Shown: positions 1 through 64,000 of the stretch, in pieces | How the letters are laid out: each line of letters opens with the position of its first letter | Numbering within the stretch: position 1 is the first letter of the stretch | Assembly: GCA_051362555.1 (NCBI GenBank) | Contig: CM120640.1 | Coordinates: 20,522,001 to 20,586,000 of the forward strand | DNA: 64,000 bases | Direction: 5' to 3' | Source: Lingula anatina | Lineage: Eukaryota; Animalia; Brachiopoda | Translations under genes and position numbers: made by a program | The notes under the pieces: generated by a model | What the model was told of the DNA's origin: nothing | Database searches by the model: none | What the model saw: the letters and a program-made list of their open reading frames with translations, nothing else

Positions 1-3000
1 ATCCAAGATGTAATTAAGAACATACCCCTGAAACATAAAAGTAAATTCGTGAACTAGATCGAATAACTGTGTAATACAGAAAAAAGAAAAAATCTCTTTT
101 AAAAACACTGTAAATAAAAAAACCACTTCATTGCAGCTACTAGAGCATTTCAATTGCATTTGATCAATTAGGATTCGACCTGTACAATGTAGAAGAAAAG
201 AGGAAACCAAGTCAATGATTAAAATAATATAAGTTTTATAAACGCGCATCCAATCATTAAGTAACGTGATATTACACGCCGAGGTTTATTGCATTGAATT
301 ACAAATTGGCACCAAAATAGAATTGTATATAACAATGTATATATAGAAGCACCGTAGATACATGTAATTGCCGATTTCAATTCGGGATCTCTTTACCGAA
401 AAAAAAAAAAAAAACACGATTTGATATCGCGTACGGAGATCTTGGACCCATTATAATAGGTACAAGCAGAAATAAACTCCCTCTCTCCCCAGCTCCACCA
501 GTTCAAGTTACCTAACTAGACCTGTCACTGTAGTCGTATGTTAACTTATTAGTCCGTTTTAACAGCGTAGAGGGAAATAATTAGCAAGAAATACTCCACC
601 AAAAGGATTTTGATGGAGCTTGCGATACTTAACCCGAAATGTATAATGTCATTATATCAGTTAATTATTAATATTACACGTTTTTTATAACAGACAATCA
701 CGGACCCATCTCGTATTACTCGGAAAGGAAAAGATATAATTAAATAATAACTTTTCGTTTGTTCCATAGCATCATGTTGTAAAGTTGATTCTTCAGACTC
801 CCAAATGTGTCCAATAAAAACGCATGTCTACAGTATGTCTTTTCAGCATTTTATCAAACTTTCACAATTTTTCCAGATCTATAACTTTGCTTTACCCATG
901 ATCACATCTCTACCTTTCATTGACCCTGTGTCTTATGCCATTCCATTAGTAGTTGTATGGAGTGGTAACATAAAATCAATTTTTGATGTAAGATTTTACT
1001 TTTCCGTAATACTTCATATCCATGAAGCACTGTGGTGCCCAGTTTATATACTTTGGCAGCTAAATCGTTTTACCAAGCACTGACACACCGACACGAGAAA
1101 GGTTGATCAAACAAGAAATAGGCTTGATTTATGGAAGATTTGATGACAAGGGCAATGTTCGCGACAAGTTCAAATTAGGATCACTCCTGATTTCCAATCA
1201 CATAAATGTGACTTGATTATCCGGAGCACAATTCCTTTTACCGACACAGCAACAATGAATATAACAATACACGCCCTAGTCTAAACCCGATCTCCCTTTT
1301 CATTGTACAGTTTGGCTAAACTGAGCTACTCATTTCTTCATTGCACGCTTGTCAAAGCTAAACGTTAAAACCTAATTCCTCAAATGTTCGCAAAAGCTTT
1401 TTTTGCTTTCAATTTAAGACTTATCAACACGACGCCGTTATTACGCAAAAAAAGTATTGTTCGTTGAGGAAGAATTCGATACCCAATCGTCTGACGTTGA
1501 CATCCGGCCGCCGCCCTGCATATTTATCAACAAATATAAGATCACGCATTGTGTTCGCCTGAAAGAATACTACACATGAGAACACCCAATAAAGTTAGAA
1601 TTCAGGACGTCACACTGCTAGGTCCAGGGTATTCAAAACTAAAGTATATCTGACTGGGCGATACAAGTGAAGGCTCAGCGTGTGAAGAGCCTGTTCGCGC
1701 ACTTGGCTGGCTGTTTATAGATTGATCTCTAGATCACGGGACGAGGGATTTACAGATGGTTTTAGTCACTACAATATGTACGACTTGAATTAGCACTGAT
1801 AATCACAGACAGCACTTGATACCAGTTGCAGTGGCAGTGATAACGTTGTATTTGGACGGCCTGATACAATAACATTGTTGAGAGGTGAGTTGGGCAGATT
1901 TGTTAACTTGACAAACTTCAGCAAAGAGGGAAAACTTGATTATAGACACAATATACTGACAGCAATTTCCTGTGATACTTAGTGATCTATAATGAATGGA
2001 TCCATTCTATGCGCGGGGCCGGGCCACCCAATCCAGTAGGCTGCAAGCACAGGGTACATGTGTAAGTAAAACCATCACAGGACATGAGAAGATTTAAATC
2101 AAAATATGAGAAAGAGTGTTGTAGTAAAGGCATCTAGCTACACTGTAAATCAGATCGTCCCAGCAAAACAAAATATACGAAAGAGTGCAATAGTCGAACA
2201 CATAGCTAAATTAGTTCGATTCCTGTCTGTCCCAGAAAAAGAATATTTGCAAAGCACGTGGAATTGTAGCTTATAAGTATCAATATTTAAGTATTAAAAT
2301 TGATATTGTCACTAAATTTTCAAACAGTTCTATTATTTTTTTTATTGACAGGCTTGTCTTTTCGCTTTGTATTTGACATTAAATTGTGCCCTTTTTAATG
2401 AATTTTGGAGGGCTTTGTAACGTGAAATGCCCAATGGCAACATTTTAATATTAAAATATTAATTCCCAGGTGTGGCTAACTATTCTCAAACACAGTGGGC
2501 TAGATTTGGATACATTTAGTATTTCGTTATGTATGGTTTTTGTGACGCAAACATTTATCATATCTTAGTTTGATAACATACTGCTCTATTTTAGAATCAT
2601 GCTAATGCTCGATAAAGATAAAGTTTATATCCGCTGCCAGTTAAGAATTAACACGTTTGAAGTCATTGTTACCCTGGTTATTTCTCAATGTTCTTTCATT
2701 CTTTTAAACAGTTTAGTTAACAGTTTAATTAAAATTCACGATAAGTTCCTAAAATTACATAACGTTTAAGTTAAAAGGGTGCGTTGGACCTTGCCATCTC
2801 TTTTTGCTACCCTGGATTTTCAAAAAAAAAAAAAGTGCTCCTTGCACGCCTACACAATATATATAATGTGTATTGTGCTACCGTGTGTGATTCACTCCCA
2901 GTGAGTTTGATAATAACAAGTCTAAGTCAAAATTAGTCAATATTTTATAGTCACTAGATTAGATGTTTTCTAGATAGAATAATGAGAGGCATTCTGCTAA

Positions 3001-5639
3001 TATACAAACAATGTGTCTGTGTCTGGATCTGTATTCCCATTGTTGCCAAATTTACTTATTTATGGTTTTATATATACTGGTTACTAATTTGTATCTATGC
3101 ATTCTCTCCTGTTGATATAACGTGTGATATAACGCATTTCAACAATGACTAGCCACATGCATTTCTATATCATGCTGCTTTTAGTGGGACGGATTAGACA
3201 ACGTTTATTTACCTTTTTATTTTTTTTTAGCAAAGCTTTCTTTTTTTTTGTTTTTTTGCATCTCTGTGAAAACTTTAATGTAAGCGTTACCTCGTTGTTT
3301 GCTTATCATTATACAAGAAACGTATACACTAAATCGACTAATTTGAAAAAGTCACAATATATTGTACTGGTATACGAGTTAAGGAGTAGACGTTCTTTTC
3401 TTCCGTGTGAAAATATCGATTCGATTAAAAGCCATCAAAATGACAAATGGCTCATGTAAAAAACACACATTATGTGCAAACAAGCCTACTTTTAATGATA
3501 GCCCTGCGAGTGAAACTATTGATAACGATATACACAAAATAAGACGTTTACTTGTTATAAAAAGAGCTATCTACTCGAACCCTATATGCTGTCACGCGAA
3601 CTGGTCAAGCTTAATCTTGATTCCAGAGTGGTCGAAATGCGACTCTTCACGCCAGGATCTTGATAGTGGACATGATCTACAACAAAAAAGGTGGCATGAA
3701 TGATTAGTCACAGTATGTGTAGCACTGGACACTAACGCGACACGCACGAAGTATTTTAATATCATAAAGCTTTCCATCAACACGTGAACTTTTGCCATGT
3801 AATATTTAAGTAACATGACTCCCTATGTAAGCTGGTGGGAAACACATCCTTGAGGTCCAACAATGGCATGTTTGAAGAATCCACATAAAGCCCAAGACAT
3901 AAAGTAAATATGAGGTGAAGTTATTTCATTCTTTTTGCTTTACGTCCTCTAGGGCGTGTGATATTTCTCCAGGACAGAGGTAGGTATAGAGGTCTCGATT
4001 TTCTTGACGACCTTCATTTCACGGACTTCTAACGCCATTGACAAGATGTCATTTTGTCTTGGTTTCACCGCTGTCACGTGCATTTTATTACTTAAAAGAT
4101 CCTTTAATTCTCCTGTGTGGATCGGCATTTGCAATTGCAATTTTATGAAAGCTGCGTCACGTTTTTTCTTAATGATAAAGTTGGTACAGTCTGAGAAGAT
4201 ATCTTGCCTGTAAACAATCCCATAAACGCCACTGGCACGCCGGTACGCTGGTACACCGAAGAACGAATTTTGATCTTCTCTCACAAATATGTAATAGGAG
4301 AAAAGTCCTCAACATCGATGTACAAATTTGATGTTGACTATCAAATATTGTCTCAGCCCCAACTTTAAAGGGGATGCGAGTGGGCGAAATTTCGTTTTCC
4401 AAACAGTCGCAAGCCTGCAGGGACCTTCACTGGGTCATGTTTTACATGTACGTGCAAATCAGTGTGAAAGCTACAGTTATTTCAGGTTCAACTTTTACAA
4501 AATCTATCATTGCAACTTACAATTTACGAGTTTATTTCTTACTTGACTAGAATTGATCAAAATAAACATAAGTTGGCAAGATAACAGGAGTTTTCTCATC
4601 TGCTTGCGTACCACGATGCACTGTTCGTGCTGCAATGTGCTTTAATAATTTAAGTTCTGAAGTGTCAAGAAATCATTTGAAAACCATTGAACTTCGAGAT
4701 GAGAAACATATGTCTTTGAACCAAAGTTGCTCTGTATTCATATCAAAAGAAGAGTAATTATGTGACGAGTTTGACAAAGGCATTCACTTTCTCCTTTCGA
4801 TTGTCACTTGAAGTGCGCTCGAACTGATTCATTCAAATTCCTCAGTTTGAATACCGGGGTCCTTTACATGAAGTGCTGAACAAGCACTCGCAATCTCGAT
4901 ACCAATAACAAACGGATTTGGTGCAACGAGTTCGTTTCTTAAATGACAAATCATAACCGTGTTTAAATGCACTCGGACTAACCGAACAATTCATATAACA
5001 TTTTTAAATATTATACTCATGTCTTTACCTCAGAATGAAATGAAACACTAGCACATCATTGATTTGCTTCATATGTATATCCTTTGTAAGGGTAAATATG
5101 TTTTGCGGATTAAATTAGATGTTTTGCTAAGTCCCTTTCTAGTCTGTGGTGCGTTTCTAGGTTTTACTGAAGTACAAACTAAGCGTCATATTCTGATATT
5201 TTCCAACACCAGGTGTATGATTTTAACACCCCTAGATAACTGAGAAATGAGAAAGACAGATATGAGAATTTCTTAAGAGAAAGTAAAGCATACACTGTTA
5301 AAACTCTATCTTCCTTCCTCCATAACTCCACCCTCACCCCCCCCCCCCCCCGCGCTCTTCATATAATAATGATAATAGCGCGCTGTTCACAATTATTATT
5401 ACATATTAATCCTTAAATAATTAAGATTTATTTTAAACTCATAAAAAGAAATAAGAGCTAAATGAGGCATAACAAGGACCACAAGATACTTTAAGCAAAA
5501 AGCAGGGGCCTACTTTAATTTTTCTTGAAACTTACAAAAGAACTAACGTACATGTACTTGCCGTTGAAAGCGGTGTTTGTCTCATTGACTATGATTCTAT
5601 CATACATGTATTAATACTATTGTTCAGGCTAGGATCCTT

Positions 5640-5860
5640 TAAAAATCTGAAGGCGAGTAACTTTCTGATTTTGTTTACTATCACTTGAGATACAGGTTGC
5701 CAATGTAGATCATGGAGAACTGGTGTGATGTGATGAAAATTGTGAGTTCTACGAAGGAGGCGTGCTGCTGAATTTAAAGACGTTTTACAAGTTGATACTT
5801 CAGGTACTCCAAACAAGAGGTTATTTTACTCTTCGAGTCTAGAAGTCAAATTCATTCGCA
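5640..5860 (-). mobile_element. Degenerate non-LTR retrotransposon (L2/CR1-type LINE) ORF2 C-terminal fragment
   Basis: Minus-strand translation SRLEE*NNLLFGVP...LNSAARLLRRTHNFHHITPVLHDLHWQPV...KLLAFRFL matches the well-known post-RT segment of L2/CR1/Crack ORF2 (SRLDYCNSLL.GLP...QNAAARL...HITPVL..LHWLPV); contains an in-frame stop. Confidence 0.8.
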
Positions 5861-6971
5861 CAAGCCGCCATGGCTTTTTCATCACCGTGTTATCAAATTC
5901 GATACCATCCCTCTTCCTCCCCTTCAACTTGATAACCCTCAACGTCCCCAAACATACTGATTAAAAAAATCTACATCACGCTTTCAAAATTTAAACCCAC
6001 GTTTTCCCGTCTATTCTATTTATATTATTTGTGTTGTCACGCTGCTTTTATCCTGTGGAGTATACCTGAAGCTTTATTGACAAACGTATGGATGACTTCA
6101 CTGTCAGATTCAACTTGAATGCATTTAAGTAATATCGGAAGTGAGAGGAAATGAGTAATAAGCTTTGTTGGTTATAAGAGAAAAGGTTTTTCATTGCGTA
6201 ACATGAGAAATCCTAGGAAGAAACTATCTGACACTTGGGGTGTGAACGGACGACTGTAGTCTGGGATATTCCTCACGAAATCGTTAATTCAAATTGAAAT
6301 TGATCAGAGAAGCGTTGTATCTGAAATACTGTTTGCTGAAGGGATAATATGTGCGATTTAAGTCATAAAGTTACAGCTGGAGACGTGGAAAAAAATCACT
6401 CAGACGCAGTCAATTCAGATTCCCCTCCATTAAACCGAGGTTGTTTAAATACTGGATGTCCCATTACGGATTGCATGACAATCGCTAACCTTAATTTCAG
6501 GATTTTTCTGTCGATTAACGCTGCAAACAAAGCAGATTACACTGCCTAGTGACCATTCATCTTCTGTTTACTTACAGATAATGATGGAGCTCAATCCATT
6601 CCTCATATCTTCCTGTAAGTGAGCCAGCCATCAGTAGTGAACCGTAGTTCAAGAATAATTGTGTGAAAAGACGAAGGGTAACTGTGTGAAAAGACGAAGG
6701 ATAGCTGTTTATTTTTTTAACGAAGGATAACCCGTGACACAGTTACAAGGATCTAAACATGATGTAGGTGCCAGTCAACTGCTGACATGTTTAAGTAACA
6801 AGGAAGATGAAATATGATATTGATATCCAATTTCAGTGTGTGCATTCAAAACCAGGATTTAGCCATTGGAGATAAGTGCTACACTTAGATAGCAGTTTTG
6901 GGATTAAGAGATCTGTGATTTTATTTAGATTTGATACAGCGAGAGTATACTTCGACAAAGTCCATCGGGAA

Positions 6972-9900
6972 ATGTATCAATCAAAACAAAAACTCCTTTA
7001 CTGGAAGATGTTAGCCCTGGAACTTGGATGTATTTTCGTTTTGTTCCAAACTGGGATTCGGAGGGTTGAAGGAGCCGCCTTCGTGCCGCCGACTCAGCCT
7101 ACAGGGCCCTGCACAATAGTAGGGGAGGGTTCTGCCACGGTCATCGCAGATTGCCAGGCAAAAAATATAATTGATCTCCGTGATATTCTGGTAGGAGACG
7201 TTCCCTTGATACCAAGAGAAACGAATATACTGTAAGTAACATGCATATACATGTATAACTGACAGCGATTCGTTCTCAGCCACAATCAACCTTAGCTGAT
7301 TTTTTATGTTTCCTAAAACTTGGCAATCGACTAGAGGGTCCAATGACTGCCCCTATCGACTCTGAGTATTTAAATATATTAAATTTTATTTTGATATAAA
7401 AGGAGAAGAATGTTAATGTGTATGTCTTTTTTCCTTGCCTCAGATTACTTAGTTACAACAAGTTTACCGAAGTGCCAGCAGGAATATTTCGAAATCTCAC
7501 GAATCTAAGATCACTGTAAGTATATCCTTTTTTAGCACAAAAACTTCTGAAGTCTACTGCAAAATTATTGTATCGTTTATACTTTAATTTTGTATACTAT
7601 ATCTTAGAGTCCCTTAATATCAAAAGGTAGTGGGTATAAATGGAATGTGACTGAAAATGACTGTCAGATCCTTCATAGTTTAAAATCACTTCAAAGAAAG
7701 CACTCTGCGTTTTACGACGTTCTTCTTCAAGGTACACCCTTACTGTTTTAGTGCAGAGATGTACTGGTACGTTTCAGATTCTGTATGTTTCTGAAGGGAG
7801 GCGACGTTCAAGCCAATTTTGGAATGCGTTATGAAGGGTGGGGGGTTTCATTAGGACATAGAAATTTCAAGCGAGGGTGGAATAATTTAATACCAAATTT
7901 TTAGAGTCTTAGAATTTTAACTAACATCTTCGTTGTTGCCAGTATCAATTATGAACGTTTGTTTTCATAAAACTATGATATTCATGTTGGGAAGTCTGTG
8001 TGGGAGAAAAAAAACAACATTCTGGGATAACAATCTAATATAATGGTCGCAATAAAGTCCGTGTGAACAGTGATGAAAAGGACTTGACATTGATAGTATG
8101 GATGATATTGGACATGCTATCTTACACTGTAAGGGTGTTATTACGAGTACAGATTGTTAAGACTAAAAATACATTTTAACTTACTGGACGGACATTTTAA
8201 AATATGCGCAGGATATCCATTTAACATCAAAAATAAAATATATTTAAGGCTCGACTGTCATCACTATTTATATGCTTCTACTTGTATTGACAAAACATTC
8301 ACTGATAACTTTGCTGTTTTCAGTTACATGCAGTTGAACAATCCTCCAATAGAGTGGATCGAAGAGAGAGCATTCGAAGGATTACACAGATTAGTTACTC
8401 TGTAAGGCTAATAGACTTTATTCTAAACTTTGTTTTTAACTGCCGTTGTGGAGGCGCTCCATATACAACTGAAATGAAATGAGACACATCTTAAAACACG
8501 ATTTTCTTTTCTTACTTTTTACCTTAGCCTACTTACAAGGAAAAAACAAACAATCAAAGAAGTCCAGGACATTTATATATAAGGGCGTTATTTTTGAAAA
8601 GCTATAAATGAAATTAATTACAACAGCTCAATAAGGAAATTGTTCAAGCTTTTTGCCTTTTGTTTAATTTTCAGGTCAATCCATTCCAATGTAGTGGAAA
8701 AAATCCACCGAGACACATTTTACGGTCTATCGGCAGTGGCCAATTTGTAAGTAAGGTTAAATGATATATGTACACGGTAAATTTTCATGTATTTGCTAAT
8801 GATATGTCAAGTACTTCAGACTATTAAATAGGTAATATATTGCAACTGTAACTATAATGACTCCAACGAGTATAAATATCTGCAGTGTTGTTGCAATGTA
8901 TGTGCGTACTCTTGTTAGAACATGAAATCTTTGGTTATATATCTAACTGTTTTTTTCCCTAGGACATTAAATCCTATCCAATCGTTTGCTCCGGATGCAT
9001 TTATCCACACCCCAAGATTAACAAATCTGTAAGTAATTCATTTATTCGTGGACAGTATACAGGCCTTAATTGTTATTCTCCATGTTCATACACGTACATG
9101 TACATGTACATGTTCAAATGACAACAAAAAAAGTAAAATTTAATTGTGCTTAAGATGAAAGGAAAGCATGTATTACCATGAACCAAGGAGTTATAACTCC
9201 TTGCATGAACAGACTCAAACCATCAACTGCAGACAACTGGTGGAAAATCTACCGTGCAATGACTCGGCCTAATTATTTTAAAATGAAATCGAAAGCGAGT
9301 TAGTTTGTATCGGTTGCAATTTGTGTTCATTTTGACATGTCTGACCAGTGAGCTTTACCAGTGCGGTCCAAAAAGCAGCCTTTAAAAGAACGATATAATT
9401 TGCGTATAAAACACTAAACAGACTCAATAAGAAAGGCAGGAACAAGATGCAGGTTAAAGATAGGGTTAATTTTGTACACTTGACTTTTGAAGGGCTTCTT
9501 ATTCGCTGAAGTGCAAAAATATGAAAGCAAAAAGGAGCATCAACATTGGTGCCTAGGTCTAGATAATATATAGATTACCCCTGTTGGTGCCTGTACATCT
9601 AGTACATTTAGATGTACTTAACAGTAGTTTGTAGTATGCAGCAATCCTTAATACACGTGGGTCTTTGACTTCTGTTTGTTTTATTTGTCAACTTTTATCA
9701 ATGTCTCTGCTAGTGACATAAATTAGTTTTATTATTGACTTTCTTTTCTTTTTTTTTATGTTCACCCCTGAAATTTCCTCAGATCTCAATATGTGAATAC
9801 ACTTGGACCAAGGAATTGTACCTTCTTGGTTGAACTTAGTGACTTGTCTTGAGAAATCGGTGGCTTGAGAAACCATGTGCTCTTTATTCTGTCTGTACTA

Positions 9901-12900
9901 GTACTAACTCCAGTGCATAATTGATGATGTAAAATCTACATATAATATATATATAAGATACTGGGTATATGACACACAACGTGTAAAGTCTTATTACTAC
10001 ATTACACTAAGTTGAAGTTTAATTTTCTTGTAAAAAGATAAAATCCATTAACTAAATGCCAGACTAGTTTATTTAAATAATAGACATTGATCAAAGTCAC
10101 CACATGGCTGAGCAAAGAAGAAAAAAAAAAAAAATTAAAGTCTAAGATGGGAGGTGGGAGAGGAGGCATATTCTAGTACTGGTGGTGTAGTTCATGTTAG
10201 TACCAGCATTGGTATATGGTATATGTCTAATTAATGGGTTTTCTTCCTGTTCCCTTAGCCAAATCCTGGACCTGCCATTGCCTTATGATATACATCGATT
10301 TACATACAGTTCAATTAATGAATCAATTATACTTAATTACAGAGATCTGACCATGAGCTGCACACTTCCATCAGTTGGTGTGTACAAATTCCTCCTACAG
10401 AGACCTTCTCAAGTGCATATTATAGGCAGCATTCAGTGCACACAAGGGGGAAATCTAAGGCAGGCTCTCCAAGCATTAGGAGTTGACCCAGGTTTGAGGG
10501 CTGTTTGTTTGTCTGAAATTTTGGTAATGGAACACATGGATTTTGTGTGCTATAAAAGCAGACCTGTATGCAGGCCTGTAACTGGAGCGAGGGGAGTGAA
10601 ATTTTTGTGGGAAAAGATACACTTTTACAGAAAAAGAACTCCCCCCTTTGAAATTTCTGGCTATATGGGTATTGACAAAGCCCATGTGATTATATGCACC
10701 TCCTAAAACATTCTACTTATATCAAAATCACAGCTTTGTGAGCATTTACTTTTGTGTCCCATCATAACGTTTGTTGTATAGTGGTTATTGCGACTAGTGC
10801 ACATTGCAGAGAAGAAACACAACACTTTTAAAATGTTCAATCATTAGCTAAAGATAGCTTTTTTTTGGATAATGCCCTATACATGACACTTTTTGTTGCA
10901 GTTGCGGTTGTACCAGATAGTATATTGTTATTCTCAGGAGAATGACATTGCAACTGCAAAGAAAGTTCAGTTGTGTTTTTAAAAATTTTCAGACCTGCCA
11001 GCCAGTAACATGTGCTACACTTGCACTAATGTTGATGATTACCGAGACTGTGAACAGCCCCAAAGTTGCAGGACAGGATTTGTAAGTATTTACCTATTTA
11101 GATATACTGTCAACCTGAACATTGCTGTACAGTTTTCAGGTAATCTATGGGATGGCTATATTGCTATATTCTTCAGTATTGCTTAATAACCATCTTTGTA
11201 TGTATATTTATATATATATATAATGTAATTTAATCCATTTTCAAATTAATAATTAAATATATGGTAGCATGATGGTTTCAAATTCTCTCTGATGGTAATT
11301 ATTGTAACATATTTAATGCAAGGTTTATATGAATGGAATTTTTGCAAAATGCCAAAAATAATTTTAAGTTAAAAAGAATTAAGAAACCTTTTTACTATGA
11401 ATTATTGGGCCAGGCACAGTAAAATGGTATATGCAGTAATGCTTTTGTGACCCTTGCTTTTGAGATGTTGGATAGACTCCTAGCACTATACATAGTACAT
11501 GTAAAGGTGTATGTGCACCTTATTATTTCAGAATTCTTGTGGAAGTTTTTTTAATCAAACGAAAAGTGGTCTTAGAATTACCAAGGGATGCATGAATTTG
11601 GATGCATGTATGAACCGGACAGCAAGAATGAATCCAGCCAGGTGCTATGAAGAGAATTCCACCTTTGCCTGTTCCACCTGCTGTCTTGGAGATAACTGTA
11701 ATAGTTTAGGACAGTCTAATAGAACAGGCATGTATCAAACATTATGGTCTTGTAAGCCCGTTGTATCCATTTATTTTTATTTACTTATTTGGAGGGTGGA
11801 TGCTGACACAATAGATTTTTACTGTATTTTCATTTATTAAATCCAAAGTCATAGTTTGTTATGAAATCGTTGACACATTTGCCAAAGAAAGTTTTATTTT
11901 TTTTCAAGATTTTCTTAGGATTAATACAATCAAAGTAGAATAGTCATTTAGACTCCATAAACAGTAAAAAGGGACAAAAAATATAAAAAAAGTTTTGCCT
12001 AAAAGTAACGGTACATTACATGTAGTTTTGCTGGCCATATAGATTGTCTGTATTTCCTAACTGGAAAGATGGGGGAAGGGAGTGGACAAACCATTTTTTC
12101 CAGATATTTAGAAAATATCTAAATATTTTTGAGAGTTGAGAGTAGGCCACACCTGATTCAGGAATGGCTTGTTACAAGGTTGCATTCTCAAACCACTCTT
12201 AACAACTTAACTGTACAATGCAAAGGGTTCCAAGACTGACAGTGTAGAGTAAGTTCTTTTTGTTTTATTTTTCTTTGATGATTGTTACAGAACAGTCTGT
12301 ACATTTGGTCAGGTGTGGGAGTCTAGTCTTGGTGCTAGAGCAGGAGCTGGAGCTGTTTTAACAGCTAAGATATATTAAAACAATTCTTGTTTTGATTTTC
12401 AGAGGTACAGCGCAATTTTAACATACTGTTTACCCATGACATCTCTCCATCCTCACCAGCATACCAGACTCTTTGGCCTATATTCCACACCAAGGTATGT
12501 AGTGCAAATTAGAATTTTGTTGAGGTAACCTTTTTCAAAAGATACTGGTATCTGTAATTTCTGTGACTTGCAAGTCTGTTGTTTCACAAGCTTATAACAT
12601 TGCAGATTTTTTTTTAATGAGAAAGAAATTGTTTTTCAGTTAGAGAAAGTTTTGCATGAAGTAATACCTGGAAGACATGAAATTGAAATTGTATCCATAA
12701 AACCAAGGTAGGTTATTTTTTATTTCATGTATCTGTACATGCACAAAAATGGTCTGATTATAAATGCAGTCAGAGAAAAATGAGGGTAAACTACAGAATG
12801 AATTGGTAATTATTTTTTGAAATTTTTTCTTGTTTTGGTGCAATATTTTGGAAAGGACTTACTCTTGCTATGAGTTAATGGAAATAAGGGCATGTGTGGA

Positions 12901-15900
12901 CAAAAACTCCATTAAGACATTGCTGAATGAAGCAATAAACCTAACCTATCTATTAGTTTGATAATTAAAGGTGCTGTAGAATGTTTTATAACTGCACTGT
13001 ATTTATATATGAATCTGTCTTACATGTATTTGATATTTTGCATCAATTTATTTTTAATTACAGTCCAGTAAGTACTTTCAGTGGTGTGGTTTCTAATGTC
13101 ACTATCCGCAGCTTTATCGACAGTTCTTTAAATGTTTCTGTCACAAGAGGAAATATCAGCAGAGAAATCAACAGAGCAGTACAAAACAATGAATTGGTTG
13201 ATGTTGCTTTGAGTGGACTGCGGCATTTTCCAGAGCTTGTGTGGGGTAAATTACATCAAATTATTCATTGATTAACATTTCTTTAGCTGTATAAAAATAA
13301 AATGTACCATAAAATTTCCTATTTGATGAAATATTGCTGAAAAATGATGATGAACTTAATAATTTCAATTAAAACACTTTTAAAATAAATTTCTAATTTT
13401 TTTTCAGGTTTGTGTTTACATACTGTTGACAATAGCAGCCATGGTGTTTACCAGTGGAGACGAAGATGGACCAACGCAACAATTGTGACAAGATCTTTTT
13501 ATTTGCCCTGTGTGCACCATCTTAGAAATCCTAATACCACTGCTGTTAAACAGTGGTAAGTGCATGTCGTTATATAAATGTCATCTGTTTTAAACACTGC
13601 ACCAAAATTTGAAAAAGGCTGATCCTAAGTATTTATTTGAAAAGTACAGTATGCTATAAATGTACGTATATGTGGAGGAGGGCTTCACTTGGAGACAGGA
13701 TGAGAGCTAATTTTCAAGATGCTGTATGATATGTGATTGGTCAGCTTTTAAATTGCGTTTTCAATATTTCAACTCTTCTGTCTGTGTCTGTCCCCAACTT
13801 TGTCTTATTTCGGATTATATTTGTTTTTTCAGTACAATGGATGTGTCGTCAGGTATTGTATACTGGTTGCCAACAAATTTTGAGAACTGCACGACAAAGA
13901 CCACTGAAGGACTCCATAATTTAAATGCCACAAAAATTAACAGAAGTAAGTTCCTTTTTACTTTTTTCTGCCCATCAAAAGATTTAAGCATAGTTTTAAG
14001 TACATACTTGGATAATAATGATTTCATTGAGTAGTCATCCTTTCCTCATAGTTTTTTAATAGTAAATTAATGTAAATGGTTCTTTTCCTATATAAAGTTT
14101 TCAGATACAAAAATGCTTTACTGGAAGGATTCATTGATACTTATACAAAGACAAACATGTATTTTTTGTAGATAATGTTCAGCAAGTATCACAAGTCCTG
14201 AGTAATGTAACATCCAACTCTGAAGAATTATCAGGCACTGATGTTGAAATTGCCACAGATGTTTTGGACAGCATTTTGACATTAAATTCAACAGAGGTGG
14301 CACGTGTGGCAAAAGATGTTGTCCTAACACAGAGTAACTTGCTGGGGAGTGGTCAGAACTCTTTGCTACAGTCAGAAACAAACACCCAGTCAGTGAACAG
14401 GTAAAACTGATATCATTAATTTTACAGATATGAGCCAGTAGTTTGCCATTGAAGAGACAGTACAAATACATTAATAGTTTTCTTAATTAAAACTATTTTT
14501 TGTATTGTTCCAATTGTCAATTCATTTTTGATTTATTATATATGCATTTTAACCCTCCTATTAAGTGTACTGTATATTTTTTCCCATTCAAATTAGGCTA
14601 TGGTAGATTATCTTTAATAAGTCTTTTGTCAATGTTGCAGGATACTACGGGGTATTGATACTTTTGCTGAAAGAGTTGATATTGAGGGAACAAATCTGAC
14701 CATTGTGGCCCCAAACTTAGCAGTGTCAGTTGTCTCAGCAAATGCAGCAGACCCAGAATTCAGTGGTTTAGGATTTGATAGTGTGTCTGATGAAAGACAT
14801 GATGTTCCTCATGAGGACACTGTAAGTGAGACTGAGATGTAGAAATGTAATGATGATAATTGGTGACAATTGGCAGGGGGGCAGTTACTACGTGTAGTAC
14901 ATTATGGAACAGCCACTGATAAAAGGTGCTCCATGGCAATACATAAATTAAGCCCATATATAAAAATATATGGAAACTTGATCTATTCAGAACCAAGGCC
15001 TAATGTAATTGTTATTGTTTTTAACTTGAAACTTATAAGGGCTACTGTCTCTTTGTTAGCTAAATAAGGATTAAATTTTCCAATTAAACACATCATTTAA
15101 TTTAATTGTGACAATGTTTTAATAATAATAATAATAATATTTATTTCTTAAAACCGCACTACACTACCGTCTCAGTGCTGTTTACAGGTAAAATTATCAG
15201 GATTACAACTAAATATATAGATAATAAAAGCTAAGGTAAAAAACAATTAAAATAATTTTTAGAAAATATTTTTATGTCATCTAGGTTAGACTTGTGGGGT
15301 CTGAGAATGAACCCGTCCCAGATGTGGCTGATGTTGGCATACGTCTGCCAAGGACATTATTCAAAGGACTAAATACCACACAGCCAGCCAGTGCTTCCAG
15401 AGTCCACTTTGTGGTCTACCAACAGAATACTTTTTTCAAGGTACCTTATTATTATTATTTTTACTTCCACAAAGGAAGAAAATGTTTTTGTGTTTCTTGA
15501 TTAGTTATAATTTAAAAAACACCTTTTGAGATAATTTTCAGGAGGAGAGGTCAGAAATGTGCTAACTCATGTATCTAATCGATCAAAGTTTAGTAGAGAT
15601 CCATCAATTAATTAAAAGTAATGAGGATAAGGCTGCCTTGGTCCTGGCTATGTGAAATACACTCTCTGTTGTCCTTGTATTCCAGGTACTGGCCTCTCTC
15701 AGTGACAGTCCTGGCTCTGTGAAGACCAACACCAGTGTTTACCCATATGTGGACATTAATGGTCATATCATTGCGGGCAGTGTGGTTGGTCTGACCATCC
15801 AGAAGCTTGCTGACCCAGTCACTATATCATTCAGACATCTGGAGAGAGAAAATGAAGTAAGAATAATTTATGTTTTTGGATAAAGAAAAAAGTGTTTCCT

Positions 15901-17704
15901 TGTAAAGATTTTCTTGACTTTTTGTCATTCATTCTATAACTTTGAATGATATTTAGAATGGGACAGGTTCATGTACTGTGCAAATTATTTTGTATTGGAA
16001 GTTTATTAGGTAGATATATTTATCAATATTTGAAATGTAATAAATATACACTTTGACTTCCAGTAAGCATAGTTCTTGATTTGATCACTGTGAGAGATAT
16101 TTTATCATTTTATTTAATATTTTTACATGGTGCTTGTAAGGATTTTTCTTCATATGTGTCACAAACCCAGTGACATATCTTGAATTAAAGCTTTATACAA
16201 AAGGAGGTTCCTCAACAAAAGCCATTTCATCCATTCCATTCCAGACTGTCAAAAACTCCCAGTGTGTATTCTGGGACTTCTCTGCCAACAGTGGTCAAGG
16301 AGGATGGTCAGGGCGTGGCTGTAGACTGGCAGGTGACCAGCCGGGAAACAGGACGGTCTGCCAGTGTGACCATCTCACTAATTTTGCTTTGCTGGTGGTA
16401 AGTGCCAGTGAACTCTCACCCCAGTTTGAATCCAGTATGACAATTGCTTCAGTCAGTTGCCATGCAGGATGTGGTCAAGTTGAGTCCAATTTTCTTTTGA
16501 CAAGTCAGCAAAAAGATATTAAAGGGATAATAACTCTTCATATGATATCTATATTTCACAATAAAAACATTGTGAACAACTCATAGAAATATAATATATT
16601 CTGTTTTACCACAAAAATGGCAGTTACAGCTATTATTCTGATATGTGAGCTTGTCTTCAGACCACGTGACCTCCATTGATAGCTATACTCTGTTATAATC
16701 TCTTAAGAGATTTTAACAAAAAACCAAACTTTTTAGAAAAAAACCAGGGACTAACTTTGAATGTAAAAATGGATTCATTAACCATTGGTTAGTATGGGAA
16801 AATTGTTGTTTACTCCAGGAAAATTAATTTTTTGGCCAAAACGAAGAGTTATTATCCCTTTAATTTTTAAGGTTTTGAACAAAAGTTTAATAGTAGTTTA
16901 TCATATTATTATCTAGTCATAGATTCAGATCATGGGACATGTCACATGTGTGTCATGTCAGAGAAGATTGTTTTGTGCTGACACCATGTATAGGCTACAG
17001 TGAAAAAAATATATACATGTAAATATGTACATTGCAGGATGTTTATGGCACAGGTTCAGGAATTGATGAGTTGAACAGAAGAATTCTGATGATTGTCACC
17101 TATGTGGGCTGTGGTCTCAGTATTTTGGGTCTGTTGTTGACAATCATCTCCTACCTGGCATACAGGTAATAGTTTTGTGTTTTATCATTATTGCCAGTAC
17201 AGATTATTCTTAATTTGTATTTTTGAATGCAGAACCAAAGATATGGATACCAGACTTGCAAATAATACACAATGCAAGTTGAGCAATGATCAATCAGATG
17301 TTTATGTTAGTAATAAAGTTTTTCTTCTCATTCTGCGATATTTCATTAAAAAGAGGACAGGTTGTGTTTATACCGTCATTATATCTAGGGAAGTTTCTAG
17401 GGACAAAATTTTTATAAATTTAAATACAAAACTGGAAAAGTCATATTTTCATTAATACCCTCAAATAGACATGTTTAAGTTTCATACTATAAGTTCCTTA
17501 ATTTATGCATCCCTGTGTTTCTATCAGTTTTAATTTAATCAAATTCTTTTTAAAATAGATTTCCCTGTATGATAAGCAAGTAAGTCATGTTAGATTCCCA
17601 TTCACAGCAGGCAATGAGTTAACCAAAATGATTTATTCTCAATTTTATCAATAGAATCAAGTAATTGAGTGTTAATAGTTCTGTGTACATGACAAATACT
17701 GTAT

Positions 17705-17737
<33 letters not shown>

Positions 17738-18141
17738 TCAAAAATGACAATACTGGGTATATCTTAATTGCAATATGAACTTCTGACAAAACTTCACTGC
17801 AGGTCTAGTGTCAAGAGAACTTATGTGTGTCCTTTGCTGTCACCGGATAATTAGATTATACCTGTTTATTTTAATGAACATTGATCTGAGCTAAAGAAGT
17901 CCTGAATGTAACACCCAGTAAGCACAACCTTAAACAATGAACTAATCAAGTTTGCTATGTATGCAAATGCTTAAGTTGAATTTGAATGTGGCTTTATAGA
18001 TATCATTAGTTGATTTCACACTTCATGAGAAACTTAATCAATTGAAAAAGATAATAACACTCATGATGCATGTTAATATTATACATGTATGTTTTATCCT
18101 GCCATACCTTAGCCACAATTACATGCTTTAAGATTTATTGA

Positions 18142-18213
<72 letters not shown>

Positions 18214-21200
18214 TTGGTTTATGTATGTATGTATGCTTTCTGTCTCCAACCCAGTTTATTTCTTTCCCCAACAAATCTAGAAAGCAACTTATACATAAAA
18301 AGACAATTTATGCTCTACATTTTGTTTAAAATAAATTGCCTGTTTGTCTGGTAACCTATTCATTTCAACATACAACTTTTCCCAGAAGTGGCAGCTAAAT
18401 TATAAGACTTATTTTTTTTTACTAGGTGATATGTGGTCTCATATTTAACTGCTAATATTGATTCCATTGTTCTATGAACTTAACACTGATAAAATAATAT
18501 TGTGGAATCATTTGTTGACTCTAATAAATGTTTTGATCTGAAAAGCACTGTAATTAATCAATGTGGTATTCATATAGTAGTTTATGATAATGTCTGCATG
18601 TGCCAGATTTATTTTAAAAATCATTTGATTTCAAAAGTCTTCTTTGCAGAGTTTTATATGACTTACATTTTTAGGAAATAGTGGAAAGACCAGTTACGGG
18701 AATTTGATCTAGCTATGCTTGTTCAGCTGGGCCTCCTTTCTGCATGAAGTTGTATATAATTTGTTACATTTTCTAGGAAGTTGCGCAAAGACACTCCTTC
18801 CAAGATCTTGATCCAGTTGTGTTTTGCTTTGCTGGGTTTAAATATTGTTTATGTAGCTGGAACACAAAACCTGAGCAATGTTATTGCATGCAAGGTATAG
18901 CATGGCTTTATTTGTTATTGTTTTATTGTTTTTTATTGTCACAACAGTTCCAAATACATTTTTGTTTATTATTCACATTAAATTCCAAAACTGTAATATG
19001 AATTTTTCCAATGCAAGCTTACACTTGTCTTACTGTATTTTTTCTTTTTATACTGCATGTTTAGCCAATTTAAGACAAAAGTACCTATTAAATTTACTTA
19101 TTTGCATTTACTGAACTTAGATATAGGGATTCAGGATATATTTCTAGCAGTGAGATTTCATTGGGGGCCATAAAGGAAAGGGTATGGGTAAAAGATGTGC
19201 TTAACCTCCCTTTTCCACTTCATAAAAAATAATGATATTGACAGTAGTGATAGCAATGTGAATAATAATACTGATAGGGTAGCTGATACCAGGAGGGACT
19301 ATGAATCCCCATCTATCTGAAACTACCCTTTCTAAATTGTGTATTTATTCTTTATTTGCCAGACTGTTGCCATATTGCTCCACTACTTCTTGCTGGCAAC
19401 TCTGATGTGGATGTTGATAGAAGCTTTCTACATGTACTTGGCTCTGGTGAAAGTTTTCCAGACTTACTACAGGAAGCTTCTGCTCAAGTTTGCCATAGTT
19501 GGCTGGGGTAAATAGTGTCACTACTTTATCTATACAGAATGTTTGATGTATATTGCATGTAAAAAGCTATTCACCATGATATTTAAAGCCTCCCAGAGAC
19601 AGGACATTTTTTAAAATTTTATTTATTGTGTTACATTATGTTTTCTTTTGTGTTTCGGTGTATTTTGTATCTCTTTTAATTTTTTTTTAGTTTGACCCTT
19701 ATTTTAGATTAATTCTCAACATATTATATTTTTACTTTGAAATTTGTCATCTTAGATTAAAGTACATATTGTATATCTTGAATGAACACAAGCAAAAAGT
19801 TTATCACTTATGAGACTACTTTTTCACACTATATCAACAAAAAGTAAATATACATGCAACACAGATATATATTATTTTATGCTTTAGGTGCACCACTGGT
19901 GATAGTTGGAATCACACTGGCCATCAATGTTGACAATTATAACTATTACGCTGGATATGAAGAAGCCTTGTGAGTACTATTGCTTTAAAGTATTTGTGTA
20001 AATAATTAATATATAGAAAAACACTTAGAGTGGCAGAAAATCTTGGGCAGAATATGAATAGTGGTAGCTGGATCTCACATCAGCAAATGATGACACATTC
20101 TTAATCATTTTTAAAAGATATTGTCAGTACCCATTAGCCTTTTGACACCAGCAGGCAAGATGCAAAGCTGAAAATACGCAAAAGTCTCAATTTAAACATG
20201 TTTATAGTGACCTTTATGAATGCTTAGGATTGATCCAGTGATTTCTGTCAGTCTGACCTTGGCCTCACAAGTAGATACTATATTATACTTTCAAAGAGAT
20301 GAATTGTCAACTTGAAATCTTTTTCAGCTGCTGGCTTACAGTTGTACCGATGTATGTGACAGTGATCACCCCGGTGGCTGTGACAGTTCTCCTCAATTTT
20401 GTGGCGTTTGGGTTAGTTTTCCATCAGATTCGGAGCCATGTCCAGCAGAAAAAGATCACCAAGACCCAGAAGGCATCCTCGGTGTCACAAGTCCGAGGAG
20501 CCCTGAGCATCATGGTCTTGTTGGGGCTGACCTGGGTTTTTGCCTTCTTTACCTTCAGTGCAAGGTTCATAGTATTCCACTATTTGTTTGCCATCTTCAA
20601 CTCCTTGCAAGGACTCTTTGTATTCATATTCCACTGCTTCTTGAAACATGATGTCCGTATGATGTGGATGAGAAGTTTGCCTTGCTGTCCAAAACCCAAA
20701 GACAGCTCCACATTCAATTCTTCTACTGGAGGTAAGAGAAAATTTCAAATTAATTCTAAAGCACTGGGATGTTTGATTCATGATGGCTAATTAAAGAGCC
20801 TGGCCTAAAGTACAAAGTGTGCTCTGCAAATTACTGGGTAGATTTGTAGCAGTACTAGCATAAGGAGTGCAGTTAAAAAGTGAATAAGGACATTTACTAC
20901 ACAATATACAACATGAGGCTTGGAATCCAGATATAAGTTTTGTCATATTGATTTTGAACACAAGGCTCATTTAAACTATAACTCTGTTTTTGAAAAACAC
21001 CATTAGTCTTTTTGAAAGATATCGGCCATCAGGGTGGCCTCGATTTTTAAACACAAAATAATGCTTTCATACTAGTATTTCAGAGGCTGACTTACCCTTT
21101 GCAGGCTAAGAAAATAACTCAATTTTGTATCACTTTTTTTAAATTGACAATGTGCATTCATGATTATACATATACATGTATAATATATATCCTCTCAGTT

Positions 21201-22875
21201 GCCTTGGGAAAACTTGGCAGTCGTGTGCATCCTGCCAGGGCTAGACTCCCTGGAGCCAGGAAGGGTAGGTGGTGTGCAACTTGTGGACAAACTAATTTAT
21301 TTATTCCCAACTAATTACTTTATATTTGCTTCAGTCATGCACCCTAATGGGAATCCCACTAAATGAGAATAACCAAAATAACTTTTTTATTTTTAGATTA
21401 TGAAGATCTACAGGAAAACTCCTATTTGGATGTTTTAACTGTACATGTTATATTATTTCAGGCTGTATTTGTGTTATCATGATATCCCATATACCCTAGC
21501 CTTGGTGTTTTGCAAATGCAAAATCTATTTTTTCTCTCGCAACACTTATACATCATTTTCCGTTAAAAACCTTTCCCAGTGTTTTACTGTTAATTACATG
21601 AGTTTCATTGTTTTCCTTCACACCATTTTTTAAGTTAGGATATCCTTATTTTTATTTCTTTTTTGTTTTGTATTTTTAGTTTCAAACTCATCTAAAATGA
21701 CCACAAGTAGTAGTATTAACAGCCTTGGTCAATTGGCAATGGAAGAAAAAAATGTTAAGGTCCCACTTAACAATGCTTATGAAACTAGTGAGTGAAGCCT
21801 TTCTTGTTTTTTAGTTCAGTGTTACTTGGTTGTTTTTTTATTGTTAATTTTTATTTTATTTGAATTCAATTTACTATTATAAGGTTGTATAGAGTTGTTC
21901 TTTTGAATTATTCATCATTTTTTTCAGTAGAAATACATTGTTGTCATTATCTAAGTAATTTTTATCTAAGTAATTTTTAGTTACTAGTTAATGTTAAAAA
22001 ATTTCATGGTGCATTATGTAATTATCTCAATGTGCCCAATTTAACATCTTAAACACTTGATCATAACATTAAATGTGATAGCCATTAAAATCATCTCCTC
22101 AAATAGAAAACTAAAATAAAAAGGAAAATATTTGCAAATTCATTGTAGATCTTGTAGCTAGTTGTAGATCTTGACAGCAAATTAATTGATATCCAGGATC
22201 AACCCAAACCACTGCTATATCATTTTGGCCTTTTTGCAGTTTCACCAGTTCCTGATTACCATAATATTTTGGTACTCCATGGTTTAGTACTCTAATGGGT
22301 CATTTTGGATTATCATTTTGATTTTACAGTCAATTATTTTAAGTAAAATCTAAAAATCTCATTGGGTTTAAAATAAATAAAAGTGGCCTTAACTGTCCAA
22401 ATATCACCGGGTATTGTAATATTGTGTAATTGTTTGATTTCATTAATTGAAAATCACATTACTAAAGGAAATATAAAAGTGATACATTTATCTAGTGTTT
22501 TTATACATACAAGCTAAGGTACTCTTATATTTTTGTATGTGTATCACTTTCCTATATTCTTTAGCATTATGATTTTTTTTTTGCTTATTGGGCTTTTTAT
22601 ATTTTATTGTTAGCTTTTTTGTTAAAATTTCTCATTGATACGTGTATTTGGCTACCCTCCCCACCAGCTTTTATTGTCTTGTTAAAATAGAATAATTTTG
22701 CTGTCAATTTTTTTTATTCAAATTGTTATCTTGTGGAACAAATATTTCATTATAGTTATATAGAGTATATTCTTTCCTTTTAGTCCCAAGCAAGGGTAAA
22801 GTATATGAGACGAAATATGGTCCTGATCCAACTATCATCAAAAATGGAGGCATTAATAACAAGGGATTTTATTAA
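6972..22875 (+). CDS. Adhesion G protein-coupled receptor (ADGRG-like 7TM) with LRR, Ly6/uPAR, SEA-like, HormR and GAIN/GPS ectodomain; multi-exon
   Basis: Frame-consistent exons read by hand: 6972-7231 (signal peptide, LRR-NT), 7444-7515, 8324-8401, 8675-8746, 8963-9028 (LRRs), 10343-10491, 10993-11081, 11532-11727 (three-finger domain), 12403-12494, 12640-12707, 13064-13245 (SEA-like), 13408-13555, 13833-13945 (HormR), 14172-14400, 14641-14821, 15285-15440, 15686-15856 (GAIN), 16245-16397 (GPS CVFWD...GGWSGRGC...[13 protein letters not shown]), 17038-17165, 18777-18894, 19363-19507, 19888-19969, 20328-20731 (7TM: [35 protein letters not shown]), then tail exons 21680-21787 and 22784-22875 (less certain). 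Confidence 0.92.
16245..16397 (+). CDS. GPS/autoproteolysis exon of the adhesion GPCR (HL|T site and start of tethered-agonist Stachel TNFALLVDVYG)
   Basis: ccag| acceptor and |gtaagt donor; translation [51 protein letters not shown] fits the canonical GPS consensus. Confidence 0.95.
18147..18208. repeat. (AT)n microsatellite in GPCR intron
   Basis: About 30 uninterrupted AT units. Confidence 0.95.
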
Positions 22876-25134
22876 CTGAGGTGAATAATTACTTAAAATT
22901 GCAAACAGAACTGATATTAATGGAATTGGAGCAGTAAATGCTGATATTGTGCCTGTACTGTGCAACACTGAAGAACCAATTCTGAAGGATTAGTTTCTAA
23001 GGACAATACTCCTTGTTTATACATTATTTATTATTTTTGCCTTTGCCAGTTATGTTTCACTAGCATTGTAAGCTGCTTTTTTTTTTTGCAGAGATCAACA
23101 ATGTAATGAACAAAGCATTGTTAAGATGCATATATACAAAATGGTAATTATTGAGTTACAATTGTTGTTTAACACACGTAACAAACATGATTGACATGAG
23201 ACTAAGGAGGATTTCTCTGTTGAATTTGAAATTACAATTTGAATTTGCTCTCTATATTACCCTGTCAGAATGAATTGTTTCTGTTAATGTGTAATACTAT
23301 AAAACTATATAGACTCCTACAAGTTTTAAAATAGGAGGTAAGAAGTTAGAGTCACTCCATTCTTGTCAGCAATAAACATTTGTGTGTACATAGTTGAAAA
23401 ATGCATATCACATAGGTCCTACATGGAACATGAATTCATTCAAGTTTATGTCTTAACATTGGTATTTCTTAACAATATACCAGTACATTCGAAAAAAACA
23501 CAGCACAACATAAAAATTAAGAATTACAAAAAAAAAAAAAAAAAAAAAAAAGGTGGAGCTCAATTTTGCACCATATTCACTTTTTCCAAACTTGCAAGGT
23601 TGTATTTTGTTGAAAAATAATAATTTTAATACATCAGGAAAAAAATGCAATACTCCTGTGGCTGTTATACAGTTAACAGTTCTAAAAGCTGTTGATACAA
23701 TCATCTAAATACAAAATACAAATGAACATTATGTGATGATGTCAAGCCCAGGTTGAATTTATGAATGAAATGTGCTTTTAAGTTAAAACTCTAGAAATAT
23801 TGCAATATTGCTTAGCAATTTGAAATCTAGAAATTGTGATATTTTTTATGTGATATCTTTAGGATATGTATTATAAACCAACAAAAGCATTGTAAGGGTC
23901 TTTTTTCTTTAAGTTTATAACCCTTATTATGGTCTTTGTTTAGAAAGAAATATATTATTAAGAATGTTTATAATAATAATAGTATTATTTGCAATACATT
24001 ATTTATGCAAGGCATAACTGAACAAAATAGAAAATAATATTAAAGAACATTCAGGAATAGAAAACTTTATTTGCCAATGCACCAAATTTTTCATTGATCG
24101 AATATCAAGTAGAGTCAAAGAGGTAAAAGCAATAAACCTTAATATTTACAAAATATATTTTATTATTCTGTATGCAGTAACAACTTATTTCAGTCCCCTT
24201 CAATCTTTTGCACAAGGTTGAATTTTACCCTTTTTCACCTTCAACTTACTGTCAAAATATATTAAACATTGTACTCTTTGCAATAAAATAAATTTCTTGA
24301 AGTTTTAGTTTGAATTTTTTAATCCACCATCCACCTAATATTTTGATCTTATATCCATGAATCTGAGATCTGGTAAAAATTTAAAATTTTAAAATACTGA
24401 CAAATAGCATTATCACTAAACAAAATTGAACAAAACTTCAAAAGAAAAGGTTATCAATCAGACAATAGTGATGCCACATAACAATGATGTTGGAACTTTT
24501 GAAGTCTTTGGGGACATAAACATTCATGTATCAAATTATACACTTTTGCCTTTGGTAAAAATCCACTTCTTGGTCGACATCATTATTCTGAAGACTATAT
24601 AAACCTCTTCACCAACATCAATAGTAATATGTGATATTTATGTTAATTTAAACAGACTCAACTAAATATCAAAAACAGGTTCCTGCACCATCTTTGTAAA
24701 AGGATAATTTTCACAGTTCAAAATAAACTCATCATGCCAACTATTAACAAATACATGTATCTGGGTTTCTTTCACAAATTGCATGACTGGTATGAAACAA
24801 TTATGAAGAGTGAGATTGAATTTAATTATCACATAAAGTGCATACATAACTACTTGCTGTCATGTTAAAAATAACATAAACAGTTAAAAAGTAAAATGGG
24901 TTTTATAATAAATTAATTTCTTATAATATATCATATGAGAAAGTTATGAAAATGGCAGACCAGTTTCTGCAACAAAACCACCAAAGAAAGTTTGGAAAAA
25001 ATAAAATGTGAAGACAAAAATTGCACAATATTAAAGATTGCTATCCAAAGCAAACGTAATAAAGTCACTCTACAAAAACAAATCAGGTATTTGGCACAAT
25101 AATTAAAATAAGTACACAGTGAATACCACAATTT

Positions 25135-27405
25135 TTATGACTTTTGATGTATGGCCATATGCCTCCTTAATATGGAAGCATCATTAAACTTTCTAGCACA
25201 CAACTGGCACTGAAATGGCTTTTCTCCAGTGTGGATACGTTTGTGGCGTGTTAGAGCACTTTTCTGTGTAAACCTCTTCTTACATTCCTCACAGGCATAT
25301 GGGCGCTCTCCTGTATGTGTTCGCATGTGCGTATTCAGTGCACCACGGGTGTGCATCTGCGTCCCACAGACTTGACACTGGTATCTTTTATGCTCGTTGT
25401 GGGTTTCCAAATGCTGTTCATAAGACCTCCTATAGTAATACGGCTTACAGCAATGTGGACACCAGTATACAGGGGTACCTTCATGCATTCTCTGATGCTC
25501 CAGTAAATAATACTTGCTGGCATATGCATTGCCGCATTGCTCACAGACATATGAGGGAGGGTTGGCACTGTGTGCCTTAAGTTTGTGTACCTCCAGGTAC
25601 TGTGCACTGGCAAATAATCTTTCACATAATTCACAACGGAAAGATTGAGATTCAGAGGTGTGTCGTTTTGTGTGCAAATACAAACCTACTTTGGTTGTAA
25701 ATTTTTTTCCACATATCCTACAAACATGCCTAACTTTGTAGTGAACTTTTTCCAGATGGCTTTTCATATCAGCTCTGATACCAAACATCTTGTCACATAA
25801 AGAACACTGTAAAGACTTCTGCAGGTGCTTTCTTTTCATGTGAACCTTGAAATGGCAACGGTATTCACTTTTAAAGTCACAGTATTTGCAGGATACTTTC
25901 CCTTTCTCTACTGTACAGTGAGGTTTTATGTTACTCCAGTTAAATGACTTCATTTTCTTAGCAACATCGTTCGTCTCTTTCATTTTTCTATCAATGCCAC
26001 CAGCATTCAGTGGATTGTCCTGTTGAGTCCTTATGGTGGAAGTTTGTTGAAATGTGTCACCAACAGGATTATTTTCCATTTGTAGCATGGTCATCTCACC
26101 GAATTCTGTCCCTGACTCAGCCCCTGAGTTTAGATTTTTCTCACATCCTTTTAAATGCGCCACCAAACCTGTTTTCTTGGCAAATTTCTCTCCACACTTA
26201 AGACATGGAAAATTACTTGGGGGTCTTTTCACCTTCTTTTTCCCACCACAACTATGCAATTGCAGGTAGTCTGACCGCTTATATGTTTTTCCACACAGAT
26301 GACATAAATATCTCAGCTTCCAGTGCTTACATGCCAAATGATCCTTCATGCTTGCTTTGTCTTTACCTACCAGACCACACAGAGAACAGACCCATTTCTC
26401 CAGCATATGTTCATTCATAATATGGTTACAGTAATCATTGCAAGTCTTTGAAATAACATCACAGAAGTCACACATTTGTTCATATTTGTTGGCATCTTCT
26501 ACTCCCAGGGCTACAGACTGTGAATTAGTGTTTTGTCCTTTCCTTGCAGCATTCTGTAAACAATACCTCTTCCTGAGTGGTCTGCCTAGAAGTACAAAAA
26601 GCACATATTTATTATTTTTCTGCATGGACGAATAAACTGCTAACTACAAATCATTGGCCATTCCTCAGTGTTTTCCTTCTTTTTCATATATTTTCTTGAT
26701 ACAAAAATCATTAAGAAAATCTTTTATCCCATGAAAAAGAAATTAACTTGCAATCTGTACTCCATCTTCTGTGTATTTACCTCTTTTCGTCCGTGGCATA
26801 ACTTTATGGAGATTTTCACCAGGGTCCATTTCATTGCTTTTATCTTCCTCTAAATGATGCTCTTCTTGGCTAACACGTACATCATTCTTTATACCAAGGC
26901 TCTCTGTCCATATTGGGGTGTGATGACTCGGAGCAAGTATTTTGGCACTGTTGTCACTTGCTGCAGTATTCATGTCTCTTATGACGCTACCTTGGCTGAT
27001 TTTACCAACTGTTGGATTTTGCATCACATAAGCTTCACTGTGCATTTGGCCAAGTTGAACAGGAATAGACGATGAAAAAGATGATGATGATGATGGTGTG
27101 CAATCTTTTGGGTCTGCGGACGAACTACAACCTTGTACTAACCTAGTCCCCAAATGTCGATCATACTCACTAGCTAAAGCATCATATAAATCACGCACTC
27201 CTTCCCAGCTACCTTGAACGTGGCACTGTTTAATAGGACTGTCATCATGGTTAGCGTCAAGTTGTTCGATTTTGCAGTCTCCGACGACCCAATTCTGACG
27301 CAAGTTCAGCACGCTGCTCAAGTCAGTGACAGTTTTTGTAGCATTGGGTATAGTCTGCAGAATTTCTTGGGCAATAATAGCTGTAACAGAAGTATAAACT
27401 GGCAT
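25135..27405 (-). CDS. C2H2 zinc-finger protein (~13 fingers, ~691 aa), two coding exons 27405-26781 and 26585-25135; N-terminal uncharacterised domain and AT-hook-like motif
   Basis: The two ORF-track ORFs (26743-27405, 25135-26625) join in frame through a 195-nt GT-AG intron (AAAAGAG|gtaaat ... tttttgtacttctag|GCAGA), giving PRTKRGRPLRKR. C-terminal fingers have canonical HTGERPY/HTGEKPF linkers. Confidence 0.9.
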
Positions 27406-28087
27406 ATTTGTACTAGTGCCCTCAGTAGGGAAAACCTAGTTGAGCGGCATTGATACATGTAGCGTATCGAAATAGAACTCCACAAGCTGAAGAGTTACGC
27501 AGATACGCGAAAGAGAAGTGAAGAGCTGTTCGTGGCTGCGCTCAAGAAATATTGAAAGAAGTAGAGTCTTCATCAACATCTGGTTTGATAATGAATTATT
27601 ACCTTTCATTCTTCATTTGATTGTCAATCTGCCAACAATACCTGCCTCATGAAAAATCCAAAGACATATGTATCGTCATTGATAACCATAGCCTACATTA
27701 TTAGGCCTACATGTAGGTGCCATATACATGTACAATATGTTTAAAACATAGAAAATTATGTAAATTCAAAAATAAATAAATAAATAAACAAAACAAATAA
27801 AATAAAAAAGAAATAAATAAAAAGAAATAAAAAACGCAATTAAATCTGAGAACATTTAAGGGGACAGTAAACCAGCTCGAAGGCCATCAACTGCTGCTCC
27901 CCCCTCCCCCCAAACCGTTCGTTTGCTCTACCTACGACACTGAAAACTAAAGGTAACAAGAAGCACTGAATGATTTAAAATACCTATTTTAGGCGACTAG
28001 ATGAGGGTGTGGACACTACTCGGGGTACCACTAAGTTTTTATTTATTTATTTTACTTTTTCTAACGCAAAAAAATCCCATTGGTTTT

Positions 28088-28363
28088 CAGTGGCGGATTT
28101 AGAGGGGGGTTAGGGGGTCTGGGCTCCCCCTTCGGTTACTGAAAATTATATCACACCAATATATATATTCCCTAGTGAAATTGACTAGCTAAATCATAGT
28201 TCTAAACCGTACCAAAGGGCACCGTTTGCTCTCCAAAACACCAAAAATTGGTCGGGGTCCTTGAGCAGCCACACCAAGGGTACGATGGTCGGCTTCGCCT
28301 CCGAGGCCTGTCGTTCCGGACCCCCCTTCCCCCCTCCTTCGAATAATCATGGATCTGCCCCTG
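28088..28363. mobile_element. MITE / non-autonomous DNA transposon with CAG(T/G)GGCGGAT...AT(C)TGCCCCTG termini
   Basis: Imperfect terminal inverted repeats cagtggcggattt / ggatctgcccctg flanked by a 5-bp direct repeat gtttt; G/C-rich subterminal tracts; related termini at 45404-45571. Confidence 0.75.
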
Positions 28364-30439
28364 GTTTTAGTGAAACTTTTTTAAATGCATAAACATATCG
28401 GCATTTCGATTTAGAGATTCATGTATGTGGGATCGTTCGGACACCATACATGTACATGTATCTGTCTGTGGGTGGATCGTATTTGAGCGTGGATTTATCG
28501 GGATTGTTAAATTTTTTCCAACACTTTCCACTTTCATCTGGCACTTGGATCCAAAGGTACTCGATTTCATATGGGATTATCGGTACGTCAATTTTTTTCG
28601 GTAACAAGAATTATCAACATTTACCCTGGTGTCGAAGTTGAAGTGGTTTAATATTATGGGGATTTTAACTACTTGGCGGAAGAAGTGTGTGTATTTTTTT
28701 TCTAAAATAATAAAGTGGGACTAGTATGTTTTCACAATACTTATAGAGGACAGTCATATCTGTATGTCCATGTATGAACACTCGTGAAAAGTAGTCACAG
28801 AATCTCACCTAGAACGAGTAATACCAGTCGTAATTTGCATAATAATAATTTGTTCATCGCAGTGCGAGCTGTCTATGAGAATACTCACTTGCCAGTTGGA
28901 CATTGTTGGAAGAAGACGTATACTTGTGTGGTGCAGTTTGTGTGGTGCAGTAGCAAGGTCGAGCTTCCATAAAGCAAATGCATGTTTTGTAAGCATCACG
29001 GTTTATTCAATTACATTTGTCATTAAATACTGAAGTCACTTACAAATGCAGGTAATTTACGACAAATACTTACATTGTATAACGCAATTCTTTATGATAT
29101 TAGGCCTACTTTTATCGTTACTGGTATGTCACTCAGAATATTGGAAAACATTGTGACCAGACATACTTGTGACTTACATAAGATTTTTTTTCGTAATGTG
29201 ACCATTACTACCAAGAACTCTGACTTATTACAGTGTAGATAAAAGTAGCCTAATGCTTGTCACAGTTCTGAGCTTCTGACCAATGGGTTCAATTGACCCA
29301 CCAACATGCACATGGACTTTTGGACAACTTCGATGGTTAATTTTTATCAACAAATCTAATGTATCTCTTGGATGTGTTAAAAGATAAAAAATAATTTTAT
29401 TGAGAACAATTAACGCCCCCCCCCCTGAAAAAAGAGTACATGATGGTAGTGGCTACATTCACGGCATTCAGCAGCAAGTGCAATATGTGAACGACCGTAG
29501 TAATAACATGCGCGAATGGAAGGGTTGTGTTTTCAGCCGTTCTTTTCAGTAAGATTTGTCAAATTATTTGAAATATTTCGGATCGTAATTTTGTCGTAAT
29601 TTTAGCCTCTATTTCATCGGTGGTAGCTGAGCCTGAACTTTGGACAAACTAATAAATATGCACGTCATTTCAGTTTTGAGTGTCCTCTCTTCTGTTACAT
29701 TGCATGCATTAGCCGTGTTTTCAGAGCCTGTTCGTATGCCCAAAATTTGTCAACATATGTTTTCTCATTTCAGAAGCCCACTGAGATATTGCGCAACCTG
29801 ACCTGCAAACAACCTACTGTAGCCTTGGTTCATATTCGGGAACTCTACGCCTATTTATGCAATAATTATATAAGGCTGAATAAATACTTCTGTAATTGTT
29901 CTGTGGTTTTTCGTTTTGATATGAAATAATGATACAAAAGATTCTGGTTATAATAATATGAACAGAATAAGAATATATACATGTAGGTATGTTAATTGTT
30001 TGAGCACTTTCAAATTAAATCTGCTAAATCTGATCTGTAAATATTGTTTTGGGATTAACGATTTACTATGCAACCTTGAGATATTTGTTGGAAAAGCCTT
30101 TGTAAATATACACGTTATTTTGTAGACAATTAAATATGGGTATTTGGTAACGAATTAAAAAGTATGAATTTAATTTACGTGTACTGACAACTTAGCTCTT
30201 GATTTTTTCTTAATTTTGATCTACGGCAATCACGATTTTTCCCTTGAGCAAATTTGTTCATCCAAATTGATATAATTTCCTCCAATTTTCTTTATGAATA
30301 CAGGTCCTCTTTTTAGTTTTGATTTTCCTCTGCAAATTGATTTAGTACTAACAACCTCATCTTCATGTAAATACTCCACTAAAATGAGAAAGTATAATTA
30401 TTCTGATGCAAACTTAAATCACACTTAAACCAGGCAAAA

Positions 30440-30854
30440 CTGTCACCCCTCAAATAAAATGGACTCGCCCCACCTGTCACCCCCTCAACTGTAATGAACC
30501 CGCCCCACCCGTCATCTCTCAAATTGAGTGAACTCGCCCCACCTGTCACCCCTCAAATTTAAATGAACTAGCCCCACCTGTCACCCCTCAAATGCAATGA
30601 ACTCGCCCCACCTGTCACCCCTCAAATTTAAATGAACTCGCCCCACCTGTCACCCCTCAAATTTAAATGAACTCGCCCCACCTGTCATCCCCTCAACTGT
30701 AATGAACCCGCCCCACCTGTCATCCCTCAAATTAAGTGAACTCGCCCCACCTGTCACCCCTCAAATTAAATGAACTCGCCCCACCTGTCCTCCCTCAAAT
30801 TAAATGAACTCGCCCCACCTGTCACCCCTCAAATTAAGTGAACTCGCCCCACCT
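30440..30854. repeat. Minisatellite, ~12 copies of a 34-35 bp unit (aactcgccccacctgtcacccctcaaattaaatg)
   Basis: Head-to-tail units, e.g. aactcg at 30739 and 30773; no unique spacers. Confidence 0.95.
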
Positions 30855-31178
30855 ATGCAAATCTCACAAATTGCACTCATTTCAAGCGATAAAACGGATG
30901 TTTTTGAACGTGCCGTTTATCACAAAAGTTTACCTATAGAAAGTGACAATGAAGAAATATAAGTAATATGCACACATAAATCAAAAGTATTCTGTTTAAT
31001 TCCATAAATGTACATACTCAACTATATTTAGTTAAAGAGCTTAAGTGTTGCCTTTGACCTTGTCTTTTCATATTATACAAAAATAAAGTGCACGTAGTTT
31101 GTGCATTTCACTTAGTTCAGGTTATAACAACATAATTACGAGGAATATGATATTCATATGCACACTATTGAACAAACT

Positions 31179-31248
31179 GTCAAAGTTAAAACACGCTGCC
31201 AAGGAGAACATGAGTCAAAGTTAAAACGCGCTGCCAAGGAGAACATGC
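31179..31248. repeat. Tandem duplication of a 35-bp unit (gtcaaagttaaaacRcgctgccaaggagaacatg)
   Basis: Two adjacent near-identical copies. Confidence 0.9.
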
Positions 31249-32799
31249 ATACGAAAATGATGATGAAAAACGCTGAAAAATATTAATAAAAAATATAAGC
31301 CTGACGTAACGTGAACATCGCTTTAAAATATAAAGGTTCTAAATAAATGAACAATTTGTGGAATAGCAAATTTTGGAAAGTATTCCAATTCTTTATATTG
31401 CGGTTTTATGTCTTAAATTTAACGCAATTTCACAGAAAAATTCAAAGACACAACATAACATTTACACGAAGAATCACTTGGTCAAATAACAGATGTTAGG
31501 GAAATGGAACGGGCTTAAAACAGGATTCAATGTTTTCTATTTTAATGTATAAATATGTACTTCTAAAATGTTATAAATACTGTATGTAGTGTAAATATAT
31601 ACAACCATATGCATGAGTCAGAATAAAATACTAAATGGAAGAAACATCTTAAAACTGGCATATCAAGAATTTACTGGAGTTCACATTCATATTTCGTAGC
31701 ATAATACATTGTATCTTTCTAAACGTGATCTCAGTACGGATTATTTCTACTTTAACAATGTTCAGTTCAAAATGTTTTGTTTTATTCTAAAGAAGCAAAA
31801 AGTTCATTTCAAATCGATTAGATCATAGGATCTGAAAAGTCGCTACATTGTCACATATCACTATTAATTAACTGATGCAATGGAAAACTACCCACCAATA
31901 AAACATTTTTACAAATTGCTCATCATTCGTAATTGTCAGATAATAACTGACAAATGATGGAAATAATATCGTCTTCTACATTGTTCTGTATAAAAGCAAA
32001 TGATACGGTGACTGATCCACTATGCAAACGATCTTATTCGAGTTTCAACTCTCAATATTGTGAAAAATTGCATTTTTATTATGCCGTCTGTACGATGTTG
32101 TGTGCTAACAAAAATTACGTCGTGGCATTTTAAACACTTAACTAATTACACTGTTGATTAACGAAATGAAATTGGGGAGAAGCTGATTTTTTTAAAAATA
32201 AAATCAAATGAGTTCGAGTTCGTCTCAAGGAAAATATTGAAAAAGATCATGATCAATCCCTAGGTATAATTTGAAACCAAAAAAATATCGATTTCTGAGT
32301 ATAATTTGAAAAGGAAACACGCTCGATCCTAGTTTAACATTTTAATTAATAATATAATATGTAAGTCTAAAAGGTTTTGAAAATAACAGTAAAACTATAA
32401 ACATGATGTGGTGCGTGTGTGGGCGTGTGTGAGAGAGAGCGCAGCTGTGTGCATGTCTGTCTGTGTCCAGTTCCAAAATACTGGGACAGCTTCTATTAGA
32501 TGCCCGTGCATTTTGCAAGATTTGAGCAAAGGCGTTGGCACTTCTGAAATATCAAAATAAAAATTTAATAACGATATCAATATGGTATTCCAATGCAATA
32601 AAACTTGGACTATACTGAATTAAATGAAACAGAAATAGTTTTGCTTTTTGAAAAATTAATAGCAATAGGTGAACACCAAACTGAAAAAAAATATTTCACA
32701 GCAAATGTCAATGAATGTAGCACACCAATATCTAGTACACTATGAAAAGAAAGACGCAAGGAATAAAACGACCAGTGCTATTGGAAAGCGTTCTCAAAA

Positions 32800-32831
<32 letters not shown>

Positions 32832-32892
32832 AAATTAAATTAAAAAATTAATAAATAAAAAGAAAAAATAAAATAAAACAAAATAAAAATAG

Positions 32893-32894
<2 letters not shown>

Positions 32895-32943
<49 letters not shown>
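32895..32943. repeat. (AAT)n microsatellite within an A-rich tract
   Basis: About 16 AAT units following (AAAT)n repeats at ~32800-32830. Confidence 0.9.
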
Positions 32944-32947
<4 letters not shown>

Positions 32948-35095
32948 CACAACTGCAACAATTCGTCAAAGGATTACAGAACCGATTGCTCAAAATTTAA
33001 GGGTTTAGAGGGCATAATTATCTGATGCATATTTCAGTTTGTTCATGATTAACGGATATTATTTAATGAATGATTCAACAGCGTGCTTCTATAATATTCA
33101 AAAAGCTATTATACTTAAGTTACTATCAAATCCTGGAAAATATCCTACGGGTGTAATGAATTTTAGTGTCATTGTGAAAACTTACAAAAAAAAGCTTTTC
33201 TCGTTTATCTGCTTTTGTAACAAACATGTCAAACACTTTTCTTAGCATTAAATGGAACGTAATACAGACCAGTTTCTAATGTAGGCACCTGAGAAAGTCC
33301 ACACAAATACATGCACAGCGAATACAAATATGTAAAAACGTTCAAAAATACAAATGTTTTATGTGACTCACGTGCATTGAGTGGCAATTATGTGGCCGTG
33401 CCTGGGCACCTGGAAGTGATATATATCTTTGGGAGCGTACTTTTCATATATTTTACGTAAAATTTTTCTTAAATCCAGTGAACTACTCAGCCACACTTAT
33501 TACCTGGAAATATGGACTCGTAAAAACACGAAAATGCTGCAAATCACCTTCGTTATAAACGATAAAGAGCTTATATGACCCATTCCACAACCTTGTGAAT
33601 TAAAACAAACAGTTCAGTACTTGTTCAAACTCAAATCACAAAGGAAGAAGTACGTAAATTACTGTAGCCGTACATACCACATTCGAATCGCAACTTCGTT
33701 CACATCTATGCGCATGTAAAAGAAATATTACCCATAAGATTTACTTACTTCAACCATGTATAATGGGTCCAAGCTACGTGCAACTATGAATGAGATGCTC
33801 TCCGTCCAACGTCCTCTACAGTCTCCAGCTAACAAGTGATCATAGTTCTCACTGCGCTGAGCGACTTATTGTTATGCAAATTACAACAATCTGATTGGGA
33901 AGTTGCTGTTGAAATCATTCTAAAAAAAACTGCGAATCTATATGGTCTTAAAGATCGAGTGACAAAATCCATTTTTATGGTTTTGAGTTCTTGACTGCTA
34001 CAGTTCATTTAGCCATCATAAGTTTCTTAAATCCTTTAATTGCAGAATGCACCAAGACCTACATGTAGGTTATAATTGCCAAGACACTTTTGATAGCTCG
34101 TTGGGTTTGACTGACTTGGTTCGCTCAAATGTCTTTTGTCATGTTAATCTTTGACGAACAAAACGAATAGACTGGAAACGAGGTATTTTCCATTTTCGTC
34201 CAAGCTACCACACATGTATGGGCTTTTATTTTGGACAATCATTGTAGAATTTCTATTGTAGAATTTGTATGTTAAAAGAGACAAATACACTGCGTTATGA
34301 TTTATGCAATTTCGGAATGCCCATATCTTTTGTCGCTAGTGTCATTTTGAATCATGCACAAAATAAGTAATAGAACAATTTCATAATTAAATAAATAAAT
34401 ATGCAAACATATTTTATTATAGATACACTTTTAGAGACAAAATCCAGGGAAGATCCAGGCTTGGGAAATTTTGTTCAATTTTTTTTTAATTTTCCCGTTC
34501 GCCTTACATGTGCAGTGTTAAAAGTTACCTCTGCTAAGGTTCCGTTTGTCTATGCAAAAAGTTTTGGAGGGATTCTGATAAAATTTTCACGATAGCTAGG
34601 AAATGGGTTAGATTTTGGTGGTGATTAATTAATCAGTTAACCAATCAAAAATGAAATTGGAACTTATTTATTAAAAAAAATTATATAGTTGGGGATATTT
34701 TACATGTACATATGCAGAATTACAGGTAAGATTTTCAGTTGTTGCCATCACGAGCTTGATTCTTTATTTGTCAAGTTATTTGACCGTAAATATGTGTAAA
34801 GTGTTTCAAATGATGTTAAATAAACACAATCAATAACATCTAGAGATTCAATTTTGTAATGCTTCTTAATTAGAAATCAATTGGACAAATATTTATCTTT
34901 TAAATGTGCATATTTACCTTCAGAAATGATAAAGAGTTCTAATACTATACAATTTTATTTGTCTTCTGGTTGTATTTTAAACTCATATCATTTTATCTAC
35001 TAGCTGTCTAAAAACAAATGCAAACTTTTACCTCTGGAGTCCTTGACAATTTTCTGCATATATAATAATTAAAAGTCCCTACTACCAAAAGTAAT

Positions 35096-37348
35096 TTATC
35101 TTAAATGGATTTGTGAGTGCTTTTTCAATGTGGATACATCACTGAAAGCTTTGCAGCAGACAATGCAAACATAAGGTCTCTCTCCTGTGTGAGTAAGTTT
35201 GTGGCGATCAAGGTGATTTTTCGTAAAGAACGACTTGCCACAGTCTTGGCATTCATGCTCCCTCTTCCAGCTGTGCCTCTTCACATGAATCTTCTGAGCA
35301 GGTAAGGATACAAACTGTTTTCCACAAATTGGGCACAGGTAACGATTTTTATCCGTGTGGAGCTTAAGATGTTGTTTTAAACATTTCTCCCTGTAAAAGC
35401 CTTTGTGACACACACTGCACTGGAAACCTGGCTTCTCAGCGTGTGTCTGTACATGCTCAGTGTACATGCATTTATGAGTAAAACCTTTACCACATACTGC
35501 ACACACAAAGGGCATGGGACCCTTGGGATGGCGCCGTTTTTTGTGTGCCTTCAGGTGAGAAGCATGGTAGAACATTTTTCCACATTCATCACACTGGGCT
35601 TCTACAGGATCTGCTTCATGTCTTTTCATGTGAAACTTAAACCCTAAATCAGTGGTAAAAGTCTGTGTACACACATGACATATTATACGGTCTTTAGCAG
35701 GTTTTGGTAGATGTTTGCTCTCTATATGTCTTCTTAAATCATTCTGTACAGCATATTTCACACCACACATGGGACAGGGCAGCGTTTTCTCCAAATGTCT
35801 TCTTTTCAGATGATTGATAACTGTTTGCCTATATTCTGTTCTGTAGTCACAGTAGTTACAACAGAATATACCATTTTCTACAGTGCTGTGAAGTCCCAAG
35901 TTATCCACTGTCAACAAGGCAGTTGAATCTGAGGGATTACCAGCCTCTGTCGTCTCTTCTTGATGGTCCGTTTTCACATGTGCTACCAGTAAATGTACAC
36001 TGCTAAAAGTCATACCACACTTATCACAGGACACACACATTTCTTCTGTAGCATGTTCCTGCTTATGTGCAGTCAATCTAGCCTTGGTACCAAATGATAT
36101 TTCACATACGGTACAAGTATACTTTGACTTAGTATGGACAGTTTTAATATGATATCTCAAATCAAGTCCGTTTCCAAAAAGGTTTGAACAATCTGGACAC
36201 TGCAGAGATCTTTCCATGTGCTTCCTACTGATGTGCATTTTAAATTCCTTTTTACCCTTCACCTTCGATGCACAGTAATTACACTGCAACATCCCATTTT
36301 TGACGGTGCAGTGTTTTATGAATGATTTCCAAGGCAACTCAAGTGGATCTTCAACATCATTATCTAAACATATTTTGACACTTCCTGCTTCATTTTTAAA
36401 AACACAGCTGTGTTTACCCAGTTGCCTTTTTGTTCCAAAACATTTTCCACATTTATTACACATATATTTCAGCCTCCAATGCTTGGCAGCTATATGGTTT
36501 CCAACAGCAGCTTTGTCTACAAGTTTTAGTGAGCATATGGGGCATATCCGTATGTCATCTTTATTGCCATGTTTGCTGACAATGTGACACTGATAATCTT
36601 TATTTAGGTGGAAGACTGCCTCACAGAAATCACACTTTTGTCTATATCTGTCCATATCTTCCAAAGTTAAAGGTATATATCCTGTACCCATATTAATAAT
36701 GCTTCCAGAATCAGCATCACAAAGCTGAAACTCTGATTTAATCTGGGTAGAATCTGGTGCTGGCATAACATTATCAGCATTGGGCTGTAGGGAATAAGAG
36801 GAAGAGTCAAAGGTGTTTCCACTGCTTTGCACAGCAAGATAATTCTCTCCATTACCATTACTAGTAGGCTGATTTGTCTGCTGGGCTACAGCATCTGAGT
36901 GTTCTATGTAACCAAAATCATCATCGGGGTCATCACCATCTTTATTTGTGTCAGACTGACTGCCTAGCAAGGGATGTGAGGATGGAGTTTGATTGGCAAT
37001 ATAACTGCTTTTATGTTCGCTGGTTGTGCACGTATTTGTGGGCTGTACTGGGGAGGTGTCCACCGCTTTTTGTCTTGAGAGATCCCCTGCGCGAATTCGA
37101 ACACCTGCTCGTTCGTCACTCTCAAGTTCCCTATTTTCTGTTGCATATGTCTTAAACAAATGATCATGAAGTTCCTTGATACCATTTAAATCGCCGTTAA
37201 CCCAACAAGTTTGTATGTTTTTCACATTTGCCCAAGTACAATGCAAGTTCCATCTCCCAGCAAGGTTTTGCATAACGGTTGTATTATTGGGGACCCGCCG
37301 AAGAAAGGTCGGAGATATTGCTGCACTAACTGATACAAACACCATCAT
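35096..37348 (-). CDS. C2H2 zinc-finger protein (~16 fingers, 750 aa), intronless CDS; paralog of the 25135-27405 gene
   Basis: Single 750-aa ORF with CxxC-x12-HxxxH repeats and an HTGERPY linker; N-terminal domain and finger clusters align by eye with the neighbouring zinc-finger gene. Confidence 0.95.
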   Translation of the reverse strand: MMVFVSVSAAISPTFLRRVPNNTTVMQNLAGRWNLHCTWANVKNIQTCWVNGDLNGIKELHDHLFKTYATENRELESDERAGVRIRAGDLSRQKAVDTSPVQPTNTCTTSEHKSSYIANQTPSSHPLLGSQSDTNKDGDDPDDDFGYIEHSDAVAQQTNQPTSNGNGENYLAVQSSGNTFDSSSYSLQPNADNVMPAPDSTQIKSEFQLCDADSGSIINMGTGYIPLTLEDMDRYRQKCDFCEAVFHLNKDYQCHIVSKHGNKDDIRICPICSLKLVDKAAVGNHIAAKHWRLKYMCNKCGKCFGTKRQLGKHSCVFKNEAGSVKICLDNDVEDPLELPWKSFIKHCTVKNGMLQCNYCASKVKGKKEFKMHISRKHMERSLQCPDCSNLFGNGLDLRYHIKTVHTKSKYTCTVCEISFGTKARLTAHKQEHATEEMCVSCDKCGMTFSSVHLLVAHVKTDHQEETTEAGNPSDSTALLTVDNLGLHSTVENGIFCCNYCDYRTEYRQTVINHLKRRHLEKTLPCPMCGVKYAVQNDLRRHIESKHLPKPAKDRIICHVCTQTFTTDLGFKFHMKRHEADPVEAQCDECGKMFYHASHLKAHKKRRHPKGPMPFVCAVCGKGFTHKCMYTEHVQTHAEKPGFQCSVCHKGFYREKCLKQHLKLHTDKNRYLCPICGKQFVSLPAQKIHVKRHSWKREHECQDCGKSFFTKNHLDRHKLTHTGERPYVCIVCCKAFSDVSTLKKHSQIHLR

Positions 37349-37939
37349 CTTGATGTCATAAAACTTACTGAAGGTATCATCTAGTGACTCGTTGACTTCT
37401 TAATCATCGGTTATTTCTCACCACTCGACACGGCCTGTGCGAACTACTACAGTGCAGCGAAATGAATCTTCTTTTCTAAAAGAGGTCACTATAAAATGAT
37501 CCTACTCGTTTTAGCACTGAAAAATCAAATCTGAAATGTTTTGTCTCGGCTGTAAATTCTAAAAATGGACCTTTTCTTTGATATTATAAGAACTTAATTT
37601 GTTTGAATATATTATGAGTACCAATCAAAGTTGCAATCTGGTTTTAACAAGCACAGTTATTTGGATCATGGAAGCGTAGGCCCTACATGTAGACTATGTA
37701 GGCCTATACTAGCACTGTAGTAGTAGGCTACTAGTAGTACCTAAATAAGTGTAGGCCTTCATTAACTTCCATTTGCATGAAGAAAATCCGCCTTGAGTTA
37801 ACCAATATTTGATTAATTCAATGTGTAAAGAAAAACAACGCCACTTTTCCCAGTGCTTTACTGATGCTTTGATAAAAAAAAAGCACCATATCATAAAAAC
37901 CCCACAAGCTGGATTGTCCATTGTGTTTATCCGACCTAG

Positions 37940-40577
37940 TAGTCCAGTGGCTTAAGGCAAAAAAATGGCCGAATCGTGACACGGCTGATAAAAGCACCAA
38001 ATTTTACATGTGGTTACCTTTTGATATACTAAATCAAATTAGAGCCGTAGCCCACGGAAAAAAATTACCGTTTGGCCAAAAAATCCAAAATGGCCGCCAA
38101 TTTGTGAAATTCCGTAGAAATATATACATATTTATGTTGATTTTTATCAAATAAAGTATTTTCTCAATGTTTTCCACATCCTTATTACCCATATTATGCA
38201 TATATGTCATAGAACAAACGAGTGTCCTTGGACTTTATGAAAAATCCAAGATGGCCACCGTATGGCATAGGAATACTAGAACATGTACAAGGGTTTTCAA
38301 CTAATGCCAACTAGGAAGATGCATTGCCCACTATCTAATTAATTTTGTTTTTGAGTGCCATATTACAGAAATGATATATTTGTGGTGAGTAACTAACCTT
38401 TATTCTCAGGCATTTCGAGAAAAATCCAAGATGGCCACCATATCAAAGGAACACTACAGTATACACATAGGGCTTCTTCTGCCATGGAGATATAATATTA
38501 ATGGATAAATAAGGCTTGTTTCTGATTATTTTCCACATCCTTTTAAACCACATAATGTATATTTGATGAGAATGTTATATGTATCCTTTTTGAAAACAAA
38601 ACAAAACAAAACAAAATGGCTGCCATTAGCCATAGAAGGTGGGGTTCAGTTAATACCTGCGAGAGATAGGCTTCCAAACAAAATGAAACTAAATTCAGTT
38701 GTTTTTCTTGTATTATTATTATTATCCCATGATACATATCTGTTAAGTAATTAATGTCAATATTTGATCATTTTCGAGAAATCCAAGATGGCCTTCTTTT
38801 CCCCATAGGAAAACTGGTGCATTGGATTTTATAGGCACTTCTAAGGCAAATCAGGGTAATCATGATATTTTGTCAAAATACTTAAGGGTACACACTTGTT
38901 ACCCACCAGATAGATATCTCAAAGTCCAAAAAGAATGTGGGAAATACCGAGAAACAAAATTCATTTTATATTGAACCCAATGTCTCTTTGCCACTAGTTG
39001 ACTGTACTATTCCTATTTTGAATTGCAGCAATCTTGAATTTTCTCAAATACGCAAGATGCACCCTTGCTACACACCAGATTTATGTCAACATGTTTGAAC
39101 ATCAAACGGCTTTATTTCATGTTGGAATCAATGCCTGAACTGTTCCATTAATTGACACCTATGTGCATTTGAATGATATATTCCTATGACAACTGGCAGT
39201 TATCTTGGGTTTTCTCTGAATAGTACTCAAGGATACATAAACTCTCTACACACACACAGAGTCTTTCATAAGGATAAATAGGATATAAAAACGATCTAAA
39301 GTTAACTACATTTAAATTGTACTCAGTGTATCTCTGGCATTATTTGATTATGTGTATGAATATTCTAATGACAAAAGGCAGACATCTTGAATTTTTTTCA
39401 GAATACCCAAAGATACACACATGCTACAGACGAGGTATACATCATGGGGGTAATAATAAATGGAATGAAAAATGTAAATTATTTTTAAAACAAACCCATG
39501 GTAATGTAATTGTATAAAGAACCACATGCCTCTCTAGCAGCAATTGAAACACACCCATTAGTATTCCTATGTCAAATTGTAGTTCTCCGAATATCCATGG
39601 ATGCACACTATTTACCCACCAGATATATATCATAAGACTAATAAGGATGGGCAAAACTTGATAAGCAAACACAATTTCACCCTGGTAGTAGATGAAAAGC
39701 CATGGTTGTGCAGTTGCAATTCCAGTAGTATTCCTATGGCCAATGACGGCCATCTTGGATTTTCTCAAAATGATTAAATATGCACATTTATTACCTGCTA
39801 GATATGCATCACACTGAAAAAATAAACTTAATTTGATAGTGAATTATGTTTTTCCTAGCTGGCATTAGTTCTAACCCTTTGTAATACTAGAAGAATTCCT
39901 ATGACATATGGTGGCCATCTTGGATTTTCTCAAAATGCCCTAGAATACATGTTAGTTACTCACCACATACATATTGTGTGGGTGGAAAGGATGTGGAAAA
40001 CACCCAGAAACAAACTTAATTTGATAGTGGAAAATTAATCTTTCCAGTTACCATTAGTTGAATCCCCCATATACTAGAATTCCTGTGGCACATGGCAGCC
40101 ATCTTGGATTTCCCAAAATGCCCAAGAACACTTTGTAGTTCCTCACAACAAACATACGTGGGTAACAAAATTCTGAGAAACAGACGTAATTTGATAGTGG
40201 ACAACGTATCTTTCAAGCTGGTATTAGTTGTGCACTAGTATTCCTATGGCTGTTTCTATGGCATATGACAGCCATCTTGGATTTTTTCAAAAAGTCCAAG
40301 GGAACTTGTTTGCTATCTGACATATATGAATAAAATGGGTAATTAGGATGTAGAAAACTCTGAGAAAAAAATCTATTTCATAAAAATCAACATGGGTATG
40401 TACATATTTCTATAGAATTCCATAAATTGGCGGCCATTTTGGATTTTTTGGCCAAACGGTAATTTTCTTCCGTGGGCTACGGCTCTAATTTGATTTAGTA
40501 TGTCAAAAGGTACCCACATGCAAAATTTGGTGCTTTTATCCGCCGTGTCACGATTTTTTCCTTAAGCCACCGGACTA
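37940..40577. mobile_element. Non-autonomous DNA transposon with ~330-bp terminal inverted repeats, TAG...CTA termini and 3-bp TSD (Academ-like)
   Basis: Left end tagtccagtggcttaagg...atcgtgacacggctgataaaagcaccaaattt...agagccgtagcccacggaa is the reverse complement of the right end ...ttccgtgggctacggctct...aaatttggtgcttttatccgccgtgtcacgat...ccttaagccaccggacta; TAG flanks both sides (37937-37939, 40578-40580); internal repeats of aaatccaagatggcc in opposite orientation in the two halves; no transposase ORF. The Academ assignment is inferred from termini and TSD only. Confidence 0.88.
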
Positions 40578-42609
40578 TAGGGCTTACATACGATTTATGG
40601 GGTGGTTCGAAGCAAAGTAGGCCTAATTCGTAGCAATATTATTTTATTTCTGCAAGAATTATGATGACATGTAGACTTATAATTGGCCACCTTAGGTTCA
40701 CATATAGAGGATGCGATTGTTTTTGGAAAGATGCCTACCAAACGCAATCGCATCGTTTCTACTACTGCATTTTCTTGTAACTTATTGAGCCATATGACTC
40801 TTTCTGCTCTTTGGATATCTTACGGGGATTCAGAATGGTGTATGATGCTCTTTGAGAGGGGTTAAAGTATCCCTTTGAAAAAAAAACAGCCAAAAATATT
40901 TTTGACGCTAAAGTTTCATGGGAATGAGTCTGAAACAGTTTTGCCCACTAAGGGCCTATTAGCTCAGGAATTAGCGCAGCTTCCGTATTCAAGGCACACT
41001 GTCGGTCTACATATCAAATAGAATTTCGTTTTTTTATAAAACGTTTTTTTTTCTATTTACTTTTTGTATAGACCTATTTTGTTGTAGCAGGACTTGAAAC
41101 GCAAATTGACCATGACCTTCTTTTTGTCTAGTTCGCTGCACTGATATTTACAAAACTTATTGTCGCGATCATCGTTTATTTACTGCAACACGGAGGTAGC
41201 CCTACCTGATTGTACCTGATAAAGTGGAATCGCGTCAAACGCAGTTTTATCTAAACGATCAAATAAGCTTGCTGTAGGTAGCAAGGGAAAAAATAGGCCT
41301 ACACTGCAATGGAACATGTGGTTTATGTTGGGAATCCTTTGTATAGTTACTTCTCGAAAAAAAACCCAACCTTCTCAGGTCCAGGATTGTTTGAAGGGGG
41401 GACCCCCTGACACCCCCCCTATATCCCCACTGACTATTATTTATGTAACCGATTTATCAACTGTGCCATTACATAGTAAGTAAAGAGAAACGTCCAGTTA
41501 GTCAAACGCAGTCAGTATAGCAAAAAAGTAAAAAAATAATTGATAAATATTTTAAAAATAATTTAATTTTTAGTTGCTGTTTATGTGGAGGATGTTTTAA
41601 AGTTAAGATATGACGGACACATACCAGCAGGGCCTATCGAGGAACGTCACTCAAATCATGACATTTGACGTCGGTCTCCCATGCTCATACCAAAGTCGCG
41701 GGGAAAGGGGTACTGGTAGTTTTAGATAACTATTTCTTGGTCAGAAAGCTAGCGTGACCTGACCTAATCAAGGAAGTAGATAAGGATCTGTACTTCTTTG
41801 CATATCCTGATATAAATTGGATTTGAGTAACACATTCGTAGGTAGATGGACATGTTAAAAAGAAACAGACGCCTTATAACCGGATTAGCCAATGTGTCTT
41901 TGGTCACTGCAAAATAAAGAAAAGAGGAGTCTTTTTTAAATTTAAGCAATATTATTCTCCATGAATCGGATTTTGATCTTGTATTTACTTTTGCCGAGAC
42001 AATTTCGTATATTAGTACAATTCCCTTCATATTAATTTGATATATAAAAACTTTTTTATTTTCTATTTATTTATTTTTGCAGTTTACTACCATCATTCGC
42101 CATAATATAAGGCCCTGTGGATATATGGGTAAACTCAAATGATTTTAACATCCAGTTAAGTTTACACGTATGAAAGATGGCATATGTCAATCTCATAAAT
42201 ACCAAAATTCTCATTCATCCGAAGGAAAACGCACTTCCTTTCAGATATTACATTTGTACACCGGCTTAATATTCGTATTCGTACCTTATATCCTCTTAAA
42301 AAAAAAGGCATTGTCTTCTTAAGTTCGGGCTCCTAGCCTTCCAGTAGAAAGGCAGGCCTACGTTTTAATGTGAAAAAAGTAAGGAAAGTTTGCATTTTCT
42401 TAAGACTAAAAGAGTTAATTCGAGACAAATGTTCGATCCCTTTAACGGTACATGTACCTTTGGTTACATGAGTTTGAGTAATGATACACCATTCCGATTT
42501 ACCGCGGGTGGATAGCCTTGTCTTTATTGACCTATTTATAGTGCGAGCGGTTGCAGGTACCATTCGATTGCATACTGCATGCTTTTCAGCTGAGGGAAGT
42601 GCTACCAAC

Positions 42610-45600
42610 ATGAAGATCCTGGAGGCGTGCTTTTTAGTTATTGTCATTACTGGTAAGCATAAAAAAGAAACTGTAGTATGAAAGATACCCCGTTTACGGG
42701 CCGTGCTACGGTACTGACATTAGGTCTGGTCGGGCAAATCGATTAGTTGTTTACGGGCTGGGTGTTATTTACCAATGTCAAAGGAAATGCGGCTACGCCT
42801 CCTAAGCTTTAGGCCGCCTCGGCATAGATCAACAAGGATAGCCCTACGCACATGTGTAAACTCACCTCTTTTGCAGTTAACATGAACTAAAGTAATGAAA
42901 TATTAAGTACCGTCAACCTCTGCATTTGTGTCTGTATGCTTTCTGTATGCTTTCGCAGTGAAATGCACGCGCGCACGCACACACAATTGAGTGTATTCAA
43001 AAAGACTGGAATGTAGGCCTACATGTATAATCTGGAATCAGATCTGTAGGCCTATGTAGGACCTGTAAAGCAAGCCCTTGATCAAACACAGGAAGGCGCT
43101 TTTGAAATAAGCGTTGGTTTAGATCATGGGGGAGGGGCAGCTGGCAGTGGTTAGATATTTCAAACAGTGTAATGTAGAAGGCGAATTGATGATAATGTGT
43201 TTCCAGTTGTTGGATGTCGATGATCAGTTTTTAAAGATAATCTAAGGAAAATATGATCCGTAGCCTATTGACACTATGTTGAGGAAAACACTAAAAGTCA
43301 TGTACAGGTCTTACAGGTGTTGATTTACGCTTATCCAAAATTATTGTAAATGCATTTAATGAGGCGGCCTTTGATAACCTCAAAAGGTGCTGCATGTGAC
43401 AGTTTTCTGCTGTGTGGTAACAACAAAATGCACTGGCAGGTCTTGGATTCAATTTTAGGGTGGACTTGTAATTATTATAATTATAATTTTATTTATTTAT
43501 TTATTTATTTATTTATATTGTTCTTTATATTAATCGTTCTTGGTGACATAAAACACCAACAGAAGATAATAATAACATGTAGTAACAACTTGACAGGGGG
43601 GTTTCAAACGTGTAGAGTCATTAAAGGAGATTTTTATTTTAGTACAAACTTTAAATTAGGCTTTTTATTTTGTTGTCAGGATGAAATTAATAGTTCACAG
43701 CTGGTGGTATGGGGTTCATCCAGTTTTGTGTCCATTGATTCATCAGATTTGAAATTTGAACATTTCCCACCTTAAAATTAAGTGCAAGTTAACCCCTTTA
43801 AAAATTTTGAATAATAATATTTTGGCAAATGGATGGCCCTGTTTGACACCAATGTATACACTAGTAAGGCACAAAAAATCTGGAAAAGCAATCACCAAAT
43901 ATAAAGGAATATAAGTAAACTTGAGACTACCACAAAAGACCACACAATTATTTTCAACTTTCAGTCACAAGAATGCTTATGCATAATACTTTTGTTTTCT
44001 GTTAGGACTTAAAAAATGGCCATGACAGATAGTTTTGGTTAACCAAAACCATTTTCATATTAAAAACACCAATTTCGACAGGCAGTATGAGAAAGAAAAA
44101 TAATACTAACAATTGATTAGTTAACATCATCAACTCAGAGTTACTGAACTAAATGCCTCTGCAGTAAGCACCTCTTTAGCATACCCATTTATATTATGTC
44201 ATTGGACAAGAGTTGCACACTCCTTTTGGATAAATTATTCCAAAATTTGTCAACTCTCTTGAGCTCAAAATGATCATCAGAGATTATACACATACATTTT
44301 ATCAACAATGTATTTCCATGGAATGTGTTGGAATTACATCTTGGTTTTATGCATATCTCATCAGAATATAAGAATAAGTACAACTAAAACAACCCACATT
44401 TCTTTAGTGAGCATTGCAGAGAAAATAACATCAAAAACATTATTTCCAGCTGTGCCTTCATTTTTGTTGTTGAGGCTATATATAACCCAGAAAAATACTT
44501 TTGATAAAATAAATTAAGATTTTCATTTTTTAAGCAAGTGTGTTTTTGTAAAGACTTATTTCTCATAATCACTAAATTAACATATCCTGACACATAAAAG
44601 GTCAGCTTTTATAGTAATATGCATATATTTTGCATCATATGCATATGTCCAGAAAACAGATCATTTACCATTTTTCAAAAAAAAAAAAAAAAAAAAAAAG
44701 GTGATGTACATTACATTGTCCTGTCACCTTTGACCATAGTCCAGCCCTTGTGACATGTGATAGACTACATGGCTACATGACCAGCACAGATTGCCACTGT
44801 TTTGAACAACTGCAATTAACAGCGAGCTCGCAGAATTCATGCAAGATTAATACATCCAGCATTGCTTTTACCTATCACCCACTGCTTTATGATAGGGTTT
44901 AGTGATTTTTCTTAATTACAGTGTCATGTGATGAATAAATGAAATGCCACCTCTGACCACCAGCCTCTTGGTTTATCATCCAGCATAAAAGAGAGGTGAA
45001 TGTAAAGATATATAAAAAAGAATCCCAGATTTTAAAGTTTGTTTTAGATATGATATCATGCATATGAAAGGGCAAGGAGGCACACGTGTGGCATAGGGCA
45101 TGTCACAGTCAATACAACTGCCTTTAAGAAGCCAACAAGCTGTTACTTGTAACATCTGAAAAGGATGTACAGAGCCCACCCTACCTATAAAACTGCAACC
45201 ATCTATTGATCCTACCATCATAAAGGAAGGAAGATGTTCTTGAATGACAATTGTTATTGTTAGATCTGAAAAAATGTTCCTGGATTATGGGATTATCTGT
45301 AAAAAGGAGCACCTTTTGGGGACTTACATTCTGAGACAGAGAAACAGTGAATATTTAGTAAGTGGAATGTGTGATTCTGTCATAGTTTTAATTTCTCAGA
45401 GATCAGGGGCGGATTTAGGCCGTCTTCTGGGTCTTCCGGAAGACGGTCAGATTTTCAAGTTTACATTGACGGGTATCTAATTTTTTTTGTCGGAAGACGG
45501 TCAAAAATGGAGGGTGGATTTATGAAAATAATTTGGAAGCCTGTGAGAAAATATCTCTGGATCCGCCCCTGTAGATAACTATATTTCTTGTATTACTGTC

Positions 45601-48600
45601 AATTTCATTTACTGCAAAATATAATTCTGTTGTATATGTAGCTTCTTGGGCATTTATTGGATGTAATATTTTATTGGTTTGTATTGTGGGCTCTGTTTTA
45701 ACTCAGTAAACCTATTTTTTTAGTCCCAGTTACTTTATAGCCTTTAGTGAATCTATAATTCCACTAACCCAGAAGAGATAAAGCAAAGAGAAAAACTAAA
45801 AGAACCAGCTAAACTGACAAAAAACACTGACTATTTTGACATGTTTTTTTATGGGAATCCAGCCAGACAACTCTCAGTAGGAACAAAAGAAACCAATACT
45901 TCTCTGTTTTTAGTCAAAGCATGCACTGTAGATGTCTTATTCTTTTAATTAAAGTGATGATGCAAGGGCTTCTTAAACACAAACAGTTGAGGTTGGTTAA
46001 GTTAGTATTGTGTGTTTAACCTCACTGCAGGGCCACATGGTTTGGTCTCTATAAAATGTGTGCTTTCAAAAAATGAATATTCAGTCTTGGAACTGTGGAG
46101 AGGAAATATCAGTATTGTAGTGTAGATTATCATTTTTACTGAAAAAGGGGTGAGTATATGGTGTAAAGGTACTAGCATATTTAGCATGTATCATATAGCT
46201 TGATTTCAAAAGATGGCCTGAACTGTGCTAAAATATCCCAGGTTGTGAAATTGGCTCACAATTTTTGCATTTTTGAAGGAATGCATATTTTTATTTATTT
46301 TTTGCTGAAGTTTTTTTTTCTAAAACCTCCATTTACATGTATCAATATTTAGGTTTATGTAGGTATAAATAACAGATTTTTTGTTTTTTTTAGCAGCTAC
46401 TGTAAACAGCAGTCCTATAGCAGATCATGACTTGTCAAATGAGAAAAGTGTTCACCGCAATCACCATCGAACACGACGGGCGACAGAAAATGAATACAGA
46501 CGGATGTCTCCATCAGACAGACCAAAATGCAAATCAGGCTCAACTGTAAGTTAAGTTTCAACCAAGAAATTTGTCATTTTAACATCATAATTATGTTCTC
46601 AAATGATGTGTATTCCAATGATATATCAGTTCCTGGCCTGGCCCAGTTTTTAGTGATTATTTAAAATCCATTGTGTGATAGAAATTAACTTGGCGTAGTG
46701 AAAAAGAAATAACAATAAAAGAAATGCAATTACGTGTACCTCTGTTTCAGATAATTTCGTTACAGAGTCGAGGTAGATTGCATTAAAAGGGTCAAAGTGT
46801 GGCAATATAATTTGTGTTGAACAGAAAAGACAGTGGTTGATAGGAAGATAACATAACTTAAGAAGTTTGATCAAGATAAGTTATCTTATTGCAAATACCT
46901 CTGTCCGTCATGTAACTGGGCAAAGAATTACAGACCATAAAAACATCTTATTTGTATGTGTAGGGGTAATGTGCTTGTAGGCAGGGGTGGGGTTACATTT
47001 CATGTTTGGTTGTGACATTTTCATTTCATAAGTATTAATTTAGCTATATGTAATAAGTTGAACTGATTCAACTATACTGTAAAGAGGCATTTTTAGTGTT
47101 TTTATACACTATTAGTTTAATCTTGGTTGAACCCAGGCCAGTTTCAATCAGTCAAAATTAAGCCACCTGACACAAGAACAGAACAATTAACAAGTAATTA
47201 AGCACTTTTAACCAAAGAGGTATGAATTAGTTAACTCTATTCCCATAAACATACATTTAGTCCTTGGTTGTAAAAATCATATAATCTGATTAAGTTGAAG
47301 AGTTTAGATCATTATAATTATATTGTTTATTTTAAAAAGTTGCTGCTTCATCTTGATTTTTTTTTGTCATTTGGCTTTTACATGATGTTTGTGAAGAACA
47401 GAAATACCCCCAAAGTTAATTTTTTACTTCATTTTACTTAAGCTTAGTTAATAATTTATGCAGCTCGTGTATTGTGTTCTGGCACTTGTAGAATTTTATG
47501 GCAGTGACTAGTAATTTTATCACTTAATATGCTTATTATATAACATGCCTTTAGACATGTACGCATAGCTTTAAAAATGACACACACACACACACACAAA
47601 AATTAAATATACTTCATTTTGCATTTAAATGTTAGTTTGCTCAGGGGTTGAACACTGTATGAGTACTTGATTAATTCATCCAAGTTTTTAAAATCATTTC
47701 TCAAAATATACATCAATGCAATTTCATCATCATTATAAAATTCCTGAAAAACTGACCATGAATTCAGTCAATCACATATATATATATATTTAAAAATAAA
47801 CTTCATTAAAACATATAGAGATGGGTAATAATATGATTTATTTAGATCCTCTTAGTTTGGTAGCACTGGCTTGTAGCCTGGATTGATCTCATGCTGAGCA
47901 CCAACATTCCAGAGTCTACTACATTGGTACCACTGGAATTCCACACCGTATATATAATGTTGATCCTTGCATCCTCTTTTGACCTTTTTCTCTCATTCCT
48001 GGAGGTAAAAAACAAAAACAGTGCTAAAAAAGGTGATAGGTAAAACAACCATCTGCAGATTTACCCCAATTATATTTGCTCCCTGCTGAACATACACAAA
48101 CAAGCCCCACTTGACCCTAATTGAATAGATAAAATGCAGTGACGTTGACGCCCATTGTTTTTGTGAAATGTCTTGAGGGGTCGCATGCTTTGTATGGTAA
48201 TGAAGCGGCATTTGTAAAGTTAATTTAGATTTTTTTTTGTGTCTGTATATCTAGTTGTATATTTTGACTGACAAGCTGAAGTAAAGTCTGTATTTCTTGA
48301 AGCATTGCATGGCCATCATCATCAGACAGTGGGAATCATAGCCCAAAAACTGGTTTAAAATGAAGTCAGGTTTTGTGGGATTTGGAAGAGAGCTAGTTCA
48401 GAAATACTTTTTATACATTATCTATATTTATTTTATATAAAAATATCACCTGAGAAAAAAGTTTTTTTTCACATAAATGTTAGTTGGACAAAAAAGGTAA
48501 TTTTTCTTTTTCTAATTTTCACAAGTCATACATGTATGGGAAGTTCTTCAGAAGGATAGCCCCTCCCTATCACATTTTCTCAGTAAGACATTTTTACCAC

Positions 48601-51600
48601 TCCCCCCCCCCACAAAAAAAAGGAAAAAAAACTTTTATTGTATAGAAAAGTTGTTAAAAGAGGTGCAAAAACTGCAATTCAGGCACATTAAATATTAAGC
48701 AACAATTTATCTATCCTGTACAATCACATAACTTACCCACTGTTATTCTAGATATGAGGACATGAATCTTTACACATAAAACAAAGAAAAAAAGTGACTA
48801 TCCTGTTCAGACAGGCACTGAATGTGTATCTTGCAGTTTTTTGGTCAGCTTGTAAAGTTCACTGGCAGGTCAGTTATGTACCAGGACATTCTATATAAAC
48901 CAATCTGTTTTCTTCTGCCTGCATAATATTCCTAACATTCTAAAAAATATCGTTTTTCTTCTTTTTTTCTTCTCACACTCCATTGAGTCTTTTAATGTGA
49001 TGTACATGCATGGTATTTCTTATTTGCCATTTTAGAAAAATAAGAAAGGTTTGTATAAGTATCTCAAACACAAATGGATATCTTTTTCAGATGCCACGGC
49101 CACCCAATGAAGTAAATACCACATCTCGTCTTCAGAAATTGCGGGCTTTGTTTCCAGCCTATGATGGAATTAAAGCTTACTACATTCCAACAGAGGATGC
49201 ACATCAGGTAAGTAAAGTGAACTCATACAGACACTCTTATCATTCAGACAATGTTGGTAATGGAATATGGGGGGATTTTAGCACTGTTGGACCCAGGGGT
49301 GGTGAACACAGAGGCCACATGACCTTCCCTTTATTAACTTAAGTGAAAGAAAAAAAAAACACACACACATGTAAAATTTTTTATAACAAGTCAAACCAAG
49401 CAATGTTTTCCATCCCACTACTCTATAGGAAAAACTCATATACCCCTTTATATAATACAGAAAAATGCTTGTCTGCAGCTTTATATTAACCAAGCTATAT
49501 GTGTATGCCTGTCAATTTTTTTGGTCCTTGTCAAGTTTGCCTAGGATTTATTCTACTGATAAAGCTGGCCCAACAGAGACCACAGTGACCTTTGGCTACT
49601 ATCTCAGAGTTTCAGGGGACACCCTTCTACTATCAACATGCCTATGTTGTTTAGATGGTTTTCAGTGTCCTCTGATACTCAGGATGCTGGTTACGGACCT
49701 CTATGGAGGAAGATGCATGATGTAATATGTGAATTTTCATCAGCACACATCTTCTATGTTAAATATGAAGCACTTGGTTTTCCATACAACTCCCAAATCA
49801 CTGTATTAGCACATTTGATAATTGGCTTCATCTGGTGAAGTCTGTGTTCTTCCCAAAAAATATAAACATTAATTTTTTTTTCAGAGTGAATATGTCGCTG
49901 CTCACGATGAACGGAGAGTTTATATTTCTGGTTTCTCAGGATCTGCAGGTAGTTTAAAATTTATATAGTTTTGAAAACACCATCATATTGGAAGTAAATA
50001 GATACCAGCATATATAATATGGAGTGTATTCTCTTTTCATGTGATATATTTTACTAGAACAAAAAAGTACTGTATGACATCAACAAGGGATTGACAATAT
50101 TCTGAAAAAGATATTTTCCCAAAAGATTAACTGTAAGTACATTTGTTAAAATTGCTGCTTTTGATCTGTCTGGCAAGTCATTTAATCAAATTGTCAGGTA
50201 AGGCATTTGATCAAATATTCAAGGAAGCAATTAAAATCAAGAAATTCCAGTTTTAGAATTGATCATCAGAGACCACATATTTAGTTACATACATGTGTAC
50301 ATGTGTAACAATTTTTGTCAATATTAATTGTTTGAATTGTGGCATGGCAAATATGCACATTTTTTATATAAATTAAAATTAAAGTTTTTATTCAAATAAT
50401 TCTTTTAAGAGCTTTGTGGTGTCAATATGATTTTCTTACTTTACCAGGCACAGCAGTTGTCACAGAAGACAAGGCAGCATTGTGGACAGATGGAAGATAT
50501 TTCTTGCAGGCTGAAGCCGAGCTTGACTGCAACTGGATCCTTATGAAACAAGGTATAATTGTATCCTTCTCCAAGACCTGAAGTTGTTCCTTGACCAGTA
50601 TTACAAAATGATTTATTGATCTACTGTACATTTACATTTGTTTTACTGTATTTTGCATGAAGTATGAAGCGTAGGCAAATATTAAGAGGTCTACAAATTA
50701 TAATTATCATTGTTAAAAGAACAAAGTCGTCATACATAGTAAGGACACATGTAGGTGACAATGCCAATGGTGAATTCCTGATTTTACATAAGTTATGTAA
50801 GTAGAAGTTGTTACTCACCATCCCCAACCCATTAAAATTGGCCTCCTAATTTTAAACAACTGAAACTCATTTTGAAATCTCAAAGCAAGTCCCAGACCCA
50901 TAGGAAAGGGGGGGGGGAGGAGGGTGTATATGAATAAATGATCAGTGATTAAAGACAGATTAACATCAAGCACTAGACAGAATATAATTTAATGACCTAA
51001 ATTACAGTAATAATGAATATGAAGGTATCGCTTTTAAAATCTGAATCCTATGGATAAATGTGTTTGCTGTTATAGTTGATGTATGTGTGCTGGAAAGGCT
51101 GCAGTCACGTTGCATATGTAAATTTGTATGTTCATCTGCAAGGTGAAGTGCTGTCCTTCGTGCGCACTGTGAACTGCTGCACAGGTCAGTGCACGTACAA
51201 AACATGATGCTCCTTAAAAAAAGGTGGAAGACATATATAAATGCAGCTGTAGGTAACATTTATGTATAGAGAAGTATAAGACATAACGAGAAATTTGACT
51301 TTGTTAAAAATTGACAGATGAAATGTTGGAACAGTCTGTCAAAGTTTGATTACCCAGAGGGGTCTGCTAAAACTTCCACAAAATAATACCAGTTATTTTT
51401 TATTGAAAAATAACAGGGAACAGTAAAACACTATCATAATTTTTTGAATGAGGCTTTTATTATATAATGGTTATTTTAAATGTTCATCCAAAATTGTATA
51501 TGATTACTTTATTGAATGGCGCATGTTTTGTGTCTACCATTTTTTTTTTTGGTGAAAATATAATTTGATTAAATCCCTGCAGTGTGACATTGTAACAACT

Positions 51601-54600
51601 TTTTGCTTTTGTTCAAAGATGCCTTTTACCTGTGCAGGTGTTGATACTGTGTCATCTGCAAGGTGAAGTGGTGTCCTTGAACTCACAGTACTAACAACAA
51701 TACTGTGGTGGTGGTACTAACCAGCAGAGGACAGATCTTTTGCCATAAAATATTTGATAAAAGAGAAAAAATTTAGTTCAAAAATAAAAAATAAGTTAAT
51801 GAACGTCTTCCCCAACAGAAGTCTCTTTAATAACCCAAAGTCACATAAATTCAAAGTCACATTTGATTGGAAAAAATTACAATGTGACTGCACATTATAA
51901 ATTAAAATGATTTTTTTTTTTTTTTTGGTAATCAAAACTATGTTATTGTCATTAATATGCAGAAATAACAAATCAGCGTAATGCAATCAACAAGCCCTAT
52001 TTAGTAGCCATTATCTTTAGTTGAACCTGCATGCATAGGCACATGAGCTTGGGGAGGGGGCGTAGGCTAAGTTGCTTACCCCCTCTCCCTTTTACACGAA
52101 TGGTTAGTCCCCACTTCAAAGTTTCCAAATACGCATCTATGCATGTAGAGCTTCTAAATACAAACAACACTTTCCTTATCTTTGCACAAGAACTAGCAGA
52201 ATTCATTATAATAGCAAGTATTATGACTTTTATGAACTAATATATACTGTAGAGCATTACTAACCCTTATATAATGTTCAAGTAGAGCATGAGTAGTTTA
52301 TGCACAGCTTCACATCATGGCATCTTGAATAAGAGGCAAACAACTGCCAGATGTAAAGCTGTTTGTATGCTGCTTTACCTATCTGCTTTTTTTTAGATTT
52401 AAACTAACCAGCCCCTGCTTTAAGAACTACATGTAGGACTATTAGTTTCTGCTTTTAGGCCAGAGAAACCAATTAGCACTCATAGGATCTAGGATCATGA
52501 AGATTAAATCTGCTTTTGGACGATTCTTAGGACCAAAACAACAGCATGCTTTTTACTCTACAACCACTATAAATCTATAATTTACGTGCATTAAATATCT
52601 GCTTTCATGCCTAAAGCTAATTTGGAATCCTTTTAAAAACTTGCACAATATGCTATAATGGTGTAGTCTTAGGTTGCTAATAAAAATACTTCAAGTCTGA
52701 GAAAAGACTGAAATCAATGATACAAATAAATCAAAAATCAAAGTAACCTAAATTTATTTTCTAATTGGGGCTTCTTGAATTATAATTGTTTCAGCAGGCA
52801 TTGATGCATTACAGCAGTCATGTAACTTTTTTTTTTACAATTCCAGTTACTGGTATTGACAGGATTTTTGAATTCCTAACTTAAAGACTATTGAATTAAA
52901 TAATTTTTCAAATAAGCCCAAGGCATTAATGCAATAGTTCTCTTCTTGTCCTCAAAAGACATCCATCAGATTAAATTAACTGAACATTAAAAGAAAAATA
53001 AAGGAACTAATATTTTACCTCACAGCTGCTGTTGCCGTACAGTCAGATGATGACATTAAGGCGTGAGATACATAAAGTCAGAAAGTCTTAAATGGAAAAT
53101 TATGCAGCATTTACATAAAAATGACATTTGGCATTTATTTCTGTTCTCTTTGATCTGTGACAGTTGGAGGAGATCATGACTGCATGATCCATGTTATTAA
53201 GCATGGGTGTGGTCAACTGTATGACCACCAGCTGACCTGTTGCTACATGTCCATTCAAACAAGATGTATTCATTTAGGTTTCTCCTAAAATCCAATCATG
53301 ATTATTTCTCATCATGGAATTTAGTATTTCATATTTGATTACTTTAATTAAAATTTAATTATAATTTAATTTTTGAAAGAGTACATGTTTGTGACTATCC
53401 TACATTATTTTGATGTTGAACAATTTGAATGGATCAGTAAATAATAATAACTCCTGAATATTTTTTGGATCAGAATTATCAGAAATGACAAACAATTATT
53501 AACATCAAATTCATATTTTTAAATAGATATGAAAATGAAATTTAAGTGATTTTAACTATTATTACTTGATTGTATTTTCTCATGAAGTATATATGGGTTT
53601 ATATAATTTTAGAGCTAACAGAAACTTTTTCAAGCCTGAAAAGTGGACTGAATATTTTCAAGGAATGCATAATATGTCATATATAATACTGACCTGTAAT
53701 ATGTTGAATATCATTAAGTAAGGTTTTTACTAAAAGTTGACCTGATTCCAGGGGAGACTGGAGTCCCTAGTTCAACGGAATGGCTTGGCAGTCTTCTATC
53801 AGCTGGGGACAAGGTGGGAGCCAATCCTATACTCATGCCTATAGGTAATTTATACAGCCTAGGGTCATCCTGGCATGTCTTTCTGTTCTTCAAAAAAGTT
53901 ATAATAAAATTTGTCAAAAATAAATTAACGATTAGAAAATATTTAAACTTTACATAGATCACGGTTGGCATTTAATGAAAATATTTTACGGTAACAATGA
54001 GTTGGCACCATCAGGTGGAGATGACTAACTGTTTTACAGCTTGAATTATACGACCTTCAGGTTCAAAGAGGAGAGATACAAAAAAGCACTACCATTGCTC
54101 CAATTTTGTTTTCTGTTTTCTGTCGTGGTGGCACATCTTTTTCTGTTTCATGGTATTTGTTATGTGAAACCATATTAAAAATGAAACCATTGAAAATGTG
54201 GGCTGGTTATAAAGGACCATTCCCATACACTATCATACTAACTGTGGAGCGATCTCTCTCCAAAGGGATTCTCACTAAATTGTAATAAACTTAAGTGGCC
54301 TAGATGTCTGTCACACCTACTGAAGCTGCTAAGGGGCAATTAATTATTGTTTAGCAGCTTCAGTAGGCATGCCAGACATCTAAGCTGTTTAAGCTGAAAG
54401 CAATTTAGAGAGAAACTCTTTGGAGAGGGATCAAGCCTGTTAGATCGATTTAGGTATGGGAGTCACTTCTAACTCTCTGTAACAATCAAAACCATATTGA
54501 ATACATATTATCTCCCCAATTGTATCTAAACATTTTTCAGTTTACATTTCAATTAGTCAAATATTGTACTGATTTCAATATTCTAAAAAATTATCAAATA

Positions 54601-57600
54601 AGTCAGCTTTTGATCTGTTGTTTGTTTTCAGACAACTGGCAGGTTACTGAAAGTAGACTGAAAGACAAGAGTATCAGCCTGATTGGGAATTCCACTGACC
54701 TCATTGATGAAATATGGCCAGGCTCTGACAGACCAGCTTTTCCTAATGGAGACATCATTATTTTGAATATTACATTTTCTGGTAAGAGAGGGGAAAAAAC
54801 AAAAAATCCACCCCTAAGAAATAAATAGTATATGTCAGTTTTCTTTTTTTCACAGTTACCTGTAACTTGATAACATTACTTTTAGCATAAGTAGATGAAA
54901 ATGTCCTGTAGCATATTTCAGTAGATTGCAGTTAACAAATTAATGATACAAAACTATACAATGTCATTTCATAATGTATCCTATACTAATTTCAAGTTCT
55001 AATTTCTGATCTTGCTGTTTTTTCCCCTATAATCTAAGTCTTAAATCAAATAAAGATTTCTGTATTTTAAGGCAAAAGCTGGCAAGACAAAGTGATAGAG
55101 CTTCGCAAGAAAATGGCAGACAAGAACACCCGTGCACTTTTTGTTACAGCTTTGGATGAAACAGCATGTGTGTTTTAACTCTAAAAGTTTAAAACAAAAA
55201 TTACATTTAATTGCTTTTATTATTATTATTATTATTGTTGTTGTTGTTAAAATAATTGCTCGAAGAAAGAATAAGGAATTGGGCATTTATCTAAAAGAAA
55301 ATTTGTGATTGATGGTGATCATGTTGTTGTTTAAACTTAACTGACATAATATTATACAATAGGATATGATATAATATAATATAATATAATATAATATAAT
55401 ATAATATAATATAATATTTGGTTAAAGATGTTATTTTGTGATTCCTGTATGTTTTGTGCAAAAATCAATTCAACTACATATTTTTAGGGCTGTTCAATTT
55501 ACGAGGATCCGATATTGCCTATAATCCATTTTTCATCTCATATGCCATTGTGGAAGAAAATGATGTCAAGTTAGTATGCCTCTCTATTTGGTGTCATAAA
55601 AATGCCAGACATGTTATCTTATGGGGTGAAAATATGCCTAAATCAAAATTTTAATTTTTTTAGAAATGTATTAAATCCAAAGATTAATCATGCTAATATT
55701 TCTAAACACTGTTCAAGTCCATGGCAGTTGGTTTGAGTTAATACATATAAGATTAGAACAAGTACATATTCTCAATAGTCTTTAAAGTCTGTCTGATGAA
55801 ATTAGAGTACCTGTGGCCTTCTGCCCCATTGGCAACTGTCTGAACACTACAAACTGTTTCAGAAGCTATAACTTTCTGTGCAGTGCAACCTAATTCAAAA
55901 TACTGTAACACATAAATTGGTATTGAATTAAGGATACCGAAATAAAAAGAAACGCATATAAATAACCACTATTCATGGAACCTATAGGTAAATAAATTCA
56001 AAGATCAGATACATTTTGGCCATGTTGTACAGAAATACACATGTACCATCTTAGCACACTAAGGGCTAAATTGCTTCAACCTGTCAGCTAATATTTAATT
56101 CCAAAGGTATTTTGCAGGTTCTACTTGAGTAATAAGACTGGTCGTCTGACCCCAAAGATTGCTGATCACCTTAATACAGGAGCTACAGGAGATTGTACAG
56201 ACAAAACTGGTATTTGTGTTCAGGTAAAATAAAAGCAGTTGTATTTTTATGATAAAAATATTATTTATTGTCACTTATTGAGGAACGGAATGTATTCTAC
56301 AACTTCCTCTATCAAGCTTTCCTTTTCCTTAAACTTAAAAAGAAAGTTCACCTATTCAAAAAGGTATGAAGCCATTCAGTTTTCAAGGTGCTGTCTGTTT
56401 GGATAAAAGAATCATTCTTTCAGCCCTTTAAGGCCCAGTCTTTCATCTGAACTAAAAATGAACTAAAATTGTGTAACATCAAAATTAAAAAAGTCAGACT
56501 CATTGTTTGACAGTGTCATAGATCAAAAAATGTAATTCCAGAAAAATATTCATATTCTTCTTTTTACAGGTGAAACTCTATGAGGATGCTCTCACTGACA
56601 TGCAGACTCTTAACAATATTAGCTCCACAAAGAAAGTTTGGATCAGCCCAGCCTCCAGCTATGCTGTTTATAGTAGCATACCAGCAAGCCAGGTATTGAA
56701 AGAGAGATCTCCTATTCAACTTTTGAAGGCTGTTAAGAATCAGGTGGAGAGAGATGGATACGAAAGATGTCAGGTGTGTAAAAATTTATATTGTGAAACT
56801 TTTTACAGGTGACAGAGTGGTACATTATGTAAAGAGGTGTTTGTGCTAAATCCAAAAAACATACGGTAGTTAAAAAGGTTTTTAAAAATCAATTGGCATA
56901 AAATTGAACATATCATCCTGTGGAATTCAACAACATTTTGTATGCATGTTTTTCTATTTCACTATTTATTTCAGAAAAAAGTACCCAGAAAATTTTTGCA
57001 GTAACCTATTTTGACTAGTATAAACACCAAAGGATGTTAATTTAGTAGGAACACCAGACAAAATCTCAGAGAGAAAAGAATTGAATAACACATTAATTTT
57101 TCTCCTAAATTGTTTATTCTTATAAATCTTTTCAGATAAGAGATTCAGCTGCTTTGATAGAGTTTCTTGCCATGTTGGAGAAGGATGTAAGTAGATGAAC
57201 ATATAAATGACATATTACTTGTACATATAGATGAAAGCACATAATCTTTCTTCAAGTGATGTATAAGTTCTTTACTAATGAGATGCAATTATTATATATG
57301 TAATATCATTTTTAAGTGAATGACATAAAATAATAAAATACGAGCCAGGTGGCAATGCCTTTTTTTTATACAGGCTTGGATTTTTTCTGTTTATCCTAGG
57401 TAAAAAGTGGTAGTAAACAGTGGAATGAAATTTCTGCTGCAACTAAATTAGAAGAGTACAGACGGTAAGATTTTATACAGTTCCTTCCCAATTCAAAATA
57501 CTAGACTTGATACAAATAAAAGACTTAAGTGTGAAACAGAATCACAGTTTATTATCTTAATTAAGGTGGTTCAATACATAAAATGGCCTAAATTGGTTAA

Positions 57601-58200
57601 AAAAGCCTTTTCCTTCTCCTTTCTTATTAAATTAATAAAAACACGTTTGGAGCAAAACTTCCCTTTTTCAGTGTTTTATCTACCACCCAACACACATCTA
57701 TGTATCATCAAATATAGTTGCAGTTACAGAAATTGTATTTCATAAAAAAACATACTTGACTTTCTTTCAGGATGCAACAGTACAATATGGGCCTGAGTTT
57801 CAACACCATATCAGCAGTGGGCTCCAATGGTGCTGTCATCCATTATTCCCCAGCACCATCAACCAACAAGGACCTTACAACAACTGAGATGTATTTGCTG
57901 GACTCTGGTGGACAGTACTTGTAAGTCCCATGTACTGGAACACTGGTTCCTTAGGACTGTTCAGACTGACACCACATGCACATGTTGGCTCAACTTAGGT
58001 CACCAGATTACAAGTTTACAGTGATCACACACCCCGTTGTATATTTGGCCCTTCTGAACGTTCTTTTTAAGGAATGTCCTTCTGAAGTAAGGAGTGCTAG
58101 TAGCTCTCAGTCATTAAAAGAGTTATGAGTTATGAAAAGTCATGACAATTTTGAGTACAAAAGCAACAAAATCCAAATCCTTTGCAGCTCATTTTATCAC

Positions 58201-58231
<31 letters not shown>

Positions 58232-61200
58232 AATTTTGGAATTATCAGACAAATTTGAAGAGATAGCTACAAATTGTGGTCATATGGCCTGGTGAGATAG
58301 TAAAGTTCTAAACTAAGTTATTGTTGCTGGACTGGAAATGGCTTTTAAATTTATTAATAAAAATATTTCTGTATTTCAGAGATGGCACTACAGACGTCAC
58401 CAGGACCTTACACTTTGGGACCCCCACTGAGAAGATGAAACAGGCCTACACCCGTGTCTTAATGGGTGCTATTAATTTGGCTATGATGATCTGGCCAGAG
58501 GGAACATACGGTAAATATAATACTTTGTTACTCACTTTCTTTTACAAACTATGAAATATATTTTTCATCATGAGAAAAAGATTGCTTTCAAATTTTCATT
58601 TTAATGAAGAAAAAGATTGCTTTCAAATTTTCATTTTAATGAAAATAAAAAAGTGAACTCTTTTAACATCTTGGTGTGATCCATTCTGTAAATCTCCAAG
58701 TTAAATTCCACTTTAAGCAACACATTTACATCAGTGGACAAAATAGAAAGAACTTCTTGGTGATATTATTGAAAATATTTTAGTCAGTTATCGAGTTTTT
58801 TTCTTATTTATTTTATTGTCAAAAGGCCGTGAAATAGACTCTGCTGCAAGGGCACCACTGTGGTCATATGGATGGAACTATCGTCATGGCACTGGACATG
58901 GAATTGGAGCATTTCTCAGTGTTCATGAGGGTGAGCTGTCTTTAGGCTTGGTATTCATATGTGTGTTACAACAACCCTGAATTTCAAAGCAGGCATTCAG
59001 TCACTGAGTTTAACCAAACTTAATTTCATTCACAAGTCCAGTAAACAGCTGGTTTGTTCTATTGCACTTTAATCATCAAAAACAGTGAGTAATTTACCCA
59101 TTTTGAAACTCAGGTTTAGTTAACAGGTTTCTTTCTAGCATCATTAATTTTTCATATACAGAGACTATGTGTCTGTATATATTCTGATCACCATTTCTGT
59201 CCAAGTTGTCATTGTCCTACACATCTGTGGTCCTCCCTATAATTGCCAAACCATAATTTTCTAAATTAAAATTTAATAAAGATTTTTATTTGATGAAAAG
59301 CAATGTTGAGTTTTAAAAATATGCATAATCCTATTATTTTTTATGAAATAAATATACAATATTTTTTGCATGCATATTTGCAACATTTTTCCTGTTTGTT
59401 GTCTGTATATTTTCCAGCTTTGCTGTCTATTGTGTATACATATTTGATGGGGGAAATATTAAAATATCTCCTATGAAAGAAATATTGAAACAGTTACTCA
59501 TTTCAGTTCTTCATGAAGAATGTGAAATACAAAGCTTTTTAAATTTATTTTTGTAAAAAGAATTGAAAATCATAAACTATTTAAAATTCTGTTTCATTTA
59601 AATAGTTTTATTATGTATTGTTACAACAATGTCATTAACTTCTTTCATTATTTAAATGTCACTTTTAGGTTATGTCTCATATTTGACTTGATATCTCATT
59701 TCTTTTAGTTACATGTACAGTATTTTTTATCATTGAATATGATTTTACTACAATTTTCCTTATGTAATCTGATGTAAGTTCTGTAACATGAAATGATATG
59801 CTCTTAGATGCTGCCAAATCAGAGAACATTTTACTTAGTATAGATGCTTAATCAGGCTTTTTAATACTTCATTTCTGTCATCTGATAGTGTTTATATCCT
59901 AATAATTATCTGATATATGCAAAAAAACGTGTTATATCTGAACAATGCATTCTTTTCAGCATGAAAATCACCATGATACTCTTTCAAAGCTCCATTTATC
60001 TTGCAGTCTTACATCTTATATATATAACGCTTGTTCTACCCAGGTCCAGGCAGAATTTGTCTAGGATCAGTGTGCCCAGTACCCTCTACAAGAAGTGCAC
60101 TTTATGAACACATGTTCTTTTCTGATGGTATGGTATGGCATATGTAAATATGTATAATTATGTTTTTTGTATGTGTGGGTCACAGAAAGTCCTTCTGTAA
60201 ATTCATCTCTGATGCAAACAATGTGGGGAGCTAACATGGATGTGTGTGGTAATGGTTTCACACCACAGGAAGATACAGTGTGTGTAGATGTACTTATCAT
60301 GCAACTATATGTACCATTGCCCAGGCCATAATAATCTTTGGATGACAGAGGGAATAAAACTGACATTACAGCCACAGTGTTATGTGCACAGTAGCACCAG
60401 TTGGTCAGGGCTTCGTATCTCGAAAGGTTCGCTATGTTGCGCACGTGTGTTAGTGTCTCGATTCCATAACCGATTCTATTTCGAGATACGGGGCCATGAA
60501 ATCGAGACTCACTTGCACATATGAGCCCAGATTGTAGCATTGTGTTTGTTTGGTTGTGTTGGTGCACTGTTTCCAGTGTTTGCTCTCTTACTATCTTTGG
60601 GGAGCAACATCAGGCATGAAAGCAAAGCATGGATGTGTATTTTTGCATTCCTTATTTGAATGTTTTTTATATTCACTTGGAGAGTGAAATTTTCATATTG
60701 GGAAAATTTATTTAATCCTTGAAATTAGCAATTTAAATTACCAAAAGTCAAAGGAATAATGCAGCACATGTACTGCCAATGAACTAATTTAAAACAAATC
60801 ATTTACAACTTTTGCACATTAACTCAATTGCTATATATTGAAAAAAAAAGACTTTGCACCAACAAATCAAATAGATGGAACACTAACAAGAATTCATCTT
60901 AACATAAAAAATACTAACCTGTTAAATTACTCGAAAGCTTAACTGACATGAACAGCATAAAGTTAACATATAACATGGTCCCATGGTCCAAAAGTAATTG
61001 GACAAAACATGCACTCATAGTCAAGACAGGAAGACCTGCTGTTAAAGTACCCACATGTATCAACATTTTGTGCAAACATTGTGTGAAATTTTGTTCCACC
61101 TTGTTTGAAGGAGGGATCTACCAGGGACGTGTTTTTTAAAACATGCAGGAAATACTCCGATTATACAGCTTTTTGTCTTGTCATGCTGAAATGTGATGAA

Positions 61201-64000
61201 ATATGCACTTTCTTTCACGAACTTTGAATAACTTTATTTATCATATGAGAAAAGTTGCTTTCAAATTTTCATATACTTTTTTATCATCTTGGTGTGATTC
61301 ACTTAGTTAATCTTAAGTTAAATCACTAAATTAGTAGCACTTTTGCCAAAGTTCTTGTTGATATTATTATTTCTTATTGTCAAAAGGTCATGAAATTGAA
61401 AGGAAGTACCTTTAGTACACCCTGTATGTTTGGGAATTTTGTTTTGAAAAATTGTATAAATTTAATACTTATTCCAAACACCACAATTATGACAAGTTCA
61501 AAATGCCTTCATTTTCACCTAATCCAAGAAAGCAGACACATATAAACAAGAAAAAAGTGAATTAGAATAAACTGATTAATGAAATTGACCTGCACTCCTT
61601 GTTACAAAGAACCTCCAAGCAAACTTAAACTGTATCAGTTATATATTAGGGCAGTCATTGGCTTTCCGAATACATGTTCAGATGGAATCCATATTAATTG
61701 GCATTCATGGGCAACAGCAGATAGGCACAGGTGATAGCTACAACTTGCAAGTATGTAAGCAGCCTATACCTGTATTACAAGTTGGGAAATAACCCAGTGA
61801 TCATGCAGCTACATGCATCTCCAATACACAAACATCATTTTGGCTACTTCCAGATATCAAGCCATAGATCCTGGGCTGGTAGTGCATCCTGTCCAAGAAA
61901 TAAGACAAAAAGTTACGTACCCTCATATCTGTTAGAGTCACTATTATTTCAGGATATTGGGCTCTCATTGCAGCATTTCCAGCAAAAGTTCAATGGAACA
62001 AATCTCTTACCTGGATCTAGGACACATGCCTCATAGACAGTCATTAGCAACACAAAGGAGCAAGCTTCTAGAATTTGAATCAATGTGCTCAATTTGTTTT
62101 GTCCAATTTCAGGTCCCCCATATACTGTTTATAAAGCATATAGTGCACGGGATGGTCCTTTTGCTGCTGGCATGTTTTTGTCAATTGGTATGTTTCTTGT
62201 CAAATATTCTGACAAGATAATGCATGGTCTTGCTGTCTTCCCAATTCTCTTTGGCTGGTCCTTATGCAATTGCAATGGCAAAGAAATATCACTGACTCAA
62301 AGTGGGCATCCACATAACAATGCTAATACCACACTGTATAATAGTGGATATAGCTATTTGCAATGTTAGCACTGGCCGCACACACCAAATGCCTGTGAAG
62401 TTGCCCAAAGCTGGGCTTGTAGGCCTAATTCTTTTAAAGTTTGTTCAGTAACTGGCCAGTGTCTACTTATGGCCATTTGATTCCTTGACTCTGATGTCCC
62501 CAAGGGCACAGACTGATAAAGACTTGCCTGGATCAAAGGACAACACCTATACTGTACTTATATAGAGAAAGGACTGCTGTTTGTCCTGGTACAACTAGTG
62601 TCAGATCTTGATTGCAACCAAGATTTCCACATGTGTAAAATGGAAATCAAAAAGCATGGTGCCTTCAAATTTTGAATTGGTTCTTGGTTATTACCTACTG
62701 GAGTCAATTACATACAGATTATGAAGGTTTCAAGGATGAATTAAAGCAATGCAAGAACATTACTGAATGCAGTAAAGCCATGTCTTTGAAGGAGCAAGTT
62801 GAATTCATCCTTTGGACAAGTGCTTTTTTAACTAAAATTTCTCTTCTCTCCCTAACCTATATACCTGTTATCCCTTGACAAATTACTTTAATTTTGCATG
62901 AATGCTTTCCAAATAAAAAGTTTAAGCTTTACTAACATTTAGTTGCCAATGTTGGCCCTGCCTGCAGAAATTGCTACTATGTTGGCCCTGCCTGCAGAAA
63001 TTGCTACTATGTTGGCCCTGCCTGCAGAGGAAAAAATGGCTTGTTTTACCTCTGCCCAGGGAGTTCGCTAGTGTGTCTTCAGGAAAATAACAACTAACAT
63101 GCATGTTTATAGGGCCAGCAAGCATTTCCTCTGGTACTAGCCCTTTGCGATCCCCACTATATGAAGGAATGTTTTTGTCAGATGGTATGTAAAGAATAAT
63201 ATGTTTGAAATATTCTGGTGGAAGTTAAAACTAGTTACAAATAGAATTTTAAATGAAAGCTGTTCAATGTCAAACACAATTAATAAAATTTAAAGCATCA
63301 TTGGCATCTTCAACTATGTTTGACAGCCAGCTAAGACTATTCAGACATTTATATTAAATAAATTCACTTGGTAACCTTTCTCATTATCAACAAAATATAT
63401 ACAATGGGTAGAATTAACCATACAGAAGTAAATGTTTGTTTAAATGTTATTTACTAAATACTATCCCATCTCTAACATACATGTTCACTATGCTTAAATG
63501 GTCATTTCAAATTTCAGTTCAGTTTTGATTTATTTAAATATTAAGATGAACAGCTCATTCTAAATTGTGTAAGATACCATGATATCATTATCATGTTTTT
63601 CCTGTTCTTGGTTTTGTGTGAAGATTATTACACTATAGTACTGATTAATATTTCATATAATTTTTCTAACTTGAATATGTACATATATATATTACAAATA
63701 CCCACTATTTGTATCTACATGCACACCTTTACAACTACCTTTTGTCTCATTGCAGAACCAGGTTACTATGAACCTGACCAGTTTGGAGTCCGTCTAGAGA
63801 CTATAGTCATGGTGGTCAAAGCAAATACACCAGTAAGTAATTTTGGGCAAGATGCTCTAGTATAGTATCAGGAATCATCTCCCTTTTTAACACATTTAAA
63901 ATAACTGCAAACAAACATGTCAAAAAAAAAAAAAAAGAGTTGTTTACAGCACCATTTGTATTACATATTGAAATGGGCTGTTATATTTCAGAACAATTTT
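42610..64000 (+). CDS. XPNPEP1/2-like: Xaa-Pro aminopeptidase (aminopeptidase P, peptidase M24B), signal-peptide-bearing XPNPEP2-like form; 3' end outside window
   Basis: Frame-consistent exons: 42610-42652, 46394-46545, 49091-49207 (IPTEDAHQ), 49885-49948 (SEY...ISGFSGSA), 50448-50552 ([12 protein letters not shown]), 53752-53844, 54632-54781, 55072-55167 (TALDETA), 55488-55569 ([14 protein letters not shown]), 56118-56223, 56570-56773 (LKAVKNQVE), 57136-57186, 57400-57464, 57771-57920 ([17 protein letters not shown]...LLDSGGQY), 58380-58510 (DGTTDVTRT), 58826-58930 ([17 protein letters not shown]), one of three alternative exons, 63756-63832 (EPGYY...FGVRLE), 63992-end. All five metal ligands (D, D, H, E, E) are present. 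Confidence 0.95.
45404..45571. mobile_element. MITE with CAGGGGCGGAT...ATCCGCCCCTG terminal inverted repeats in aminopeptidase intron 1
   Basis: Perfect 11-bp TIRs; flanks gagat / tagat (5-bp TSD with one mismatch); internal duplicated cggaagacggtca. Confidence 0.8.
54221..54461. mobile_element. Fold-back (palindromic) MITE-like element in aminopeptidase intron
   Basis: Arms tcccatac...gatctctctccaaagggattctcactaaattg...tagatgtctg...cctactgaagctgctaa and ttagcagcttcagtagg...cagacatcta...caatttagagagaaactctttggagagggatc...gtatggga are reverse complements around a short spacer. Confidence 0.75.
55368..55417. repeat. (ATATA)n microsatellite
   Basis: About 10 pentamer units. Confidence 0.9.
60044..60127 (+). 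CDS. Aminopeptidase P alternative exon A ([28 protein letters not shown])
   Basis: cccag|GT acceptor, GATG|gtatgg donor, 84 nt, phase 1-1, joins VHE-G to E-PGYY in frame. Confidence 0.88.
61206..61400 (+). pseudogene. Decayed duplicate of the aminopeptidase intron 58533-58825 and the start of exon 58826
   Basis: cactttctttcacgaactttgaa...atgagaaaagttgctttcaaattttcat...catcttggtgtgat...ttattgtcaaaag|gtcatgaaattga matches 58533-58839 (...ttattgtcaaaag|gccgtgaaataga); reads GHEIE versus GREID and then hits a stop. Confidence 0.75.
61994..62024 (+). promoter_or_regulatory. Putative splicing selector I (antisense to exon A 3' splice site), ~90 nt upstream of exon B
   Basis: taggaca (62018-62024) pairs with tgttcta (60032-60038); cctggatc (62010-62017) with ggtccagg (60043-60050); acaaat (61998-62003) with atttgt (60055-60060). 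Function is inferred. Confidence 0.6.
62113..62187 (+). CDS. Aminopeptidase P alternative exon B ([25 protein letters not shown])
   Basis: tttcag|GT acceptor, ATTG|gtatgt donor, 75 nt, phase 1-1, same GP...MFxS boundaries as exons A and C. Confidence 0.88.
62504..62543 (+). promoter_or_regulatory. Putative splicing selector II (antisense to exon A 3' splice site), between exons B and C
   Basis: aggacaa (62537-62543) pairs with ttgttct (60031-60037); ttgcctggatc (62524-62534) with ggtccaggcag (60043-60053); gggcaca-ga-ctgat (62504-62517) with atcagtgtgccc (60066-60077). Function is inferred. Confidence 0.65.
62949..63028. repeat. 30-bp tandem repeat (atgttggccctgcctgcagaaattgctact) x2.7 upstream of alternative exon C
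   Basis: Identical units starting at 62949, 62979 and 63009. Confidence 0.95.
63113..63184 (+). CDS. Aminopeptidase P alternative exon C ([24 protein letters not shown])
   Basis: ctaac branch-point-like motif, tttatag|GG acceptor, GATG|gtatgt donor, 72 nt, phase 1-1. Confidence 0.88.

Follow-up and report, generated by a model that had tools for sequence, protein, structure and literature searches.

Three tandem exons, apparently used one at a time in spliced RNA, probably vary a prime-side loop of an aminopeptidase P in the brachiopod Lingula anatina

A stretch of 64,000 nucleotides from Lingula anatina (NCBI GenBank assembly GCA_051362555.1, contig CM120640.1, positions 20,522,001 to 20,586,000 of the forward strand), referred to in full as the window, raises the question of what an aminopeptidase P gene does with three neighbouring exons, here called A, B, and C, that appear to encode the same short piece of its catalytic domain. 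The explanation favoured here is that tandem exon duplication would have produced three homologous copies of one exon, that each spliced RNA takes up a single copy, which one depending on the sample, and that the choice is presumably regulated by tissue or stage through splicing factors. The products would be three isoforms, likely held at the cell surface by a putative GPI anchor, which have all metal ligands in common and differ in a loop predicted to line the prime-side groove (S2' to S4'). They would likely prefer different Xaa-Pro peptides, the residues at exon positions +4 (Arg, Tyr, and Ser in A, B, and C, respectively) and +7 (Leu, Tyr, and Ser) being the probable determinants. That three live exons are spliced either-or is very highly probable; given such splicing, a real difference in peptide preference appears likely, and the explanation as a whole is probable.

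The exons of RefSeq L. anatina isoform X1 were placed by tblastn at 42610 to 63832 of the window (Table 1), and the peptide of a constitutive exon shares 98% of its residues with xaa-Pro aminopeptidase 1 of Lingula anatina. Of 569 residues compared in 16 constitutive exon spans, 26 are changed, ruling out that the window is the RefSeq assembly itself. The protein carries the precomputed Pfam domains PF01321, PF16189, PF00557, and PF16188, amounting to two creatinase-like domains and a pita-bread catalytic domain, and retains the metal ligands Asp, Asp, His, Glu, and Glu (D487, D498, H561, E600, and E614, numbered as in isoform X1) together with the two substrate histidines (H467 and H570). As judged from its sequence, it is a three-domain eukaryotic aminopeptidase P (M24B), for which Xaa-Pro cleavage is predicted. 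Inspection also revealed a signal-peptide-like N-terminus and a hydrophobic C-terminal tail (model helices 2-18 and 700-720), and the Lingula protein fell outside the cytosolic clade with an SH-aLRT support of 100 in a midpoint-rooted tree of 33 proteins, calculated with the swapped segment removed and from a sequence set lacking vertebrate XPNPEP2. Because of the N-terminal hydrophobic helix, the hydrophobic tail, and the place outside the cytosolic clade, the enzyme is likely of the secreted, GPI-anchored type and not of the cytosolic XPNPEP1 type, human XPNPEP2 being the GPI-anchored form of aminopeptidase P. Elsewhere in the gene, RefSeq isoforms X1 and X2 are distinguished by a single Ala at residue 15, which falls on the first exon border (near 46393), as a tandem acceptor would give, and a MITE-like inverted repeat with 82-nt arms that are 80% complementary lies at 54251-54432.

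Table 1. Features of the Lingula anatina aminopeptidase P locus, in window coordinates.
Feature	Position	Strand	Remarks
Aminopeptidase P (M24B) gene	42610..64000	+	Continues beyond the right edge of the window; mapped by tblastn with isoform X1 of RefSeq L. anatina
Constitutive upstream exon	58826..58930	+	Metal His561 and substrate His570
Alternative exon A	60044..60127	+	84 nt, 28 codons; Arg at +4, Leu at +7, two Cys; reads, RefSeq X1, 28.3 bits
Partial duplicate	61206..61399	+	Copy of intron, acceptor, and first bases of the upstream exon (58533-58838); blocks 79-88% identical
Alternative exon B	62113..62187	+	75 nt, 25 codons; Tyr at +4, Tyr at +7; reads, RefSeq X3, 9.9 bits
Alternative exon C	63113..63184	+	72 nt, 24 codons; Ser at +4, Ser at +7; reads, RefSeq X4, 29.8 bits
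Constitutive downstream exon	63756..63832	+	Completes the metal-ligand Glu600 codon; carries Glu614

Exons A, B, and C had been described in an earlier note on this DNA, and re-reading of the letters bore out its coordinates, translations, phase 1-1 borders, and splice sites (AG before and GTATG after each exon), as well as a Glu codon split between the alternative exon and the downstream exon starting at 63756. The introns around the cassette measure 1113, 1985, 925, and 571 nt (58930 to A, A to B, B to C, and C to 63756, respectively). The three isoforms which that note had deduced also exist as automatic RefSeq L. anatina models: X1, X3, and X4 (XP_013414157.1, XP_013414159.1, and XP_013414160.1) carry A, B, and C, respectively, and differ from one another solely at residues 574-599. 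Between the window and RefSeq, the cassette is changed at 0/28 residues in A, 1/25 in B, and 0/24 in C, a total of 1/77 as compared with the 26/569 of the constitutive spans. An assembly artefact was ruled out, the exons being too divergent and all three being present in reads and in a second assembly; an allelic rather than exonic origin was likewise ruled out in Lingula, as all three lie in one contiguous sequence.

A profile of the family, built from 185 distinct non-Lingula segments and searched in six frames over the whole window, ranked exon C first, A second, and B third (scores in Table 1). In 20 whole-window shuffles, the best scores ranged from 5.0 to 10.7 bits and exceeded that of B in three. 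Exons A and C are far beyond chance by the profile and B is not; exon B is established by reads and its RefSeq model instead. The three are adjacent, mutually homologous (B only weakly so by profile), of the same phase, and of similar length. No fourth copy was found in the window by the profile, its next match reaching 7.6 bits outside the intron, nor was any found among 33 rule-based candidates, in a scan that was not exhaustive since it missed C with its weaker pyrimidine tract.

Several smaller features accompany the exons. A second in-frame AG at 60050, six bases into exon A, would remove the first two residues if used and was not seen in reads. A 30-nt unit repeated 2.6 times (62949-63038) ends 75 nt before the acceptor of exon C and might affect the use of that exon. 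The partial duplicate between A and B runs into a stop after about nine codons and is matched by four reads of RNA run X6 with two differences and no listed joint; it is a relic of local duplication and, as far as seen, no coding alternative. Short intronic repeats at 60405-60518 and 59388-59430 draw numerous reads of either strand that stem from other transcripts, and are likely dispersed elements.

The position of the segment in the enzyme was then read from solved structures of the family. The swap covers residues 572-599, between the substrate His570 and the metal Glu600, with all of the metal ligands and both of the substrate histidines listed above lying outside it. Aligned from the invariant His-Glu and Glu-Pro-Gly, it corresponds to G500-D522 of human APP1 and to residues 498-521 in C. 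elegans. In Mills et al. 2026 (PMC13100289), human Gly503/PfAPP Ser658 is assigned to S2', the latter at 6.3 A from the P2' ring with no direct contact, and human Tyr506/PfAPP Pro661 to the S4' C-loop. Gly503 is equivalent to exon position +4 and Tyr506 to +7, at both of which the three Lingula exons differ (Table 1). In C. elegans, the C-terminal residues of apstatin are directed at loop residues 505-509, the loop being solvent-exposed and disordered (PMC4404410). According to Weaver et al. 2014 (PMC4213023), R370 of E. coli PepQ and R371 of PepP read the substrate C-terminus and set the peptide length; from the E. coli gene sequences, R371 is at +8 and R370 at +23, both in the homologous stretch between the substrate His and the metal Glu. 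Mapping to solved structures bears out the earlier placement of the segment close to the active site, between substrate His and metal Glu, and predicts it to be a prime-side (S2' to S4') substrate loop. A long side chain at +4 might reach the substrate, and Cys577 and Cys582 of exon A may form a disulfide.

AlphaFold models of isoforms A and B have a mean pLDDT of 92.3 and 92.7, respectively, and contain the same elements, the fold being kept; the best Foldseek match of model A was human APP1 (3ctz; E 5.6e-75, TM 0.92 by target). Within the loop, the pLDDT blocks are 74 and 69 for A, whose middle (69-74) is the lowest in the domain, and 80 and 87 for B. Conservation within the catalytic domain is lowest in the middle of the segment, with a mean top-residue frequency of 0.31 as compared with 0.67 and 0.59 in the flanks.

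That orthologues might hold the same cluster had been put forward as a check, and the cassette was indeed encountered in other animals. Among 30 protein clusters, chosen mostly for having several members, 10 contain isoforms that swap the segment, spread over five phyla as protein database models: Lingula, Mya, Littorina, Pomacea, Babylonia, Watersipora, Macrobrachium, Oratosquilla, Branchiostoma floridae, and B. lanceolatum. For species other than Lingula, these are protein models and not DNA, and the origin from one locus was taken from isoform numbering. No swap was seen in the other 20 clusters, including Mytilus, oysters, scallop, chiton, limpet, abalone, octopus, two nemerteans, and jellyfish, absence from annotation being weak evidence. 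A scan of metagenomes for animal loci that contain the exon cluster in genomic form returned 80 loci, all of them giving one near-contiguous block to the 78-residue query and hence intronless genes or transcripts. Both the breadth of the cassette across animals and the likely secreted, GPI-tail type of the enzyme go beyond what the earlier note knew.

In all six lophotrochozoan sets, Arg at +4 in one exon is matched by an aromatic residue in another (Tyr, Tyr, Phe, Phe, Phe, and Trp); the three snails have one origin, and the six sets therefore represent four lineages. Two versions of the segment have been maintained across four caenogastropods and across amphioxus species, the amphioxus copies differing at only four residues with both kinds recurring between species. 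In crustaceans, a 23-residue loop is swapped with one of 14 residues, and each of the two lengths is also encoded by separate genes. Two consecutive segments are present in the models of Nucella, Elysia, Scylla, and Penaeus, through either faulty prediction or true co-inclusion; the Scylla and Penaeus records break off soon after the second one, as would be expected of transcripts that were mispredicted or incompletely spliced. The segment is missing altogether from models of Sinanodonta and Darwinula, and the models with two or zero segments confirm the same exon borders. In a tree of the exon peptides (26 columns, 5 of 42 inner branches supported), the Watersipora pair, the amphioxus pair, and the snail Phe type each group within their own lineage with support, for which reason the tree favours repeated exon duplication; a single origin of Lingula A, B, and C is neither supported nor rejected on the same 26 columns (p-AU 0.129).

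Other parts of the enzyme also vary between isoforms. Those of Mytilus and Mya swap an exon with the S1' histidine, at about 438-476, and those of Mytilus, Saccostrea, and Argopecten vary a stretch at about 516-541; Mytilus has variants of both, in all four combinations. Branchiostoma isoforms swap a 47-residue stretch of domain 2 (186-232), one model having both versions (P0195/P0193). Doubled or longer models from Macrobrachium (1431 aa, P0003), Mytilus edulis (1441 aa, P0163), and Rhopilema (3363 aa, P0211) are tandem genes merged by annotation or true fusions.

By analogy with PepP and PepQ, a wider proposal can be offered, tentatively and with considerable doubt. Animals would have duplicated this exon repeatedly, such that the Arg-loop form anchors the C-terminal carboxylate of short Xaa-Pro peptides in a prolidase- or tripeptidase-like manner while the aromatic- and Ser-loop forms accept long peptides such as neuropeptides, placing the PepP/PepQ division of labour inside one gene. 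Brachiopods, snails, clams, and bryozoans would each have arrived at this on their own; shrimps and amphioxus would have doubled the exon in parallel, and bivalves would have gained additional active-site exons that can be swapped.

A different reading accepts that the exons are either-or and holds that what sets the isoforms apart is not peptide preference but another property, be it stability, response to pH or metal, a dimer contact, or resistance to inhibitors or to other proteases, or that they are near-equivalent copies kept by divided expression. The tolerance of the segment middle for many sequences, the exposed and disordered loop of C. elegans, and the closeness of the amphioxus copies would all suit such a reading, but it fits less well with the near-constancy of each version between the Lingula assemblies, with the retention of two versions in four caenogastropods and in amphioxus species, and with a recurrent change from Arg to an aromatic residue at a subsite position. 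We regard it as unlikely, and a difference in peptide preference remains the preferred reading.

Whether RNAs do use the exons singly was examined by aligning reads to 58300-63880 from four of the nine listed runs (X1, X4, X6, and X7), which come from three studies and were sampled at 6-25% of each; a junction was listed with at least three reads from two starts. Entry from the upstream exon was seen in 10 reads for A (five from RNA run X1 and five from X7), four for B (run X7), and 15 for C (five from run X7 and 10 from X6). Exit to the downstream exon was seen in 19 reads for A (10 from run X1 and nine from X7), four for B (two each from runs X6 and X7, visible solely in the letters read between joints, owing to an allelic difference close to where the exon ends), and five for C (two from run X7 and three from X6). 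Run X4 has almost no coverage of the gene. All six of the junctions predicted in the earlier note (58930 to 60044, 62113, or 63113, and 60127, 62187, or 63184 to 63756) were thus recovered, in a total of 57 reads, with each exon joined to the same flanking exons; the case it had named as contrary, in which just one exon is ever spliced in, is not what the reads contain.

No A-B, A-C, B-C, or skipping joint is listed beside the 57 cassette junction reads, at low depth and with the threshold of three reads; at this depth and threshold, co-inclusion in up to about one-fifth of A transcripts is compatible with the reads. Use of the exons depends on the sample: run X1 has depth only on A, run X6 only on B and C, and run X7 on all three. 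Distinct read starts on A against B/C number 11 vs 0 in run X1 and 0 vs 13 in run X6 (Fisher p 4e-7), counts in which mates of one fragment were possibly scored at both ends and which come from runs differing in study and library type. Runs X1 and X6 have alleles in common in the adjacent exon, and tissue or stage is for that reason a likelier cause of the difference than strain.

The exon with the fewest junction reads is B (8/57), and it could be argued that A and C are the working pair while B is minor or decaying, occasionally spliced and yielding a weak or inactive enzyme. Its chance-level profile score and its long branch in the exon tree lean the same way, as do the variants among those listed and in the junction letters of the reads: three of six in exon B change a residue (3-5 reads each), and the single variants in A and in C are silent. 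Against this, exon B is spliced in two runs of different studies and its RefSeq model, from another assembly, has one change in 25; its frame is open and its splice sites canonical in all versions seen, the model of isoform B is confident across the loop (block pLDDT 80-87), and the exon ends in an Ile-Glu form also found in C. elegans APP-1 and amphioxus. A decaying exon B is accordingly judged improbable, and B is retained here as the third live member of the cassette.

What, then, keeps the exons apart? The frame stays open in each of the eight possible combinations, from no cassette exon to all three, and reading frame and NMD are therefore no barrier: neither enforces exclusivity here. 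Docking helices between introns were sought in the Lingula window alone by ungapped pairing of the four introns (6 pairings), and none rose above the best of eight shuffles. A steric model would need a branch point within about 50 nt of the donor of the upstream alternative; the introns between the copies are long, at 1985 nt (A-B) and 925 nt (B-C), and the scan for branch motifs covered the 100 nt before each acceptor. That exactly one exon must enter each mRNA, as had been proposed, stands in so far as no double or skipping joint is listed, at low depth only, and falls short in that no enforcing signal was found. Choice of exon by regulated splicing factors is our default inference, in line with the dependence on sample. 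The absence of a frame or NMD barrier, of short introns, and of a docking helix, together with the two-segment models of four other species, would equally suit ordinary cassette exons under a strong but leaky preference, with double inclusion leading to doubled-loop enzymes, which we nevertheless consider highly improbable as no double-inclusion joint accompanies the 57 reads, none of the five RefSeq Lingula isoforms has two segments, and the two crustacean two-segment records end soon after the second one.

With either-or splicing retained as the preferred reading, the locus is a clear example of exclusive splicing with no rule set by frame, NMD, or visible docking elements. What animal aminopeptidase P prefers on the prime side has been mapped only poorly, and the cassette is a natural experiment in that one scaffold bears three loops with its ligands fixed. 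An invertebrate cell-surface peptidase may even be tuned combinatorially by splicing, for digestion or the breakdown of peptide signals, given that the same exon is doubled in five phyla and that bivalves swap two other exons of the catalytic domain. The class of tandem homologous exclusive exons is already known, and automatic annotation includes the Lingula isoforms; no earlier description appears to exist of the connection with the substrate loop, of the recurrent switch from Arg to an aromatic residue, or of the breadth across animals. No paper on alternative exons in aminopeptidase P was found in the literature searched, which left subscription journals mostly outside, and supplements or exon databases could list such isoforms.

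Among known systems, the exon clusters of Dscam1, Mhc, 14-3-3zeta, and MRP are governed by docking sites and selectors. They resemble the Lingula cassette in having more than two tandem alternatives and long introns, whereas no ungapped pairing above shuffled controls was found among the Lingula introns. The RefSeq models X1, X3, and X4 of L. anatina hold the same three segments of the same protein but are automatic and named after the cytosolic enzyme, no description of exclusivity, loop role, or conservation having been found with them. Homologous mutually exclusive exons at functional sites (PKM1/2, PFKP, fly CRMP, and CG42249) were treated by Lam et al. 2021 (PMC7954323), in whose main text and six supplementary files aminopeptidases or XPNPEP are not mentioned; there, too, tandem homologous exons leave the fold intact and alter residues close to a functional site, whereas the Lingula cassette has three members and doubling of this one exon extends over five phyla. 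In E. coli PepP and PepQ, the stretch from His to Glu carries an Arg reading the substrate C-terminus and setting peptide length (PMC4213023), but these are two genes of two-domain fold with the Arg at +8 or +23, as opposed to a splicing switch in a three-domain enzyme with Arg575 at +4 as the candidate for such a role. Alike in architecture are human XPNPEP1 (3CTZ), C. elegans APP-1 (4S2R/4S2T), and P. falciparum APP, which share the three-domain fold and all ligands; each has one version of the loop, whereas the Lingula gene has three and its protein adds a putative signal peptide and a hydrophobic tail.

Follow-up and report, generated by a model that had tools for sequence, protein, structure and literature searches.

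The window analysed here, a stretch of 64 kb from the brachiopod Lingula anatina, carries the 3' half of an Xaa-Pro aminopeptidase gene on the + strand; all exons and pairing elements described below are given in + strand coordinates. RefSeq isoforms used as tblastn queries were placed over positions 42610-63832, and the L. anatina protein XP_013414158.1 was 98% identical to one exon of the window. The aminopeptidase showed the Pfam domain set PF01321/PF16189/PF00557/PF16188 and matched 3ctz with an E value of 1e-174. Both the domain set and the active-site motifs fit a eukaryotic aminopeptidase P (XPNPEP), which the gene can be taken to encode. For the region 42610-46548 we noted by eye that the protein starts with a hydrophobic leader and closes with a hydrophobic tail. 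These features suggest a form that, like XPNPEP2, is secreted or held by a GPI anchor, despite the RefSeq name XPNPEP1.

Near its 3' end the gene contains a tandem cluster of three variable exons. A constitutive upstream exon (58826-58930), which ends with the residues VHE and has the donor GTGAGC, is followed by exon A (84 nt, 60044-60127), exon B (75 nt, 62113-62187) and exon C (72 nt, 63113-63184), and then by a constitutive downstream exon (63756-63832) starting with EPGYYE. Both constitutive exons were located by tblastn with a RefSeq isoform and by RNA joints. The three variable exons are already part of the RefSeq annotation, and each of the five RefSeq proteins contains exactly one of them: A in X1, X2 and X5, B in X3 and C in X4. 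How well the encoded residues match RefSeq (28/28 for A, 24/25 for B and 24/24 for C) carries no information here, since the catalytic exons on either side are nearly identical too.

Four of 21 raw-read runs were used, namely the DNA runs X5 and X11 and two RNA runs labelled L. anatina, of which about 6% and 25% were read. Exon A was joined to the upstream exon by five reads in each of the two RNA runs and to the downstream exon by ten and nine reads. Run X12 showed no other variant, and in run X18 exon A had the strongest read support. Joints of the other two exons came from run X18 only: upstream to B with four reads, B to downstream with two, and upstream to C with five. These junction counts are small. 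The 15 joints that were listed, out of 17, included no A to B, A to C, B to C or skipping joint; read depth was low, and a joint needed about three reads to be listed. Exons A, B and C are thus real alternatives which form a mutually exclusive tandem cluster of homologous exons in the same phase.

What enforces the choice is less obvious. All three exons are in phase 1-1 with lengths divisible by three, the introns between them measure 1985 nt (A-B) and 925 nt (B-C), and the AG-free zones are 28-39 nt long. Given these intron and exon lengths, neither the reading frame nor steric clash explains the choice. The initial annotation, made from the sequence of the window, had given the same frame preservation and spacing and had dismissed nonsense-mediated decay and steric clash as enforcers, and in this it was right.

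In an alignment to solved structures the variable exon corresponds to the part of Caenorhabditis elegans APP-1 that lies between His496 and Glu522, that is the loop between the active-site histidine and the metal-ligand glutamate. Both are described as active-site residues of APP-1, and the inhibitor apstatin has its C-terminal residues directed at the loop 505-509 (PMC4404410), where Arg505 is reported to flip so as to contact apstatin (PMC10377022). It is likely that the A, B and C isoforms differ in substrate preference.

As a source of exclusivity the initial annotation had proposed competing RNA pairings in which two intronic elements, selector I and selector II, are complementary to the acceptor of exon A. 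The site in question (60031-60077) straddles the boundary between the first variable exon and the intron before it, and comprises the pyrimidine tract, the AG at 60042-60043 and a 5' portion of exon A. The segment is GC-rich (51%) and self-complementary, and it finds partners of -35 to -41 kcal/mol across the window. Since positions 60043-60068 can form a hairpin of their own, cores of the type shared by the selectors are easily found. Bulged chance hybrids reach -40, and for this reason raw RNAduplex energy was dropped as a discriminator.

Against this background selector II (62504-62543) stood out. It can form a predicted duplex of 34 bp and -44.9 kcal/mol with the exon A site, made up of helices 60031-60037/62537-62543 (7 bp), 60043-60053/62524-62534 (11 bp), 60059-60062/62520-62523 (4 bp) and 60066-60077/62504-62517 (6 + 6 bp with a bulge of 2 nt). 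The duplex extends over 34 nt of exon A and also takes in the G of the AG together with the pyrimidine tract. In a scan of the + strand of the 64 kb with 50-nt partners in steps of 10, selector II was the best partner, the runner-up reaching -40.7. In a model of stacks and small loops it scored -43.1, a level reached by none of 1647 dinucleotide shuffles of 60128-63112. This part of the original proposal was confirmed. With the whole cluster as target 2 of 300 shuffles reached the observed value, with a longer query of 74 nt 12 of 300, and in an alignment restricted to Watson-Crick pairs 58 of 1000. The latter two counts indicate that the signal depends on G-U pairs and on where the boundaries were drawn.

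Positional controls gave a similar picture. Among 199 queries sliding through the cluster, the A-selector II pairing was the strongest long-range duplex, and elsewhere in the window only 4 of 2400 control queries matched its level, all of them short-range inverted repeats whose arms are separated by about 200 nt. Strong inverted repeats of such spacing were noted at 54220-54440, 28066-28320 and 25288-25530. Random synonymous recoding of exon A equalled the duplex in 3 of 2000 trials, while for eight chance partners the figure was 8 to 210 of 400. In accessibility-aware cofolding selectors I and II were the top two of 181 windows (z scores of -3.9 and -3.6). The second-best windows of nine control acceptors, consisting of 7 of the 13 located constitutive acceptors plus exons B and C, were weaker at -2.3 to -3.0. 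All four unconstrained folds that contained selector II formed the duplex. Neither selector lies under high-copy contigs of run X5, and the DNA runs X5 and X11 yielded no contigs over either of them. The selectors paired poorly with the corresponding parts of exons B and C (-15 to -25).

The reads also bear on the site. In run X18 the synonymous change T60057A was present in 11 of 11 reads and was the only exon A variant among those listed. It falls in a loop of the A-selector II duplex and leaves its strength unchanged. Among the changes listed from two runs, exon A had one and the three flanking exons 18; as the substitution counts cover listed changes only, this low variation was left out of the evidence. 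Against the proposed masking, exon A had the best read support of the three variants despite its strong predicted mask.

It might be argued that all of these pairings are chance matches or the remains of a neutral, decayed inverted copy, and that exclusivity is enforced by splicing proteins. The promiscuity of the docking segment with its many partners across the window would be in line with this, as would the choice of the site after the fact and the lack of such a duplex in clusters of the same exon in other animals (see below). The shuffles (0 of 1647) and the positional controls speak against it, and so does the fact that the best duplex of the cluster falls exactly on the acceptor of a variable exon. 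We regard a pure chance origin as improbable. The predicted A-selector II duplex is well supported in silico, exceeding chance under most of the null models, and it is probably functional. We infer that it forms in the cell and affects splicing.

The case for selector I is more complicated. In its original form, with a core at 61994-62024, it can pair with the exon A site at -28 to -31.6, so the complementarity as such exists. It fell below the best 15 partners in the window and ranked fourth in the cluster (-27.7, compared with a mean best value of -28.4 for shuffles); in plain alignment 338 of 1000 shuffles did as well. Shuffled sequence thus does as well as selector I as drawn, while it does not account for selector II, and the expectation that both would head the list held in cofolding but not for the energies. 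The core cctggatc..aggaca that had been taken to unite the two elements is found in both, but the similarity between them was at the level of chance (123 of 1000 shuffles).

An extended form of selector I (61923-62029) fared better. Among 100-nt windows of the A-B intron it ranked first with -49.6 (6 of 146 shuffles) and the top partner in cofolding. Folds of nascent transcripts suggested that this pairing would be transient. It appeared in six of seven folds ending between 62050 and 62130 and in none of four ending between 62200 and 62480, and beyond 62560 it was replaced by selector II. The pair probability of its core was 0.76 and dropped to 0.01 once exon B had been made, and in longer folds the pairing cost 8.8-12.8 kcal/mol. 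In the one exception among the seven, a fold starting at the upstream donor, selector I paired with 59051-59070 instead of exon A. Nascent exon A folds contained 49-54 distal pairs and 23 control folds at most 30; the control folds cannot count as independent, and a free 3' end finds partners readily. Folds of 2-3.7 kb are in general unreliable and biased towards pairing of the free end. The pairing of selector I with exon A can therefore be called borderline and predicted to be transient, and a function for it is conceivable but somewhat doubtful.

If selector I is a chance match, the A-selector II duplex would be a single long-range mask promoting C, and B would be chosen by virtue of a stronger acceptor or by proteins. 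By eye, the pyrimidine tract of the B acceptor indeed looks best. Selector I does not exceed the null models for energy, alignment and similarity, and T60057A would break its pairing with exon A, weakening it by a computed 3.7 kcal/mol if selector I itself is unchanged. Selector I also has a local partner about 140 nt away, the element 61865-61876, which pairs either with selector I or with 60059-60068. The segment 61867-61876 had been put forward as a nested helper of the docking interaction; in full folds it pairs with selector I itself, which makes it more a competitor than a helper. This simpler scheme does not account for the extended selector I as the top cofolding match or for its presence in six of seven nascent-transcript folds, and we consider it rather unlikely.

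The classical arrangement would include an intronic docking site separate from the exons. Such a site was sought upstream and downstream, and the best candidates, 59195-59245 and 59051-59070, stayed within the background of control blocks or shuffles. The latter occupies the classical docking position and can form an AU-rich helix of 18-19 bp with 61985-62004, the 5' part of selector I; its energy was at the level of chance (251 of 500 shuffles). The segment 59193-59245 pairs with 60218-60272, and also near 63058, in the second-best long-range duplex of the cluster. This duplex flanks exon A, and control blocks usually yield a best match of about the same strength.

Several repeats were noted in the same introns. 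A high-copy, MITE-like hairpin element occupies 60405-60508 of the A-B intron, with contig depths in run X5 adding up to about 29,000, and more repeats are found at approximately 59147-59204 and 59386-59429. The A-B intron also contains, at 61239-61399, a decayed copy of 58572-58838 from the intron preceding the upstream exon, with 26 nt at 88% identity and a longer extent that was judged by eye.

Exons B and C might have masks of their own. The segment 60996-61009 can form 14 Watson-Crick base pairs with 62095-62108 and thereby cover the pyrimidine tract of B. A 30-nt tandem repeat at 62949-63038 is a candidate mask of C, each unit forming 11 bp with the acceptor of exon C (63110-63120). All three variable acceptors could form a perfect helix with an energy of -22 or lower, compared with 1 of 16 constitutive positions, one of which was misplaced; the comparison was post hoc, and the shuffle counts for the variable acceptors were 38, 22 and 14 of 500. 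We treat both masks as leads only.

A network could be imagined on this basis that has no separate docking site: each acceptor would possess its own complementary element, and crossing helices would pick the free one. The helix counts just given fit this idea. The C mask appears in the global fold and was reached by 5 of 300 shuffles. The A-selector I pairing crosses the B mask, and the A-selector II pairing encloses it. On the other hand, the B mask, a weak lead, was present in none of the folds checked (probability 0.0), and the B acceptor lacks a strong bulged duplex (77 of 300 shuffles). Run X18 reads A at 63114, inside the C-mask helix, and breaks this helix unless it is compensated. With a post hoc comparison behind it as well, the network seems quite improbable. 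It is likewise improbable that the whole cluster is run by splice-site masks, selector II taking over the A acceptor from selector I as transcription advances and the handover timing A, then B, then C, while B and C have masks of their own; this would be an independent invention of the Dscam1 balancer that switches the substrate loop of an enzyme.

Our preferred reading, to which we would assign a probability of about 0.5, is that selector II masks A, loops out B and favours C, while extended selector I briefly masks A and so favours B. Exon A, being transcribed first, would be the default choice. About 1.9 kb later extended selector I would briefly mask A during the synthesis of B, favouring B. 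After 2.5 kb selector II would replace selector I, so that the A acceptor is hidden, B is looped out and C is favoured. Such a device would resemble the Ubs6.1-Dbs balancer of Dscam1 and would probably tune the ratio of A:B:C rather than act as the sole enforcer of exclusivity. Transcripts that use A also skip B and C, and for this an extra layer would be needed, either weak local masks or proteins. The model of the initial annotation leaves unexplained both how an unmasked A would go with suppression of B and C and why C is suppressed when B is chosen, and as a full account with the pairings as sole enforcer it is somewhat unlikely.

The closest known counterpart is found in fly Dscam1. Ubs6.1, as described in PMC8791459, is the intron-exon boundary of the first exon 6 variant and pairs competitively with several downstream intron elements. 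The pairing masks the 6.1 acceptor and boosts exons past the partner, as supported by covariation and in vivo mutants (PMC8791459). The balancer is reported to act even when the docking site is deleted (PMC8791459; PMC12962786), and among the pancrustacean Dscam1 genes surveyed in the second of these sources the Ubs6.1 type occurs only in flies (PMC12962786). In Lingula, too, the acceptor boundary of the first variable exon is predicted to pair with a downstream intron element, and it may do so with a second. The initial annotation had considered a docking site overlapping a coding exon and its acceptor to be an unusual variant; this view is weakened by the same layout in Ubs6.1-Dbs (PMC8791459) and by other systems that mask splice sites. 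There are differences as well. Ubs6.1-Dbs supplements an intronic docking site in a cluster of 48 exons and is backed by covariation and in vivo mutants, whereas the Lingula cluster has three exons, belongs to an enzyme gene of a brachiopod, has no clear separate docking site and is described in silico only.

In human ATE1, which also has mutually exclusive exons, a 3' splice site is obstructed by the competing pairings R1/R3/R4 (PMC7797038). There two acceptors compete for one intronic element, while the Lingula layout is the inverse, one acceptor with two predicted partners. Drosophila PGRP-LC (RE/CE1/CE2) has a docking site at an exon-intron boundary and two similar downstream selectors, and a splice site is masked (PMC6191721). 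In that gene the 5' splice site is masked and terminal 3' cassettes are picked, whereas the Lingula site is a 3' splice site. In Dscam1 exon 6, 14-3-3zeta and Mhc one docking site serves several complementary partners, and splice sites are brought together (PMC6071210, PMC11802352). These classical systems have an intronic docking site and a selector for every variant, unlike Lingula, where the shared site overlaps exon A and the selectors are not alike beyond chance. We would predict that the Lingula cluster works like the Ubs6.1 balancer, of which it is a candidate member; it is likely to be a convergent, non-arthropod case of Dscam1-type acceptor masking. A literature search found no publication on the cluster of this gene (supplements and most subscription papers were outside its scope).

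Protein comparisons revealed that isoforms of Pomacea, Oratosquilla and Macrobrachium vary at the same exon position, while the mussel and oysters vary a segment one exon upstream instead. An ortholog of the Lingula cluster was absent from 59 metagenome loci. Of the 23 loci examined in detail, four possessed tandem copies of the exon with introns of 56-165 nt. Three copies are present in the related, animal-like loci L039 (reverse strand, oriented 627-1071) and L044 (2104-2579), with introns of 161/56 and 165/83 nt. In both loci a conserved stem lies in the first intron and could reduce its effective length to the steric range. Two copies, 65 and 63 nt apart, are found in L033 (oriented 1235-1431) and L026 (652-888), a spacing consistent with steric exclusion. 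The duplex at the first acceptor was absent from all four loci, where 30 to 187 of 300 shuffles reached the observed value. Long-range pairing is hence not a trait of the family. To judge from the sequences, duplication of this exon is recurrent across animals, and the four metagenomic duplications appear to be independent; the literature search listed no paper on it.

If the preferred reading is correct, the masking of the acceptor of a first variable exon, proven in fly Dscam1 and called fly-specific, would have arisen independently in a metabolic gene of a lophotrochozoan, and the coding sequence of exon A would be constrained by RNA pairing. With three exons in 5 kb, the cluster would also be a far easier minigene than one of 48 exons in which to ask whether masks alone give exclusivity. 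The same exon has been duplicated or is alternatively spliced in a snail, in two crustacean genera and in several metagenomic animal loci, which suggests that the loop of the enzyme facing the substrate has been tuned repeatedly.
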